A stretch of DNA of 64,000 bases from an uncultured Candidatus Rokubacteria bacterium (GCA_963708025.1 CAVPSB010000012.1:352001-416000); one strand, 5' to 3'; shown: positions 1-64,000, counted from the stretch's first letter. Made by a program: numbers and translations. The notes: generated by a model not told the origin, from the letters alone.

Positions 1-962
1 GGTGGTGGTGGCGAAGGACGCCGAGTTCGGCCGCAACGCCGGCGTGTACCGGCTCATGTACCGCGGGCCGCGGCACACCAGCATCGACATGGTCTCGCAC
101 TCCGACCTCCGGACCTTCTACCGGCGGAGCCTGGAGCGGCGGCAGCCGCTGCCCATCGCGATCGCGCTCGGCACCCACCTGAACGAGCTGATGGCCGCCG
201 GGTACGGCGCGCCCCATGGGCGTGGACGAGTTCGCGGTGGCCGGGGGGCTGCACGGCCAGCCGGTCGACCTGGTCCGCTGCCGGACCGTCCCACTCGAGG
301 TGCCGGCCAACGCCGAGATCGTGCTGGAGGGGGAGATCCTGCCGATCGGCTGGACGGAGGACGAGGGGCGCTTCGGCGACTTCACGAACCTCCAGTGCGG
401 GCTCAAGTGGAACCCGATCGTCCGCTACACCGCGATGTCCTACCGCCGGGACGCGCTCCTCTACGTGCTGACCATGCCGTGGGAGAACGACTGGCTGGGG
501 GCGCCGGCCGTCGAGGCCACCGCCCTGGCCGCGCTCCGGACGGCGGGGATCCAGGTGGCCACGCTCCGGGTCACCCCCGGCGGCTGCTGCCACTTCCAGG
601 TGATCGCGTCGATCAAGAAGCGGGCGGGGGAGGGGAAGAACGCGCTGCTCGCGCTCCTGTCCCTCGGCATCGTGAAGTGGGCCATCGTCACCGACGACGA
701 CATCGACATCTACGACCAGGACGAGCTGGACTGGGCGGTGACGTTCCGGGTCCAGGCCGACCGGGACGTCTACATCCTGCCCGGCATGCGCGGGAAGCAC
801 CTGGACCCCAGCGTCCGCGCCTGGGAGCTGCCGAAGGGCGAGGTCCCGATCACCGCCAAGTTCGGCATCGACGCGACCATTCCCGAGGGCATCGCCCCGA
901 CCCACTACGAGCGGCTGGTGGTGGCCGGTCTCGACGAGGTGGACCCCCATGAGTACTTCTGA
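1..962 (+). CDS. UbiD-family (prFMN-dependent) decarboxylase, 5'-truncated by window, one apparent frameshift near 212
   Basis: Frame 2 gives NAGVYRL...LPIAIALG; frame of ORF 216-962 gives VPANAEIVLEGEI, EGRFGDF, IVTDDDIDIYD..ELDWAVTFR, KFGIDAT, all UbiD motifs. Confidence 0.88.
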
Positions 963-1155
963 GGCGGAGGTGACGCGGCTGGCCGACGCGATGCTCCGGA
1001 TGCTCCGGGCCGAGCCGCGGTTCTTCATCGACCTGGTCCGCGCGTTCCCCGAGGTGCCCTACCGCGCGGTCCTGCTGGCGTGGGGCCGGGTGCGGGAGCG
1101 CGTGCGCCTGGCCCGCGACGAGGAGGGCCGCTACCTGGCGCCCCCGGCCGCCTGA
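949..1155 (+). CDS. Small hypothetical protein (68 aa) overlapping the UbiD stop
   Basis: GAGG upstream of ATG 949, overlap with the UbiD end, host-like codon usage. Confidence 0.6.
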   Translation: MSTSEAEVTRLADAMLRMLRAEPRFFIDLVRAFPEVPYRAVLLAWGRVRERVRLARDEEGRYLAPPAA

Positions 1156-1164
1156 CCGCCCCCC

Positions 1165-1653
1165 GTGGCCGAGGGGCGTGCCGCCGGCGTCTATCCGATC
1201 ACGAGCGGCGACGGCCGGCCCACCGAGGCGCTGGTGGCGGCCGCCGGCTACGGCTACGCGCACTCCTGCGTGACCTCGGAGAACTTCCCGGCCCGCCACC
1301 TCGGCGGGCCAAGGGCGCGCGACGTCGTGCTCGTCGAGTTCGACCGCGACGTCTCCTCGGCGGAGGCCGTGGCCGGGGCCGCCCGGCTGGGCCTCGGGCC
1401 GCCGACGTACGAGGACGCCCTCTACTTCGCGATCGCGCACCCGGAGGTCCAGCGCGAGCGGCCGGTCGTCTTCCTCCACGACCCCTGGGTCGGCTTCTTC
1501 GGACGCCGGGACGTGCTCTGCCTCTGGGAGAACGCCGGCCGCCGCGAGCTCGGCCTCGAAGACTTCGACGGCCGCTGGAGGCCGGGGTACCGCTTCGCGT
1601 TCGTCGGCCCCGACGCCGGCCCGACCGACCCGACCACGAGGGCGTCCGCGTAG
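1165..1653 (+). CDS. Hypothetical protein, probable C-type-lectin-fold family
   Basis: VTSENFP, LGLGPPTYEDALYFAIAHPEVQRERPVV and C-terminal FDGRW...YRFAFV pattern; strong GC3 bias. Confidence 0.7.
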   Translation: MAEGRAAGVYPITSGDGRPTEALVAAAGYGYAHSCVTSENFPARHLGGPRARDVVLVEFDRDVSSAEAVAGAARLGLGPPTYEDALYFAIAHPEVQRERPVVFLHDPWVGFFGRRDVLCLWENAGRRELGLEDFDGRWRPGYRFAFVGPDAGPTDPTTRASA

Positions 1654-1689
1654 CGCCCGAAAGTGTCCACGGACGCGGGCTCGGACGGG

Positions 1690-2898
1690 TCAGCCGCCGA
1701 ACTCGGCGAGGAAGACCCGGAGACCGAAGCTGAAATACACGGAGCCGAGGTCCCCCCGCTCGGCCGGGCTGCCTGTGATCTTCACCTCGTGACTCCCCAG
1801 GAAGTTGTACTTCGCCTCGAAGCCGACCGCGATGTTGCTCGTGACGAAGTACTCGATGCCCGCGCCCACGGCGGCGGCCACCGCGAAGTCCTTCGAGCCG
1901 ATCTGGAGATCGGCGCTCGGGGGCTTCCCGTCGTTGAACTCGGCGTAGCTCGCGCCGACGCCGACGAGCCCATAGGGCTGTAGCCGCCCGCCCATCAACG
2001 GATAGCGCAGGCGGACCTGCGGCATGATCGTGTACAAGGCGTACTCGCCGATGCTGCCCCGGCCGGGGAGGGCCAGCTGCACCTCGTGGCCTTCGAAGGC
2101 GACCTCGGCCCCGAAATAGCGGCCGAAGTTCGAGCCGACAGCTACCCCGTACATCCAGCTGAAGCCGGTCGCCCCGGTGTCCTTCCTCGTCTCGATGGTC
2201 GGGAACGCGCTGTCATCGGTGAGGAGAGCGCCGCCGACGCGCACGCCGAGGTACAGGCGGACGGGCACGTCGCGTCTCGACTCGGCCAGGGGCGCCGGTC
2301 TGAGCTCGGGGTAGAAGAGGCGAAGCGTCAGGAACGTGAGCAGCGAGTCGATGTCGTTCGAGTGCTTCACGCCGTCGATCTCGATCGACTGGCCTCCGGA
2401 CAGGAGGTACTTGACCTCGAGGCCCACCGCGATATTGTCGGCGACGAAGTACTCGACTCCGCCCCCGACCGCCGCCACCGCGACCGTGCGGTCGCCGTTG
2501 ACGGAGAGGCCGAAGCCCCGCGGCTTGCGATCGTTGAACTGGGAGACGGCGAAGCCCACGCCCCCGACGATGTAGGGTGTGAGCCTGCCGTCGAGGAGGG
2601 GGTAGCGCAGTCGCACCTCGGGGACGAGGGAGAAGACGCCGATCTCGCCGATGACGCCGCGCCCACTGAAGCTGGGTTTGAGCTCCCAGAAGTCTCCCGC
2701 CAGCTCGACGCCCACGTATCGGTTCAGACTTACCCCGAGAGAGAGACCGTGCGAATCGTGCACGCCGGTTCCGGGATTGGTGTCGAAGGTCCGCAGGCCG
2801 AGATAGTAGCGTGTCCGGTCGCTGTCCTCGGCCCTGGCGGCATTGGGGCTCACGGCCAGCAGGACCAGGGCGAGCCAGGCGGCAGCGATGCGCTTCAC
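1690..2898 (-). CDS. Outer-membrane protein with two tandem OmpW/OmpA-like 8-stranded beta-barrel domains
   Basis: Signal peptide (..AARA-ED); duplicated VRLRYPL..GRL.PY...GVG and GGGVEYFV..NIAVG.E.KY motifs. Confidence 0.85.
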   Translation of the reverse strand: MKRIAAAWLALVLLAVSPNAARAEDSDRTRYYLGLRTFDTNPGTGVHDSHGLSLGVSLNRYVGVELAGDFWELKPSFSGRGVIGEIGVFSLVPEVRLRYPLLDGRLTPYIVGGVGFAVSQFNDRKPRGFGLSVNGDRTVAVAAVGGGVEYFVADNIAVGLEVKYLLSGGQSIEIDGVKHSNDIDSLLTFLTLRLFYPELRPAPLAESRRDVPVRLYLGVRVGGALLTDDSAFPTIETRKDTGATGFSWMYGVAVGSNFGRYFGAEVAFEGHEVQLALPGRGSIGEYALYTIMPQVRLRYPLMGGRLQPYGLVGVGASYAEFNDGKPPSADLQIGSKDFAVAAAVGAGIEYFVTSNIAVGFEAKYNFLGSHEVKITGSPAERGDLGSVYFSFGLRVFLAEFGG

Positions 2899-3158
2899 GG
2901 TCGTCGGCCCCCGACCGTACCGAGGGCGATCACCTTGCAGCGCCCCAGACCGTCGATCATGCCCTTCGTGATGCGCCGGGCCTTGGCGTAGAGCGCGTCG
3001 GCGTCGCGCGCGGCCCGGACGAACTCCTCCTCGCTCCCCGGAGGCACCTCGACGATCTCGGCCCCGATCGGCCCCGGAGTCTCCATCTCGGCCTCGTAGC
3101 CCACGCCCGGAACGCCGAAGCTGATGCCCTGCGGCGTCACCACCTTTAGCCGTGCCAC
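2895..3158 (-). pseudogene. N-terminal fragment (87 aa) of a D-2-hydroxyacid dehydrogenase/CtBP-like enzyme
   Basis: AGGAGG RBS then GTG 3158; EEEFVRAARDADAL..ITKGMIDGLGRCKVIALGTVG then a stop overlapping the OMP GTG; NAD-binding domain absent. Confidence 0.7.
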
Positions 3159-3205
3159 CCTGGCCTCCTGTCTCCGCCCGGGAGCTCCCGGGCGTCCGGC
3201 ACCCC

Positions 3206-3243
3206 TTGACGAGCGCGTGTGTTCGTGATGAATTTCATATACT
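3206..3243. promoter_or_regulatory. AT-rich divergent promoter/operator region with palindrome ATGAA-T-TTCAT
   Basis: TTGACG at 3206, perfect inverted repeat 3228-3238, TATACT 3238-3243 between divergent genes. Confidence 0.45.
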
Positions 3244-3299
3244 TTTCGGTAACCCTGCGCAAGTAGGTCCGGGCCCACCCATCGGGAGAGGAGACGACG

Positions 3300-5076
3300 A
3301 TGTCTCGAGAGCCCAGTGACAAGGGACTCAGCCGCCGCGAGCTCATCAAGACGGGCGCCCTGGCCGCCGGCGCCGCCGCGGTGCTGCCGGCCCGGCCGGC
3401 GGCCGCCCAGCTCAAGACCGTGGCCCGCAACCGGACGCTCAGCCTGGTGTGGATCGGGAGCCGGGAGGGCCGGTGGGTCGACTTCGAGCTCTGGAACCCG
3501 TACTCCATCGGCTCCAACCACCAGAACGGCCCCGGCATCCTCTACGAGCCGCTGGCCTTCTACAGCGCCTTCGCCGACAAGGAGCTCCTCTGGCTGGCCG
3601 AGAGCTACCGGTACAGCGCCGACTTCAAGGAGCTGACGATCAAGACGCGCTCCGGCATCAAGTGGAGCGACGGCGCCCCGTTCTCGGCCGAGGACGTGGC
3701 CTACACGCTGACCAGCCTGCGCGACCTGGGGCCGAAGGTGCGGTGGGGCGTCGACGTCCAGCAGTTCATGCAGGAGGCGCGGGCGACCGACGCCAACACG
3801 GTCGTGATCAAGTTCAAGGTCCCCGCGCCCCGGTTCTTCTTCTTCCTGACCTACAAGTACGACATCGGCGTCTACATCGTGCCGAAGCACGTCTTCCAGG
3901 GCCAGGACTGGACCACCTTCAAGCACTTCGACGTCGCCAAGGGCTGGCCGATCACCACCGGGCCCTGGAAGGTGGTCTTCTCCTCGCCCCAGCAGAAGGT
4001 GATCGACCGGCGGGACGAGTGGTGGGCGGCCAAGGCCGGCCTGGCGCCGATGCCGAAGGTCGAGCGCAACATCTGGCTGCCCAACGCCACCGAGCAGCAG
4101 AACGCCCAGCTCCTCATCATCGAACCAGCTCGACTTCTCCGGGTCCCTGCAGCCGGCCACGTTCGAGACGGTCTTCCGCCAGAATCCCAAGATCATCACG
4201 CACTCCGGGCAGAAGCCGCCCTACGGCTACATGGACTGGTGGCCGATCTCGCTCTACGTCAACAACGAGCGGCCACCCTTCGACGACAAGGACGTCCGCT
4301 GGGCCATCAGCTACTTCATCGACCGGCAGCAGATCGTCGACGTCGGGTATCTGGGGGCCTCGCTGGTGTCGCCGCTGCCGCTGCCCGAGTACCCGGCGCT
4401 CAAGCCGTACATCGACGGCGTCAAGGACCTCCTCGCGAAGTACAACACGCTCGAGTACAACCCCAAGAAGGGCGAGGAGCTGCTGACCCGCAAGGGCTGG
4501 AAGAAGGACGCCCAGGGCTTCTGGATCGACCCCAGGGGCAGCCGCCTGAAGCTCGACATCATCGGCTTCGGCGTCGAGCGGGCCCGCGATCGGCCCGGTG
4601 CTCGTCGGAGCTCCTCAAGCGGCAGGGGGTCGACGCCAGCATGAGCCTGCCGCCGGACTTCGACGACCGGTTCCAGAAGGGCCAGTACACGGGCGCGATC
4701 TACGGCCACGGCGGGGGCGTCAACGACCCCTACTACACCCTCCGGCTCTACCAGAGCGTCGACGGTCGCCGTCCCCGGCGCCCACCTCGTCAACTTCGCC
4801 CGTGGAAGAACGAGGCCTACAACAAGATCGTGGACGACGTGTTCGTCACCGACATGCGGAACAAGACCCGGCTCCTGGAGCTCTTCCGCAAGGCGATGGA
4901 GATCTGGCTCCCCGAGCTGCCGGACATCCCGCTCGTCCAGCAACTTCCACCGGATCCCGATGAACACGACCTACTGGACGAACTGGCCGACCGCCGAGAA
5001 CCCGTACGTCAACGGCGCCTTCTGGCACCTCACGTACGCGATGGTGCTCTGGAACCTCCAGCCGACGCAGCAGTAG
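3300..5076 (+). CDS. ABC transporter substrate-binding protein, family 5 (Opp/Dpp-like), Tat signal; several apparent frameshifts (about 4121, 4575-4600, 4760-4800, 4940)
   Basis: SRRELIK Tat motif; LYEPL, WLAESY, KWSDGAPFSAEDVAYT, PFDDKDVRWAISYFIDR, YWTNWP segments spread over alternating frames. Confidence 0.88.
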
Positions 5077-5107
5077 GCGCCGCGGAGCGCGCGACCTCGT
5101 CCAGAGT

Positions 5108-5170
5108 GGTGGAGGGGTGCGGGGCCAAAGGCCGAAGGCCGTCGAAAAGCCCGCCGCTGCGCCCCCCCGC
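5108..5170 (+). repeat. Intergenic palindrome carrying the CCAAAGGCCGAAGGCCGTC module (shared with repeat family A)
   Basis: GGCC-GAA-GGCC at 5130-5140 between G-rich and C-rich arms. Confidence 0.7.
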
Positions 5171-5177
5171 CTGAACA

Positions 5178-6182
5178 ATGCCGGCTGACTACCTCCTCCG
5201 GCGGGTGGGCGTGTTCCTGCTCATCGCGTGGCTCGCCGCCAGCCTGAACTTCTTCCTGCCCCGGCTCACCGGGCAGGACCCGGTCCGCGTCAAGCTGCTC
5301 CAGCAGGCCCAGCTCGGCGGGCACGTCCAGGCCGGCATCGAGGAGATGGTCCGGGAGTACGACCGGCGGTTCGGCCTCGACCGGCCGCTGTGGGTGCAGT
5401 ACCTCGCCTTCCTCCGGGACGCGGCCCGGCTGGACTTCAACTACTCCATCGCCAACTACCCGCGCACCGTGAACGAGATGATCGCGGAGGCCCTCCCCTG
5501 GACGGTCGCGCTCCTCGGCACCACCACGGTCGTCTCCTTCGCGCTCGGGACGTTCCTGGGCGCGCTGCTCGGCTGGCCGGGGGCGCCCCGGTGGATGCGG
5601 TGGCTCATGCCGCCCCTGTGGGCGCTCCACGCCATCCCGTTCTTCCTGCTCGGCCTCATCCTGATCTACCTCTTCGCGTTCCGGATCCCGGTGCTCCCGA
5701 TGTTCGGCGGCTACAGCGCCGGCGCCTTCCCGGCCTTCACGCTCGCCTTCGTCGTCGACCTGGTCCGGCACGCGATCCTGCCGGCCCTGTCCATCGTGCT
5801 GGTGGCGACGGGCGGGTGGGCCCTGTCGATGCGCGGCATGATGGTCACGACCCAGGGCGAGGACTACGTGATCTTCGCCGAGGCCAAGGGCCTCCGGAGC
5901 CTCACGATCTTCCTCCGCTACTGCGTCCGGAACGCGCTCCTCCCCCAGGCCACCGGCCTCGCCCTGGCGCTCGGCCAGATCGTGTCCGGCGCGGTCCTGG
6001 TCGAGGTGATCTTCGGCTATCCGGGCATCGGCACCGTCCTGTTCCAGGCCATCCGGGAGAACGACCACTTCCTGATCCAGGGGATCGTGTTCACCGTGAT
6101 CGTCGCGCTGGGGCTCGCGACCTTGATCCTCGACGCCGTCTACCCGTTGCTCGATCCCCGCATCTCGTATCGGAAAGCGTAG
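5178..6182 (+). CDS. ABC transporter permease (OppB/DppB-like)
   Basis: FGLDRPLWVQY, EDYVIFAEAKGL EAA loop, VEVIFGYPGIG. Confidence 0.93.
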   Translation: MPADYLLRRVGVFLLIAWLAASLNFFLPRLTGQDPVRVKLLQQAQLGGHVQAGIEEMVREYDRRFGLDRPLWVQYLAFLRDAARLDFNYSIANYPRTVNEMIAEALPWTVALLGTTTVVSFALGTFLGALLGWPGAPRWMRWLMPPLWALHAIPFFLLGLILIYLFAFRIPVLPMFGGYSAGAFPAFTLAFVVDLVRHAILPALSIVLVATGGWALSMRGMMVTTQGEDYVIFAEAKGLRSLTIFLRYCVRNALLPQATGLALALGQIVSGAVLVEVIFGYPGIGTVLFQAIRENDHFLIQGIVFTVIVALGLATLILDAVYPLLDPRISYRKA

Positions 6183-6195
6183 GGCGGGGCCGATG

Positions 6196-6392
6196 AGCGT
6201 CGCAACCTTCAACTCGGTCGGGACGCGCTCGGCCTGCGGCCTCGCGTCCGTCCCGACCTATGGTCGTCGGCCTCGGTCGTCGCCGATCCTCGGCGTACTC
6301 GGAGTACGCCTGCGGTCGGCGACTCCCTGCGTCCTAGCGCTGCTCGCTCCTCGGCCCCGCCCGGGACAATCTGGCTCATCTGCGACAACGCT
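6196..6392 (+). repeat. Structured intercistronic repeat, family B copy 1 (MITE/REP-like)
   Basis: Hairpins 6216-6258 and 6279-6323; imperfect terminal inverted ends AGCGT-CGCA / TGCGACAACGCT; homologous to the minus-strand copy near 58.3 kb. Confidence 0.75.
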
Positions 6393-6412
6393 GGCACTTC
6401 AAGGAGCGTAGG

Positions 6413-7315
6413 GTGGCTGTGAGCGGTCAGACGGAGCCGTCGGCTGCCGCCCCGCGGGCGGGCGCAATCCCGGCCGCGCTGCGCTACCTGCGCCGGAACC
6501 TCGCCCTGGTCCTGGGCGTCGTCCTGCTCGGGGCCCTGACCGCGTTCGTCGGGATCGGCCACCTCGTGGTGGACACGGCGAAGGCCCGGCCGCTCTCGGC
6601 CCCCACGCTCCGGCCGCCCTCCCGGCAGTACCCGCTCGGCACCGATCGCCAGGGCCGGGACCTCCTGGCCGTCATGGTCGTGGGCACGCCGCTCACCCTC
6701 CGGATCGGGTTCATCGCCGGGCTGATCGGCGTGGGGCTGGGCTCGGTGTTCGGGTTCACCGCCGCGTACTACCGGGGCAAGATCGATGTGGTCATCCGGG
6801 GGGTCGTCGACGTGGGCCTCACGGTCCCCGGGCTGCTGGTGCTGATCATCATCGCGGTCTCGATCAAGGAGGGCCTGACCGTCGACCAGATGGCCGTGGT
6901 CGTGGCCTCGCTGGCCTGGCTCAGCCCGACCCGCGCCATCCGGGCCCAGGTCCTGAGCCTCCGGGAGCGGGGCTACGTCGAGGTGGCCCGCCTCTCCGGC
7001 ATGAGCGGCCCCGAGATCATCGTGCGGGAGCTGGTGCCGAACCTCCTGCCCTACCTGGCGGCCACGCTCGTGAACGCGGTCTCCAGCGCCATCCTCGCCA
7101 GCGTGTTCCTGGAGGTCCTCGGCCTGGGGCCGATCGACTCGCCGACCCTCGGCATGACCCTCTACTGGGTGAACTTCAACGCCGCCCTGATCAACGGCTG
7201 GTGGTGGTGGTGGGCGGCGCCCATCGTCGTCATCCTCGTCGTGTTCCTCGGGCTGTTCTTCGTGACGGTGGGCCTGGACGAGGTCGCCAACCCCCGGCTG
7301 CGGCGGGCCGTGTGA
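6413..7315 (+). CDS. ABC transporter permease (OppC/DppC-like)
   Basis: PLGTDRQGRDLL, RAQVLSLRERGYVEVARLSG, NPRLR; AAGGAG RBS. Confidence 0.93.
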   Translation: MAVSGQTEPSAAAPRAGAIPAALRYLRRNLALVLGVVLLGALTAFVGIGHLVVDTAKARPLSAPTLRPPSRQYPLGTDRQGRDLLAVMVVGTPLTLRIGFIAGLIGVGLGSVFGFTAAYYRGKIDVVIRGVVDVGLTVPGLLVLIIIAVSIKEGLTVDQMAVVVASLAWLSPTRAIRAQVLSLRERGYVEVARLSGMSGPEIIVRELVPNLLPYLAATLVNAVSSAILASVFLEVLGLGPIDSPTLGMTLYWVNFNAALINGWWWWWAAPIVVILVVFLGLFFVTVGLDEVANPRLRRAV

Positions 7316-8268
7316 AGCCGGAGGTCCTGCGCGTGCGGGAGCTCTCGGTGCGGTACCACACGCCGGGAGGGGCGGTGCGGGCGGCGGACGGCATCACGTT
7401 CAGCCTCCGCGCCGACGAGCGCCTCGGCATCGCCGGGGAGTCCGGCTCCGGCAAGTCCACGATGGCCCTGTCCCTGCTGCGCCTGATCAAGCCGCCGGGT
7501 CGCATCGAGTCCGGGGAGATCTGGCTCGACGGGCAGGACCTCATGACCCTCTCTGACGATCAGATGCGGCGGCTCCGGCTGGCCCGCATCGCCCTCGTCC
7601 CCCAGGGCTCGATGAACTCGCTGAACCCGGTGCTGAGGATCCGCGACCAGATCGCCGACGCCCTGCGGGACCACGACGTGCGCTCCACGAGGGGAGAGAT
7701 CGAGGCGCGCGTGCGCGATCTCCTCCAGCGGGTCGGCCTCGGCCCCGAGGTCGCCGGCATGTTTCCCCACCAGCTCAGCGGCGGCATGAAGCAGCGGGCC
7801 TGCATCGCCATCGCCATGAGCCTCTCGCCCCGGGTCATCGTGGCCGACGAGCCCACCAGCGCCCTGGACGTCGTCGTGCAGAAGCAGGTCATGGACACGC
7901 TGGCCCGGGTCCAGGCCGACCTCGGCGCCTCCATCATCCTGGTGGGCCACGACATGGGGCTGATGGCCCAGTTCGTGGACCGGCTCGGCGTCATGTACGC
8001 CGGCAAGCTGGTCGAGATCTCGCCGGTCCGCGACGTCTTCACGGCGCCGCTCCACCCCTACACGCGGATGCTCATCGCCAGCCTGCCGTCCCTGGAGCGC
8101 CGGGGCGTCTTCCAGGGGATCCCGGGGCTCCCGCCGCCGCTCCGGGACCTACCGTCGGGGTGCGCATTCCATCCCCGCTGCCCCCTCGCCGTCGAGCGCT
8201 GCCGGACCGAGGCGCCCGCGCTCCGCGAAGCGCGGCCCGGCGCCTGGGCGGCGTGTCACCTCGCGTAG
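7312..8268 (+). CDS. ABC transporter ATP-binding protein (OppD-like)
   Basis: GESGSGKS, LSGGMKQR, ADEPTSALD, GCAFHPRC; GTGA overlap. Confidence 0.93.
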   Translation: MKPEVLRVRELSVRYHTPGGAVRAADGITFSLRADERLGIAGESGSGKSTMALSLLRLIKPPGRIESGEIWLDGQDLMTLSDDQMRRLRLARIALVPQGSMNSLNPVLRIRDQIADALRDHDVRSTRGEIEARVRDLLQRVGLGPEVAGMFPHQLSGGMKQRACIAIAMSLSPRVIVADEPTSALDVVVQKQVMDTLARVQADLGASIILVGHDMGLMAQFVDRLGVMYAGKLVEISPVRDVFTAPLHPYTRMLIASLPSLERRGVFQGIPGLPPPLRDLPSGCAFHPRCPLAVERCRTEAPALREARPGAWAACHLA

Positions 8269-8277
8269 GGGGTCAGC

Positions 8278-9336
8278 GTGACGGCGCTTCTCGAGGCCCG
8301 CGATCTCAGCAAGAGGTTCGGCGGCGGCCTGCTCGACCGGACCCACACCGTCGCCCTCCGGGACTTCTCGCTCGCCCTCGGCGAGGACTGCCCGTCCGTC
8401 ACCGCCGTGGTGGGGGAGAGCGGCAGCGGGAAGACGACGCTCGCCCGTCTCCTGCTCGGACTCCTCACGCCGAGCGGCGGCCGGGTCTCGTACCGCGGCC
8501 GGGACCTCGCGGCCATGTCGCGCCGGCAGTGGCGGACCTTCCGGCGCGAGGTCCAGGCGATCTTCCAGGATCCCTACGAGGTCTACAATCCCTTCTACCG
8601 GGTGGACCACGTCCTGACCGTGCCGGTCGCCCGGTTCGGGCTGGCAGCCTCCCGGGCCCAGGCCCGGTCCCTGATCGAGGACGCGCTGCGCGCCGTCGGG
8701 CTCCGCCCCGAGGAGACGCTCGGGCGGTTCCCGCACCAGCTCTCCGGGGGACAGCGCCAGCGGGTCATGGTGGCGCGGGCGCTCCTGCTCCGGCCGCGCG
8801 TGATCCTGGCCGACGAGCCGGTGTCGATGGTGGACGCCTCGCTCCGGGCGACGATCCTCGGCGCGCTGCGGCAGATGACGCTGGACCTCGGCATCCCGGT
8901 CGTCTACATCACGCACGACCTGGCGACCGCGTACCAGGTCAGCGAGAACATCGTCGTCCTCTTCCGCGGCGCCGTCGTCGAGGCCGGCGACGTGGAGCTG
9001 GTCGTCAAGCAGCCCCAGCACCCGTACACGCAGCTCCTCATCGCGTCGATCCCGCTGCCGGGAGTCGAGCGGACGTGGTCGGCGTCCGGTGGGCCGGCGC
9101 CGGCGGGACCCCGCCCGGCGACCGGAGGGGCCGGGTGCCCGTTCGAGGATCGCTGTCCGTCGGCGATGCCCGCCTGCCGGGCCTCGGCGCCGCCCCTGTT
9201 CCAGACCGGGCGTCACCGCGTGGTGTCCTGCTTCCTGTACCAGGACGCGCCGGCGCTGCCGGCCCACGAGATGGCGGCGGCCTTCGTCGAGACGGCGGCG
9301 GCGCCGCGGAAGGCCTGCGCCCCGGCCGCCCCTTGA
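8278..9336 (+). CDS. ABC transporter ATP-binding protein (OppF-like)
   Basis: GESGSGKT, LSGGQRQR, ADEPVSMVD, HPYTQLL, GCPFEDRC. Confidence 0.93.
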   Translation: MTALLEARDLSKRFGGGLLDRTHTVALRDFSLALGEDCPSVTAVVGESGSGKTTLARLLLGLLTPSGGRVSYRGRDLAAMSRRQWRTFRREVQAIFQDPYEVYNPFYRVDHVLTVPVARFGLAASRAQARSLIEDALRAVGLRPEETLGRFPHQLSGGQRQRVMVARALLLRPRVILADEPVSMVDASLRATILGALRQMTLDLGIPVVYITHDLATAYQVSENIVVLFRGAVVEAGDVELVVKQPQHPYTQLLIASIPLPGVERTWSASGGPAPAGPRPATGGAGCPFEDRCPSAMPACRASAPPLFQTGRHRVVSCFLYQDAPALPAHEMAAAFVETAAAPRKACAPAAP

Positions 9337-10109
9337 TGTCACGCCCGAGAACGGTGCTGGTGACGGGATCCGCCGGGCGCATCGGCCGGGCGGTGTGCGC
9401 GGAGCTCCTCGCCCGGGGACACCGGGTGCGCGGGTTCGACCGCGTCCCGTCGCCGGGCCTCGCCGACGCAGCCGAGGGCGACATCACGCGGCGGGCCGAC
9501 GTCGCCCGCGCGATGGCCGGCGTCGAGACGCTGATCCACCTGGCCGCCACGCCGGACGAGGACGACTTCCCGACGGCGCTCCTGCCCAACAACGTCGCCG
9601 GCCTCCACCACGTGCTGGAGGAGGCGCGCCTGGCCGGCGTTCGGCGCGTGATCCTGGCGAGCAGCGGCCAGGTCGTCCGGGGTCACGCGGGGCCGTTCCC
9701 GATCACCCCCGACACGCCGACCTCGCCGCGCAACTGGTACGCGGCCACCAAGATCCTGGCCGAGGCGGCGGCCCAGGTCTACGCGCACGCCCACGGCCTC
9801 GAGGTCCTCGTGATCCGCTGCGGCTGGTGCCCGCGCTCTGCCGACCACGCGCGGGAGCTAGAGGGGAGCCCCTTCGGCCGGGCGAGCTACCTGAGCCCGG
9901 GCGACGCCGGGCGCTGCTTCGCCGCCGCGGTGGAGGTGGAGCCCGTGCCGCGCTTCGCCGTGATCTTCGCCACCAGCCGGCCGGTCGGGCCCCCGCGCTA
10001 CGACCTGGGAGCGGCCCGGGCCCTCCTGGGCTACGAGCCGCGAGACCGCTGGCCCGGCGGGCTGGATCTGGACGCCTGCGGCAACGCCGGCCACGAGGGC
10101 GCGCCGTGA
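9336..10109 (+). CDS. NAD-dependent epimerase/dehydratase (uronate dehydrogenase-like extended SDR)
   Basis: VLVTGSAGRIG, IHLAA, YAATK; TGATG coupling to the upstream ATPase. Confidence 0.85.
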   Translation: MSRPRTVLVTGSAGRIGRAVCAELLARGHRVRGFDRVPSPGLADAAEGDITRRADVARAMAGVETLIHLAATPDEDDFPTALLPNNVAGLHHVLEEARLAGVRRVILASSGQVVRGHAGPFPITPDTPTSPRNWYAATKILAEAAAQVYAHAHGLEVLVIRCGWCPRSADHARELEGSPFGRASYLSPGDAGRCFAAAVEVEPVPRFAVIFATSRPVGPPRYDLGAARALLGYEPRDRWPGGLDLDACGNAGHEGAP

Positions 10110-10177
10110 CGGCGCCCCGCGAACGCTCACCTTACTTCGGCAGCTCCGCATCGGGGGTCGATGATAGAGTGAGAGCC

Positions 10178-10357
10178 ATGAGCGAATGCAAGCACGGCCT
10201 CAGACTGGGGTGCTCCTACTGCCACACGACGACGACGACCCCCGTGGCGCGCCCGGTGACGCCGAAGCGGCGAAGCAGGGCCGAGCGGCTCTCGGAGCAG
10301 ATGAACGACCGGGTGACGGTGCTCAAGAAGCGGCTGCGAGAGCTCCGCGGCGAGTAA
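10178..10357 (+). CDS. Small Cys/His metal-binding protein (59 aa) with basic coiled-coil tail
   Basis: MSECKHGLRLGCSYCH...LSEQMNDRVTVLKKRLRELRGE; extended -10 (TGaTAGAGT) 7 nt upstream. Confidence 0.6.
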   Translation: MSECKHGLRLGCSYCHTTTTTPVARPVTPKRRSRAERLSEQMNDRVTVLKKRLRELRGE

Positions 10358-10417
10358 GACCCCGACGCGCGCCGCCGCCGACCTGCCGCGACACCCTCCC
10401 ACCTCCAGGAGCAGACG

Positions 10418-11395
10418 ATGGCCGACGTCCGGATCTCGCTGACCTGTGCGGACTATGCCCGCGTCCTGCCGCTCGCGACCGGCGAGGTGAAGCCGAAAGG
10501 GATCGCGCTCACGATGATCCTGGGAAGCCGGGGGTCATGGCCGGCGCGCGCGGAGATGCTGCGGCGCGCCGTGCAGGACCCCGAGGTGCACGGCGGCGAG
10601 TGGTCGATGGCCCAGTACCTCTACCGCATCGACAAGGGCGATCGCCGCTACGTCGGCCTGCCCGTGTTCCCGCTGCGCAACTTCACGGCCCGCGACCTGT
10701 ACGTCCGCCGGGACGGCCCCATCCGGCAGCCCGAGGACCTGGCCGGCAAGCGCGTCGGCATGTACAGCTACACGGCCAGCGGCTCGATCTGGTACCGCCA
10801 CTTCCTGCGCTTCGTGGGCCTGGACCCGGCCGCCATCCAGTGGTGGATCGGCGACATCGACACGCCCTGGTCGGCGCCGATGGACGTGACGCTGCCCTCC
10901 GGCGTGAAGGCGCCGGCCCCGGGCCGGTCGCTGGCGGAGATGCTGGTCGCCGGCGAGCTGGAGGCGATCTACAGCCCGCCGCGCCCCCAGGCCTACCATC
11001 CGGTGAAGGGCCCCATCGCCCGCCTGTTCCCGGACTTCCGCGGCATCGAGCAGGCGTACTTCCGCAAGACCGGCGCCTTTCCCCCGCAGCACCTGATCGT
11101 CCTCCGGCGCGAGGCGTGGGAAGCCAACCGCGGGATCGCTCGCAGCCTCACCGAGGCGTTCGTCGAGTGCAACGACGCCTTCACCGCGGCGCAGAAGGGC
11201 TTTCCCTACGCCACCCCCTGGCTGGAGGCGGAGCTCGAGGACACGGCGGCCGTGATGGGCGACGACTTCCACCCCTACGGCCTCGAGCGCAACCGGTCCC
11301 AGATCGACATGTTCGCGGGCGAGGCCTTCCGCCTCGGCCTGACCAGCCGCCAGATCACGGCCGCCGAGTTCTTCGCGGACTACCTCGCGTCCTGA
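10418..11395 (+). CDS. 4,5-dihydroxyphthalate decarboxylase-like protein (type 2 periplasmic-binding fold)
   Basis: LTCADYAR..PL..GEV, EWSMAQY, LPVFPLR, PEDLAGKRVG, MGDDFHPYGLERNR; AGGAG RBS. Confidence 0.8.
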   Translation: MADVRISLTCADYARVLPLATGEVKPKGIALTMILGSRGSWPARAEMLRRAVQDPEVHGGEWSMAQYLYRIDKGDRRYVGLPVFPLRNFTARDLYVRRDGPIRQPEDLAGKRVGMYSYTASGSIWYRHFLRFVGLDPAAIQWWIGDIDTPWSAPMDVTLPSGVKAPAPGRSLAEMLVAGELEAIYSPPRPQAYHPVKGPIARLFPDFRGIEQAYFRKTGAFPPQHLIVLRREAWEANRGIARSLTEAFVECNDAFTAAQKGFPYATPWLEAELEDTAAVMGDDFHPYGLERNRSQIDMFAGEAFRLGLTSRQITAAEFFADYLAS

Positions 11396-11544
11396 GGGCA
11401 TCGCCCCACGGCGTACGCCGATGGGCGGCCTGGCGGGAGGGGCAACGCCGGTTCTCCTTGCCCTGGTGGGGCGGGCGGCCCCGGTGGGATCGGCCGCGGC
11501 GAGCCCCCGCGAGTTGGCCGGCAGCGTCGTGGCCCCGTACGCCG

Positions 11545-11574
11545 ACTCCGCCAGGAGCCACTCCGCCAGGAGCC
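11545..11574. repeat. Perfect 15-bp tandem duplication ACTCCGCCAGGAGCC x2 just before a promoter-like TTGACG...TATTAT
   Basis: Direct reading: 11545-11559 equals 11560-11574. Confidence 0.8.
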
Positions 11575-11834
11575 CCTTGACGCCGCGACAAAGACTGTAT
11601 TATGTCTGACCGCGAAGATGAGCTCGCACCGATGGGAGGTCCTGTCCGGGGACGCGACAGCGGCATCGGTTCGAGCAGGGCCCATCGCAACTCATCGCGC
11701 GATTCCCGACCTGCCAGCCCAGCCGTCCGACATCGGCGTGACTGTCGGCGAGCGAACCACCGAGATCGTTACTCTCTCGTGGTGAGGTGGAACCGCCGGC
11801 GTCCGAGCCGCGGCCAGGCGATCCACCGGGCACA

Positions 11835-12617
11835 GTGACCGGAGACCTCGAGAGCCAGGCGGCCATCGTCACGGGCGCCGGCCAGGGGATCGGCCGGGCG
11901 ATCGCGATCGAGCTCGCCTCGATGGGCGCGGCCGTCGTGGTGGCCGACCGGGACCCCCAGACGGCCGACCGCACCGCGCGCGAGCTCGGGGCGATGGGCC
12001 GTCGGGCGCTTGCCATCGCGGCTGATGTGACCCGCGGGCCCGATCGGGCGGCGCTGGTTGACCGAACGATGGACGCGTTCGGGCGCATCGACATCCTGGT
12101 CAACAACGCGGGAATCCACCGCACGGCGCTCCCGCTGGACGTCACCGAAGAGCACTGGGATGCTCTGATGGACGTGAATGCGCGAGCGACGTTCTTCTGC
12201 GCCCAGGCCGTCCTGCCCCATATGATCGCGGCCCGCCGGGGGAACGTGGTCAACGTCGCCTCGATGGCCGGCAAGGTGACGGCGAAGACCTCGGTGCCCT
12301 ACGCGGCGAGCAAGGCGGCTGTCATCGCCCTGACCCGTGGCCTGGCGATCGCCTACGCGGCCGACGGCATCCGCGTGAACTGCGTGTGTCCCGGGTTCGT
12401 GGACACCGACATGTCCGCGCGCACCCACGTGGCGGTTCCCCGGCTCCTCGGGATCGACCCGGACGAGTATCTCCGCCAGGTCACGGACCGCATCCCGCTC
12501 GGCCGACCTGCCCGACCCGAGGAGGTGGCGCGCGTCGTCGGCTTCCTGGTCTCGAGCGGGGCGTCGTACATGACGGGCCAGGCGCTCAACGTGACCGGCG
12601 GACTCCTCATGCACTGA
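11835..12617 (+). CDS. SDR family oxidoreductase (start uncertain, 11787 or 11835)
   Basis: TGAGQGIG, NNAG, YAASK, VNCVCPG, YMTGQ. Confidence 0.92.
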   Translation: MTGDLESQAAIVTGAGQGIGRAIAIELASMGAAVVVADRDPQTADRTARELGAMGRRALAIAADVTRGPDRAALVDRTMDAFGRIDILVNNAGIHRTALPLDVTEEHWDALMDVNARATFFCAQAVLPHMIAARRGNVVNVASMAGKVTAKTSVPYAASKAAVIALTRGLAIAYAADGIRVNCVCPGFVDTDMSARTHVAVPRLLGIDPDEYLRQVTDRIPLGRPARPEEVARVVGFLVSSGASYMTGQALNVTGGLLMH

Positions 12618-12639
12618 TCGGGTTGGAGACGGTGTCCCG

Positions 12640-13434
12640 ATGATGATCGTCGACAGCCACTGCCACGTGGCCACCAACTGGTGGGAGCCGGTCGAGAGCC
12701 TGCTCTTCCAGATGGACCGATGCGGCGTCGAGCGCGCCGTCCTGGTGGGGGACTATTCCGAGCCCAACAACGACTACCAGACCCAGTGCGTTCGACGCTT
12801 CCCGGGTCGCTTCGCGTCGGTCGTCGTCGTGGATCCGAGCCGCCCGGATGCGGTGGCGGTCCTCGAGCGACTCGCCGGTGAGGGGGCGAGCGGAGTCCGG
12901 CTCCGCCAGATGGCGCGATCGCCGGGCCAGGACCCGTTCGCGATCTGGCGGGCCGCCGCGCGCCTGGACCTGACGGTGAGCTGTCCCGGCCGCAGTCCTC
13001 AGTACGGGAGCCTGGAGTTCGTCTCCCTCATCGAGAGCGTGCCGAACCTGCGGCTCGTGATCGAGCACCTCGGGTCGGGCAATGGGCCCGACGTGGAGTC
13101 GGTCCCTCCCGACATTCGCCACAACGTCTTCCGTCTGGGTCGCTTCCCGAACGTCCACGTGAAGATCCACGGCCTCGGGGAGTTCTGCCCCCGGGAGCTG
13201 CCCCCGGACGGCGACTTCCCCTTCGCGCGTCCGATCCCGCCGCTGCTGGACCTCGCCTACGACGCCTTCGGGCCGTCGCGGATGATGTGGGGGAGCGACT
13301 ACCCCCCCGTCAGCGCCCGCGAGGGCTATGCGAACGCGCTGCGGCTGCCGATGGAGCAGCTCGCGACGCGGAGCGCCGAGGACCGCGCCCTCGTCTTCGG
13401 GGGGGTCGCGCTCCGGCTCTTCCCGATCCGCTGA
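12640..13434 (+). CDS. Amidohydrolase family 2 protein (lactonase/decarboxylase-like)
   Basis: IVDSHCH, VIEHLG, AFGPSRMMWGSDYP. Confidence 0.88.
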   Translation: MMIVDSHCHVATNWWEPVESLLFQMDRCGVERAVLVGDYSEPNNDYQTQCVRRFPGRFASVVVVDPSRPDAVAVLERLAGEGASGVRLRQMARSPGQDPFAIWRAAARLDLTVSCPGRSPQYGSLEFVSLIESVPNLRLVIEHLGSGNGPDVESVPPDIRHNVFRLGRFPNVHVKIHGLGEFCPRELPPDGDFPFARPIPPLLDLAYDAFGPSRMMWGSDYPPVSAREGYANALRLPMEQLATRSAEDRALVFGGVALRLFPIR

Positions 13435-13471
13435 CCGCGCGGTCATGCGACTTCCGTCCAGGGGAGGCGTC

Positions 13472-15161
13472 GTGACGGCCGAGGCGGACACTCTCCTCGT
13501 CAACGGCCGGGTCCTCACGATGGACTCCGTTCGACTCGGTCCACGAGGCCGTCGCGGTGCGCGGGCAGCGCATCCAGGCGCTGGGCCGCGCCGCGGACGT
13601 CCGGGCGCTGGCCGGCCGGTTGACGCAGGTCCTCGACCTCCAGGGGAGGACGGTCATCCCCGGCATCGTTGACGCCCACGCCCACATGGATCGGGAGGGA
13701 CTCAAGAACCTGCTGCCGGGCCTCGAGGGCGTCCGGTCGATCGGGGAGATCCAGGCAGTGATCCGGCGAGAGGCCGACGTCCGGCCTCCCGGAGAGTGGG
13801 TCGTGACCATGCCCATCGGGGATCGCCCCCACTACACCGGGGTCCCGGTCTCTCTCGCCGAGCAGCGGTATCCGGACCGCCGGGACCTCGACGGCGCCGC
13901 GCCGGACCATCCGGTCTACATCCGCGGCATCTGGCCGGCGTGGAACGTCCCACCGTCGGTGTCCGTGGCGAACACGCGGGCTCTGGCGCTGGCGGGCGTG
14001 ACCCGTGACACCCGGCCGCCCGATCCGTCCGTCGTGATCGAGCGGGACGCCGCCGGAGACCCGACGGGAGTCTTCATCGATCACAATCCCTACCCCATCG
14101 TCGAGCACACGCTGATGCGCGTGGTCCCGCGGTTCACGCCCGCGGACCGGGTCCGAGCGCTCCGCGAGTCCATGCGCCTCTACAACACGGTGGGGACGAC
14201 GTCCGTGTGCGAAAGTCACGGGGTCGCCGCGGAGGTTCTGGACGCTTACAAGGTGCTCTGGGATGCGGGGCAGCTGACCGTCCGCGCCCGCCTGGTCCTC
14301 AGTCCCGCCTGGGCTCCAGAGGCCGACGCCGCCGGCGAGATGGCGCGGCTCGTCCCCCTGTTCGCCGGGCCCGGCTTCGGTGACGACATGCTGCGGGTCG
14401 GCGGGGTGTTCATCCAGCTCGGGGGGGAGCCCCACGTCGCACGCGCCTGTGGGGCCGCCCTTCCCTACACGGGCTGGGCCGGCTTCGTCGTCACCCACAA
14501 CCCGCCGTCACGGTTCCGGGACCTCGTCGAGCTCGCGGCGCAGCACGGGATCCGCGTCTACACCGTCGCCCCGGCGAAGGACGAGCTGGATGAAGTGCTC
14601 GACGCCTTCGAGGCGGCGCACAAACAGCACTCCATCGCCGGCCGGCGATGGGCCCTGGTTCACGCGCGCGACGTTGACGAGGACCAGCTCGCGCGGCTGA
14701 AGCGCCTCGGGGTCGTCTGCGAGACCATCCCGCTGACGCACCTGTGGCTCCGCGGCGCCGGGTACCTGGGTGACCCGGCGCGAGCGGCCCGGGCCGTGCC
14801 CCATGCCGACTTTCTCCGGTCGGGTCTCCCGTTCGGCCTGGGGACGGACAACAAGCCGTACAATCCCTTCCACACCCTGTGGGCGGCGGTGGCCCGACGG
14901 GAGCGCCATTCCGGTGCCTGTGTCGGGCCGGGGCAGCGCCTGACCCGACAGCAGGCGTTGAGGGCCTTCACGATGGGAGGCGCCTTCTTCTCCGGCGAGG
15001 AGGCCGTCAAGGGCTCCCTCGAGCCCGGCAAGCTCGCGGATCTCGCCGTGCTGTCCGCCGATCCCCTGGAAGGACCCGACGAGGATCTGCGAGACCTCCG
15101 CGCCCATCTGACCATGGTCGGTGGGCGGATCGTCCACGACGATGGAGCGATCACGTCGTGA
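13472..15161 (+). CDS. Amidohydrolase family 3 (YtcJ-like), apparent frameshift near 13530
   Basis: GGAGG RBS, LLVNGRVLTMD, DLQGRTVIPGIVDAHAH, KGSLEPGKLADLAVL, TMVGGRIVH. Confidence 0.88.
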
Positions 15162-15333
15162 TTCGGTCGTCGCCGATCGAGGGCACCCAGGCCCGCGTCA
15201 CGCCCCGGCGCCGCCCCTTCGTCACGCCCGCGAAGCCCTTCCCTTCGCGATCCCCGCCGCGCGAGGGTCTACCTGGGGTCTCGACCCGCTCATCAGCTGA
15301 TCCCGGAGCTCCGTCGCCGAAAAGGAGAGTGTC

Positions 15334-16689
15334 ATGCCCCGACCCGAGTTGACCTCGACCCCGTCCGTCCGCCGCTATTCGCGCCGCACGGTCCTGCGCC
15401 TGGGTGGTGCCGCCGTCGCCGCCGCGTCCGGGCCCTTCGTCTGGACGCCCGCCCGCGCCCAGGGGTTCAACTGGAAGCGCTTCCAGGGCAAGGAGCTGTT
15501 CGTCATCCTCATCAAGTGGCCCTGGACCGAAGTGATCGAGAAGAACCTCCCCGAGTTCGAGTCGCTGACCGGGATGAAGGTCAGGGTGGAGACGCTCCCC
15601 CAGCTCCAGGCTCGCCAGAAGGTGATGATCGAGATGACCGGCGGCTCCGGCGGGCTCGACGCCTTCTTCACCACGCCCAACGTGGACAAGAAGCGATTCG
15701 CGAAGGCGGGCTGGTTCGAGCCGCTCAACCGGTATCTCCAGGACCGGACGCTCACGCCGGCCGACTGGGACTGGGAGGACGTCTCCGCCGGCTCCAAGGC
15801 CATGGTCACCCAGAAGGACGGCAGCATCTCGGCGCTCCCGATCAGCGTCGAGGCGTGGGGCTTCTTCTACCGGACGGATCTCTTCGCCGCCCAGGGGCTC
15901 AAGCCGGCGAAGACCTACGACGAGCTGGCGGCGCAGGCCAGGCAGCTCCACAATCCCCCCGGGGTCTACGGCATCGTGTACCGGGGGCTCAAGAACTCCA
16001 ACGCGGCGACGTTCAGCAACGCCCAGTTCGCCTTCGGGGCGGACTTTCTCACCAAGGACGGGAAGGCGGCGCTGGACACGAGCGAGAACGTCGCGGCGCT
16101 GGACTGGTACGCCGGCACCCTGCGGAAGTACGGGCCGCCCGGCGCCATCAACTACGACTTCTACGAGTGCTCGACGACATTCATGCAGGGGCAAGCCGCC
16201 ATCTACACGGACGGCATGACCATCGCGAGCCAGTTCGAGGACCCGACGAAGTCGAAGGTCGTCGGCCGGGTCGGCTACACGATGATGCCCGCCGGGCCGA
16301 AGGGCCACTTCTCCTCGCTCCTGGGCTCGGCGCTGGCCGTCTCCTCCCAGTCCCGCAGCAAGGAGGCCGCCTACCTCTTCTGTCAGTGGGCGACGAACAA
16401 GCAGAACGCCGTCCGCGGTCTCCTCGCCGGCTCCTCCGCGGCCCGCACCTCGGCCTGGAGTCACCCCGAGGTCAAGGCCAAGGCCAGAATGCCGGCTGCC
16501 TGGTCGCAGACCTACGTCGACTCGATGAGGATCGGTCGCCCGGCCCTTCCCGAGATCGTCGGGGTCACCGAGTACCGCGACATCATCGGCGTGGCCATCC
16601 AGAAGGCGATCGAGGGAGCGCCGTCCGTCCAGGTTCTGGCCCAGGCGAACAAGGAGTTCCAGGAGATGCTGGACAAGACCGAGGGTTGA
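15334..16689 (+). CDS. Carbohydrate-type ABC substrate-binding protein (Tat signal); no adjacent permease
   Basis: AAGGAG RBS, SRRTVLR, FYRTDLF, EAAYLFCQWAT. Confidence 0.9.
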   Translation: MPRPELTSTPSVRRYSRRTVLRLGGAAVAAASGPFVWTPARAQGFNWKRFQGKELFVILIKWPWTEVIEKNLPEFESLTGMKVRVETLPQLQARQKVMIEMTGGSGGLDAFFTTPNVDKKRFAKAGWFEPLNRYLQDRTLTPADWDWEDVSAGSKAMVTQKDGSISALPISVEAWGFFYRTDLFAAQGLKPAKTYDELAAQARQLHNPPGVYGIVYRGLKNSNAATFSNAQFAFGADFLTKDGKAALDTSENVAALDWYAGTLRKYGPPGAINYDFYECSTTFMQGQAAIYTDGMTIASQFEDPTKSKVVGRVGYTMMPAGPKGHFSSLLGSALAVSSQSRSKEAAYLFCQWATNKQNAVRGLLAGSSAARTSAWSHPEVKAKARMPAAWSQTYVDSMRIGRPALPEIVGVTEYRDIIGVAIQKAIEGAPSVQVLAQANKEFQEMLDKTEG

Positions 16690-16753
16690 GAGCGAGGCTC
16701 GAACCGACGCGTATCGGCGGGAGCGGCGTCGGGCCGGCGAGCCCGCCGCCCCT

Positions 16754-16970
16754 CGGATCGCGAAGCTCGTGGGCAATGCCCTCGCGGAAGAGCTCGGCGC
16801 AGGCGTAGGCCTCCAGGCCCTCGCCGGCGCCCGAGCGTGGGCACCAGCGTGTAGAGCTCGCGGCCGGCCCACTTCGCGTGGTAGGTGTCGCCTTCGAGGG
16901 GGAGCGTGTCCCACACCGCCCGGCACGTGCGGGGCGCCTCGTCGTCCAGCGGTTCCCTTCCTCACCGGCT
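16754..16970 (-). pseudogene. Internally deleted, degenerate duplicate of the DUF3830-like gene at 28131-28643
   Basis: 16839-16906 is identical to 28473-28540 (68 bp); lacks the equivalent of about 28251-28456. Confidence 0.85.
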
Positions 16971-17112
16971 CCTCCCGGCTCTGCCGCACGCCCCGGCTAC
17001 GATGGCTGGGGCGAGGAAGTTACCCTGGTAGGCGTGCCTTCCGATTTGCTCACACGACTTGAGCCCGCCGGGTTGGTCCATGAGCCCCAGCACCCGCCAA
17101 ACCGGCCACCGC

Positions 17113-17487
17113 TCAGGCTTCGGGGAGCAGCTCTCGAATCATGCCGAGGAGGGTGAACGGGCTGTACGGCTTCGCCAGGTAGGCGGACGCCCCGGCTTCC
17201 TTCGCCCTCTGCTCGTCGCCGCTCAGCGCGAAGGACGTGATGGCGATGATCGGGGTGGCGGCGGTGGCCGGCTCCGCCCGGAGCCGGCGCGTCGCCTCGA
17301 TGCCGGAGATCTTCGGGAGCTGGACGTCCATGAGGATCAGGTCGGGACGCTGCTCCAGGGCGATCGCCACGCCGGCCTCGCCGTCGGGCGCCTCGATCAG
17401 GCGGTAGGACGTGCGGCGCAGGAGATCGCGGACGATCTTCCGGTTCAGCTCGTTGTCCTCGACGTAGAGGATGGTCTTGGCGCTCAT
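17113..17487 (-). CDS. Single-domain response regulator (DivK/CheY-like)
   Basis: [38 protein letters not shown] overlap with the kinase. Confidence 0.92.
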   Translation of the reverse strand: MSAKTILYVEDNELNRKIVRDLLRRTSYRLIEAPDGEAGVAIALEQRPDLILMDVQLPKISGIEATRRLRAEPATAATPIIAITSFALSGDEQRAKEAGASAYLAKPYSPFTLLGMIRELLPEA

Positions 17488-20400
17488 GCGGTCTGGCCTC
17501 CGGCCAGGCGAAGCGGGATCGCGAAGAAGAAGGTCGAGCCCTTGCCCAGCTCGCTCTCCACCCAGATCCGGCCGCCGTGCATCTCGACGAACTTCCTGGT
17601 GATGCTGAGCCCGAGTCCGGTCCCCCCGAACTCGCTCGTGATGGTCGCGTCGCCCTGCTGGAACTCGGCGAACACGGTCTCGATCTTGTCCTGGCGGATG
17701 CCGATCCCGGTGTCCGCGACGCGATAGACGAGGAGGTCGCCCTGGAGCGTCGACCGAGATCTCGACCCGCCCCTGCCGGGTGAACTTCAGGGCATTGCCG
17801 GCGAGGTTCATGAGGCACTGGGTGATCCGCCCGGGATCGCCGTGGGCGAGCGGAATGTCCTCGGGGACCGAGGCGACGAACTCCAGCCCCTTGTCCGCCG
17901 CCAGGGGGTGGAGCGAGGCCCGCACGCTCTCCACGATGTCCTGGACCGCGTAGTCCGCCAGCGCCAGCTCCATGCGCCCGGCCTCGATCTTGGAGAGGTC
18001 GAGGACGTTGTTGATGAGGCGCAGCAGGTGCTTCCCGCTGTTCTGGATGTCGGTCAGCGGCTCCTTCAGGTCGGCCGGCACCTCCCCGTAGACCTCGCCG
18101 AGGATCATCTCGTTGAAGCCGAGGATCGCGTTCAGCGGCGTCCGCAGCTCGTGGGACATGTTGGCGAGGAACTCCGACTTGTGGCGGCTGGCCGCCTCGA
18201 GCTGCCGGCTCTTGTCCGCGATCTCCCGGAACAGGCGCGCGTTCTGAATCGCCAGGGCCGACTGGGTGGCGAACGTCTTCAGCAGCTCGACGACGTCGGG
18301 CGCGAACTCGCCGGGGACCTTGCGGTTGACCGTCAGGGCGCCGATGACCTGGTTTTCACGCACCAGGGGAACGGCCAGAACGGCCCGATAACCGATCCGG
18401 AGCAGGACGTCTCGATAGCGGCTCTGGTAGGCGCCCTCCCGGGCGATGTCGGGCACCTGGATCGGCTCGCGCCGCTCCGCGGCTGCGCCCGCCACGCCCT
18501 CGCCCATCCGGAGTGGCATCGCCCGGATGATCTCCACGAGCTCCGCGTCGTAGTTGTGCGTCGCGCGTAACTGGAACTGCTGCGTCGTCTCGTCGTACTC
18601 GTGGATGGAGCACCCGTCCGCGCCGGCCAGCTGACTGGCCCGCGACACGATCGTCGTGAGCACCGTCTCCAGATCCAGCGTCGAGCTGACCGCCCGACCC
18701 ACCTCGCCGAGCGCCGTGAGCTGCTCGACCGAGCGGGTGAGCTGCTCGGTGCGCGCCTGGAGCTCCCGGAACAGGCGGACGTTCTCGACCGCGATGACCG
18801 CCTGGCTGGCGAAGGTCTGCAGGAGGCCGATCTCGGCCTCCGTGAAGGGCTTCACCTCGCGCCGGGAGACGGTGATGGCCCCGATGGCGTCGCCCTCCCG
18901 GAGCATCGGCACGGCCACCCATGAGCGGGCTCCGATGCTCGCCGTGACGTGGCGGAGCCCCTCGGGCACGTCGGGGTCGGCCTGGGTGTCCCGGATGTGA
19001 ACGACCCGCCGCTCGAGCACGGCCCGGCCCGTCATGCTGGAGCGGAAACGGACGGGCGTCTCGAACGCCTGGTCCAGCATCGCCCGCGTCGCCGGCGGGA
19101 CGTTGTGCGCCGCCAGCAGGTGGAGCCGCTCGCCGTCGAACGAGCAGAGCGTGCTGAAGAAGCCGTCGCACAGCCGGACCGCGCTCTGCACGATGGCGTC
19201 GAACACGGGCTGCGTGTCCGTCTGCGAGCTGCTGATGGCCCGCAGGATCCCCGCCGTGGCCGTCTGCTGGTCCAGGGCCTCGGTCAGCTCTCGATTCCGG
19301 GCCTCCAGCTCCTGGAACAGCCGCACGTTCTCGATGGCGATCACCGCCTGGGCGGCGAAGGTCTCCAGGAGCTCGATCTGCTTGTCCGAGAAGGGCCGGA
19401 CCTCCACGCGTCGGATCACGATCGCTCCGATCGGAACGCCCTCGCGCAGCAGCGGCGTCGCGAGCACGGTCCGGAGGCCGAGCGCTCGCGTACGGGCCCT
19501 GGCGTACGGGAACTCCGCCTCGGACACCGTCTGCATGTCGTGGATGTGGACTGTCCGTCGTTCGATCACGGCGCGGCCCGATACTGTCCCACGCACGGGC
19601 CAACGCTCGTCGGACGGTAGTCTCGGCACGCGGCCCCACGCCGGCGACGGTGCGAAAGACGTCGCCGTCGAGGCGCGCGATGAGGGCGTCGTCCGCCCCG
19701 CAGACCCGCGCGGCGTTCTCCGCGACGGTGTCCAGGACCGGCTGGACGTCGGTCGGCGACCGCGAGATGACGCGCAGGATCTCGGCGGTGGCCGTCTGCT
19801 GCTCCAGCGCCTCGGTCAGCTCCTGGTTCCTCGAGGCGAGCGTCTCGAACAGCCGCGCGTTCTCGAGGGCGATGACCGCCTGGGCGGCGAACGTCGCCAG
19901 GAGGTGGATCTGGGCGTCCGTGAACGCCCGCACCTCCTGTCGCCAGGTGCAGATGACGCCCACCGGCTCGCCCTCCCGGAGCATGGGCACCCAGACGACC
20001 GTCCGGGCGCCGAGCAGCTCGACGGTCGCCAACCCTGGCCCGGGTGCCTTCCGCGTAGGCCGGGTCGGCCAGCGTGTCGAGCACCTGGATCGGCCGGCGG
20101 TCGGCCACCGCCCGGGCGAGCCCCACGCCGGGAGAGGCCTGGCGCGTGGCGCGGACACGTTCGGCGAAGGCCGCGGGCGCGCCACGCTCGGCCACCAGCC
20201 GGAAGGCGTCGTTCTCGTAGAGGAACAGCAGCCCGACCGGCGTGTCGCACAGCCGCATAGCGCTGGCCAGGATCGTCTCGAAGACCGGCTCGACGGTGGT
20301 GGGCGAGGCGCTGATCACCGCGAGGACCTCGCCGGTGGCCCGCTCCCGCTCGAGCGCCTGGGACAGCTCGCGGTTCCGGGTCTGGAGCTCCTGGAACAGC

Positions 20401-21553
20401 CGCACGTTCTCGATGGCGATGACGGCCTGGGCGGCAAAGGTCTCCAGCAGGGCGATCTGCTTGTCCGAGAACGGCCGGACGACCCCGCGGCGGATCACGA
20501 TGGATCCCAGCGGCGCTCCTTCGCGCAAGAGCGGGGCCACGAGGGAGGTCCGACTGCGCACCTGCGCCCGGCGGAGGCGGGCCCGGGTCTCGGGGTATTC
20601 GGTCTCGGGAAGCGCCTCGAGGTCATCGATGTGAATCGTCCGTCGCTCGCACACGGCCCGGCCGGCGATCGTGGCCGGGGTGGCGGAGATCGGGTCACCG
20701 ACCGCCACCGACGGCGGAAGGGCGCCGTAGATGGCCACGGTGCGAAGCGCGTCTCCCTCGAGGAGCAGGATGTGCGAATCCGTGGCCCCGCAGACGCGGG
20801 CGGCGCTCTCGGCGACCGCGTCGAGGACCGGCTGGAGGTCGGTCGGTGAGCTCGAGATCACGCGCAGGATCCCGGCCGTCGCCGTCTGCTGCTCGAGCGC
20901 CTCCTGGGTCTCGTTGAACAGGCGGACGTTCTCGATCGCGATCGCCGCCTGGTCGGCGAAGGTCTGGAGCAGCGCGATCTCGCGCTCCGAGAACGGCCGG
21001 GATTCGGTGCGGTACGCGGTGAAGGCGCCGATGGCGACCCCTTCCCGGAGGAGGGGATGCCGATCGTGGTCCGGATGCCCGTGTCGCGCCGCGACTCCGG
21101 ATACTCCCGCGTCGCCTCCGCGGACTGGTAGTCGGGCAGGTGGATCGTCGTCCGGTCGAGGATGACCCGGCCGCTCACGCTCGTCCGGGCGATGGCCCGG
21201 GTCTCGCCCACGCGAAGCGTCGTGAGCGGCGGGCCCTGCTCGGCCACCTTCCGCATCAGGGGGCCCTCGACGCGGTACAGCGAGACGTTGGCCGCCCCGC
21301 ACAGCCGCGACGCGTTCCGGGCGGTGGCGTCCAGCACCGGCTGGAGGTCCGTGGGCGAGCGGCTGATGACCTTGAGGATCTCGGCGGTCGCGGTCTGCTG
21401 CTCGAGGGCCTCCGCCAGGCGCTTCTCGAGATCGCGAATCCGGGAGCCGTCATTCTTCGGCGGCTTGCCGGCGACGGCCGGCTTGGCCTCGACCCTGGCC
21501 TTCACGGGCTTCGCACCTCGACGCATCGGCCTCTCCTTGACCGGCACGGGCAT
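17484..21553 (-). CDS. Cytoplasmic sensor histidine kinase with six tandem GAF domains, HisKA and HATPase; apparent frameshifts near 21050, 20040, 19620 and 17750
   Basis: Six EQQTAT..IL..IS-type to [13 protein letters not shown] units; [30 protein letters not shown]. Confidence 0.88.
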
Positions 21554-21681
21554 GGCGACGGCGCGATGATCGACGACAGGCTACGCCAAGGCGCCTTCGC
21601 GGGCAAGCGCGAGAAGGGTTTCAGCCGGTGGCTACCGACCGTCACGCTGTCGTGCCGGTTGCGGGGCCGGGCAAGTCGGAA

Positions 21682-21915
21682 CTAGAACCACCAGTAGATG
21701 CCGCCGATCTTCTTGCAGAGCCAGCTCTCGTAGGCGGGCTGTTGAGGTCTGGCACGGCCACCGGCGTCAGGCCCCACGGCAGGGCACACCGCGGCCACCA
21801 ACCAGAGCCACAGGACGCACACGAAGAGGAGGCCGAGGGTCCAGCGCCTCCAGCGGGATACTCGCTGGCGGGAGAATCGCCGGCCGCGCCACATCTTGGG
21901 GTCGCGATGGCTCAC
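21682..21915 (-). CDS. Small hypothetical membrane protein
   Basis: GGGAG RBS, basic N-terminus then one hydrophobic helix; atypical codon usage. Confidence 0.4.
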   Translation of the reverse strand: MSHRDPKMWRGRRFSRQRVSRWRRWTLGLLFVCVLWLWLVAAVCPAVGPDAGGRARPQQPAYESWLCKKIGGIYWWF

Positions 21916-22158
21916 ACCGGGACTCCCTCGTGGAGGGTCAAACAGCGCGTCCAGTGTATCCGACGGTGCATGGATTCGTGATGAGTTCCGTACCGGGGGT
22001 CTTTCGGGAGCGCGGCTCGGAGATGCGCCCGTGACGCGCGAAGGGAAGGTCGGCGCCAGAGTGGGTCTGTAGCCGCCGGCAGGCCGGGATACAGACGGGT
22101 GTCCGTACCTTATTGCGAAATCAGGATGGTTCCCACGGCCCGGGCCTTTCCTGCGGCG

Positions 22159-23004
22159 CTAGCCCTTGACGGAACCGGCGGTGAGACCCGCGACGTAGTA
22201 CTTCACGAAGAACGAGTAGATGATGGCGACGGGGATGGAGCCCAGCAGGGCCCCGGCCATCAGCTGGCCCCAGTAGAAGGCGTCCCCGCGGATCAGCTCG
22301 CCCACGACTCCTATCGGCACGGTGCGCACACTCGAGCGGCTGAGAAAGAGCAGCGCGTAGAGGAACTCGTTCTGCGCCAGCGTAAAGGCGAAGATGCCAG
22401 CGGAAAGAAAGCCGGGCATGCAGAGGGGAAGAATCACCCGGGTCATGGCGCCGAAGCGGCCGGCGCCGTCGATCAGCGCCTGCTCCTCCAATTCCTTCGG
22501 CACCGTCTTGAAGTAGCCCATCAGCAGCCAGGCGATGAAGGGCACGAGCAGGGTGGGATAGGTCAACATCACGGCGCTGAGCGTATTACCCAGCTTCAGC
22601 CGACCGATGAGATCGGCCATCGGAACGAACAGCAGCGTCTGCGGAACCAGGTAGGTCACGGCAACGGTGACGGCCAGCAGCGCAGCGCCTCGAAACCGCA
22701 GCCGCGCCAGCGGGTAGGCCAGCATGCTCCCGAGCAGGAGGGAGATGGCGGTAGCGACCACGGCCACCAGCATCGTGTTGGCTATCCAGGTCAGGAAGTT
22801 GGTCTCCCGGAGCAGGTCGATGTAATGGACCAGGGACGGGTGCCGGATGGCCAGCGGCATGGCCTTGGGGTCGTACAGCTCGGCATTGGTCTTGAGCGAG
22901 GTGGCCGCCATCCATGTAAACGGAAACAGCGCCACCACGAAGAACACCGACAGCGGCAGCCACAGTCCCAAGAGGCGCCGCTGCCATGTCAATTCACCGA
23001 CCAT
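22159..23004 (-). CDS. Carbohydrate ABC transporter permease (MalG-like)
   Basis: YFKTVPKELEEQALIDGA EAA motif, WGQLMAGALL, GLTAGSVKG. Confidence 0.93.
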   Translation of the reverse strand: MVGELTWQRRLLGLWLPLSVFFVVALFPFTWMAATSLKTNAELYDPKAMPLAIRHPSLVHYIDLLRETNFLTWIANTMLVAVVATAISLLLGSMLAYPLARLRFRGAALLAVTVAVTYLVPQTLLFVPMADLIGRLKLGNTLSAVMLTYPTLLVPFIAWLLMGYFKTVPKELEEQALIDGAGRFGAMTRVILPLCMPGFLSAGIFAFTLAQNEFLYALLFLSRSSVRTVPIGVVGELIRGDAFYWGQLMAGALLGSIPVAIIYSFFVKYYVAGLTAGSVKG

Positions 23005-23005
23005 A

Positions 23006-23953
23006 TCAGTCCTTGCGCACGTAGAGGGTCAGCAGTACCAGCACCAGACCCAGCACCGGCACCATGCTGAGCGCCACTGCGGAACCGAGTCCCAGCTGAC
23101 CCGCACCCATGCTCAGGCTGTACGCGTAGGTCGCCATCAGGTGCGTGGAATTGGCGGGGCCGCCGCCGGTGAGCACATAGACGAGCTGAAAGTCGAAGAA
23201 GGTGAAAATGATCGAGAACGTGGTCACGATGAAGATCACGGGCAGCAGCAGGGGCAGCGTGACGTGACGGAAGCGGTCCCAGGTCCCCGCGCCATCGATG
23301 GTCGCCGACTCGTGCAGCTCGGTGGGAACGGTCTGCAAGCCCGCGAGGATCGAAATGCCGAAGAACGGCAGGCCGCGCCAGGTATTGACCATGATGATGG
23401 AAATCATGGCCATGGTCGGAGTGCCGAGCCAGGACGGCCCCGTCTTCGCCAGTCCGCTCACCACGAGCAAGCGGTTGAACAGGCCCATGCCGGGGTCCAG
23501 GATCCACTGCCACGCCACGGTACTGAGCACCGTGGGCACGATGAAGGGGAGCAGGAGCATGGCCCTGGCGAGGGCCTTCATCCGGAAGTTCTGGTTCATC
23601 ACCAGGGCCATGCCGAGCCCGCCGGCTGCCTTCAGCAGGGTCGCGACCGCCGTGAACTTGATCGTGTTTCCAACCGACTGCCAGAAGATCGGGTCATTCG
23701 CGAGGGTGACGAAATTGCCCAGGCCCACGAAGGAGGCGGCGCCGGCCACCTCCCTGCGGAAGAAGCTCAGGTACACGCCGTAGAAGAACGGGTAGCCCAG
23801 GAATGCCAGCAGGAACAGCAAGGGGGGCGTGAGCATGAGCCAGCTGAAAACGGACTCCCGCTGTACCAACGCTGCGAGCCGGCCCAACCGGAACGGCCGG
23901 TGGGCCGGCGCGGCCAGCGCGGTCGCCCGAGATGCCTCGACGACTCGGCTCAT
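23006..23953 (-). CDS. Carbohydrate ABC transporter permease (MalF-like)
   Basis: FVGLGNF, LAGLQTVPTELHESATIDGA, LTGGGPANST. Confidence 0.93.
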   Translation of the reverse strand: MSRVVEASRATALAAPAHRPFRLGRLAALVQRESVFSWLMLTPPLLFLLAFLGYPFFYGVYLSFFRREVAGAASFVGLGNFVTLANDPIFWQSVGNTIKFTAVATLLKAAGGLGMALVMNQNFRMKALARAMLLLPFIVPTVLSTVAWQWILDPGMGLFNRLLVVSGLAKTGPSWLGTPTMAMISIIMVNTWRGLPFFGISILAGLQTVPTELHESATIDGAGTWDRFRHVTLPLLLPVIFIVTTFSIIFTFFDFQLVYVLTGGGPANSTHLMATYAYSLSMGAGQLGLGSAVALSMVPVLGLVLVLLTLYVRKD

Positions 23954-23955
23954 CC

Positions 23956-25251
23956 CTACCCGTAGATCTGCTTGAGCTGCGCGACGGCCTCCGCCATGAC
24001 GGTCTTGGTCGCCCCGCCCGTGCAGGCCTTGGAGAACATGTCGATCACCACCCAGCGATTGACCACGGCCCCGTGGGCGCGGTTGGCAGGCGCCGGCCAC
24101 GACGTGAGCTTCCCGGTTTCGAGGACTTTCTGGAACGGCTTGACGCGCGGCTCGATATCCCATTCGGGCACCTTGTCGAAGCCGTGCAGGAACGGAGCGA
24201 AATACATGTCGCCGGAAGCGATCCATGGGCGGTACTGCTTCGGGTCCATGGTCCAGCGCAGGAAATCCTTGGCGGCCGCCGGGTCAGGGCCATAGGCGAA
24301 GACACCGTGCGTCACGGGCACGAGCGCATGGTAGCGCTGGCCATTGGGTCCCTTGGGATTGAGGCCGTGTTCGATCACCTTCCCCATCTCCGGCAGGTCG
24401 CGCTTGGCCGAAACCATGATGCTGTAGGCATTGTTGGTGCATGAGATCTGGCTGGTCAGGAAGGCCTTGTTGTTGGCCGGATCCAGCCACCCCACGCAGT
24501 CTTCGATGCAGGCTTCCTTGTACAGCTTGCGCACGAAATCCACGGCGCGCGCGGTTTCGTTGGTGTCCAAAGCGACCTTCTTGCCATCCTTGTCCATGAC
24601 CGTCGCCCCGTACGACCACAGCAGGGGGTAGAGCCAGGAGTAGTTGTCCGCGAAGCCGTGACCCATGGACATCCCGTACGGATGGCCCTTGGCCTTGAGC
24701 TTGATACCGGCTTCCAGGAACTCGTCCCAGGTCTCGGGGAATTTCTTGACCCCGGCCTCGTCGAACCAATCCTTTCGGTAGACCATCAGCTGGCCGATGT
24801 TCCCGTGGGGCACGGACTTCCATTTCCCGTTGTCGACAGACAACCGCTTGATCTCGTCATACCAGCCGCCTTGCTCCTTGCCCACCGCCTCGGCGATGTC
24901 GGACACGTCCACCAGGGCGTCGCGGTAGAGCCACTCCTGCTGAACCCAGGCCAGATCGGCGCCGGATTTGTTCTCGACCATCGAGATCAGCTGGGGTACC
25001 GCGCCGCCACCGGCGGCCTGGATCTGGTATTCGATCTTGATGCCCGTGGCCTTTTCGTAGGCCGGCCCCACTACTTTCAGGAAGTGCTCGTCGAAGTTCT
25101 TCACGTAGGCGCTTTCACGCGCGAACGTAATGGTGACCGGCTTGGCCTGGACATTGCGGGCGATCCAGGGAGCCCCGGCAACACCTGCGGCCCCGGCGGC
25201 AAGCTTCAGAAAATCACGACGGGTGGCCTTCGGCTGTGCGGGCTGTGCCAT
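23956..25251 (-). CDS. ABC substrate-binding protein (family 1, Tat signal)
   Basis: TRRDFLK Tat motif, YRKDWF, FPETWDEF. Confidence 0.92.
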   Translation of the reverse strand: MAQPAQPKATRRDFLKLAAGAAGVAGAPWIARNVQAKPVTITFARESAYVKNFDEHFLKVVGPAYEKATGIKIEYQIQAAGGGAVPQLISMVENKSGADLAWVQQEWLYRDALVDVSDIAEAVGKEQGGWYDEIKRLSVDNGKWKSVPHGNIGQLMVYRKDWFDEAGVKKFPETWDEFLEAGIKLKAKGHPYGMSMGHGFADNYSWLYPLLWSYGATVMDKDGKKVALDTNETARAVDFVRKLYKEACIEDCVGWLDPANNKAFLTSQISCTNNAYSIMVSAKRDLPEMGKVIEHGLNPKGPNGQRYHALVPVTHGVFAYGPDPAAAKDFLRWTMDPKQYRPWIASGDMYFAPFLHGFDKVPEWDIEPRVKPFQKVLETGKLTSWPAPANRAHGAVVNRWVVIDMFSKACTGGATKTVMAEAVAQLKQIYG

Positions 25252-25551
25252 GTCTTTTCCCCTTGTGTGTGACGTGGATGGCGCTGAGGAAACATTGACG
25301 TCAGTTCGTATCACGCGGCCCTGTCCAGCGGGCATCCAGGACCCCCTGAAAGACCTCAGCCTCGTCGAGCCGCCGGCCCTGGAACCGAAACCGCCCGGCT
25401 CGGATCCGGCTCCTGCGGCGATGATCCTGCTCCAGGGGGGGGCTCGTCAAGGGCCGCGTGAGCGGCGCAGACGGCTGCCCTGGCGGCAGTCGCCGGCGAC
25501 CCCGCCGCCGGCCGCCGGCGAGGGCGCAGATCACTCCGGGCTCATCCAGGG

Positions 25552-25584
25552 CTGGCCTTTTCCTCCTCCTTGGCTTAGATTGGC
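25552..25584 (+). promoter_or_regulatory. Duplicated promoter-like module, copy 1 (TGGCCT-17nt-TAGATT)
   Basis: 28/33 identical to 27137-27169. Confidence 0.55.
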
Positions 25585-25695
25585 CCACCAAGGCGCATCG
25601 GATGGCCCGATCGGCGTGGGGCTGTTTGCCGGGCGGGAGGCGTCAGGGGAGGCCGGATACGCCAGCCGCTCCACGTCTTGCGTCAGGAGGACGAC

Positions 25696-26043
25696 GTGAC
25701 TTCGACGGCCGGCGGCAGCTACCGCGTGGCGTACCACGTCGGGGACGTGCTGAGCCTACGAACGAAGGTCCTGCAGGGGCGGGCATCCCTGGCCCGGGAC
25801 GCCTTGACGATCACCGGCTCCTCCCCGGTCGAGATCCCCATTCGTGAGCTTCGAGCGGCCGAGCTGTTCCGGCTGCACGGCCTCGGTCGCTGTATCCGGA
25901 TCTCTCACGAGAAGGGCACCGTCTACGTATCCGTCGTACGCTGTGCGGTGTTCGGCTACTTTGCGGTCATCAACTTTCGCCGAACCGGCGAACTTGCGCG
26001 CCGTCTTCGCGAGGCTATCGGGGGTCGCCTCGATGCGACGTAG
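25696..26043 (+). CDS. Hypothetical protein
   Basis: AGGAGG RBS 5 nt before GTG; 115-aa ORF. Confidence 0.6.
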   Translation: MTSTAGGSYRVAYHVGDVLSLRTKVLQGRASLARDALTITGSSPVEIPIRELRAAELFRLHGLGRCIRISHEKGTVYVSVVRCAVFGYFAVINFRRTGELARRLREAIGGRLDAT

Positions 26044-26073
26044 CAGGCTCGGATCGGTGGGGGATCAGCGACC

Positions 26074-27102
26074 ATGACGCGAGTAACCGGAAGCAGGGCC
26101 CTGGGGCCCGTGCCGCTCATGCTGGCCGAGGACATCCGGGACAGCCGGGCCTGGAGGCGAGAGAACCTCTCGCCCGGGCACTGGCTGGTGTCGCTGCCAT
26201 CACGTTGCGTCGAAGAGCTGGACGCCGCCGCCCGCCAGCTGCGCCGGGAGCCGCTGCCGACGCTCCTGCTCGATCCTGGCCAGTACGCGCTCGCCGCCTG
26301 CGCCGAGGTGATGGACCGGGTGCGCGAGAAGCTCCGCGGGGGCGTCGGCCTCGCGGTGCTGGACCGCGTGCCGGTGGAGCGGTACACGGTCCTGGAGAAC
26401 CAGGCGCTGGCGTGGCTGCTCGGCAGCCTGCTCGGCCGGCCGGTCGCCCAGAAGTGGGACGGCACGATGCTCTACGACGTGCGTGACACCGGCAAGGCGC
26501 TCGAGTACGGCGTGCGGCGCTCGGTCACGAATCTCGACCTCACCTTCCACACGGACGCGCCGTGGCTGGAGCTTCCGCCGGAGCTGGTGGGGCTCTACTG
26601 CATCAACCCGGCGCGCGAGGGGGGCGTGAGCCGGTTCGTCAGCCTCTGCACCGTTCACAACGAGCTCAGGCGTCGCCATGCCGGCCTCGTCCCCCGCCTC
26701 TACCGCCCCTTCCCGTGGGACCGCCAGGCCGAGCATGCGCCCGACGACGTCAAGGTCGCGCGGCGTCCGATCTTTCGGTACGACGGCCGGTCTCTGGTCG
26801 GGCGCTTCAACGAGAGGCTGATCAGCTCCGGCGCCGACCTGGCCGGTGAGGCGCTCGACGGCGAGGGACGCGAGGCGCTGGAGACCATGCAGAGGATCGT
26901 GGACCTCCCGGAACTCTGGGTCGAGTTCACCATCGAGCGCGGCCAGCTCCAGTACATCGACAACCGGCAGTTTGCCCACAGCCGCACGGACTTCACGGAC
27001 GCCCCCGAACCGCATCTCAAGCGGCACATGATCCGTCTCTGGACCCGCGAGGAGGGCCGCCGGACCTTCCACGCGGTCGCCAAGAAATCGCCGCAGTCGT
27101 AG
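26074..27102 (+). CDS. TauD/TfdA-family Fe(II)/2-oxoglutarate dioxygenase
   Basis: FHTD (HxD), DN...HSR, RHMIRLW. Confidence 0.9.
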   Translation: MTRVTGSRALGPVPLMLAEDIRDSRAWRRENLSPGHWLVSLPSRCVEELDAAARQLRREPLPTLLLDPGQYALAACAEVMDRVREKLRGGVGLAVLDRVPVERYTVLENQALAWLLGSLLGRPVAQKWDGTMLYDVRDTGKALEYGVRRSVTNLDLTFHTDAPWLELPPELVGLYCINPAREGGVSRFVSLCTVHNELRRRHAGLVPRLYRPFPWDRQAEHAPDDVKVARRPIFRYDGRSLVGRFNERLISSGADLAGEALDGEGREALETMQRIVDLPELWVEFTIERGQLQYIDNRQFAHSRTDFTDAPEPHLKRHMIRLWTREEGRRTFHAVAKKSPQS

Positions 27103-27136
27103 CGCCAGATCGATTCTCCCAAGCGGTTCCGAGGCT

Positions 27137-27169
27137 CTGGCCTTCTTCCCCTCCTTGGAATAGATTGGC
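27137..27169 (+). promoter_or_regulatory. Duplicated promoter-like module, copy 2
   Basis: 28/33 identical to 25552-25584. Confidence 0.55.
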
Positions 27170-27293
27170 TCTCGTTGGGCTGTCCGGCAAGGAGGTGGGA
27201 CACCTCTGAGCACGGGTTGACTGAAACCGGCGCGGTGAGTCGACGGGACGGCTCAGGCCCGTTTGTTCGAGGAAGAAAGGGCCGAGGGCGCTA

Positions 27294-28085
27294 GTGCGAA
27301 ACGTCAGGGAGTTGGCGAGGCCACTGGCCTCACCAGGCGTGCACGTCATCAAGCGCGACGCGCCGTCTCTCTCCCATTTCGGGGGCTTGCCGAACCTTTC
27401 CGCTGGAGCTCGTTGGCCCGAGCGAAACGGAGTGCCATTGGGCTTTCTCGCACGTCTTTCGCTCACGGAGCTTCAGCGCGCGTCGCCGATCGAATGGCTT
27501 CCGCCTTCGGGTGCGCTGCTCTTCTTCTACGATCTGGAGCAGCAACCCTGGGGCTTTGATCCGGTGGACCGTGGCAGCTGGGTTGTCTACCACGTGCCCG
27601 ACCTCGTATCTCCCGTCGAGGTCAAACCGACCACCGCGATGGACGACTCCGCGGTACCACATCGGTACGTCGGGTTTCGGCGCGTTCCCACGCTGCCTTT
27701 CTTGGAACGTGACGCCGTCCGAGCCCTGGCTCTCACTGACGAGGAATCCGACGAGTACGTCAAGGCTCGTGATGAGCCTTTTCACGGCATGCCGCAACAT
27801 CAGGTCGGCGGGTTCCCAGCGCCGGTTCAGGGCGACGACATGGAGCTCGATTGCCAGCTCGTCAGCAACGGCCTGTACTGCGGCGACAGTAGCGGTTACG
27901 ACGATCCCAGGGCGTCCGCGTTGGCACCCGGCGCAGCCGAGTGGCGGCTTCTCTTCCAGTTCGACTCCGACGACGATCTGAGCATCATGTGGGGTGACGG
28001 CGGGATGATCTACTTCTGGGTGCGCGAGCGGGATGCAAGGGCAGGCGACTTTTCGGATACCTGGCTGGTCCTCCAGTGTGCCTGA
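27294..28085 (+). CDS. YwqG/DUF1963-family protein
   Basis: SHFGGLP, WLPPSGALLFFYD, HQVGGFP..VQ, WRLLFQFDSD, MWGDGGMIYFW, LQC; lower GC than flanks. Confidence 0.85.
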   Translation: MRNVRELARPLASPGVHVIKRDAPSLSHFGGLPNLSAGARWPERNGVPLGFLARLSLTELQRASPIEWLPPSGALLFFYDLEQQPWGFDPVDRGSWVVYHVPDLVSPVEVKPTTAMDDSAVPHRYVGFRRVPTLPFLERDAVRALALTDEESDEYVKARDEPFHGMPQHQVGGFPAPVQGDDMELDCQLVSNGLYCGDSSGYDDPRASALAPGAAEWRLLFQFDSDDDLSIMWGDGGMIYFWVRERDARAGDFSDTWLVLQCA

Positions 28086-28130
28086 GGACGGTTGACCTTG
28101 GTCGGCGCGGGAGGTCGCCTGTAAGGCGGG

Positions 28131-28643
28131 TCACCTCCGGGCTCGGCGGCGGGCCGATGAGCCCCCCACGCGCCGGATCGCGAAGCGCTCGCGGGCCATG
28201 CCTTCGCGAAAGAGCTCGGCGCAGGCCCGGGCGTAGGCCTCCAGGCCCTCGGTGATGGTGGCGAAGAGGTTGCCGGGCATGAAGCCGGCGGGACCGAGCA
28301 GGAGGTTGTTCCGCCCGTAGAAGACGGCGAGGTCGACGAGGCCCCGGGGATGCCGCCGGCGGAGGGCGACCGGCAGGTCGATCGTGTCGGGCGAGACCTC
28401 GAAGTAGCAGACGTCGCCGGGGATCGGGGTGATGGTGGCGTTCTCTTCGCGGACGGGCCGGCGGCCGAGCGGGGGCACCAGCGTGTAGAGCTCGCGGCCG
28501 GCCCACTTCGCGTGGTAGGTGTCGCCTTCGAGGGGGAGCGCGTCCCACACCGCGCGGCATGTGCGGGGCGCCTCGGCCTCCAGCAGCGTGGCGACCGCCC
28601 GCACCTTCTTCCGCACCAGCCAGAGCTCGATCCGTCGCGCCAT
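28131..28643 (-). CDS. DUF3830-family (cyclophilin-like fold) protein
   Basis: APRTCRAVWDALP, HAKWAGRE, ENATITPIPGD, LAVFYGRN, GNLFATI; GGAG RBS. Confidence 0.8.
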   Translation of the reverse strand: MARRIELWLVRKKVRAVATLLEAEAPRTCRAVWDALPLEGDTYHAKWAGRELYTLVPPLGRRPVREENATITPIPGDVCYFEVSPDTIDLPVALRRRHPRGLVDLAVFYGRNNLLLGPAGFMPGNLFATITEGLEAYARACAELFREGMARERFAIRRVGGSSARRRARR

Positions 28644-28679
28644 GCTCGTCTCCGTCGTGTGGATCGGACCGGTCCGTTC

Positions 28680-28708
28680 TTGACGCTCGCGGCAGCGGCC
28701 GCCATACT
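28680..28708 (+). promoter_or_regulatory. sigma70-type promoter of the MFS gene, probably leaderless
   Basis: TTGACG-17nt-CATACT, ATG 8 nt downstream, no SD. Confidence 0.7.
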
Positions 28709-28716
28709 CGGGCTGG

Positions 28717-29970
28717 ATGCCCTGGCAACCCTACCACACCGTCTGGACGCTCGTCGTCCTCGGCTGGATCGCCAACTACATCGTCCGGATGGCCTTCTCG
28801 CCGCTTCTCGAGCCGGTGATGGCGGAGTTCCAGCTGAGCCACGCCGGCGCCGGCTTCCTGTTCTCGGTCTTCTTCTACGGCTACCTGGGCATGCAGATCC
28901 CGGCCGGCTTCCTGGGGGACCGGTTCGGGCGGAAGCGCGTCCTCGTGGTCGGCATCCTGATCGTCGCCGTCTCGACGCTGGCCACGGGCCTGGCGCCGAC
29001 GCTCCTCACGCTCGGCCTCGCGCGCCTGCTGGCCGGGCTGGCCCAGGGCATGTACTTCGCGAACGACCGGCCCCTCATCGCGGCGGCCACGCCGCGCGAT
29101 CGCCTGGCGCTCGGGCAGGGGATCTCGTTCTCCGGGCTGGGGATCGGCAACGCGCTCGGCGTGGTCGCGGGCGGCGCCCTCGGCGAGCTGATGCCCTGGC
29201 GGCAGGTCTTCCTGGTGCTGACGGTCCTCCCGCTGATCTCGGCGACGCTGATCGCCCGCTTCGTGCCGGATATCGGGAGCAGGGAGGGCGGGCGGGCGCG
29301 CCCGGACGCCGGGCGCGGGGAGCCGGGCCGCGCCAGCGTCTTCGGCCACCGGGACCTCTGGGTGCTGGGGCTGGCCGGCATGTGTCCGATCTGGACCCAG
29401 TTCTTCATCGCCACCTGGGGACCGGCGCTGTTCGGCGAGCTGGGCGTCCGCGAGCTGAGCCGCTCGTCGCTCTACGCGAGCCTGCTGGGCGTCGCCGCGC
29501 CGCCCGGGCTCCTGGCGCTCGGCGCCCTCTCCGACCGGCTCGCGCGCCGCGGCATCGCCCGGAAGGCGGTGCTGGCCGGCGCGATCCTCTGCATGGCGGC
29601 GTCGGTCGCCGCGATGGGCCTGACCGTCCAGCTCCGCGGGCCGGCCTGGGTCCTGGCCGTCCTGGTCTTCGTGACGAGCCTGTTCCTGTGGGGCGCCTGG
29701 GGGCCGGTCTATGCCCTGGTCGCCGAGGTGTTCCCGCAGCGCGTGATGGGGACGGCCTACGGCTTCCTGAACACGATCAGCTTCGTCTCGGCGATCCTGA
29801 CCCCCTACGTCAGCGGCTGGATCAGGGACTGGAGCGGCTCGTTCGCCGGCGGCTGCTACCTGGCGGCGCTCATCGGGCTCGCCGGCGTGCCGGTGGCGAT
29901 GGCCGTGACCCCCGCGTTCCGCCTCGCGCCGGCCCCGCCGGTGCCCTCGTCCGCCGCCGCCGCGCGCTGA
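28717..29970 (+). CDS. MFS transporter
   Basis: GFLGDRFGRKR motif A, about 12 hydrophobic helices, GALSDRL. Confidence 0.93.
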   Translation: MPWQPYHTVWTLVVLGWIANYIVRMAFSPLLEPVMAEFQLSHAGAGFLFSVFFYGYLGMQIPAGFLGDRFGRKRVLVVGILIVAVSTLATGLAPTLLTLGLARLLAGLAQGMYFANDRPLIAAATPRDRLALGQGISFSGLGIGNALGVVAGGALGELMPWRQVFLVLTVLPLISATLIARFVPDIGSREGGRARPDAGRGEPGRASVFGHRDLWVLGLAGMCPIWTQFFIATWGPALFGELGVRELSRSSLYASLLGVAAPPGLLALGALSDRLARRGIARKAVLAGAILCMAASVAAMGLTVQLRGPAWVLAVLVFVTSLFLWGAWGPVYALVAEVFPQRVMGTAYGFLNTISFVSAILTPYVSGWIRDWSGSFAGGCYLAALIGLAGVPVAMAVTPAFRLAPAPPVPSSAAAAR

Positions 29971-29992
29971 TCGGGGCCGCCGGCCCCGCCTG

Positions 29993-29998
29993 TATAAT
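29993..29998 (+). promoter_or_regulatory. -10 box TATAAT 6 nt before GTG 30005 (leaderless-type)
   Basis: TGTATAAT-gttccc-GTG, no SD. Confidence 0.65.
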
Positions 29999-30004
29999 GT
30001 TCCC

Positions 30005-31340
30005 GTGCTTGCGCGCCGGATCTCCGGTCTGCTCGTCGCCCTGCTGCTTGGCCTGGCCGTTCAGGCGCGGGCCGCGGATGTCGTCGAGGCGACGCTCGAC
30101 AACGGCCTCCGGGTGCTCCTCCTCGAGGACCACCGGAGCCCGCTGATCACCTCCCAGATCTGGTACCGGGTCGGCTCCCGGAACGAGCGGGTCGGGCTGT
30201 CGGGCCTCTCCCACTACCTCGAGCACATGATGTTCAAGGGGACGCCGAAGTACGGCCCGCGCGTCTACTCGCGGCTCCTGGAAGAGCAGGGCGGCCAGCG
30301 AGAACGCCTTCACCGGCCAGGACGCGACGGTCTACTACGTGACCATCGCCGCCGAGAAGATCGACCTCGTCCTCGACCTCGAGGCCGACCGCATGCGCCA
30401 CCTGCTCCTGGACCCGAAGGAGGTGGACTCGGAGCGGAAGGTGATCATGGAAGAGCGCCGGACGCGGACCGACGACGACCCGGTCGGCGCGCTGGCCGAG
30501 GAGCTGAACGCGATCGCCTTCAAGGCGCACCCCTACCGGATCCCGCCCATCGGATTTGTGACCGACATCCCGCAGCTCACCGCCGAGGACCTCCGGGCCT
30601 GGTACGACACCTACTACCGGCCGAACAACGCGATCCTCGTGCTGGCCGGGGACTTCGCGGCCGCGGAGATGCTGGGGAAGGTGCGGGCGCGCTTCGCCGA
30701 CGTCCCCCGCGGCCCCGATCCGCCGCCGGTCCGGGTCGTGGAGCCCGAGCAGCTCGGCGAGCGCCGGCTGTGGGTGAAGAAGGAGGCGCAGCTTCCGGTC
30801 ATCTTCATCGGCTACCACGCGCCGAACCACCGCGCGCCCGAGTCCTACGCCCTCGACCTCCTCTCCACCGTGCTCTCGGGCGGGCGGGCCTCGCGGCTGT
30901 ACCGGAAGCTCGTCTACGACGAGCGGCTGGCCCTCGACGCCGGTGGGGACTACACGCGGCTCAGCCTCGACCCGGATCTCTTCACCTTCTACGCCACCGT
31001 CCTCCCCGAGAAGACGGTCGAGGAGGTCGAGCGGGCGCTCCTGGGCGAGGTGGAGCGGCTGCGGAAGGAGCCGATCGCCGAGGAGGAGCTGCAGCGCGCC
31101 AAGAACCAGATCGAGGCGGCCTTCGTCTTCCGCCAGGACTCGACGTACGAGCGCGCCGCGACCCTCGGCCGCTACGAGCTGGTCGGGGGCTGGCGGCTCC
31201 GCGAGGACTACCTCCCGAAGGTCCGGGCGGTCACGGCGCCGGAGCTCCAGGAGGCCGCCCGGCGCTACTTCGTCGGCGAGCACCAGACCACCGCGATCCT
31301 CGTCCCCGTCGCCCCCGCTACGTCCGCGCCGGCTCGGTAG
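30005..31340 (+). CDS. M16B zinc peptidase, catalytic subunit, signal peptide; apparent frameshift near 30296
   Basis: LDNGLRV, WYRVGS, HYLEH (HxxEH), ENAFT..D.T.YY, ERKVIMEE, YYRPNNA. Confidence 0.9.
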
Positions 31341-31350
31341 GGTCCGTGCC

Positions 31351-32664
31351 ATGCCCGGTCTCCCGAAGCTCCTGCGCGGTAGCCTCGCCGTGGTGCTGCT
31401 CCTCGTCGTCGGGGCCGGCCTCGGGCTCTGGGCGCTCGCCCGGCGCAGCGGCGCCCCCGCCGAGCTGAAGGTCACCGGGACCATCGAGGCGACGCAGGTC
31501 GAGATCGGCGCGAAGACGACCGCCCGCATCCGCGAGATCCCCGTGGACGAGGGGAGCCGCGTCCGCCGGGGTCAGGTGATCCTGGTCCTGGACCAGGACG
31601 AGCCCCGCGCCGACGTCGCCCGGCTCGAGGCGGCCCTCGGTCTGGCCCGGGCCCAGCTCCGGGACCTCCTGGCCGGCGCCCGCAAGGAGGAGCTCGCCGA
31701 GGCGCAGGCGGCCGTCGCGCGGGCCGAGGCCCAGCTCGCCGACCTCGTGGCCGGCGCCCGGCGCGAGGAGATCCAGGCCGCCCGCCAGGCCGTGGCCCAG
31801 GCGGAGGCGCGGCTCCGGGACCTGGAGGCCGGCGCCCGCGCCCAGGAGATCGAGCAGGCCCGGAGCGCGCTGGCCTCGGCCGAGGCGACGCGCACGATGG
31901 CCGAGCGCGAGTACCATCGCTTCCAGGGCCTCTTCGAGCAGGGCCTGGTGGCGGCCTCGGAGCGCGACCGCGTCTGGCAGGCGTACGAGGTCTCCCGCCA
32001 GCAGGAGCAGGCGGCGCGCCAGCAGCTCGACCTGCTCCGCGCGGGATCGCGCCCCGAGCAGATCGAGGCGGCCCGGGCCGAGGTCCGCCAGGCGCGCGAG
32101 CGGCTCGGCCTCCTCGAGGCGGGGCCGCGCCCGAACCAGGTGGAGGCGGCCCAGGCCGAGGTGCGCCAGGCCCGCCAGCGGCTCGCGCTGCTCGAGGCCG
32201 GGCCGCGGCCGGGCCAAGTGGAGGCGGCGCGGGCCCAGGTCGCCCAGGCGGAGGCGGCGCTGGCGCAGGCCCGCGCCCGGCTCGCCGACGCCCGCATCGA
32301 GGCGCCGCTCGACGGGGTCGTCCTGCGCAAGAACCTCGAGCCGGGCGCCACGGCGACGCCGGGCACGCCGGTGCTGACCCTCGTCGATCCGGGGGACCTC
32401 TGGCTGCGCGCCTACATCCCGGAGGTGGACCTTGGCCGGGTTCGCATCGGCCAGCCGGCGCGCGTCACCGTCGACGCGTTCCCGGGCCAGGGATTCGAGG
32501 GTCGCATCAGCGAGATCGCGTCGGAGGCGGAGTTCACGCCGCGAAACGTCCAGACCCAGAAGGAGCGCGTGAACCTGGTCTTCCGCGTCAAGATCGCCAT
32601 CGCCAACCCCGACGGTCGCCTGAAGCCGGGCATGCCGGCCGACGCCGTCCTCGCGACGCCATGA
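31351..32664 (+). CDS. HlyD/YbhG-family membrane fusion (periplasmic adaptor) protein with extended alpha-hairpin
   Basis: TM anchor, TGTIEA, IEAPLDGVV, EAEFTPRNVQT.KER..LVFRVKI, LKPGMPAD. Confidence 0.92.
   Translation: MPGLPKLLRGSLAVVLLLVVGAGLGLWALARRSGAPAELKVTGTIEATQVEIGAKTTARIREIPVDEGSRVRRGQVILVLDQDEPRADVARLEAALGLARAQLRDLLAGARKEELAEAQAAVARAEAQLADLVAGARREEIQAARQAVAQAEARLRDLEAGARAQEIEQARSALASAEATRTMAEREYHRFQGLFEQGLVAASERDRVWQAYEVSRQQEQAARQQLDLLRAGSRPEQIEAARAEVRQARERLGLLEAGPRPNQVEAAQAEVRQARQRLALLEAGPRPGQVEAARAQVAQAEAALAQARARLADARIEAPLDGVVLRKNLEPGATATPGTPVLTLVDPGDLWLRAYIPEVDLGRVRIGQPARVTVDAFPGQGFEGRISEIASEAEFTPRNVQTQKERVNLVFRVKIAIANPDGRLKPGMPADAVLATP
31660..32260 (+). repeat. Two sets of three 78-bp (26-aa) intragenic repeats in the adaptor hairpin
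   Basis: Units start at 31660/31738/31816 and 32026/32104/32182 (L.AG.R...I..A...V.QA). Confidence 0.85.
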
Positions 32665-33119
32665 GGCCCGGGATGGCGGAGCGGCCACACGGGCGGGCGG
32701 GCCTCCAGGCGCTCCCCGAGCACGTCCGCTTGGCCCGGGCCTTCGCCGGCTGGGTGGACGCCGACCCCGACTGGGAGCGGCTGGCCCCGGTGCCGTTCAG
32801 CACGGTCTGCTTCCGGCTCCGGCCGCGGGGCTGGGCCGCCGACGACGCGCGGCTGAACCCGCTGAACGAGCGGCTCCGGGAGGCGGTCACCGCGACGGGC
32901 GCGGTCTTCCTCTCCCACGCCGTCCTCCCGCTCGTGCCCGGCTCCCCAGCGCATGGCGCCTCCCCGGAGGCGGGCGCGGCGGAATCCCGCGCCTCCCGGT
33001 ACGCCCTCCGGCTGGCCATCCGCCAGCTCCGCACCGAGGAGCGCGACGTTCGGCAGGCGTGGGAGATCCTCCGGGCCGAGGCGCTCCGGCTGGGCGCCAC
33101 GCCGCCCCTCCTGGCGTGA
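32661..33119 (+). pseudogene. Isolated C-terminal small domain of a group II PLP-dependent decarboxylase, with an in-frame insertion
   Basis: EHVRLARAF, APVPFSTVCFR, LNERL, FLSH..., YALRLAI...TEERDV..AW; PLP-lysine domain absent. Confidence 0.7.
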
Positions 33120-33209
33120 GCGCGTCCCTGAGAAGCGGGTTCGTCCGGCCCCCCCTCCCCCCCGGTGGGTGGGGGAGGGGGGCTGGGGGGGTAGGCGGGA
33201 GGTCCCCAA
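33117..33209 (+). repeat. Repeat family A copy (stop codon to SD cassette)
   Basis: TGAGCGCGT...C-tract 33149-33163, G-tracts 33167-33191, GGAGGT 33198-33203. Confidence 0.85.
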
Positions 33210-34176
33210 CTGACGCCCGCCGTTGTCACCGAGGGTCTGACCAAGCGCTTCGGCCGGTTCACCGCGGTGGATCACGTGAACCTGCTGGTGCCGAGCGGCG
33301 AGCTGTACGGCTTCCTGGGCCCGAACGGCTCCGGCAAGACGACGACGCTCCGGATGCTGTGCGGCATCCTGGAGCCGACCGAGGGCGGGGGCCGCGTCCT
33401 CGGCTTCGACCTCCGAGCCGAGCCGGAGCGGATCAAGGCCGCGATCGGCTACATGTCGCAGCGCTTCTCCCTGTACGACGACCTCACCGCCGAGGAGAAC
33501 GTCACCTTCTACGCCACCGTCTACGGGGTGCCGGGCCGGGAGCGCGCGGAGCGCATCCAGCGGATGATCCAGCTCGCCGACCTCGTGGGGCGCGAGGACA
33601 CGCTGGCCGGCCGGCTCTCCGGCGGGTACCGGCAGCGGCTGGCCCTGGCCTGCGCCCTGGTCCACGCGCCGCGCCTCGTGTTCCTCGACGAGCCGACCGC
33701 CGGGGTCGACCCCGTCTCCCGGCGGACCTTCTGGGAGCTGATCCGGCGCCTGGCCGACGGCGGGGTCACGATCGTCGTCACCACGCACTACATGGACGAG
33801 GCGGAGCACTGTGACCGGCTCGGGTTCATCTACCAGGGCCAGCTCATCGCCCAGGGGACCCCGGTGGCGATCAAGACCCAGACGTTCCGGAAGCCGGTCT
33901 TCCAGGTCGAGACCGCCGACCCCCGCCGGGCGGCCGACGTCCTCGCCGACTGGCCGGCCGCCGAGGAGGTGATCCGCTACGGGGCCCTGATCCGTGTCGT
34001 CGCGGCCGAGGAGACCCTGACGGCGGACGCGGTCGCCGCCGAGCTGCGGGCGAAGGGGCTTCCGGCGAGCGTCGTCCCGGTGGCGCCGTCGGTGGAGGAC
34101 CTCTTCATCTCGTTCGTCGACCGGGAGCGGAAGACGCGGCTGCGCGCGCAGCTCCGCGCCCTCACCGTCGACCTGA
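33210..34176 (+). CDS. ABC exporter ATP-binding protein (YbhF-like); start reads CTG, end inferred through a probable 1-nt indel
   Basis: TPAVVTEGLTKRFG, GPNGSGKTT, LSGG, LDEPTAGVD, TTHYMDEAE, PSVEDLFI. Confidence 0.85.
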
Positions 34177-34191
34177 GCGGAGCGAGCCCCC

Positions 34192-35311
34192 ATGCGCCTG
34201 GTCGGGATGATGTGGAAGGAGTTCCTCCAGCTCCGGCGCGACCCGATGGCGCTCACGCTCACGCTGTTCATCCCGGTCGCCCTCCTGTTCATCTTCGGCT
34301 ACGCCATCAACACCGACGTCAAGCATCTCCCGACGGTGGTCTTCGACCAGTCCCGCGACGTGGAGGCCCAGACCCTGCTGGAGGCCTTCGCCAACAGCCA
34401 GTACTTCGACCTCCGCTACGCCGCGCGCTCGCAGGCGGAGGTGACCCGGCTCATCGACACCGGGCGGGCCAAGGTCGGGATCGTGATCCCGCCCGACTTC
34501 GCCGCGAGGCTCCGCGGGCGCGGGGGGGCGGCGATCCAGGTGATCGTGGACGCCTCGGACCCGCAGGTGGCCGGCTCGGCCATGAACGCCGCCACCGCCC
34601 TCGGGCTCTCCCGCTCGATCGACCTCCTGCGGCAGACGGCCGGTGGCGCCCGGCTCGACCGCGTCCAGGGCCTCGAGGTGCGGATCCGCGCCTGGTACAA
34701 CCCCGACCAGGAGTCGGCCCTGTTCATCGTGCCCGGGCTGATCGGCGCCCTCCTGATGCAGACGACGATCACGATCATGGCCGTCGCGGTCGTCCGCGAG
34801 CGCGAGCGCGGCACCCTGGAGGCGCTCGTCGTGAGCCCGCTCCGGCGCTGGGAGATCATGCTGGGGAAGATCGTTCCCAACCTGCTGGTGGCGTACGGCC
34901 AGATGACCCTGGCGCTCCTGGTCGCCCACTACGTCTTCGCGGTGCCCATCCGGGGGAGCGTCGGCCTCCTCTACGGCGGTGTCGGCGCTCTTCATGATGG
35001 GGACCCTCGGCATCGGCATCTACGTCTCGACGCTCTCCCGGACCGTGCCGCAGGCGATGCAGCTCGGGTTCCTGGCCATCCTGCCGTCCATCTACCTCTC
35101 GGGGCTCCTGTTCCCGCTGGAGGGGATGCCGGAGCCGGCCCAGTACCTGGCCCGCCTCCTGCCCATCACCTACTTCCTCCGGATCATCCGCGGCATCGTG
35201 CTCAAGGGGACCGGGCTCGACCAGCTCTGGCCCGACATCTGGCCCCTGGTCGCCTTCGGCGTGGTGATCTTCACGCTGTCGGTGCTCCGCTTCCGCAAGT
35301 CCCTCGACTGA
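34192..35311 (+). CDS. ABC-2 type exporter permease (YbhS/YbhR-like); apparent frameshift near 34978
   Basis: KEFLQLRRD, WYNP, VRERERGTLEAL, LSGLLFP..GMP, RGIVLKG. Confidence 0.9.
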
Positions 35312-35410
35312 GCGTGTGAAGAAATCGGCTTCTCCGGCCCCCTCCCCCCGCCACAGGCCGAAGGCCGTCCAACGGTGGGGGAGGGGGGTTGGGGGGTGGG
35401 CGGGAGGTGC
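35309..35410 (+). repeat. Repeat family A copy with GGCCGAAGGCC module
   Basis: TGAGCGTGTGAAG overlaps the stop codon; ends GGGCGGGAGGT. Confidence 0.85.
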
Positions 35411-35418
35411 GGATCAAC

Positions 35419-35424
35419 TATAAT
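35419..35424 (+). promoter_or_regulatory. -10 box TATAAT 6 nt before ATG 35431 (leaderless-type)
   Basis: TATAAT-gccgcc-ATG. Confidence 0.65.
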
Positions 35425-35430
35425 GCCGCC

Positions 35431-36788
35431 ATGCGCCTGCCGCTGAGCCGGGTCGCCCGGGCCGTCCTCCTGGTGGTGGTCCTGGCCCCGGCCGGCTCAC
35501 CGTGGGCCCAGACCCCAGCCGCGGCGCCCCCCCTCGCCGACCGCCTGACCCTTCCCAACGGGCTGGTCGTCCTCGTGGCCGAGCGTCACGCGCTCCCGAT
35601 CGTGACCGTCCGGGTGTCGGTCGGCGCCGGAGCCGTCCTCGACCCCGCCGACAAGCCCGGCCTGGCCAACCTCACCGCGCTCGCGCTCCTCCTGGGCACC
35701 CCGACCCGCAGCGCGTTCGAGATCGACCGGGCGATCGAGTTCGTCGGCGGGAGCCTCGACGCCGAGGGCGGCCGCGACTGGAGCGAGCTGGCCCTCGCCG
35801 TCCTCCGCAAGGACCTCGGGCTCGGGCTGGACCTCCTGGCCGACGTGCTCCTCCGGCCGGCGTTCCCGGCCGACGACGTCGAGCGGAAGCGGGGAGAGGT
35901 GCAGGCCTCGGTCCGGCGCTCGGAAGAGGATCCGGAGACCGTGGCGGCGCGACTGTTCCGCCGGCTGATCTTCCCGGGCCACCCGTACTCGAGCCCGATC
36001 GACGGGAACCGAGGAGTCGCTGGGGCGCATCACCCGCGCCGACGTCGCCGCCTTCTACCGGGCCGCCTACCGGCCGGAGACCACGGTCGTCGCCGTGGTG
36101 GGCGACGTCACGGTGGGGGAGGTGCGGGACGCGCTGACCGCGCGCCTGGGCGGATGGCGCCGCCCGGAGCCGCCGCCCGCGGCTCCCGGAATGGTCACCC
36201 TGGGCGCCCCGGCCCGGACCGAGATGGTCCAGCGGGACCTCACGCAGGCCACCGTGTTCATCGGGCAGGCCACCATCACGCGGCCCCACCCGGATCACTA
36301 CCCCCTGGTGGTCGCGAGCCAGATCCTCGGCGGAGGCTCGTCGTCACGCCTCTACAGCCGGGTCCGCGAGGAGCGCGGCCTCGCCTACAGCGTCTACGCC
36401 CAGTACGGTCCGGCCCGGTACGGCGGCATGCTACTGGTGGGGTTCCAGAGCGAGAACGCCCGGGTGCGCGAGGTGCTCACGCTGGTGCGCGAGGAGCTGG
36501 TGCGCCTCCGGCGGGAGCCGGTCAGCGACGAGGAGCTGGCCCGGGCCAAGGCCTACCTCGTCGGCAGCTTCCCGCTCCGCATGGACACCAATGCCGAGCT
36601 GGCCACGCTGCTGCTCGCCGTCGAGCGGTTCGAGCTCGGGCTCGACTATCCGGCGCGCTACCGCCGGGCGGTGCGAGGCGGTGACGGCGGAGGCCGTCCT
36701 CCGCGCGGTCCGCGCCAATTGGGACCCCGACCTGATGAGCCTGGCCATCGTGGCGAACGTGCGCGACGCCGGGCTGTCCACCCCCTGA
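35431..36788 (+). CDS. M16B peptidase non-catalytic partner subunit, signal peptide; apparent frameshifts near 36005 and 36678
   Basis: LPNGLVV, GLANLTA (no HxxEH), SRLYSRVREERGLAYSV (R/Y motif). Confidence 0.88.
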
Positions 36789-37756
36789 TGTCGCGGTACA
36801 GCGCGGTGGTCCGGTCCGGCGGGGTGCTGGAGGAAGGGCTCACGCCCGACGAGCTGAGCCAGGCCCTCCGGGACCCGGGGACGCGGGCCTGGCTCGACCT
36901 GGAAGCGGCGCCGCCCGAGGAGATCGCGGCGCTGGAGGGCTGTTTCGGCTTCCATCCCCTCGCGGTGGAGGACGCCCAGAACCCCGACACCCGGCCGACC
37001 ACGGAGGAGTACGACGGCTTCCTCTTCGTGGTCACGCGCGGCGTGCGTCACACCCCCGGCGAGACCCCGCTCGAGCTCCTCACCATGTTCATCTTCCTCC
37101 AGGACCGGCTCATCGTGACCGTGCACGACAAGCCGATGCGCAGCATCGCGACGGCCCAGGAGCGGCTGCGCAAGCACCCGGAGCTGCTCGGTGACGGCCC
37201 CGACCGGCTCCTCCACCACCTGCTCGACCAGGTGGTGGACCACTACTTCCCGATCGTCGAGGAGCTGGAAGACCGCGTCGAGGCGCTGGAGGACGAGGTG
37301 TTCACGCGGCCCCGGCGTGGCGTGCTGCAGCGCATCTTCGTGGCCCGCAAGCACCTGGTGCTGTTGCGCCGGAGCATGGGGCCGCTGCGGGAGGTGCTGA
37401 CCAACCTCATGAGTGGCGTCCCCCACGTCCGCGCCGAGCTGCGCCCATTCTTCCGCGACGTCCACGACCACATCCTGAGAATCCTCGACGAGGTCGAGAC
37501 CAACCGCGAGGTCCTGTCGGGGCTGCTCGAGAGCTACCTCTCGCAGGTGAACAACCGACTGGCCGACGTGATGAAGACGCTGACCGCGCTCGCCACCATC
37601 GGCCTGCCGTTCACGATCGTGTCGGGGTTCTTCGGGATGAACTTCGAGGCGCTGCCGTGGATCAAGCAGCCGTGGGGGGTGGCCGCCGCCGTCGGCGTCA
37701 TGGTCGTGATCGCGAGCAGCCTGTTTCTTCTTTTCCGGCAGCGGCGGTGGCTGTGA
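36788..37756 (+). CDS. corA: CorA Mg2+/Co2+ transporter
   Basis: FHPLAVED, DQVVDHYF, GFFGMNF signature; TGATG coupling. Confidence 0.92.
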   Translation: MSRYSAVVRSGGVLEEGLTPDELSQALRDPGTRAWLDLEAAPPEEIAALEGCFGFHPLAVEDAQNPDTRPTTEEYDGFLFVVTRGVRHTPGETPLELLTMFIFLQDRLIVTVHDKPMRSIATAQERLRKHPELLGDGPDRLLHHLLDQVVDHYFPIVEELEDRVEALEDEVFTRPRRGVLQRIFVARKHLVLLRRSMGPLREVLTNLMSGVPHVRAELRPFFRDVHDHILRILDEVETNREVLSGLLESYLSQVNNRLADVMKTLTALATIGLPFTIVSGFFGMNFEALPWIKQPWGVAAAVGVMVVIASSLFLLFRQRRWL

Positions 37757-38337
37757 GGACGGGGCGCGCGGCGGGCCTGGCGTTCGTTCTCGCGGGGCTG
37801 GTGGCCGCCCCCGGCCTGGTCGCGGCGATCATCCCGGAGCTGTCGCCGGCCGACGTCGAGCAGGCGCTGGAGGTCGGCCGCGAGGCGATGGTGCAGGAAG
37901 ACTTCGGCGACGAGTGGCGGCTCCCGCTGCCGGACGGCGGCGAGATCGTCGTGAGCACGCCGTTCTCGCGGCTGACGCTGGCGGCGCGGCAGGCGGCGCT
38001 GAAGGGGGAGGCGCTCACCGACAAGCAGCGCCAGGAGCAGATCGACCGCGGGAAAGGCAAGATCCAGCTCCTCGTCACCATGCACGGCCGGACGGCGGAT
38101 TTCGCCCGGTGGTATCAGCCCGTGCTCCGGGTCGCGGGCCGGGAGGTGAAGGCGACCTTCACCCAGAACGAGCGGACGGCGCTCAGACTCGAGGACGGGC
38201 GGTACGCGGCGCGGAACGTCTACGTCTTCCCGCTGGAGGGGATCGCGCCCCGGGGCACGGTCACGCTGGTCGTGCGCCACGCCGTGGATCAGAAGGAGAT
38301 CATGCAGCAGACGCTCGACCTCTCGAAGATGCGCTAG
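37753..38337 (+). CDS. Exported hypothetical protein
   Basis: GTGA overlap with corA, N-terminal signal-like segment, host codon usage. Confidence 0.7.
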   Translation: MRTGRAAGLAFVLAGLVAAPGLVAAIIPELSPADVEQALEVGREAMVQEDFGDEWRLPLPDGGEIVVSTPFSRLTLAARQAALKGEALTDKQRQEQIDRGKGKIQLLVTMHGRTADFARWYQPVLRVAGREVKATFTQNERTALRLEDGRYAARNVYVFPLEGIAPRGTVTLVVRHAVDQKEIMQQTLDLSKMR

Positions 38338-38362
38338 CGGGCGGGGCCGATGACCATCGCAT

Positions 38363-38539
38363 CGCGTCGTCCTCGGTCGGGACACCGCCGAGGAGCTGAT
38401 CGGGCTCTGCCGGGAGCGGATCGCGGCGTACAAGGTGCCGGCGATCCTGGAGCTCGTGGCGATGCTGCCGAAGAGCCCGACCGGCAAGATCCTCAAGAAG
38501 GACCTGCGCGATGTCGGACCGCCGAATGGTGTAAGATAG
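38363..38539 (+). pseudogene. C-terminal remnant of an AMP-dependent (acyl-CoA) synthetase, absent from the ORF track
   Basis: Manual translation: RVVLGRDTAEELIGLCRERIAAYKVP...LPKSPTGKILKKDLR (A10 motif); no start codon. Confidence 0.75.
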
Positions 38540-38573
38540 CCGGCGAGCCCCGGTGAGAGGCTCGAGGAGGGCC

Positions 38574-39554
38574 ATGATGCGACGTAGCTCGATCGTCTGC
38601 GCGATCTTCGCGCTGTTCCTGACCTCGCTGGTCGTGACCGCCGTCGCCGAGGCGCGGGCGGGCGGCGGATTCTCGGGCGGCAGCCGGGGCTCGCGCTCCT
38701 ACTCGGCCCCGCGGAGCCCCTCGGCGCCGGCGAGCCCCACCTCGCCGCAACGGGGGCTTTCCTCCCCGACCCAGCCCCAGCGGCCAGGATTCGGGTTTGG
38801 CGGCATGGGTGGCATGATCGGGGGCTTCCTCCTCGGCGGACTCCTGGGCGGGCTCCTGTTCGGTGGGCTCGGCCACGGGCTCGGCGGGTTCGGCGGAATC
38901 GGACTGATGGATATCCTGCTGATCGCCGGCATCGGCTACCTGGCCTTCGCCTTCTTCCGCCGCCGCCAGCCCCAGCCGGCCTACGCAGGGGCACCGGGGC
39001 GCTCGGAGTGGGCGCCCACGGAGACCGCGATGCCCGAGCGTCCGATGTCCATGGGCTCGACGGTCGCGCCGGCGGTGGGGCCAGCGGTTGGGTTGGTCGA
39101 CGAGGACCTGGATCGCGGCATCGCCGCGATTCGCACGATGGACCCGGCGTTCACCCCGGTGCGCTTCGCCGAGATCAGCCGTGCCGCCTTCCTCCGCGTC
39201 CAGTCCGCCTGGACCGCCCGGGACCTCGGTCCGGTGCGGGCCGATCTGACCGAGGAGATGGCGGGCTCGCTCGAGACCGACCTCACCCGGCTCAAGACGC
39301 TCCGGCGGGTCAACCGCCTGGACAAGCTGACCGTGCAGACGGCCGAGGTGACCGAGGCCTGGCAGGAGTACGGGAAGGATTTCGTGACCGTGCGCTTCCG
39401 GGCGAGCGTCCTCGACTACACGATCGACGAGACGACCGGCGCCGTGGTCGAGGGCAGCAACACCGTCCCGACCGGCTTCGACGAGTACTGGACCTTCGTG
39501 CGGCCGGTCGGTCCCAACCCCTGGCAGCTCTCCGCGATCCAGCAGCCGAGCTGA
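38574..39554 (+). CDS. Tim44-domain membrane protein
   Basis: GAGGAGG RBS; ARAGGG.SGGSRGSRS, Gly-rich TM, FLRVQSAW, TVRF, EYWTFVRP, WQLSAIQQ. Confidence 0.9.
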   Translation: MMRRSSIVCAIFALFLTSLVVTAVAEARAGGGFSGGSRGSRSYSAPRSPSAPASPTSPQRGLSSPTQPQRPGFGFGGMGGMIGGFLLGGLLGGLLFGGLGHGLGGFGGIGLMDILLIAGIGYLAFAFFRRRQPQPAYAGAPGRSEWAPTETAMPERPMSMGSTVAPAVGPAVGLVDEDLDRGIAAIRTMDPAFTPVRFAEISRAAFLRVQSAWTARDLGPVRADLTEEMAGSLETDLTRLKTLRRVNRLDKLTVQTAEVTEAWQEYGKDFVTVRFRASVLDYTIDETTGAVVEGSNTVPTGFDEYWTFVRPVGPNPWQLSAIQQPS

Positions 39555-39609
39555 GTTCGGGTCTGACGGGGTCGCCGGCCACGCCGGCGACCCCACCGTC
39601 CACCGAGCC

Positions 39610-41232
39610 ATGCGGGCACGCCGCCTGACGCTCGTCCTGGCCGGCATCGTGGCCGGGGTCCTCGCTCTGGCCGGCGGTCTCCTGCTGAGCCTCCCGTTCC
39701 TGATCGACCTGCCGCGCGTCCAGAGCCTGCTCCGCCTCGAGGCGAGCCGGCTCGTCGATCGGCCCGTCCGCTTCGAGCGCGTCTCGGTGTCGCTGTGGCC
39801 GCTGCCGGCGATCCGGGTGCGCGGCCTCACCGTCGCCGACGCGCCGGGCTTCGGCCCCGACCCGTTCCTGAGCGTCGAGGACGCCCGGGTCCGCGTCCGC
39901 CTCCTCTCGCTCCTGCGGGGACGGCTCTCGTTCGGTGAGGTGACCTTGACCCGGCCGCGCGTCGTCGTCGAGCAGCGACGGGACGGCGCCTGGAACCTCC
40001 CGGCTCCCGGCGGAGGGCGGCCAGGCCCCGCGGCCCCGTTCGCCCTCGTCTCGCGCATGCGTCTCGAGGACGGGAGGGTGGAGATCCGCCTGCCGGCCGA
40101 GACCGGCGGGACGTCCCTCGCGCATCTGGTGGACCGCATCGACGTCGCGCTGGAGGACCTGGGCTGGATCCTGCCGATCCGCCTCCGGGCGACCGCCCGC
40201 CTGCCCGGCGGGGGTCTCGTCGTCGGCCTGGAGGGGCAGGTCGGGCCCCTGGCCGCCGCCGGGGCCGATCTTGCCGCGCTTCCCGCGCGACTGGCGGCCC
40301 GCTTCGCGGCCGAGGAGGCCCGGGCCGCCGGCGCCGGCGGGCTGGGCCTGACGGGCCGGGGGGAAGGCGAGATCCGCGCCGAGGGCCCGCTCGGCAACAT
40401 GGTAGGCGGCGGGCAGCTCCGCTTCGCCCGGCTCACCCTCACCCAGTCGCCGACGTCTTGCGCCCGGCGGGAACCCCACCGCCTCGTGCTGGAAGCCGTC
40501 GAGCTGCCCGTTCGCATCGCCGGACCGAAGGTGACGGTGGAGCCGTTCGCGTTCCGGGTGGCCGGGGGCACCGTCCAGGGCTCGGCGCGCCTCACCTGGC
40601 GGGCCGGGGTTCCGGGGGTCCGCCTCGCCGACGTGCGGGTGCAAGGCGTGTCGGCGGAGCCGGTGCTGGTTGACTTCCTCTGCCAGCCATACGCCGTGAC
40701 AGGGCGGATCGATGGCGCGGGCGAGGTCGAGTTCTCCGGCACGGGCCCGGAGCTGCTTCGTACCGCTCGGGGGTCCTGGCAGGCCGAGTTCGGAGCCGGC
40801 CGCCTGGTGGGACCGGCCGCCCTCAGCCTCCTGTCCGGGGCGATCCGGGTGGGCACGGCGCTCTACTCGGTCGCGAACCTGGACGCCCCGGCCGTCCTCT
40901 TGGCCTCGCCGATCGAGTTTCAGTCCCTGACCGCCTCGGGGTTGACGGGTGAGGGTCAGCTCCGGGTCACCCAGCTCGCGATGCAGAGCCAGCGCCTCCG
41001 CGTGACCGGGAGTGGCACCTACGGGCTCCTCGACACGCGTCTGGACTTCAAGCTCGACGTGAAGAGCGGACGCTCGACGTTCGGTGTCAAGGTCGGCGGG
41101 ACCACCCGGGAGCCGACTTACGCGGCGGAGCCCCGCGGACTCCTCAAGACCCTGACCGAGTTGCTGGGCGCCGCACGCTCGCCGAAGGCGCGCACCTCGC
41201 CAGCCCCTCCCGCCTCCACCGGGGCCCGGTAG
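39610..41232 (+). CDS. AsmA-family protein
   Basis: N-terminal TM, SLWPLPAI, RVRLLSLLRG, DGAWNL, C-terminal GSG...L....LDF and VGGT..EP. Confidence 0.85.
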   Translation: MRARRLTLVLAGIVAGVLALAGGLLLSLPFLIDLPRVQSLLRLEASRLVDRPVRFERVSVSLWPLPAIRVRGLTVADAPGFGPDPFLSVEDARVRVRLLSLLRGRLSFGEVTLTRPRVVVEQRRDGAWNLPAPGGGRPGPAAPFALVSRMRLEDGRVEIRLPAETGGTSLAHLVDRIDVALEDLGWILPIRLRATARLPGGGLVVGLEGQVGPLAAAGADLAALPARLAARFAAEEARAAGAGGLGLTGRGEGEIRAEGPLGNMVGGGQLRFARLTLTQSPTSCARREPHRLVLEAVELPVRIAGPKVTVEPFAFRVAGGTVQGSARLTWRAGVPGVRLADVRVQGVSAEPVLVDFLCQPYAVTGRIDGAGEVEFSGTGPELLRTARGSWQAEFGAGRLVGPAALSLLSGAIRVGTALYSVANLDAPAVLLASPIEFQSLTASGLTGEGQLRVTQLAMQSQRLRVTGSGTYGLLDTRLDFKLDVKSGRSTFGVKVGGTTREPTYAAEPRGLLKTLTELLGAARSPKARTSPAPPASTGAR

Positions 41233-41358
41233 CGCCGGGCCGCCCTGTGGCGTGTCGGCCCCTGCGGGCGCGTGCACGCGTTTTCCAGAGTGTGCTACGC
41301 TGGCACTGTCTCCAGCGTGACAGAAGCCAGGTAAACCGGTCAGGGAAGCGAAGGGGCC

Positions 41359-41520
41359 GTAGCGTGCCGTCCGGCTCCCCATCCCCCGGGTGGGAAGGGG
41401 GCTGGGGGAGTAGGCGGCAGGCCGCGAACTGAGAAAGTCTGAAGGAATGGGGTCCTCCGGCTCCCCTCCCCCCGGTGGGTGGGGGAGGGGGGTTGGGGGG
41501 TGGGCGGGAGGTCCCGAAAG
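41359..41520 (+). repeat. Two tandem copies of repeat family A
   Basis: TAGCGTGCC...GTAGGCGGCAGG followed by TGAGAAAGTCTGAAGG...GGGCGGGAGGTCCCGAAA. Confidence 0.8.
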
Positions 41521-41532
41521 ATCGTTGGGCCC

Positions 41533-42651
41533 ATGGACCAGTGGTCGGTCGAGTTCGGGTGGTCGCTGAAGGAACGGGTCGTGGCGAGCGTGGAGCAGGG
41601 GATCGTGGCCCTGGATTGCCAGGGCCGGGTCCTGCTGGCGAATCCGGCCGCGCGCTCCCTGCTCGGCCTCGGAGAGGAAGTGGAGGGACGGTCCGTCGTC
41701 GATCTCCTCGGCGAGGTCCCCGAGATCGTGCGGCTCGGGACCGCCGGTGCCGGATCCGCCGGCCCGAGCGAGTGGCAGGAGGTCGATGCCCTCATCGGGG
41801 GCCGGCCGCGGGTGCTGGGCATCCAGGCGGCGCCGCTGGCCGGCGGGGGCTCGCCGGGGGCGCCCGCGGGCGTGGTCCTCTCGATCACCGACCTCACCCG
41901 GTCCCGGGAGGCCGAGGCCGCGCGACGGGTGGCGATCCTCGATGGCCTCGGCCGGCTGGGCCGTCACCTCGCGCACGAGCTGAAGAACCCTCTCGGCGCC
42001 CTCAAGCTCTACGTGCTGCTGCTCGAGCGCCAGATCCAGCAGGAGAAGCCCGACGGCCGGGAGCTGGTCGGGAAGATCGCCCGGGCCACCGATGAGCTCT
42101 CGGGTGTGATCGACGAGATCATGACGCTCGGCCTGCCGGGCTCCCTCGAACGGACCCCCGTCGCGCTCGGCGGCCTGATCGAGGACTGCCTGGCGGCCGT
42201 GTCGGAGCGCGTCGCGGCGCTGGGCGTCCGGGTGGTCCGCGGCGGGGCGGAGGACCTGGAGGTGCCGGCGGACCCCCGTCTCCTCCGGCAGGCGCTGCGG
42301 GCGCTCATCGAGAACGCGCTGGACGCGATGCCCTCGGGCGGGACCCTCACGCTGTCCTGCCTCCGGGCGGCGTCGGGCGCGGCAACGGAGATCGAGCTCC
42401 TGGTGTGCGACACCGGGACGGGGATGTCTCGCGAAGTGCAGGCACGGGTCTTCGAGCCGTTCTTCTCGACGAAGACGAGGACGGATGGGACCGGGCTCGG
42501 GATGACCATCGCGAGCCATTTCATCGGGCTACACGGCGGCCGGATCGAGATACGCAGCGGGCCCGGCGACGGCACCGTGGTTCGCGTCGCCCTGCCCACT
42601 ACGGCACAGGTGGAGGATCATGGCAGAAGGACGGATTCTGGTCGTCGATGA
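41533..42651 (+). CDS. PAS-domain sensor histidine kinase (NtrB-like, cytoplasmic)
   Basis: GIVALD..G.V..ANPAA, LAHELKNPL, ENALDAM, DTGTG, FEPFFSTK, GTGLG. Confidence 0.9.
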   Translation: MDQWSVEFGWSLKERVVASVEQGIVALDCQGRVLLANPAARSLLGLGEEVEGRSVVDLLGEVPEIVRLGTAGAGSAGPSEWQEVDALIGGRPRVLGIQAAPLAGGGSPGAPAGVVLSITDLTRSREAEAARRVAILDGLGRLGRHLAHELKNPLGALKLYVLLLERQIQQEKPDGRELVGKIARATDELSGVIDEIMTLGLPGSLERTPVALGGLIEDCLAAVSERVAALGVRVVRGGAEDLEVPADPRLLRQALRALIENALDAMPSGGTLTLSCLRAASGAATEIELLVCDTGTGMSREVQARVFEPFFSTKTRTDGTGLGMTIASHFIGLHGGRIEIRSGPGDGTVVRVALPTTAQVEDHGRRTDSGRR

Positions 42652-43987
42652 CGAAGAGTCGATAGCCGATTCGTTCCGGGCGGTGCTGCAGGACGACGGC
42701 TACACCGTCCGGACGGCGGGGTCGGCGGCGCGCGCGCTGGCCGAGGTCGAGCGGGCGGACTGGGACCTGGCATTCGTGGATCTCGTGCTGCCCGACATGG
42801 ATGGGCTGGAGCTGCTCAAGAAGCTCAAGGCCCGGCGGCCGGGACTGCTGGCGGTGGTCATCACCGCCCACGGCTCCGGCGCCAAGGGATTCGCGGCCCG
42901 GGAGGCCGGCGCCTACGCCTTCCTGGAGAAGCCCGACGACATGGTGCCCGAGAAGATCCTGACCGTCGTGGCGAACGCGCTCGAGCACAAGAACCTGCGC
43001 GAGACGATCTACGGCCGGAGCGGCTACGGCAACATCGTCGGGCGCTCGCCGGCCATGCAGAAGGTCTTCGAGCTGCTCGACACGGTGGCGTCGGTGGACG
43101 CCAACGTGCTGATCGTCGGCGAGTCGGGAACCGGGAAGGAGCTGGTCGCCAACGCCATCCACTACGCCAGCCCCCGGGCCGACGGGCCTTTCATCAAGAT
43201 CAACTGCGCGGCCTTGCCCAAGGATCTCATCGAGTCGGAGCTGTTCGGCTACGCCAAGGGCGCCTTCACCGGCGCCACCGCGGACAAGCCCGGACTCTTC
43301 GAGGAGGCCCACCGGGGCTCCCTCCTGCTCGACGAGATCGCCGAGATGCCCGCCGACCTCCAGGCCAAGCTCCTGCGGGTCCTCGAGGAGCGCAAGTTCC
43401 GGCGTCTCGGCACCTCCCGCGACATCGAGGTGGACTTCCGGCTGATCTCGTCCACCAACCGGGATCCCGAGGCCGCCGTGCGGGAGCTGCGCCTCCGGGA
43501 GGATCTCTACTACCGCATCAACACGGTGACGCTGCGCATCCCGCCCCTCCGCGAGCGGCCCGAGGACCTCTCGATGCTGGCCGACCACTTCGTCAAGCGC
43601 TTTGCCGAGAAGCACGCGCGCGGGGTGAAAGGCATCGCGTCCGACGCCTACCAGGCGGTCCTCGGCTATGCCTGGCCGGGGAACGTCCGGGAGCTGGAGC
43701 ACGCCGTGGAGCGGGCGATCCTGGTCGCTCGGGGCGCCGAGATCACGGTCGGCGACCTGCCGGAGGTCGTGACCCGGAGCCGACCGGTGGGCGCGCCGGC
43801 GGCCCCCGAGGCGCCGGCCACGACGCCGGCGACCCTCAACCTGGAGGAACGGGAGCGGCAGGCCATCCTTCAGGCGCTCGAGAACACGAACTGGAACAAG
43901 CAAGCGGCGGCGGCCTTGCTGGGGCTGCACCGCCCGACCCTGTACTCGAAGATGCGGAAGCACGGCGTCCCCCAGAAGCGCCAGTAG
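42620..43987 (+). CDS. Sigma54-dependent response regulator (NtrC family)
   Basis: Receiver domain, GESGTGKE, GAFTGA, WPGNVRELE, Fis-type HTH. Confidence 0.95.
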   Translation: MAEGRILVVDDEESIADSFRAVLQDDGYTVRTAGSAARALAEVERADWDLAFVDLVLPDMDGLELLKKLKARRPGLLAVVITAHGSGAKGFAAREAGAYAFLEKPDDMVPEKILTVVANALEHKNLRETIYGRSGYGNIVGRSPAMQKVFELLDTVASVDANVLIVGESGTGKELVANAIHYASPRADGPFIKINCAALPKDLIESELFGYAKGAFTGATADKPGLFEEAHRGSLLLDEIAEMPADLQAKLLRVLEERKFRRLGTSRDIEVDFRLISSTNRDPEAAVRELRLREDLYYRINTVTLRIPPLRERPEDLSMLADHFVKRFAEKHARGVKGIASDAYQAVLGYAWPGNVRELEHAVERAILVARGAEITVGDLPEVVTRSRPVGAPAAPEAPATTPATLNLEERERQAILQALENTNWNKQAAAALLGLHRPTLYSKMRKHGVPQKRQ

Positions 43988-44138
43988 TGCCCCGCGCGCG
44001 CAGCGGGCGGGGCCGCGGGGCCGGCCGGCCCTTGCGGCCCCCGCCGCCGTGTGCCAGAATGGCTTCCGTCCGAACAGGCGGCCCCCAGCGCGGGGCCGTG
44101 CGCGTTTCCCCAACCCCTTCGACACGGGAGAGTCGTCC

Positions 44139-45266
44139 ATGACGACCGCCGGCCCCAATTCCGGCCTCGAGGACGTTGTCGTCTCCACCTCCGAGATCTG
44201 CTTCATCGACGGGGATCGAGGGCGCCTGCTCTACCGCGGCTACGACATCCACGACCTGGTGGCCCAGTCGACGTTCGAGGAGACGGTATACCTCCTGTGG
44301 CACGGCCGGCTCCCGAAGCGGGAGGAGCTGGAACGGTTCCGGAAGGCCCTCACGACCCAGCGACGGCTCCCGCCCAAGGTGCTGGCGCTCCTCAAGAGCT
44401 TCCCGAAGAAGGCCGACCCGATGGACGTCGTCCGGACGGCGGTGTCGGCCCTGGGGCTCCACGATTCCGACAGTGCGGACAACTCCCGGGAGGCCAACCT
44501 CCGCAAGGCGATCCGCATCCAGGCGCAGATCCCCACCGTCGTCGCCGCCTGGGCCCGCATCCGGAAGGGCCGGCCGCCGGTGGCGCCGAACGCCCGGCTC
44601 AGCCTGGCCGCCAACTTCCTGTACATGCTCTTCGGCAAGAAGCCGAGCGACCTGGCCGCCAAGGCCATGGACACGGCGCTGATCCTGCACGCGGACCACG
44701 AACTGAACGCCTCGACCTTCGCGGCCCGGGTCACGGTGGCGACCCTGTCGGACATCTACTCGGGCATCGTCTCCGGGATCGGCGCCCTGAAGGGTCCGCT
44801 CCACGGCGGCGCCAACGTGGGCGTCATCCGGATGCTGCTGGAGATCGGGGAGATCGACCGCGCGGAGGCCTGGATCAAGAGCGCCCTGGCCCAGAAGAAG
44901 CGCATCATGGGCTTCGGGCACCGGGTCTACCACACGGAGGACCCGCGGGCCACGCACCTGCGGCGGCTGTCCGAGGCCCTCGGCCGCGAGGCCGGCGACC
45001 TCCGTTGGTACGAGATGTCGCGGATCGTCGAGCGGGTGGTCAAGGAGCAGAAGGGGCTGAACCCCAACGTCAACTTCTACTCGGGCTCGACGTACTACTC
45101 GATGGGGATCGACCCCGACCTCTACACCCCGATCTTCGTTGTCTCGCGAGTGTCGGGCTGGACAGCCCACATCCTCGAGCAGCAGTCGAACAACCGCCTC
45201 ATCCGGCCGCGGGCCGAGTACATGGGCCCGCGGCAGGCGAGTTACGTCTCGCTCGACCGGCGCTGA
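44139..45266 (+). CDS. gltA: Citrate (or 2-methylcitrate) synthase; catalytic Asp position reads Asn
   Basis: GLEDVV, LLYRGY, HADHELNASTF, GPLHGGAN, MGFGHRVY, PNVNFYSG, NRLIRP. Confidence 0.9.
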   Translation: MTTAGPNSGLEDVVVSTSEICFIDGDRGRLLYRGYDIHDLVAQSTFEETVYLLWHGRLPKREELERFRKALTTQRRLPPKVLALLKSFPKKADPMDVVRTAVSALGLHDSDSADNSREANLRKAIRIQAQIPTVVAAWARIRKGRPPVAPNARLSLAANFLYMLFGKKPSDLAAKAMDTALILHADHELNASTFAARVTVATLSDIYSGIVSGIGALKGPLHGGANVGVIRMLLEIGEIDRAEAWIKSALAQKKRIMGFGHRVYHTEDPRATHLRRLSEALGREAGDLRWYEMSRIVERVVKEQKGLNPNVNFYSGSTYYSMGIDPDLYTPIFVVSRVSGWTAHILEQQSNNRLIRPRAEYMGPRQASYVSLDRR

Positions 45267-45413
45267 CGCGCGCGGTCGGTGCTTCCGGCTGCGCGACCCG
45301 CGCTGACATCATCGGAGCTTCCGCGCCCCCGTCGGGGAAAACCCCGCTGGCAGCGGCGGCTGCCCGGCTCTATGATCCCCGGTGACAAAATCCCCGAGAG
45401 GAGAGGTTTTTCC

Positions 45414-46463
45414 ATGCGACGACTCCTGATGGCGGTGGGTCTGATCGCCCTGGCGGCGGCCCCCGCTTGGGCCGACGCGGTGATCGAGCGATACTCGCGG
45501 AGCGACGGCTTCGCGGGCATGGGCGCGTTCGAGAACACGACCATCCAGACGACGGCGGCGACGGCGCAGCGCGAGGAGAGCCACCTGAAGTTCACCGGCG
45601 GCTTCATGAGCGCCGTCCAGAAGATGGCCGGGATCGGCGGGTCGATCCGGATCACCCGGCTGGACCGCGACCTGGTCTGGACCCTCGATCCGGAGAAGAA
45701 GACGTACACCGAGAGTCCGCTGACGGCCCGGGGCGAGCGCGAGCGTCCGAGCCCGACCCAGCCCCGGCCCGGCGACCAGCGCCCGAAGGACAAGGGCGAG
45801 CCGTCGGACGTGGTGATCACCCGGAACGAGTTCAAGGTCGAGAAGACCGGCGCCAGCAAGGCGATCAACGGGTTCCCGTGCGACGAGTACCTGATGACGT
45901 GGCTCGTGGAGACGAAGAACACGAAGACGGGCGAGACCGGCAAGAGCCTGATGACCAACCGGCTGTGGACCACGACGGAGACGCCGGAGATCCGGGCGGT
46001 CCAGGCCGAGGAGCAGACGTATGGCCGGGCGTATCTGAAGAAGATCGGCATGGACGTCTCGCCGGCCGAGGCGCAGAAGTTCCTGGCCGGCCTGCGCGGG
46101 GTCGGCGAGGAGGAGCAGCAGAAGGCGCTGGCCAAGCTGGGCGGGGAGCTGTCCAAGATTCACGGCTACACGATCGTGACCGACCTGGCCTGGACGGGCG
46201 AGGGGAGCGGCGGCGAGGCCAAGGAGGGCGGTGCGCCGCGGAGCGGGGGCGGCCAGCCGGGCATGGGCGAGCTGATGGGCCAGCTCGGCAAGCTCCTCGG
46301 CGGCGGGGGCCAGAAGAAGAGCGGCTCGGAGCCGGCGGCCTCGGGGGGCGAGGAGAAGAAAGGGGCGCTCTTCAGCCTCTACTCCGAGGTGAAGAGCATC
46401 CGGACCCTGCCGGCCGACCCGACCCGGTTCGAGGTGCCGGCCGGCTTCACCCTCAAGAAGTGA
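45414..46463 (+). CDS. Exported hypothetical protein (DUF4412-like)
   Basis: Signal peptide ..AWA-D, ITRLDRDLVWTLDP.KKTY, KTG.SK.INGFPC.EY, FEVPAGF. Confidence 0.75.
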   Translation: MRRLLMAVGLIALAAAPAWADAVIERYSRSDGFAGMGAFENTTIQTTAATAQREESHLKFTGGFMSAVQKMAGIGGSIRITRLDRDLVWTLDPEKKTYTESPLTARGERERPSPTQPRPGDQRPKDKGEPSDVVITRNEFKVEKTGASKAINGFPCDEYLMTWLVETKNTKTGETGKSLMTNRLWTTTETPEIRAVQAEEQTYGRAYLKKIGMDVSPAEAQKFLAGLRGVGEEEQQKALAKLGGELSKIHGYTIVTDLAWTGEGSGGEAKEGGAPRSGGGQPGMGELMGQLGKLLGGGGQKKSGSEPAASGGEEKKGALFSLYSEVKSIRTLPADPTRFEVPAGFTLKK

Positions 46464-46516
46464 GATGAACGCGAGGGGCGCGTTCCGCCGACCACGTCCC
46501 GCGTCGCGCTTGCGGG

Positions 46517-46592
46517 GCGCCCCCCCTCCCCCCGCCACAGGCCGAAGGCCGTCCGATCGGTGGGGAGGGGTCGGGGGTGGGGGTGGATCCAA
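46517..46592 (+). repeat. Repeat family A copy with GGCCGAAGGCC module, ending just before the dapF ATG
   Basis: CCCCCCCTCCCCCCGCCACAGGCCGAAGGCCGTCC...GGTGGGGAGGGG. Confidence 0.8.
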
Positions 46593-47471
46593 ATGACCCG
46601 GTTCACCAAGGGCCACGGCCTCGGCAACGACTACCTGGTCATGGCCGAGGGCGACCTCGATTTCCCGCTGGCGCCCGCCGCGATCCGCTGGATCTGCCAC
46701 CGCAACTGGGGCGTGGGGTCGGACGGCATCCTCCTGCGGACCCACTCGGCCGCCGCCGACGTCGGCCTCCGCATCTTCAACCCGGATGGGAGCGAGGCGG
46801 AGAAGTCCGGCAATGGCCTCCGCATCTTCGCCAAGTACATGTGGGAGCGCGGCGCCCTCCGGAAGTCGCCCATGCGCATCGAGACCAAGGGCGGTCTGGT
46901 CGAGGCGGTGTGCCACCTGAGCGGGGAGTCGGTCACCGAGGTGACGGTCGAGATGGGCCGGGCCACCTTCCTGGCCCCCGAGATCCCGATGCACGGGCCC
47001 GAGCGCGAGGTGGTGGCGGTGCCGCTCCAGGTCGGCGAGCGGTTCTTCACGGTGACCTGCGTCCAGGTCGGGAACCCGCACTGCGTGGTGTTCACCGATC
47101 GGCTCGACGAGGCCGAGGTCCGCGTGTGGGGGCCGCGGATCGAGACGCATCCGAGCTTCCCCAACCGCATCAACGTCCAGTTCGCCCGCGTCCTCGCGCG
47201 GGACCGCATCGAGATCCGGATCTGGGAGCGGGGGGCCGGCTACACGCTGGCCTCCGGCTCCTCGTCGTGCGCGGTCGCGGCCGCCGCCGTCCGGAACGGA
47301 CTCACCGACGGCCGGATGACTCTCCTCATGCCGGGAGGGGAGCTGGGGCTCGAGGTGCGGCCCGACTGGTCGATCCGGCTGCGCGGCCCGGTCGCCGAGG
47401 TCTGTGAGGGCGCCCTGGCACCCGACCTGCTCGACAGCCTCCGCCGGAAGGCCCCGCTGCCCTTCGAGTGA
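46593..47471 (+). CDS. dapF: Diaminopimelate epimerase, serine-pair variant
   Basis: FTKGHGLGNDY, GVGSDG, IFNPDGSEAEKSGNG, GNPHCV, INVQF, WERGAGYTLASGSSSCA. Confidence 0.9.
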   Translation: MTRFTKGHGLGNDYLVMAEGDLDFPLAPAAIRWICHRNWGVGSDGILLRTHSAAADVGLRIFNPDGSEAEKSGNGLRIFAKYMWERGALRKSPMRIETKGGLVEAVCHLSGESVTEVTVEMGRATFLAPEIPMHGPEREVVAVPLQVGERFFTVTCVQVGNPHCVVFTDRLDEAEVRVWGPRIETHPSFPNRINVQFARVLARDRIEIRIWERGAGYTLASGSSSCAVAAAAVRNGLTDGRMTLLMPGGELGLEVRPDWSIRLRGPVAEVCEGALAPDLLDSLRRKAPLPFE

Positions 47472-47573
47472 GAGCGTGTGAAGGAACGGATTCTCCGACT
47501 CCCCCTCCCCCCGGGTCAAAGGCCGAAGGCCGTCCAACAATCGGGGAGGGGGGGTGGGCGGGAGGTCCCGAAC
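47469..47573 (+). repeat. Repeat family A copy between convergent dapF and sthA
   Basis: TGAGAGCGTGTGAAGG...GGCCGAAGGCC...GGGCGGGAGGTCCCGAA. Confidence 0.85.
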
Positions 47574-47578
47574 TGTGG

Positions 47579-49012
47579 CTAGGTCCGGGTGGCCGGCGCC
47601 GGGGACTCGCCGGCCTTGAGCCGGGCGAGGTTCTGGAGCCCGTTGTAGGCGGCGTACTTGTAAGCTTCGCCGAGGGTCGGGTAGTTGAAGACGGTCTGGA
47701 TGAAGAAGTCCAGCGTGCCGCCGAGCTGCAGACAGCACTGGCCGACGTGGACCAGCTCGGAGGCGTTCTCGCCGATGACGTGCACGCCCAGGAGCCGCTG
47801 GTCCTCCGGCGAGAAGATCAGCTTGAACTCGCCGCCGAGATCGCCGATGATTTGGCCCCGCGCGTTGTCGGCGTAGAAGGCCCGGCCGACGCAGTAGGTC
47901 AGGTTCTTCTGCCGGCAAGTCTCCTCCGTCTCCCCGGCCATGGCCACCTCGGGAATGGTGTAGACCGCGAGCGGGAGCACCGGCGAGACCCGCGTCTTGT
48001 ACTTGAGGTCGAAGGCGTGGCACATGGCCACCCGGGCCTGCTCCATCGAGACCGCCGCCAGCGCCGGGAAGCCGATGACGTCGCCGGCCGCGTAGACGTG
48101 CGGCACCTCGGTCTGGTAGTGCTCGTTCACCTTCAGGAGCCCCCGGGCGCCGGCGGTGAGGCCAGCCCTCTCCAGCGCCAGGCCGTCGGTGTTGCTCAGG
48201 CGGCCCGTCGCCATCAGGACCTTGTCCACCTCCAGTCGCTCACCGGTGGAGAGGGTCAGGCGCACCGAGTCCGTCAGGAGCTCGTACCGCTCCGCGTTGA
48301 CGCCGAGCCGCATGCGGACACCAACGCGCTCCATCTGCTCGCGCAGGCGGGTCGAGATCTCCTCGTCGAGGAACGGCAGGATCCTCTCCCCTTTCCCGAA
48401 CAGCGTGAGCGCGATCCCGAGCGCGGCGAAGATCCCCGCGTACTCGCAGCCAATCACGCCGGTGCCGACCACCGCCAGGCTCCGGGGCAGCCGGTCCATC
48501 TGGAGGATCGTGTCGCTGTCCAGGATGAGCCGGCCGTCGAACGGGATGTCCGGCGCGCGGAAGGGGCGGGAGCCGGTCGCGATCAGGATGAAGCGGCCCC
48601 GGAGCAGACGGTCCGGCGCGCCCTCTTGAGAGACCCGGATGGTGTGCGGGTCCTCGAAGCGGCCGAGCCCGTGGGCGAGCGTGACCTTGTGTCGCTCCAG
48701 GTTCTCGGCCACCTTGGCGCGAAGGGCGGCCACCACCTCCTCTTTCCGGAACATGAAGTCCCGGACGTTGAGGTCCGGCTTCACGGTGTAGTCGACGCCG
48801 TAGAGCCCCCGGGTGCCCAGCCCCGAGAAGTAGAGGGCCGTCTCCCGCAGCGTCTTGGACGGGATGGTGCCGGTGTTGATCCCGGTCCCGCCGACGTAGG
48901 GCTCGCGCTCGATCACGGCCACGCGATTGCCGAAGTAGGCGGCCTGGGCCGCGCCCTTCTCGCCAGCGGGACCGGCGCCGAGGATCACCAGGTCGTACTG
49001 TTCGATGCTCAC
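47579..49012 (-). CDS. sthA: Soluble pyridine nucleotide transhydrogenase
   Basis: GAGPAG, GTIPSKTLRE, GTGVIGCEYA, GDVIGFPALA, VFNYPTLGEAYK. Confidence 0.88.
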   Translation of the reverse strand: MSIEQYDLVILGAGPAGEKGAAQAAYFGNRVAVIEREPYVGGTGINTGTIPSKTLRETALYFSGLGTRGLYGVDYTVKPDLNVRDFMFRKEEVVAALRAKVAENLERHKVTLAHGLGRFEDPHTIRVSQEGAPDRLLRGRFILIATGSRPFRAPDIPFDGRLILDSDTILQMDRLPRSLAVVGTGVIGCEYAGIFAALGIALTLFGKGERILPFLDEEISTRLREQMERVGVRMRLGVNAERYELLTDSVRLTLSTGERLEVDKVLMATGRLSNTDGLALERAGLTAGARGLLKVNEHYQTEVPHVYAAGDVIGFPALAAVSMEQARVAMCHAFDLKYKTRVSPVLPLAVYTIPEVAMAGETEETCRQKNLTYCVGRAFYADNARGQIIGDLGGEFKLIFSPEDQRLLGVHVIGENASELVHVGQCCLQLGGTLDFFIQTVFNYPTLGEAYKYAAYNGLQNLARLKAGESPAPATRT

Positions 49013-49094
49013 CGCATCCGGAGGCATTCCAGCTGAATCCTTTCCTTGCTTCCTCGAAGCGCCGAAGCCACGACGCTCATCGGCCCCGCCCGCG

Positions 49095-49412
49095 TCATCC
49101 GCCGCTGACGGCGGCCAGGATCCACACCTCGGCCCCATCCGGTAGCGGCGTGGCCAGGCCCCCGGTCAGGCGGATGCTCTCGGTCTCCACGAACACGTTG
49201 ACGTGCGGCCGGACCTCGCCCTGCTCGGTGAGCACCCGATCCCGGAGACCGGGACAGGTTGCCCACAGCGCCTCGAGGGCTGCCGCGACGGTCGGGGTCG
49301 GGGCCTGCACCTCCACCCGGCTCCGGCCGCCGGCGAGCCCCTGCAGCGGGGCCGGCAGGTGCACGCGGACCGGTCGGGCGGGGGGGCCGGAAGGAATCGT
49401 GGGTCGGCTCAC
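49095..49412 (-). CDS. MoaD/ThiS ubiquitin-like protein
   Basis: VRVHLP..L, TV..AL..L, RPHVNVFV, C-terminal AVSGG. Confidence 0.88.
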   Translation of the reverse strand: MSRPTIPSGPPARPVRVHLPAPLQGLAGGRSRVEVQAPTPTVAAALEALWATCPGLRDRVLTEQGEVRPHVNVFVETESIRLTGGLATPLPDGAEVWILAAVSGG

Positions 49413-49416
49413 GCGG

Positions 49417-50538
49417 TCATCCCACGACCGCGGTCTTGACGCTCACGATCGAGGGCAAGCCGTCGGCCAGCAGCCGCCACGAGCTTCCCCCGTCGCGGGA
49501 GCCCCACAGCTTGCCGTTGCGGGTCCCGACGTAGACGCCGGCCGGGTCGAGGGTGTCGGTGGCCAGCGCGTCCCGCAGCACGGGGTCGAACACGCCCTTC
49601 TGCGGCAGGCCGCGGGTCAGCGCCTGCCAGGAGCGGCCGCCGTTCCGGGTCCGGTACACCCGCAGCTTCCCGCCGGGGGGGCAGCGGAACTGGTCGGACT
49701 CGAGCGGCACGATGTAGACGGTGTCCGGGTCGTGCGGGTGGATCGCCATCGCGAAGCCGAAGTCCGACGGCACGCCGTGGGCCATGTCCTGCCAGGACTC
49801 GGCGGCGTCGTCCGAGCGGTAGAGCCCCCAGTGGTTTTGTAGATATAGCCGCTCCGGGTGCGCGGGGTGGTGCACGACCTTGTGCACGCACTGGCCGAAC
49901 TCCGGGTGCTTGTCGGGGAGGAACTCCGCCCGGATCCCCTTGTTGCGGGCTCGCCACGTGCGGCCGCCGTCGTCGGTCCGGTACAGACCGCCCGTCGAGA
50001 TGGCGATCCACATCCGATCCGGGCGGCTCGGATCCGGCAGGATGGTGTGGAGACAGAGCCCGCCGCCGCCGGGGGCCCAGTTGGCCCGGTGCGGATGATC
50101 GAGGAGGCCGCGGACCGGCGCCCAGCTCTCGCCCCCGTCGGTGGAGGCGAACAGCGCGGCGGGCTCGACGCCGCAGTAGAGGGTCTCCGGCTCCTCCGCC
50201 CGGCCGGGACGGATCTGCCAGATCTGCCGGAGCGAGAGACCGGACTCGGCGGGAAACCGCACCGCGCCCTGAGGGTCGTCCGTCCACGTCCGCCCGAAGT
50301 CGTCGCTCCGGTGGAGCGTGGCGCCCCAGTGCATGCTGGAGGCGCCGGCCCAGAGGCGCCGGCGACCCTGCCGGCCGTCCCAGGCGAGCGCGTACACCGC
50401 GTGGCCGGGGAAGTGCGGCCCCCCGACGTCCCAGCGGGCGCGGCCTCCACCGGCGCGGAAGAGGAACGCGCCCTTCAGCGTGCCGACCAGGACGAGCACG
50501 TCGCCGCGCTTCGGCCGGACCTGTCGCGTCGTCACCAT
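49417..50538 (-). CDS. BNR/Asp-box beta-propeller (sialidase-like) protein
   Basis: Repeated S/T.D.G.TW Asp boxes; GGLCLH, GQCVHK, QNHWG. Confidence 0.88.
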   Translation of the reverse strand: MVTTRQVRPKRGDVLVLVGTLKGAFLFRAGGGRARWDVGGPHFPGHAVYALAWDGRQGRRRLWAGASSMHWGATLHRSDDFGRTWTDDPQGAVRFPAESGLSLRQIWQIRPGRAEEPETLYCGVEPAALFASTDGGESWAPVRGLLDHPHRANWAPGGGGLCLHTILPDPSRPDRMWIAISTGGLYRTDDGGRTWRARNKGIRAEFLPDKHPEFGQCVHKVVHHPAHPERLYLQNHWGLYRSDDAAESWQDMAHGVPSDFGFAMAIHPHDPDTVYIVPLESDQFRCPPGGKLRVYRTRNGGRSWQALTRGLPQKGVFDPVLRDALATDTLDPAGVYVGTRNGKLWGSRDGGSSWRLLADGLPSIVSVKTAVVG

Positions 50539-50669
50539 GTTGGCACCTCCCGCCTACCCAATCCTCGACGGCCTCGGCCTTTGGCCCCCTCCCCCATTTT
50601 TCGACGGCCTTCGGCCTTTGGCTGGGGGGAGGGGGGAGTCGGAGGCTCCGATCGCTTCACACGCTATCA
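50539..50669 (-). repeat. Repeat family A copy with two GGCCGAAGGCC-type modules; supplies the SD for ATG 50538
   Basis: Minus strand: TGATAGCGTGTGAAGC...GTAGGCGGGAGGTGCCAAC-ATG. Confidence 0.88.
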
Positions 50670-52292
50670 AAAGGCCAGGGCGTAGCCGTCGCGGCGCGGG
50701 TCGGCCCCGCCCTGCAGCACGCCCGACTCGGGGTCGCGCCCGATCCCCTGGCCGCCCCCGACGACCCACGACCAGTCGTCGATCACGTTGACCTGGTGGC
50801 CGCGCGCGGTCAGGGCGTCCCGCGTCGGCTCCGGGACGCGACCTTCCACGTCCACCAGGCGATCCCGGTAGGCTCTGACCCGCGGCGCTTCGATGGCGTC
50901 CTGGACGGCCATCCCGAACTCGAGCACGTTGAGGAGCATCTGGGGCGTGGTCTGGAGGATTCCGAAGGAGCCCGGGGTCCCGATCGAGAGGCGGAAGCCG
51001 CCGTTCCGGAACGCCTGGCACGGGGACATCCGGGTCTGGAGCCGGGCGCCGGGGCGGAGCATCGCCGGGCTCGCCGGGTCGAGCTCCGTCCAGAAGAGCA
51101 TGTTGTTGAGGAGCAGGCCGGTGCCGGGCACCATCACGCCGGAGCCGAACGGGCTGCCGAGGGTCTGGGTCACGGTCACCACCGTGCCGTCGCCGTCCGC
51201 GGTGGCGAAGTGGGTCGTGTGCTCCTTCATGAAGTCGGCGGGATGGCCGGGAAGGATCTCGTCCGGCAGCCACTCCGCGCTCCACCGCTCGCCCCCCGAC
51301 ACCCCGGCGCGCTTCGGATCGATCAGCCGTCGCCGCTCGGCCGCGTAGGCCGGCGAGAGGAGGCCGGCGATCGGCAGCCCTTCCCGGGGACCCCACGCGA
51401 CGCGATCGGCCGAGGCCAGCTTCACCGCCTCGATCAGGTGGTGGAGGTAGTCGGGCGAGTTGTGGCCGAAGCCGCGGAGGTCGAAGCCCTCGAGGAGCTG
51501 CAGGGTCTGGAGGATCGGGAAGGAGTAGGTGGGAACGCACACCTCGTGGTCACGGAACCGCGAGGCGATCGGCTCGCCCCAGGTCGGCGCGTAGCCGGCG
51601 AGGTCCGCCTCGGTGAGCCAGCCGCCGTGCTCCTGCACCGCCCGGGCGATCGTCCGCGCCAGCGGGCCTCGGTAGAACGCCTCGGCGCCGCCCTCGGCGA
51701 GCTGGCGGAGCGTGCCGCCCAGCTCCTTCTGGACGAGCACTGTCCCTGGCCGCGGCACCCGGCCACCGGCGCCGAGGAAGGTCCGCTCGGCCTCGGCCGA
51801 GTAGGCGAGCTGGACGCGCCCCTTGGCGAAGAAATCGCAGTTCTTCCAGGTGAGCGGGAAGCCCTCCTCGGCGAGGCGGATCGCGGGAGCCAGGACGGCG
51901 CTCCGCGGAAGCGTGCCGTTCCGCTCGTGGAGGGCGAGGATCGCCGCCGGGAGGCCGGGGACGCCGATGGAGCGCGCGCCGCCCTTGAGGTCCGCCTCGG
52001 TGAGCCGGCCCGGGTCGGCCGCCGCCGGCACCTGGCCGGCCGAGACCAGCGTCTCCCGGACGCCGCGGCGGGAGATCAGGAGCGAGGCCACTCCGCCCGC
52101 CGCCGACATGTACGGCTCCACCACGTGGAGGGCGAACGACGTCGCGGCGGCGGCGTCCACGGCGTTCCCGCCCTGGAGCAGCGCCTGCATGCCGGCCAGC
52201 GTCGCCAGTGGATGCGCGGCGGCGATGCAGCCGTGCGTGCCCATGACCGTCGGGCGGTAGGCCTGACCGTGAGGCGGTGTGGACGCGGACAT
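50667..52292 (-). CDS. ggt: Gamma-glutamyltransferase family protein
   Basis: GGNAVDAA, HTTHF (Thr nucleophile), GLLLNN, GTPG, GGADPRRDG. Confidence 0.92.
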   Translation of the reverse strand: MSASTPPHGQAYRPTVMGTHGCIAAAHPLATLAGMQALLQGGNAVDAAAATSFALHVVEPYMSAAGGVASLLISRRGVRETLVSAGQVPAAADPGRLTEADLKGGARSIGVPGLPAAILALHERNGTLPRSAVLAPAIRLAEEGFPLTWKNCDFFAKGRVQLAYSAEAERTFLGAGGRVPRPGTVLVQKELGGTLRQLAEGGAEAFYRGPLARTIARAVQEHGGWLTEADLAGYAPTWGEPIASRFRDHEVCVPTYSFPILQTLQLLEGFDLRGFGHNSPDYLHHLIEAVKLASADRVAWGPREGLPIAGLLSPAYAAERRRLIDPKRAGVSGGERWSAEWLPDEILPGHPADFMKEHTTHFATADGDGTVVTVTQTLGSPFGSGVMVPGTGLLLNNMLFWTELDPASPAMLRPGARLQTRMSPCQAFRNGGFRLSIGTPGSFGILQTTPQMLLNVLEFGMAVQDAIEAPRVRAYRDRLVDVEGRVPEPTRDALTARGHQVNVIDDWSWVVGGGQGIGRDPESGVLQGGADPRRDGYALAF

Positions 52293-52314
52293 CGAAGCCT
52301 CCCTTCGGGCTTGC

Positions 52315-54042
52315 TCAGTGGCTCGTCGGCAGGTAAGCGTCCAGGTCCTGGCCGGGGCCGCCGCGGAGGAAGTCGAAGTCGGCGCCCTCGTGGGCCTGGA
52401 GCACGTGGTCGAGGTAGAGCTTGCCGTAACCGCGGGTGAAGGCCGGTCGGGGCGGGGACCACCGGGCCCGCCGGCGCGCCAGCTCCCCGTCGTCCACGTG
52501 GAGCGTGAGGCGGCGACCCGGCACGTCCAGCTCGATCTCGTCGCCGTCCTGGACGAGGGCGAGCGGGCCGCCGATCCCGGACTCGGGCGCCACGTGGAGG
52601 ACGCAGGTGCCGTAGGAGGTCCCGCTCATCCGGGCGTCCGAGATCCGGACCAGGTCCTTGACGCCCCGGCGGAGGAGCTTCTCGGGGATCGGGAGCTGGC
52701 CCCACTCCGGCATCCCGGGCGCGCCCCGGGGCCCGCCCAGCTTCTGGACCAGCACCGAGGTCTCGTTGACCTCGAGCGCGGCGTCGTTGATCCGCGCCAT
52801 CAGGTCGTGCTTGGACTCGAAGACCACGGCCCGGCCGCGGTGGCGGAGGAGGTGCGGCGACGCGGCCGTCTGCTTGAGCACGGCGCCGTCCGGGCAGAGG
52901 TTGCCGTAGAGGATGACGGTCCCGCCCTCCTTCCCGAGGGGCTGGTCGAGCGGCACGATCACCTCGCGGTTCCACACCTTGGCGGTCCGGACGTTCTCGC
53001 CCAGGCCCCGGCCGGTCACCGTGAGCGCGTCGTTGTGGAGCAGCGGCGCCAGCTCGCGGAGGACGGCCGGCAGCCCGCCCGCGTAGAAGAAGTCCTCCAT
53101 CAGGTAGGCGCCGGAGGGGCGGACGTTGGCGATGAACGGCGTCTCCCGCGAGATCCGGTCGAAGACCGACAGCGGCAGCGGCACGCCGACCCGGCCCGCG
53201 AGGGCGACCAGGTGCACGATGGCGTTGGTGCTGCCGCCGATGGCCATGTCCACTCGGATCGCGTTCTCGAACGCCTCGCGGGTCAGGATCCGGGTCGGGC
53301 GGAGGTCCTCGGCCACCATCTGGACGGCCCGCTGGCCGGAGGCCTCGGCCAGGGCGAGCCGCCGGGCGTCCGGGGCCGGGATGGCGGCGTTGCCGGGGAG
53401 GGTCATGCCGAGGGCCTCCGCCATCGACGCCATCGTGGACGCCGTGCCCATCACCATGCAGTGGCCGCTGGAGCGCGAGATGCAGTTCTCCATCTCGCAC
53501 CACTCCTCCTCGCCGATCCGCCCGGCCCGGAGCTCGTCCCAGTAGCGCCACACGTCCGTGCCGGAGCCGAGCGGCTCGGTGCCGTACATGCCCCGCAGCA
53601 TCGGCCCGCCGGTGACCATGATGGCGGGCACGTCCGCGCTGGCGGCGCCCATCAGCATCGCCGGGGTCGTCTTGTCGCAGCCGGAGAGGAGGACCACGCC
53701 GTCGAAGGGCAGGGAGCGGATGCACTCCTCGGTGTCCATGGCCAGGAGGTTCCGGAAGAGCATCGTGGTCGGCTTCATCAGGGGCTCGCTGAGCGAGATG
53801 ACCGGGAACTCCAGCGGGAAGCCGCCCGCCCGCCAGACCCCGCGCTTGACATGCTCGGCGACCGTGCGGAGGTGGCTGTTGCAGTTGGTCGCCTCGCTCC
53901 AGGAGTTGGCGACCCCGATCACCGGCCGGCCGCGGAAGGTGTCGTCGGTCAGGCCTTCCGCCTTCAGCCAGGCGCGGTGGAGGAAGCCGTTGAGGTCGTT
54001 GCCGCCGAACCAGAGCTCGCTGCGGAGTCGGGGACGCGTCAT
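52315..54042 (-). CDS. IlvD/Edd-family dehydratase (sugar-acid, L-arabinonate dehydratase-like)
   Basis: NCNSH, GCDKT, GHCMVMGTAST, GGSTN, GPRGAPGMPE, SDARMSGT. Confidence 0.92.
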   Translation of the reverse strand: MTRPRLRSELWFGGNDLNGFLHRAWLKAEGLTDDTFRGRPVIGVANSWSEATNCNSHLRTVAEHVKRGVWRAGGFPLEFPVISLSEPLMKPTTMLFRNLLAMDTEECIRSLPFDGVVLLSGCDKTTPAMLMGAASADVPAIMVTGGPMLRGMYGTEPLGSGTDVWRYWDELRAGRIGEEEWCEMENCISRSSGHCMVMGTASTMASMAEALGMTLPGNAAIPAPDARRLALAEASGQRAVQMVAEDLRPTRILTREAFENAIRVDMAIGGSTNAIVHLVALAGRVGVPLPLSVFDRISRETPFIANVRPSGAYLMEDFFYAGGLPAVLRELAPLLHNDALTVTGRGLGENVRTAKVWNREVIVPLDQPLGKEGGTVILYGNLCPDGAVLKQTAASPHLLRHRGRAVVFESKHDLMARINDAALEVNETSVLVQKLGGPRGAPGMPEWGQLPIPEKLLRRGVKDLVRISDARMSGTSYGTCVLHVAPESGIGGPLALVQDGDEIELDVPGRRLTLHVDDGELARRRARWSPPRPAFTRGYGKLYLDHVLQAHEGADFDFLRGGPGQDLDAYLPTSH

Positions 54043-54148
54043 GGTGCCGGGAGCCTCCTGGGTGGACCGTGGTGCCCGCCTATCTTTTCGCGCCCCTGGA
54101 CTGCTGTCAAGCGGCAGCGCATGGTTTCCCGGGCGCCGCGGCTCCGCG

Positions 54149-54154
54149 TACAAT
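54149..54154 (+). promoter_or_regulatory. -10 box TACAAT 6 nt before GTG 54161 (leaderless-type)
   Basis: TACAAT-ggggtc-GTG, no SD. Confidence 0.6.
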
Positions 54155-54160
54155 GGGGTC

Positions 54161-54721
54161 GTGGCGAGCCAGGGGCTCCGGCATCGGTTCACCGTCGAGG
54201 ACTACCACCGGATGGCGGCGGCGGGGGTCCTGTCCGATGACGACCGGGTCGAGCTGATCGACGGGGAGATCGTTGACATGACGCCCATCGGCAGCCGGCA
54301 CATGGCGTGCGTGGACCGACTGAATCGATTGCTCACGGCGGCGTGCGGGGACCGGGCGATCGTGCGGGTTCAGGGCCCGATCCGGCTCGGTCCTCGCTCG
54401 GAGCCGCAGCCGGACGTCACGCTGCTGCGCCCCCGACCGGATTTCTACGCGGAGGGGCATCCGGGCCCGGACTCCGTGCTGGTGCTGGTCGAGGTCGCCG
54501 ACACCTCGCTCGATCTGGATCGGAGCGTGAAGCTGCCGCTCTACGCCCGGGCCGGGATCCGCGAGGTCTGGCTGGTGGACCTCGCCGCCAGCCGCGTGGT
54601 GGTGCATCGCACGCCGGGACCCGATGGGTACGCCGACGTCCGGTCGACGGGTGGCGACGCGCGCCTCTCGCCCGCCGCGTTCCCCGGTCTCGATCTCCGC
54701 GCTCGGGACATCATCGGCTGA
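54161..54721 (+). CDS. Uma2-family (PD-(D/E)xK) endonuclease-like protein
   Basis: FTVEDYHRM, RVELIDGEI, EPQPD, LVEVA, K..LYARAGIREVWLVD. Confidence 0.92.
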   Translation: MASQGLRHRFTVEDYHRMAAAGVLSDDDRVELIDGEIVDMTPIGSRHMACVDRLNRLLTAACGDRAIVRVQGPIRLGPRSEPQPDVTLLRPRPDFYAEGHPGPDSVLVLVEVADTSLDLDRSVKLPLYARAGIREVWLVDLAASRVVVHRTPGPDGYADVRSTGGDARLSPAAFPGLDLRARDIIG

Positions 54722-54752
54722 GCCGTCCCGGCCGGCGCCTTCCCCGCGATCC

Positions 54753-55460
54753 ATGGGCATCCGCGAGCGGCTCGAGCGCCTCGACTGGAAGGAGATCGAG
54801 GCCGCGCTCTGGGAATGGGGCTACGCCCGGACGGACGCCGTCCTCACCCCGGCGGAGTGCGCCGAGCTGATCGCGCTCTACCCCGACGACCGGCGGTTCC
54901 GCAGCCGGATCGACATGGCCCGCTTCCGGTTCGGTGTGGGCGACTACAAGTACTTCGCCGACCCGCTCCCGCCGCTGGTGGCCACGCTCCGCCAGCACGC
55001 GTACCCGCCGCTGGCGGCGATCGCGAACCGGTGGATGGAGGCGCTGGGCGTCCGCGACCGCTATCCGGAGGAGCTGGCCGGCCTGCTCGCCCGCTGCCAC
55101 CGGGCCGGCCAGACGAAGCCGACGCCGCTCCTGCTCCACTACGAGGCCGGCGGCTACAACTGCCTCCACCGCGATCTCTACGGGGAGGTGGCGTTCCCCC
55201 TCCAGCTCACCGCGTTCCTGAGCCGGCGCGGGGCCGACTACACGGGCGGCGAGTTCCTCCTCGTCGAGCAGCGGCCGCGGGCCCAGTCCCGTGGCGAGGC
55301 GATCCCGACCGAGCAGGGGGAGCTGGTGATCTTCGCGACGGCGGAGCGGCCGGTCCACGGGAGCCGGGGCTACTTCCGCGCCGGCATGCGGCATGGCGTG
55401 AGCCGGGTGCGCTCGGGCTCCCGGTACACGCTGGGCGTCATCTTCCACGACGCGCGCTGA
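54753..55460 (+). CDS. 2OG-Fe(II) oxygenase (DUF2086-like)
   Basis: FRSRIDMAR..FG.G.YKYF, YNCLHRDLYGE, MRHGVS, LGVIFHDA. Confidence 0.88.
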   Translation: MGIRERLERLDWKEIEAALWEWGYARTDAVLTPAECAELIALYPDDRRFRSRIDMARFRFGVGDYKYFADPLPPLVATLRQHAYPPLAAIANRWMEALGVRDRYPEELAGLLARCHRAGQTKPTPLLLHYEAGGYNCLHRDLYGEVAFPLQLTAFLSRRGADYTGGEFLLVEQRPRAQSRGEAIPTEQGELVIFATAERPVHGSRGYFRAGMRHGVSRVRSGSRYTLGVIFHDAR

Positions 55461-55545
55461 TTTTTCGGGACCGGCCTCCGTCCCGCCCAGCCCCCCTCCG
55501 CCCCCCACCGGGGAGGGGGGAGTCGGAGTCGCCGATTTACTTGGT
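55461..55545 (-). repeat. Degenerate repeat family A copy between convergent genes
   Basis: Minus strand: CTCCGACTCCCCCCTCCCCGGTGGGGGGCGGAGGGGGG...GGTCCCGAAAAA. Confidence 0.75.
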
Positions 55546-56199
55546 CTACTGGGTCGCGGTGCCGGACTTCCGGGTCTTCTGCTCTTCCGCCACCTCGAGC
55601 TGCTTCTGCTCCATCTTCTTCATCAGCTCGTCGAACGAGTTCTGCGTGATGATCTTGTTGAACTGGGACCGGTAGTTGGCGACCAGGCTGACCCCCTCGA
55701 TCGACACGTCGTAGACCTCCCACCGGTCACCCTTCTTCTGCAGCCGGTAGTCGAGGGGGATCTCGGTTCCCCGCTGGGTGACGATCTTGGACCGCACGCT
55801 CACCGTGTCCCCGTCGGCCACCTCGGGCAGGTAGACGATCTTCTCCCCGCCGTACGACTCGATCTTGGTCACGTAGGAGTTCTCGAGGAGGTCCGCGAAG
55901 AGCTCGGTGAAGCGCTTCCGCTGCTCAGGGGTCCGCGCCGCCCAGTGGCGGGCCAGCGCCCGCTTCGCCATCTCCTCGAAGTCGAAGAGCCCGCGCGCCA
56001 CCTCCCGGATCTGGGCGCGGCGCTTCTCGGCGTGCTGCGGCTTCTTGAGCTCCGGGTCCTGCACCAGCTTCAGCACCCGATCCACCGAGGCCTTGACCTG
56101 GTCGGTGGCCGGGCCGGCCCAGGCGGCGGCCGCCGCCAGCGCGATCCCGGCGGCGATCGCCCCCGCCTTGACCGACCGCGGCGTCGGTAGCGTTCTCAT
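55546..56199 (-). CDS. mlaC: MlaC/Ttg2D phospholipid-binding periplasmic protein
   Basis: FDFEEMAKRAL..HW, F..LF..LL..SY, W.VYDV.IEGVSLV.NYRSQF. Confidence 0.9.
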   Translation of the reverse strand: MRTLPTPRSVKAGAIAAGIALAAAAAWAGPATDQVKASVDRVLKLVQDPELKKPQHAEKRRAQIREVARGLFDFEEMAKRALARHWAARTPEQRKRFTELFADLLENSYVTKIESYGGEKIVYLPEVADGDTVSVRSKIVTQRGTEIPLDYRLQKKGDRWEVYDVSIEGVSLVANYRSQFNKIITQNSFDELMKKMEQKQLEVAEEQKTRKSGTATQ

Positions 56200-56358
56200 G
56201 TGTGCTCCTCCTCGAGGGCCAGGCCCTCGGCTCTCTCGTGACGGCAAGCACCATGCCAGGACTCCGGCCTCGCGGCGCACGCGAACCATCTGACGGCCGA
56301 CCGGGACGCGCCGTTCGCGCCGTCAGGTCGCTGACAGGTGAACGCGGCCCCGATGGGA

Positions 56359-57381
56359 TCAGATACGGCCCCGGAGGGCGGCAGCGAACGCCTCGATCGC
56401 GCCGCGCTCGCTGCGGCTCTCCAGCGGCACGTAAGGGGCGACCCGATCGAGAAGCCCGGCGTAGCGGGCGGCGAGGGCGTGCGCCAGCTCCGGGAGGGGC
56501 GCCTCGACCGCGAAGGTGGCCAGCATCTCGTCGCTGATCAGGTCGGCCATGCCGGCCCAGTCGCCCTCCACGGACTTCCGGTGCAGGCGCGGCATCAGGT
56601 CCTGCCAGCCATGGGCGGCCAGGACGGGCTCGTAGGTCCGGGTGGACGCGTAGAAGGCGATCTGGCTCCGCGCGAACTGGCGGGCCTGGTCCCGCTCGGC
56701 GGCGGTGCGCCCGGTCACCATGAAGACGGACGTGGCGAGGGTGATGTCGTCACGGCGGCGCCCGCTCTTGGCGAGCCCGGCCTCGATGTTGGGGAGCGCG
56801 AACTCCCGGAGGTACGTCACCGAATGGAACGGGTGCAGGTGCACGCCCTCGCACAGCTCGCCGGCCAGGCGCAGGTTGTAGCCGTTGACCGCCGCGATGT
56901 AGATCGGGATCCGTGGGTGGTCGATGGGGCGCGGGGTGAAGAAGGGCGTCATCAGGGTGATGTTGTAGTGCTCGCTCCGGAAGTTGATGGGGGCGCCGGT
57001 CTGCCAGCACTCCCAGACGGCCCGGAGGGCCTGGACGTAGTCCCGCAGGCGCGGCCCGGGGGCCGTCCACGGCACCGAGAAGCGCCGCTCGTTGTGACCC
57101 TTGACCTGGGTGCCGAGCCCGAGGATCAGCCGGCCCCCGGAGGCGGCCTGGAGGTCCCAGGCCATGTGGGCCACGACCGTCGGGCTTCGCGGAAAGGCGA
57201 CCGCGATCGCGGTGCCCAGGGTCGGCCGGCGCGTGTGCTCGGCGGCCAGCGCCAGCGGGAGAAACGGATCGTGCCGCGTCTCGGAGGCCCACAGACCGTC
57301 GAAGCCGAGGGCCTCGGCGTCGCGGGCCAGGGCCGGCACGTCGACCAGGCTGTCGATCGCGATGTTGATGTCGAGCTTCAT
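56359..57381 (-). CDS. LLM-class, probably F420-dependent, oxidoreductase
   Basis: AEALGFDG, ETRHDPFL, TAIAVAFPRSP, LGLGTQVKGHNERRF, MTPFF. Confidence 0.88.
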   Translation of the reverse strand: MKLDINIAIDSLVDVPALARDAEALGFDGLWASETRHDPFLPLALAAEHTRRPTLGTAIAVAFPRSPTVVAHMAWDLQAASGGRLILGLGTQVKGHNERRFSVPWTAPGPRLRDYVQALRAVWECWQTGAPINFRSEHYNITLMTPFFTPRPIDHPRIPIYIAAVNGYNLRLAGELCEGVHLHPFHSVTYLREFALPNIEAGLAKSGRRRDDITLATSVFMVTGRTAAERDQARQFARSQIAFYASTRTYEPVLAAHGWQDLMPRLHRKSVEGDWAGMADLISDEMLATFAVEAPLPELAHALAARYAGLLDRVAPYVPLESRSERGAIEAFAAALRGRI

Positions 57382-57448
57382 CGATTCCTCACCGCCCTCG
57401 CGGCACTCGACGAGGGCACCGAATCCAGGCCTTGGGTACCGGGCCGCG

Positions 57449-58261
57449 TCATCGTCCTTCCCCGATCGGGGAAAGGGGCACCCGGTCTTTCCATCCGACG
57501 ACGAGGCCCGGGGCGCCGGCCTCCAGGGTGGCCAGCGGGACCCGCACGAGCAGCCGGTCCCCCTCGCGCCACTCGCCGGCCCGCATGGGCGCGACGTCGG
57601 CCGGGCCCCGCGGCGTGAGGCTCGCGTCCACCATGGTCTCGACCCCGCTCCGGACGATGAGCAGTTCCAGGCCGCCCGCGCGGCGAAAGAGCCTCGGGGC
57701 GTCGGGGCGCACCGCCGGCCAGACCATGGGTGTCAGGACGACCGGGACGCCCGTGCCCCGGATGAGGGCGGGCAGGGTGATGTCGAGCCGGACGAAGCTG
57801 CCGTCGGGCGCGGCCACGAGCAGCGTGCCGATCACCTGGGTGATCGTGGTGAGCTCCCCGCCGATGTCGATCACGCAGACGTCGCCGGGTCGTGCCGTCC
57901 GCGGCTGGATCTCGAGCGACGTCCAGGCGGCGGCGTCGGCCGGCGGCCGCAGCGCGAGGAGCTGGAACTCGCCCTGGCCACCGAAGGCCGCGGCCTCTGG
58001 GCCGGCGAGCAGCCGCATCGGCTTCCGGACGAGCGCCTCCCGGGGGATGGCGTCCACGGCACCGGGCGGGGCGCGCTCGACGACACCTCGCTCCAGCACT
58101 GCCGCCAGCCCGGGCCGGGCCGCCCGCTGGGCCGTGACCGCCTCCCAGAGGAAGGCGAAGCGGACGGCCGGCGGGCTCGTCTGGCCCCCGGCGCCGGGCG
58201 GTGCCGCCAGGACCGCCACGCCGACCAGGCAGCCGAGGAGAACCGGGCGGGCCCCGCTCAC
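57449..58261 (-). CDS. Exported hypothetical protein
   Basis: GAGG RBS, signal-like N-terminus, host codon usage. Confidence 0.65.
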   Translation of the reverse strand: MSGARPVLLGCLVGVAVLAAPPGAGGQTSPPAVRFAFLWEAVTAQRAARPGLAAVLERGVVERAPPGAVDAIPREALVRKPMRLLAGPEAAAFGGQGEFQLLALRPPADAAAWTSLEIQPRTARPGDVCVIDIGGELTTITQVIGTLLVAAPDGSFVRLDITLPALIRGTGVPVVLTPMVWPAVRPDAPRLFRRAGGLELLIVRSGVETMVDASLTPRGPADVAPMRAGEWREGDRLLVRVPLATLEAGAPGLVVGWKDRVPLSPIGEGR

Positions 58262-58304
58262 TGCGCACCCCTCGGTAAGAAGTGGCGGAGCTTCCCTGCG
58301 TGGC

Positions 58305-58394
58305 ACCGGGCCGCGGCCCGAGCCCCGCTCGGACGCAGGGAGGAGGCGGGCCGAGGCGTATGCCGCATACGTTGAGGCCCGCCGACGACCGAGG
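58305..58394 (-). repeat. Structured intercistronic repeat, family B copy 2
   Basis: Shares CCTCGGTCGTCG and CTCCCTGCGTCC with 6271-6360, with a covarying central hairpin. Confidence 0.8.
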
Positions 58395-58429
58395 ACGCCG
58401 CGGGGCGAAGGGCCCCGGCCCGGTGCCGC

Positions 58430-59440
58430 TCACTGCTGGTAGGCCATCGCTTCCAGCCGCGCGATTCGCTCCTCGATCGGCGGATGCGTGCCGAGGAGGT
58501 CGGCCACGGCCCCCTCGCGCTCGTTCACCGCGCGCTCCAGCGGATCGGCGATGCAGAGGTGGGCGGTGCCGCGGGCGACCCGCCGGGTCGGCTCGGTGGC
58601 CGCCTGGAGTTTGCGGAGGGCGTTGGCCAGCCCGATGGGGTTGCGGGTCAGCTCGGCCCCCGAGGCGTCGGCCAGATACTCCCGCCGCCGGGACACCGCG
58701 GTGGCGAGGAGCTGACCGACGATCGGGGCCAGGACGATGGCGAGGAGCCAGATCACGAAGACCAGGAGGCCGAGCAGCCCGGAGCCCGCGCCACCACCGC
58801 TGTCGTCGTCGCGGCTCTCCCGGCGACCGAGCCGCACCCGCATCGCCCAGTCGCTCAGGAGGAGCACCGCGCCCAGGAGGGCGGCGACCACCGTCATGGT
58901 CCGGATGTCGTAGTTCCGGACGTGCGACATCTCGTGGGCGATGACGCCCTGCAGCTCGTCGCGGTTCATCGCCATCAGGAGCCCGCTCGTCACGGCGATA
59001 GAAGCGTGGTCGGGGTCGCGACCGGTCGCGAAGGCGTTGGGGTCGGGGTCGTCGACCACGTAGACCTTCGGCATGGGCAGGCCGGAGGCGATCGACATCT
59101 CGGTCACGACGTTCATCAGCACGCGGGAGTTCGGGTCATCCGTTTGCACGGGCCGCGCCCCGCTACCGGCCAGGACCGCCCGGTCCCCGAACCGGTACCC
59201 GAACCACGACGAAACGCCGCCGAAGACCGCGGCCAGCGTGGCCGCGATGGGAATCGGCAGGCCACCCCGCCGGGCTGTCCGGGACGCGTCGTAGCCCAAG
59301 ACGAACAGGTCGAAGCCGAAGCCGAGGAAGGCCAGGAGCAGGACGAAGACACCGATCAGGAACCAGGTCATCCGCTTGTTCGCCGCCTGCTCGGCGAAGA
59401 GGTTCCGCGGCGTCGCCGGCCGCGGCGGCCCTTCGGCCAT
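58430..59440 (-). CDS. htpX: HtpX-family M48 membrane zinc protease
   Basis: PNAFATG, ELQGVIAHEMSH, SRRREYLAD, THPP..ERI. Confidence 0.92.
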   Translation of the reverse strand: MAEGPPRPATPRNLFAEQAANKRMTWFLIGVFVLLLAFLGFGFDLFVLGYDASRTARRGGLPIPIAATLAAVFGGVSSWFGYRFGDRAVLAGSGARPVQTDDPNSRVLMNVVTEMSIASGLPMPKVYVVDDPDPNAFATGRDPDHASIAVTSGLLMAMNRDELQGVIAHEMSHVRNYDIRTMTVVAALLGAVLLLSDWAMRVRLGRRESRDDDSGGGAGSGLLGLLVFVIWLLAIVLAPIVGQLLATAVSRRREYLADASGAELTRNPIGLANALRKLQAATEPTRRVARGTAHLCIADPLERAVNEREGAVADLLGTHPPIEERIARLEAMAYQQ

Positions 59441-59449
59441 GTCTCAGCC

Positions 59450-59608
59450 TTGCCGGGGGGGAGCTGCGCGCTCCATCCGAATCGCCGCGGCGCCCACCCG
59501 CAACCGGGTACGGGCCTGCGGCCCTCGGGACGCCGCGTCCCTCCGGTGGCCCGGGTCCCCCCTCCGGGCGTCCCGTCGCTCGCGCATCCGCGGTGATGGC
59601 TGCACGGG
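59450..59608. repeat. Multi-hairpin intercistronic element between lemA and htpX
   Basis: Adjacent palindromes ACCCG..CGGGT, GGGCCTGCGGCCC and GGGACGCCGCGTCCC. Confidence 0.5.
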
Positions 59609-59611
59609 GGC

Positions 59612-60163
59612 TCAGCGCCCGCCCAGATCCACGCGGGGGACCGCGCGCTCGGCCGCCTCCATCTCGAAGAACTCGGCGGGGCGGAAGCCGAGGGCGCTGG
59701 CCACCAGGTTCAGGGGGAAGACCTGTTGGCGGGTGTTGAAGCGGGCCGCCATGTCGTTGTAGAGCTGGCGGGCGAAGCCGATCCGGTTCTCGGTGCTGAC
59801 CAGCTCTTCCTGGAGCGCCAGGACGTTCTGGTTGGCCTTGAGGTCGGGATAGCGCTCCATCACGGCGATCAGGCGTCCCACCGCCTGGCTGAGCTGGCCC
59901 TCGGCCTGGCCGACCTGGGCGGCACCGGCCGCGTTCATGGCCCGCGCCCGCGCCTCGCTCACCCGTTCGAAGATCTCGCGCTCGTGCTGCATGTAACCCT
60001 TGACGGCGGCGACCAGGTTCGGGACCAGGTCGTGGCGGCGCTTGAGCTGTACGTCGATCTGGGCCCAGGCGTTCTTGACCTGGTTCCGCAGCCCGACCAG
60101 GCTGTTGTAGAGCCAGATCGCGATCGCGGCGAGGGCGATCACCACCACCAGCCCCAGGGTCAT
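59612..60163 (-). CDS. lemA: LemA family protein
   Basis: YNSLV..RN.V.NAW.QIDVQLKRR.DL, E.YPDLKA, TENRI..ARQ.YN. Confidence 0.93.
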   Translation of the reverse strand: MTLGLVVVIALAAIAIWLYNSLVGLRNQVKNAWAQIDVQLKRRHDLVPNLVAAVKGYMQHEREIFERVSEARARAMNAAGAAQVGQAEGQLSQAVGRLIAVMERYPDLKANQNVLALQEELVSTENRIGFARQLYNDMAARFNTRQQVFPLNLVASALGFRPAEFFEMEAAERAVPRVDLGGR

Positions 60164-60251
60164 CGGCCTACCCTCCGGTCAGACAGGGCGCACCACACCC
60201 GCCATCGGCGAGGCGCCATCGGCGAGGCGATTGTAGCGGACTCGGCGCCGG

Positions 60252-61334
60252 TCAGTCGACCCAATCGGCGACGAACACGTTGAACTCGCGCGGCGCGGCG
60301 GCGCCGCGGCTCGAGCAGAAGACGAGCCGGGACCCGTCGCGGGAGAACATCGGGAAGGCGGCGAACGACTCCGCGTAGGTGAGGCGCTCGAGGCCACCGC
60401 CGTCGCGGCGCACCAGGTAGAGGGCGAAGTCGAAGCGCCCCGGGTCGTGCAGGTTGGAGGCGAAGACGATCCGCTCGCCGTCGGGGTGGAGGAAGGGCGC
60501 CCAGTTGGCGGCGCCGTTGGCGGTGACCTGCCGGGTCCCGGTGCCGTCGGCGTCCATGACGAACAGCTCGGCGCGGTGCGGCCGCACGAGGCCCTGGGCC
60601 AGGAGGGCCCGGTACTCGGCCAGCCCCGCCGCGTCGGGCGGGTGCCAGGCGCGCCAGACGATCTGCCGGCCGTCCCACGAGAAGAAGGGTCCGCCGTCGT
60701 AACCGGGCCGGTCGGTCAGGCGTCGGATCCCGCCCCCGTCGGCATCCCAGAGGTAGAGGTCGAGGTCCCCGTCGCGAAGCGAGGTGAACAGGACCCGCCG
60801 CCCGTCGGCAGCGACCGAGCCCTCCGCGTCGTAGCCGGGGTGGGCCACGAGCCGCGTGGTGCCGCTCCCGTCGGAGGCGCAGGTGTAGAGGTCGTAGTCG
60901 TAGAGCGGCCAGACGTAGCCGCGCGAGCGATCGGGCGCGGGCGGGCAGTCCGGGCCCGCGTGGTGGGTGGAGGCGTACAGGAGCCGGCTCCCGTCGGGAA
61001 AGAACCAGGCGCAGGTGGTGCGGCCCCGACCGGTCGAGACCAGGCGCACCTGACTGCCGTCGGCGTCCATCGTGAAGATCTGGTCGCAGCCGAACGGCGG
61101 ACGCGTGGACTGGAAGACCAGGCGCCGGCCCGTCCCGTCGAAGTAGGCCTCGGCGTTCTGGCCGCCGAAGGTGAGCTGGCGGAGGCTGCCCAGGTGCCGC
61201 TCCCGCGGGTCCCGCGGCGGCGCCGGGCCGGCGGCCCGCGCCCGCCGGGCGCCCAGGTGCTCGCGGAGCGCGGCGGCCGCTCCGGCGAGGCCGAGCCGCA
61301 ACAGCGCGCGCCGATCGAGCGCCCGGTCCAGCAC
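60252..61334 (-). CDS. TolB-like PD40-repeat beta-propeller protein, Tat signal
   Basis: DRRALLR, QLTFGGQNAEAYF, GRTTC, GYDAE, YDGGPFFS, NWAPF, FPMFS. Confidence 0.88.
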   Translation of the reverse strand: MLDRALDRRALLRLGLAGAAAALREHLGARRARAAGPAPPRDPRERHLGSLRQLTFGGQNAEAYFDGTGRRLVFQSTRPPFGCDQIFTMDADGSQVRLVSTGRGRTTCAWFFPDGSRLLYASTHHAGPDCPPAPDRSRGYVWPLYDYDLYTCASDGSGTTRLVAHPGYDAEGSVAADGRRVLFTSLRDGDLDLYLWDADGGGIRRLTDRPGYDGGPFFSWDGRQIVWRAWHPPDAAGLAEYRALLAQGLVRPHRAELFVMDADGTGTRQVTANGAANWAPFLHPDGERIVFASNLHDPGRFDFALYLVRRDGGGLERLTYAESFAAFPMFSRDGSRLVFCSSRGAAAPREFNVFVADWVD

Positions 61335-61392
61335 TACGAGCCCGTAGGAGTCTGGCGTGTTACAGGCCTTGCGACATGAGCCATGAAGAGCC

Positions 61393-61462
61393 TCCGAGCG
61401 GCGGCTTTGCCGCCGCCACGACAGGGGGGCATCGGGGGGGTCTTCCGAGACCCCCCCGAAGG
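61393..61462 (-). repeat. Twin-hairpin REP-like element (family C) right after the DinB stop
   Basis: 12-bp stem 61432-61459 and GCGGCGGC-TTT-GCCGCCGC 61398-61416. Confidence 0.7.
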
Positions 61463-61465
61463 ATA

Positions 61466-61975
61466 CTATCGGGCGTCGGGCAGTCCGACCGCCTTCCGGA
61501 TCTTGGCGAGCTGACCGGCGTGGTTGTTCCAGTGGAAGTCGAACATCCCGCCGACGAACATGGCCAGGGAGATCTCGTCAGTCCCCATGAACTGCTTGAA
61601 CAGCGGGATCCGGAGCTTCCGGCGCGCGAGGTCCTCCTCCGGCAAGCTGTCGAGGTACTGGTAAACGCCACGACGCTGGGCGTCCAGGGAATCAGAGTAC
61701 TGCTTCAGCGTCATCGCGCGTCGCTCCGGCGTCATGTGGACCTCGCCGGGCTTGAACTCCACGACCGCGTAGTCGCGCTCCGAGAACGTCTTGAGGAGAT
61801 CGACCGGGTTCGAGCCCGGCTGGAAGAGCAGGTGCGACAGCACCTCCCGGGCGGTCCATTCGCCGGGGGCATCGGACCTCTCCAGGTGCGGCTCCATGCC
61901 CTGGAGCTGTCGCGTGAGGTTCCCCCAGGCGGCGTCCGTCTTGCCTCGCAGCTCGTTGACGGTCTTGTTCGGCAT
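61466..61975 (-). CDS. DinB-family protein
   Basis: GEWTAREVLSHL and H..NH..Q metal-site motifs; GGAGGT RBS. Confidence 0.82.
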   Translation of the reverse strand: MPNKTVNELRGKTDAAWGNLTRQLQGMEPHLERSDAPGEWTAREVLSHLLFQPGSNPVDLLKTFSERDYAVVEFKPGEVHMTPERRAMTLKQYSDSLDAQRRGVYQYLDSLPEEDLARRKLRIPLFKQFMGTDEISLAMFVGGMFDFHWNNHAGQLAKIRKAVGLPDAR

Positions 61976-61978
61976 CGG

Positions 61979-63829
61979 TCACCTCCGTTGCTCCAGGGTT
62001 GCTTGCATGGTCCGCTCGACGCCGCCGCGGACGACCGTCACCTCGACGATGTCGCCGGCGCGGCGGGTCCTCAGCACAAACGTGAAATCGTCCAGGGTGC
62101 GGATGCTCACGCCGGCGAAGCGGACGATGACGTCGCCCGCCTGGAGCCCGGCGCGCTCGGCGGGGCTACCCGGCCGCACCCCGCTCACCCGGACGCCGGG
62201 CGTCGGGCTCTCGCCGAAGTCCGGGACCGACCCGAAGTAGGGGCCGTACCCGCCGGCGCCGCGCCCGGAGGGTGGCGCCGCCGGCGCCACCCGGACGAAG
62301 GTCACGCGGTCGGGGCGGTCGGCCAGCGCCTGCACCGCGCGGTAGGCGACCGCGACAACCTTCCGCATGCCCTCGGCGTTGATCTTGTCGGCGGTGTCGC
62401 TCGGCCGGTGGTAGTCCCCGTGGGTCCCGGTGAAGAAGAACGCGACCGGCCGATCCCGGTTCACGAACGCCGTATGATCCGACGGCCCGACGCCGTCGCC
62501 GCGCAACACGAGCTTCACGGAGAGCCCCGCCGCCGCCTGCTCGACCAGCGCCCGGAGCCCTTGCCCGGTGTCCACCCCCATCACGTAGAGCTGGTCGTCG
62601 CGCATCCGTCCCACCATGTCGAAGTTGACCATCGCCACCGTCCGCTCGATCGGCACCGGCGGCTGGCGGACGTAGTGGGTCGAGCCGAGCAGGCCCAGCT
62701 CTTCGCCGGAGAAGGCGGCGAAGACCAGGCTCCGTCGGGCGCCGCCGGCCCTGGTGAACGCCTCCGCCAGCCCGAGGACGGCGGCCGTCCCCGACGCGTT
62801 GTCGTCGGCGCCCGGGTGGACATCATCGGTCTCGGCGGCGGCGAGCGAGAAGGGACTGCCGCGGCCGAGGTGGTCGTAGTGGGCGCCGACCACGACGACC
62901 TCGTCGCGCAGCCCGGGGTCGGTGCCCGGCAGCAGGCCGACGACGTTCGCCGTCCGTCCGTGCTCGCGGACGAGCGCGATCCGCAGGTGGGCCGTGACCC
63001 CGGGAAGCGGTCGCGACTGCGGTGCCAGGCGGCGGTCGATCTCGGCCCGGAGGGCCGGGAGGCCGAGACCGGCCGGGGCGAGGAGCGCGTCCGCCACGGC
63101 GCGGGTGGCGCTCACCGCGAAGATGCCCCAGGCCGGCGTGGTGCCCCGGATGGGGCGCGGCGCGTCCTGGGCGCGAGCGGGGGTCTCGACGACGACGATG
63201 GCGGCCGCCCCGTGCTCGCGGGCGTTCAGGATCTTGTGCCGAAGCTCGGTGTAGTGGAAGTGCTCGGGCGGCCGGAAGGGCCCCTGCGGGTTCTGCTCCT
63301 GCGGCTCGCCGGTCATGACCAGGACGACCTTGCCCCGGGCGTCGAGCCCCGCGTAGTCGTCGTAGCCGAGCGGGGGCGCCGTGATGCCGTAGCCGGCGAA
63401 GACCACCTCGCCCGACGCCTCCCCGTCGTCCGAGAAGGTGAACGGAAGGAAGTCCGCGCCGGCGTTGAACGGCCGCCCGGCCGCCCCGGCGGCCGAGACC
63501 TCCAGGCGGTTGTCGGCGCCGAGGCGCACGCGGGTCAGGACGGTGAAGGGCTGGAGGTACGTCCCCCCACCCTCGCCCAGCGGACGGAGCCCGATCCGGC
63601 GAAAGTGATCCGCGAGGTACTGGGCCGTCCGATCCGCGCCCGGTGTCCCGGTGGCACGGCCGTCCATGGCGGGCGCCGCCAGATCGCGCACCCAGCCCAG
63701 GAGGCGCGTGGCGTCCGGTAGGGGATCGCCGGCTCCGAGGGCGGCACCGGCGAGGATCAGGAGGCCGGCGACCGTCAGGAGCCGGAGTCGGGTTGCGGTT
63801 ATTCGGGACCTCCCGCCCGCCCGATCCAT
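61979..63829 (-). CDS. M28 aminopeptidase with PA and PDZ domains (start uncertain: 63829 ATG or 63802 ATA)
   Basis: VFAGYGI..DDY (PA), GAHYDHLG, GADDNASG, FSGEELGLLGS, SDH, YHRPSD, GSPAERAGL.AGD (PDZ). Confidence 0.92.
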   Translation of the reverse strand: MDRAGGRSRITATRLRLLTVAGLLILAGAALGAGDPLPDATRLLGWVRDLAAPAMDGRATGTPGADRTAQYLADHFRRIGLRPLGEGGGTYLQPFTVLTRVRLGADNRLEVSAAGAAGRPFNAGADFLPFTFSDDGEASGEVVFAGYGITAPPLGYDDYAGLDARGKVVLVMTGEPQEQNPQGPFRPPEHFHYTELRHKILNAREHGAAAIVVVETPARAQDAPRPIRGTTPAWGIFAVSATRAVADALLAPAGLGLPALRAEIDRRLAPQSRPLPGVTAHLRIALVREHGRTANVVGLLPGTDPGLRDEVVVVGAHYDHLGRGSPFSLAAAETDDVHPGADDNASGTAAVLGLAEAFTRAGGARRSLVFAAFSGEELGLLGSTHYVRQPPVPIERTVAMVNFDMVGRMRDDQLYVMGVDTGQGLRALVEQAAAGLSVKLVLRGDGVGPSDHTAFVNRDRPVAFFFTGTHGDYHRPSDTADKINAEGMRKVVAVAYRAVQALADRPDRVTFVRVAPAAPPSGRGAGGYGPYFGSVPDFGESPTPGVRVSGVRPGSPAERAGLQAGDVIVRFAGVSIRTLDDFTFVLRTRRAGDIVEVTVVRGGVERTMQATLEQRR

Positions 63830-63896
63830 CGACGGCCTTCGGCCTTTGGCCGGGGGGAGGGGGGAGCGGGAGGACGGCATCGTGTCACACGCTCTC
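63803..63896 (-). repeat. Repeat family A copy at the 5' end of the M28 gene
   Basis: Minus strand: GAGAGCGTGTGAC...CCCCCTCCCCCCGGCCAAAGGCCGAAGGCCGTC...GGGCGGGAGGTCCCGA. Confidence 0.85.
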
Positions 63897-64000
63897 GACT
63901 TCCTCATGGGGCTCCGCTAGTGCCGTTCCAACTTGTTCCAGCTAGTGCTTTTCGGGGAATGCGCCAAGTCCGTGCTTCGAGGATTGCTTGCCCATTTTGG

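Follow-up and report, generated by a model that had tools for sequence, protein, structure and literature searches.

A dapF gene in a 64,000-nucleotide stretch of DNA from an uncultured Candidatus Rokubacteria bacterium (GCA_963708025.1, CAVPSB010000012.1:352001-416000; in the following the window) carries serines at both positions of the catalytic cysteine pair of canonical diaminopimelate epimerase. The gene very probably encodes the one working diaminopimelate (DAP) epimerase of the organism, an enzyme of the Ser/Ser type that turns LL-DAP into meso-DAP. We infer this activity for the window protein itself, whereas the epimerase activity of Ser/Ser DapFs in print is that of other members. 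Serine-pair DapF is a published enzyme type, and the window gene is a further, ordinary member of it.

The gene and its serine pair

The coding sequence at 46593..47471 (+) comprises 292 codons and a TGA stop, and its translation has no internal stops. An in-frame GTG at 46560 would lengthen the protein by 11 residues. Yet the ATG at 46593 was chosen as the likely start because the homologues are 292 aa long and can be aligned from residue 1. The protein belongs to the DapF family over its full length by both family models: it matched TIGR00652 with 241.9 bits (cut-off 114.65), residues 3-275 covering profile positions 2-268 of 270, and PF01678 with 180.6 bits (cut-off 34.7) in two domains. 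Its top named database matches were annotated as 'diaminopimelate epimerase' and came from Candidatus Rokubacteria / Methylomirabilota MAGs.

The gene is preceded by those for a type II citrate synthase (44139-45266, +) and a 394-aa protein without a family match (45279-46463, +), and followed by those for a Si-specific transhydrogenase (47579-49138, -), a SAMP/MoaD-like protein (49095-49412, -) and a glycosylhydrolase-like protein (49417-50538, -). There was no DAP-pathway gene among these neighbours (44139-50538), thus dapF stands alone. A REP-like intergenic element lies on both sides of the gene at about 46515-46590 and 47495-47565, with further copies near 5129, 35355, 50602 (-) and 63830 (-). 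It is built of a C-rich arm CCCCCTCCCCCC, a core AGGCCGAAGGCCGTCC and a G-rich arm GGGGAGGGG. With at most one mismatch allowed, the window contained six copies and shuffled sequences none; the entire 8.17-Mb genome holds 574.

The first serine, Ser72 (codon TCC, 46806..46808, +), is located in the motif EAEKSGNG at the site of the first catalytic cysteine (Cys75 of Anabaena DapF), and the second, Ser221 (codon TCC, 47253..47255, +), in TLASGSSSCA at the site of the second (Cys224). A phmmer alignment with the solved DapFs 9mro, 8qzy and 2otn placed Ser72 opposite the cysteine of 'emCGNG' and Ser221 opposite that of 'tlaCGtGaCA'. The alignment, together with the TIGR00652 match, bears out the preliminary description, which had proposed a DapF with both catalytic cysteines replaced by serine and had suggested this comparison; its coordinates and residue numbers were right. 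Thus the window protein has Ser72 and Ser221 in place of the Cys/Cys acid-base pair at the helix N-termini. The missing cysteine pair bears on the canonical DapF subtype only; Ser/Ser DapFs are now recognised in print.

The serines were common to the relatives. Among the best 120 database homologues (68-100% identity, query included) 119 were Ser/Ser and one was Ala/Ser. All 29 loci from related Rokubacteria/Methylomirabilota genomes (L003-L031) were Ser/Ser with an identical EAEKSGNGL, and each of the 41 genomes searched from the organism's own family and order, its own and the unpublished genome G038 included, had a DapF match. None of the 85 full-length Ser/Ser representatives deviated at either residue. 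On the nucleotide level the serine codons varied: codon 72 was TCC in 21 and TCG in nine of the 30 loci of the organism and its relatives, codon 221 was TCG in 15, TCC in 14 and TCA in one. Pairwise dN/dS between the window gene and its relatives had a median of 0.17 and a range of 0.12-0.45 in 28 of 29 pairs; the remaining pair was left out because of an in-frame TGA in the aligned stretch.

That the serine pair stems from faulty sequencing or assembly, or from a pseudogene in decay, is therefore improbable in the extreme. The assembly, a bin of the metagenome type, is 8.18% contaminated, and nothing else in favour of an artefact was found. On the other hand, the reading frame is intact across 292 codons, the serines recur in 119 of the 120 nearest homologues and at all 29 loci of relatives, and their codons differ synonymously under low dN/dS. 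The intact frame, the conserved serines and the dN/dS values rule out error and decay, in line with the earlier judgement that independent sequencing errors were unlikely.

The serine pair is accompanied by other changes. A comparison of 85 Ser/Ser with 34 Cys/Cys sequences yielded eight further columns that separated the two types at the thresholds used. Four of them are near the active site. Lys71 (AAG, 46803..46805, +) is Lys in 79% of the Ser/Ser and Met in 91% of the Cys/Cys sequences; Ile78 (ATC, 46824..46826, +) is Ile in 94% and Cys in 88%, respectively. Gln196 (CAG, 47178..47180, +), two residues past the DAP-binding Asn194, is Gln in 93% of the Ser/Ser and Glu in 88% of the Cys/Cys set, and Ser224 (TCG, 47262..47264, +) is Ser in 92% of the former and Gly in 100% of the latter. 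The other separating columns were I210/V, M246/L, V267/A and a gap column at position 114.

Two of these positions have described counterparts in Anabaena DapF. According to PMC12039745, Met74, which aligns with Lys71, is part of a Pro-Glu-Met loop that curves round the substrate, and the backbone NH of Gly227, which aligns with Ser224, bonds the sulfur of the catalytic Cys224. The exchanges of Met for Lys71, Glu for Gln196 and Gly for Ser224 add a lysine, remove a carboxylate and add a hydroxyl, and would make the site more electropositive and supply it with more hydrogen-bond donors. In such a site the effective pKa of a serine's hydroxyl group could be lower, and the hydroxyl might then act as base or acid. 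Judged from the covariation in the alignment, the changes at positions 71, 196 and 224 may thus make the serine hydroxyl usable in catalysis. In canonical family members a Cys-to-Ser mutation 'hinders catalysis', as stated in PMC11602996 and PMC12039745, and hence the activity of Ser/Ser enzymes would depend on compensating changes.

Substrate pocket, pathway and fusions

The AlphaFold2 model of the window protein, computed from an 85-sequence alignment, had a pLDDT of 96.7 and a pTM of 0.93. The model and the Foldseek matches show two similar alpha/beta domains, each with a central helix directed by its N-terminus toward the active site. S72 and S221 are located immediately before the helices 73-85 and 222-234, a placement at the helix N-terminus that is also described for the catalytic cysteines of DapF in PMC12039745. 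The top Foldseek match was 9mro_A with TM scores of 0.87/0.91 at 37% identity, and ranks 1-26 consisted of DapF structures and the O-ureidoserine racemase 7vdy. The best DapF matches (ranks 1-20) had TM scores of 0.79-0.91, the actinobacterial DapFs (ranks 23-26) 0.72-0.78 and 6vck_A 0.73-0.76. A solved structure of a natural Ser/Ser DapF was found neither by sequence (17 distinct sequences) nor by Foldseek (top identity 37%).

In Anabaena DapF, contacts to DAP are made by Asn13, Asn66, Gly76, Asn77, Asn164, Asn197, Glu215, Arg216, Gly225 and Thr226 (PMC12039745). The phmmer alignment gave N12, N63, G73, N74, N161, N194, E212, R213, G222 and S223 as the counterparts in the same order. The first nine were conserved across the 85 Ser/Ser sequences as well as the 34 Cys/Cys ones; position 223 was not on the list of conserved columns. 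There, the serine of the window protein keeps the hydroxyl of Thr226. The window protein thus possesses the DAP-binding residues of the family and matches canonical DapF in fold and substrate pocket. By analogy, Asn63, Asn161, Asn194, Glu212 and Arg213 would bind DAP at its distal end. Backbone groups of Gly73, Asn74, Gly222 and Ser223 would hold its proximal carboxylate, and Asn12 its proximal amine.

The genome of the organism (8.17 Mb) is 99.67% complete and 8.18% contaminated. The preliminary description had recommended a check for a Cys/Cys dapF elsewhere in the genome. A TIGR00652 search of all 49 contigs returned one DapF-family match, the window gene, and no hidden canonical dapF. The other genes of the pathway were present on contig C18, with dapL at 612.7 bits (TIGR03540, cut-off 593.25), dapB at 305.5 bits (cut-off 122), dapA at 374.9 bits (cut-off 206) and lysA at 493.1 bits (cut-off 297.9). 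The dapL gene, of the TIGR03540 type, lies at C18:5672-6814 (L032:5660-6832, -) in a dapL-dapB-dapA-lysA cluster. The plant-type DapL model (TIGR03542) was rejected for this genome: it reached 175.6 bits, under its cut-off, on the same gene that scored 612.7 bits as TIGR03540-type DapL. A second LysA-like gene at C49:131545-132768 (L033:7546-8769, -) had 265.8 bits against the cut-off of 297.9.

Because of the contamination of 8.18%, contig C18 with the dapL-lysA cluster and contig C12 with the window might derive from different cells. Four good relatives argue against that worry, since they too have DapL, MurE and a single Ser/Ser DapF; their DapL is of the plant type (TIGR03542, over cut-off) in place of the TIGR03540 type. 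MurE was found in all five genomes searched, that is the organism's own and the four relatives, and the MurE of the organism has the DNPR motif, which is typical of DAP-adding MurE. Three of the relatives (G010, G011, G036) had LysA homologues under the cut-off only, with 255-260 bits versus 297.9. These sub-cut-off homologues may be divergent LysA or another decarboxylase.

A bypass by Ddh could make DapF dispensable. There was no Ddh match over cut-off in any of the five genomes, the best reaching 22 bits over about 40-70 residues, and such a bypass was rejected for these genomes. In the pathway that we propose, DapL would make LL-DAP and the Ser/Ser DapF would convert it to meso-DAP, which would then feed LysA for lysine and MurE for peptidoglycan.

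Gene fusions connect the Ser/Ser domain to the same two enzymes. We surveyed the 120 best homologues of 512-2000 aa; since the query was Ser/Ser, this list favours the Ser/Ser type. LysA-DapF fusions made up 91 of them (90 Ser/Ser, one Thr/Ser) and DapF-MurE fusions 23, all Ser/Ser, while six had other partners and were likewise all Ser/Ser. In the examples tested, the fusion partners scored over the LysA, MurE and Alr cut-offs. Other partners were seen in P0335 (1345 aa), P0205 and P0254, P0139, and P0197; they were a PAS/GAF/histidine-kinase sensor, alanine racemase in two domain orders, a gamma-glutamyl cyclotransferase-like domain and a GNAT acetyltransferase.

If the serines marked a changed chemistry, the window protein could be a DapF-fold enzyme shifted to another substrate or reaction, a racemase, dehydratase or isomerase like HisR, DcsC or PhzF. 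Indeed, the family includes the histidine racemase HisR and the O-ureidoserine racemase 7vdy. Furthermore, the Ser/Ser type occurs next to a Cys/Cys DapF in five of 15 genomes and occupies its own side of the tree (see below). Yet every residue that contacts DAP is retained, the protein is the only DapF homologue in genomes with DapL-made LL-DAP, LysA and MurE, and 113 of the best 120 long homologues are Ser/Ser fusions with LysA or MurE. In addition, the type is reported as DapF enzymes in PMC13728532. We consider a shifted substrate improbable; the 'isomerase with a different substrate' offered by the preliminary description is disfavoured by the kept DAP contacts, the sole DapF in a DapL-pathway genome and the LysA and MurE fusions.

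A catalytically dead DapF might instead be kept for a non-enzymatic role, e.g. binding of RppH as in E. coli and P. aeruginosa. The slowing of canonical members by Cys-to-Ser mutation and the moonlighting DapF-RppH interaction reported in PMC13728532 are compatible with such a role. However, all 85 diverse members compared have both serines, the substrate pocket is conserved in full, fusions to both meso-DAP-using enzymes are common, and dN/dS is 0.17. Moreover, with a sole DapF-family match and no Ddh, the search of the genome found no other route to meso-DAP. A dead protein is thus very improbable. Taken together, the sole DapF, the presence of DapL, LysA and MurE without Ddh, the kept DAP contacts and the fusions indicate that the window gene most likely encodes a working epimerase.

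Distribution of the serine and cysteine types

The preliminary description suggested that serine-pair DapF may be rare, which did not hold. Among the best 150 representatives of 50%-identity clusters 100 were Ser/Ser, 37 Cys/Cys and 13 partial or mixed; the latter include Thr/Cys, Cys/Ser, Ser/Thr and Arg/Ser pairs as well as two rows with poorly aligned C-termini. A profile-derived scan of species-representative genomes, one genome per species, matched at least 600 stretches, and at least 592 of these loci encode relatives. The 80 loci among the matches listed were all Ser/Ser, in a set selected for serine because one of the two patterns contains it. By their record titles, the matches listed were from Methylomirabilota, Dadabacteria, Thermodesulfobacteriota, Aquificota (Sulfurihydrogenibium), Nitrospira, Armatimonadota, Chloroflexota, Myxococcota, Bacteroidota (Tangfeifania diversioriginum DSM 27063, Draconibacterium, Paludibacter), Bacillota (Clostridium sp. 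LS), Verrucomicrobiota, Planctomycetota, Acidobacteriota and Gammaproteobacteria. Another scan, in which the query was a Ser/Ser sequence from cyanobacteria, added Desulfobacterales, Anaerolineae, Bdellovibrionota, Lentisphaerae and Gloeomargarita.

Desulfobacterales, Anaerolineae, Thermodesulfobacteriota and Clostridium are largely anaerobic. Because the Ser/Ser type is found in these groups, oxygen tolerance can hardly be the whole reason for the exchange, and the oxidation resistance proposed in the preliminary description is unlikely to account for the serine pair by itself.

A FastTree phylogeny of 145 rows, which included the catalytic columns and gives a rough picture, was divided by one branch (SH-like support 99). 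On one side were 99 of the 101 Ser/Ser rows, the window protein among them, and four mixed rows; on the opposite side was every one of the 39 Cys/Cys rows, together with two Ser/Ser rows (P0185, P0196) and a single Cys/Ser row. These two Ser/Ser proteins and the Cys/Ser protein on the Cys/Cys side may be independent replacements. Odd catalytic pairs or positions were noted for P0185, P0196, P0255, P0178, P0186, P0125 and one Ala/Ser protein among P0002-P0120. The Thr/Cys, Ser/Thr, Arg/Ser and Ala/Ser variants were on the Ser/Ser side of the tree.

We examined 15 genomes of other phyla with a Ser/Ser DapF. It was the sole DapF-family match in ten of them and accompanied by a Cys/Cys copy in five. 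The coexistence in five of the 15, and likewise in two cyanobacteria, may mean that the two types are not fully equivalent.

Within the organism's own phylum we searched 121 genomes that were at least 90% complete, a count that takes in the unpublished genomes G038, G089, G113 and G131. The window query had a match of at least 53% identity in 103 of them, only matches of at most 40% identity in 13 and no match in five. Of the 13 genomes with low-identity matches, the seven that were read all had Cys/Cys. The second DapF copy of G134 was Cys/Cys, as was that of G024, which lies on a 3-kb contig. Four families of the phylum with small genomes (1.7-3.5 Mb) had only a Cys/Cys DapF with the motif RGVDETLACGTG (G056-G062, G064, G080, G090, G095, G124). 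The existence of such Cys/Cys-only families places the switch of DapF type inside one class. Sister lineages with either type as their only DapF fit an equivalent function.

Among the cyanobacteria, only four of 151 genomes had the Ser/Ser type. It was the only match to the query in G147 and G269, and lay beside a Cys/Cys copy in the 7-Mb genomes G182 and G194. A TIGR00652 search found a single DapF-family gene in G147 and in the Gloeomargaritales-related genomes G148-G150. By this family model the Ser/Ser enzyme was the sole match in four of four Gloeomargaritales-type cyanobacteria, one of them a complete 3.16-Mb chromosome. Most cyanobacteria with a match (143 of 147) had only sequences of at most 44% identity to the Ser/Ser query, the eight best of which were read and were Cys/Cys.

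These data allow a broader reading, which we put forward tentatively and hold to be possible rather than probable. Instead of a rare isozyme held in reserve against oxidative stress, the Ser/Ser enzyme might be an old, major DapF lineage. Entire orders and phyla, some of them regarded as strict anaerobes, might depend on it alone for their flux to meso-DAP. Within phyla it might repeatedly have displaced the Cys/Cys type or have been displaced by it, and its chemistry might rest on fixed Lys71, Ile78, Gln196 and Ser224, which would enable a serine hydroxyl to take up an alpha-proton. If this were true, and absent from Lamer et al. 2025, it would be a modest addition, and the Rokubacteria enzyme would be a clean sole-copy test case.

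Comparison with known DAP epimerases

DapF is an antibiotic target and is inhibited by cysteine-directed compounds. A serine hydroxyl in the role of the thiolate, abstracting an alpha-proton without a cofactor, is chemically notable. Yet the replacement of thiolate by serine has been in print since 2025, and therefore the window gene adds no new principle. Its contribution is context: a serine-pair enzyme is the only DapF in a Rokubacteria genome that makes LL-DAP via DapL, and this kind of DapF is widespread in numerous phyla, frequently occurs as a fusion with LysA or MurE, and alternates in one phylum with the cysteine type. For annotation it follows that Ser/Ser dapF genes should not be flagged as inactive, and for work on the mechanism the data help in the choice of a sole-copy enzyme.

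Ser/Ser DapFs with two catalytic serines and the same fold are described by Lamer et al., J Mol Biol 437(21):169375 (2025), as cited in PMC13728532 (Proteins 2026). This bears out the remark in the preliminary description that serine-pair DapFs had been reported. Our literature searches returned no primary paper on a natural Ser/Ser DapF other than Lamer et al. 2025, which we know through the citing article PMC13728532. The window protein resembles the enzymes of Lamer et al. in its two catalytic-site serines and in its DapF fold. PMC13728532, with reference to Lamer et al. 2025, further states that Anabaena sp. YBS01 possesses two DapFs, one of the Cys/Cys and the other of the Ser/Ser type, and that a Ser-to-Cys replacement inactivates the latter. 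The cyanobacterial genomes G182 and G194 fit the description of this two-copy state. Their Ser/Ser copies are about 50% identical to the window protein and share its motifs in the form EAEKSGNGLRIF and TLASGSSSSA, and the motif of their Cys/Cys copy matches that of the solved Anabaena DapF. An Anabaena record was absent from the 80 loci listed in the scan with the cyanobacterial Ser/Ser query, where Gloeomargarita and other phyla were present. In contrast to the second copy of Anabaena YBS01, the window Ser/Ser protein is the sole DapF, as in ten of the 15 other genomes, and its host belongs to the Rokubacteria/Methylomirabilota.

The canonical Cys/Cys DapFs of H. influenzae (1bwz/1gqz), Anabaena (9mro), P. 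aeruginosa (8qzy), E. coli (4ijz) and A. thaliana (3ejx) are 31-37% identical to the window protein. They have the family models, fold, length and DAP-binding residues in common with it. The difference lies in the exchange of Cys75/Cys224 (Anabaena numbering) for Ser72/Ser221 and in the changes of Met to Lys71, Cys to Ile78, Glu to Gln196 and Gly to Ser224.

HisR/CntK, DcsC (7vdy) and PhzF share the two-domain fold and a cofactor-independent chemistry at a helix-dipole site. PhzF matched the window protein at 14-16% identity only (Foldseek). HisR and DcsC have kept the Cys/Cys pair and altered their side-chain pockets, whereas the window protein has kept the DAP pocket and changed the catalytic pair.

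Finally, the C73S and C217S mutants of H. influenzae DapF (PDB 2q9h, 2q9j) have serine at one catalytic site and the DapF fold. These are single laboratory changes in a Cys/Cys background, chosen because they slow catalysis. The window protein, on the other hand, represents a natural lineage with both serines and the signature changes, held under purifying selection.
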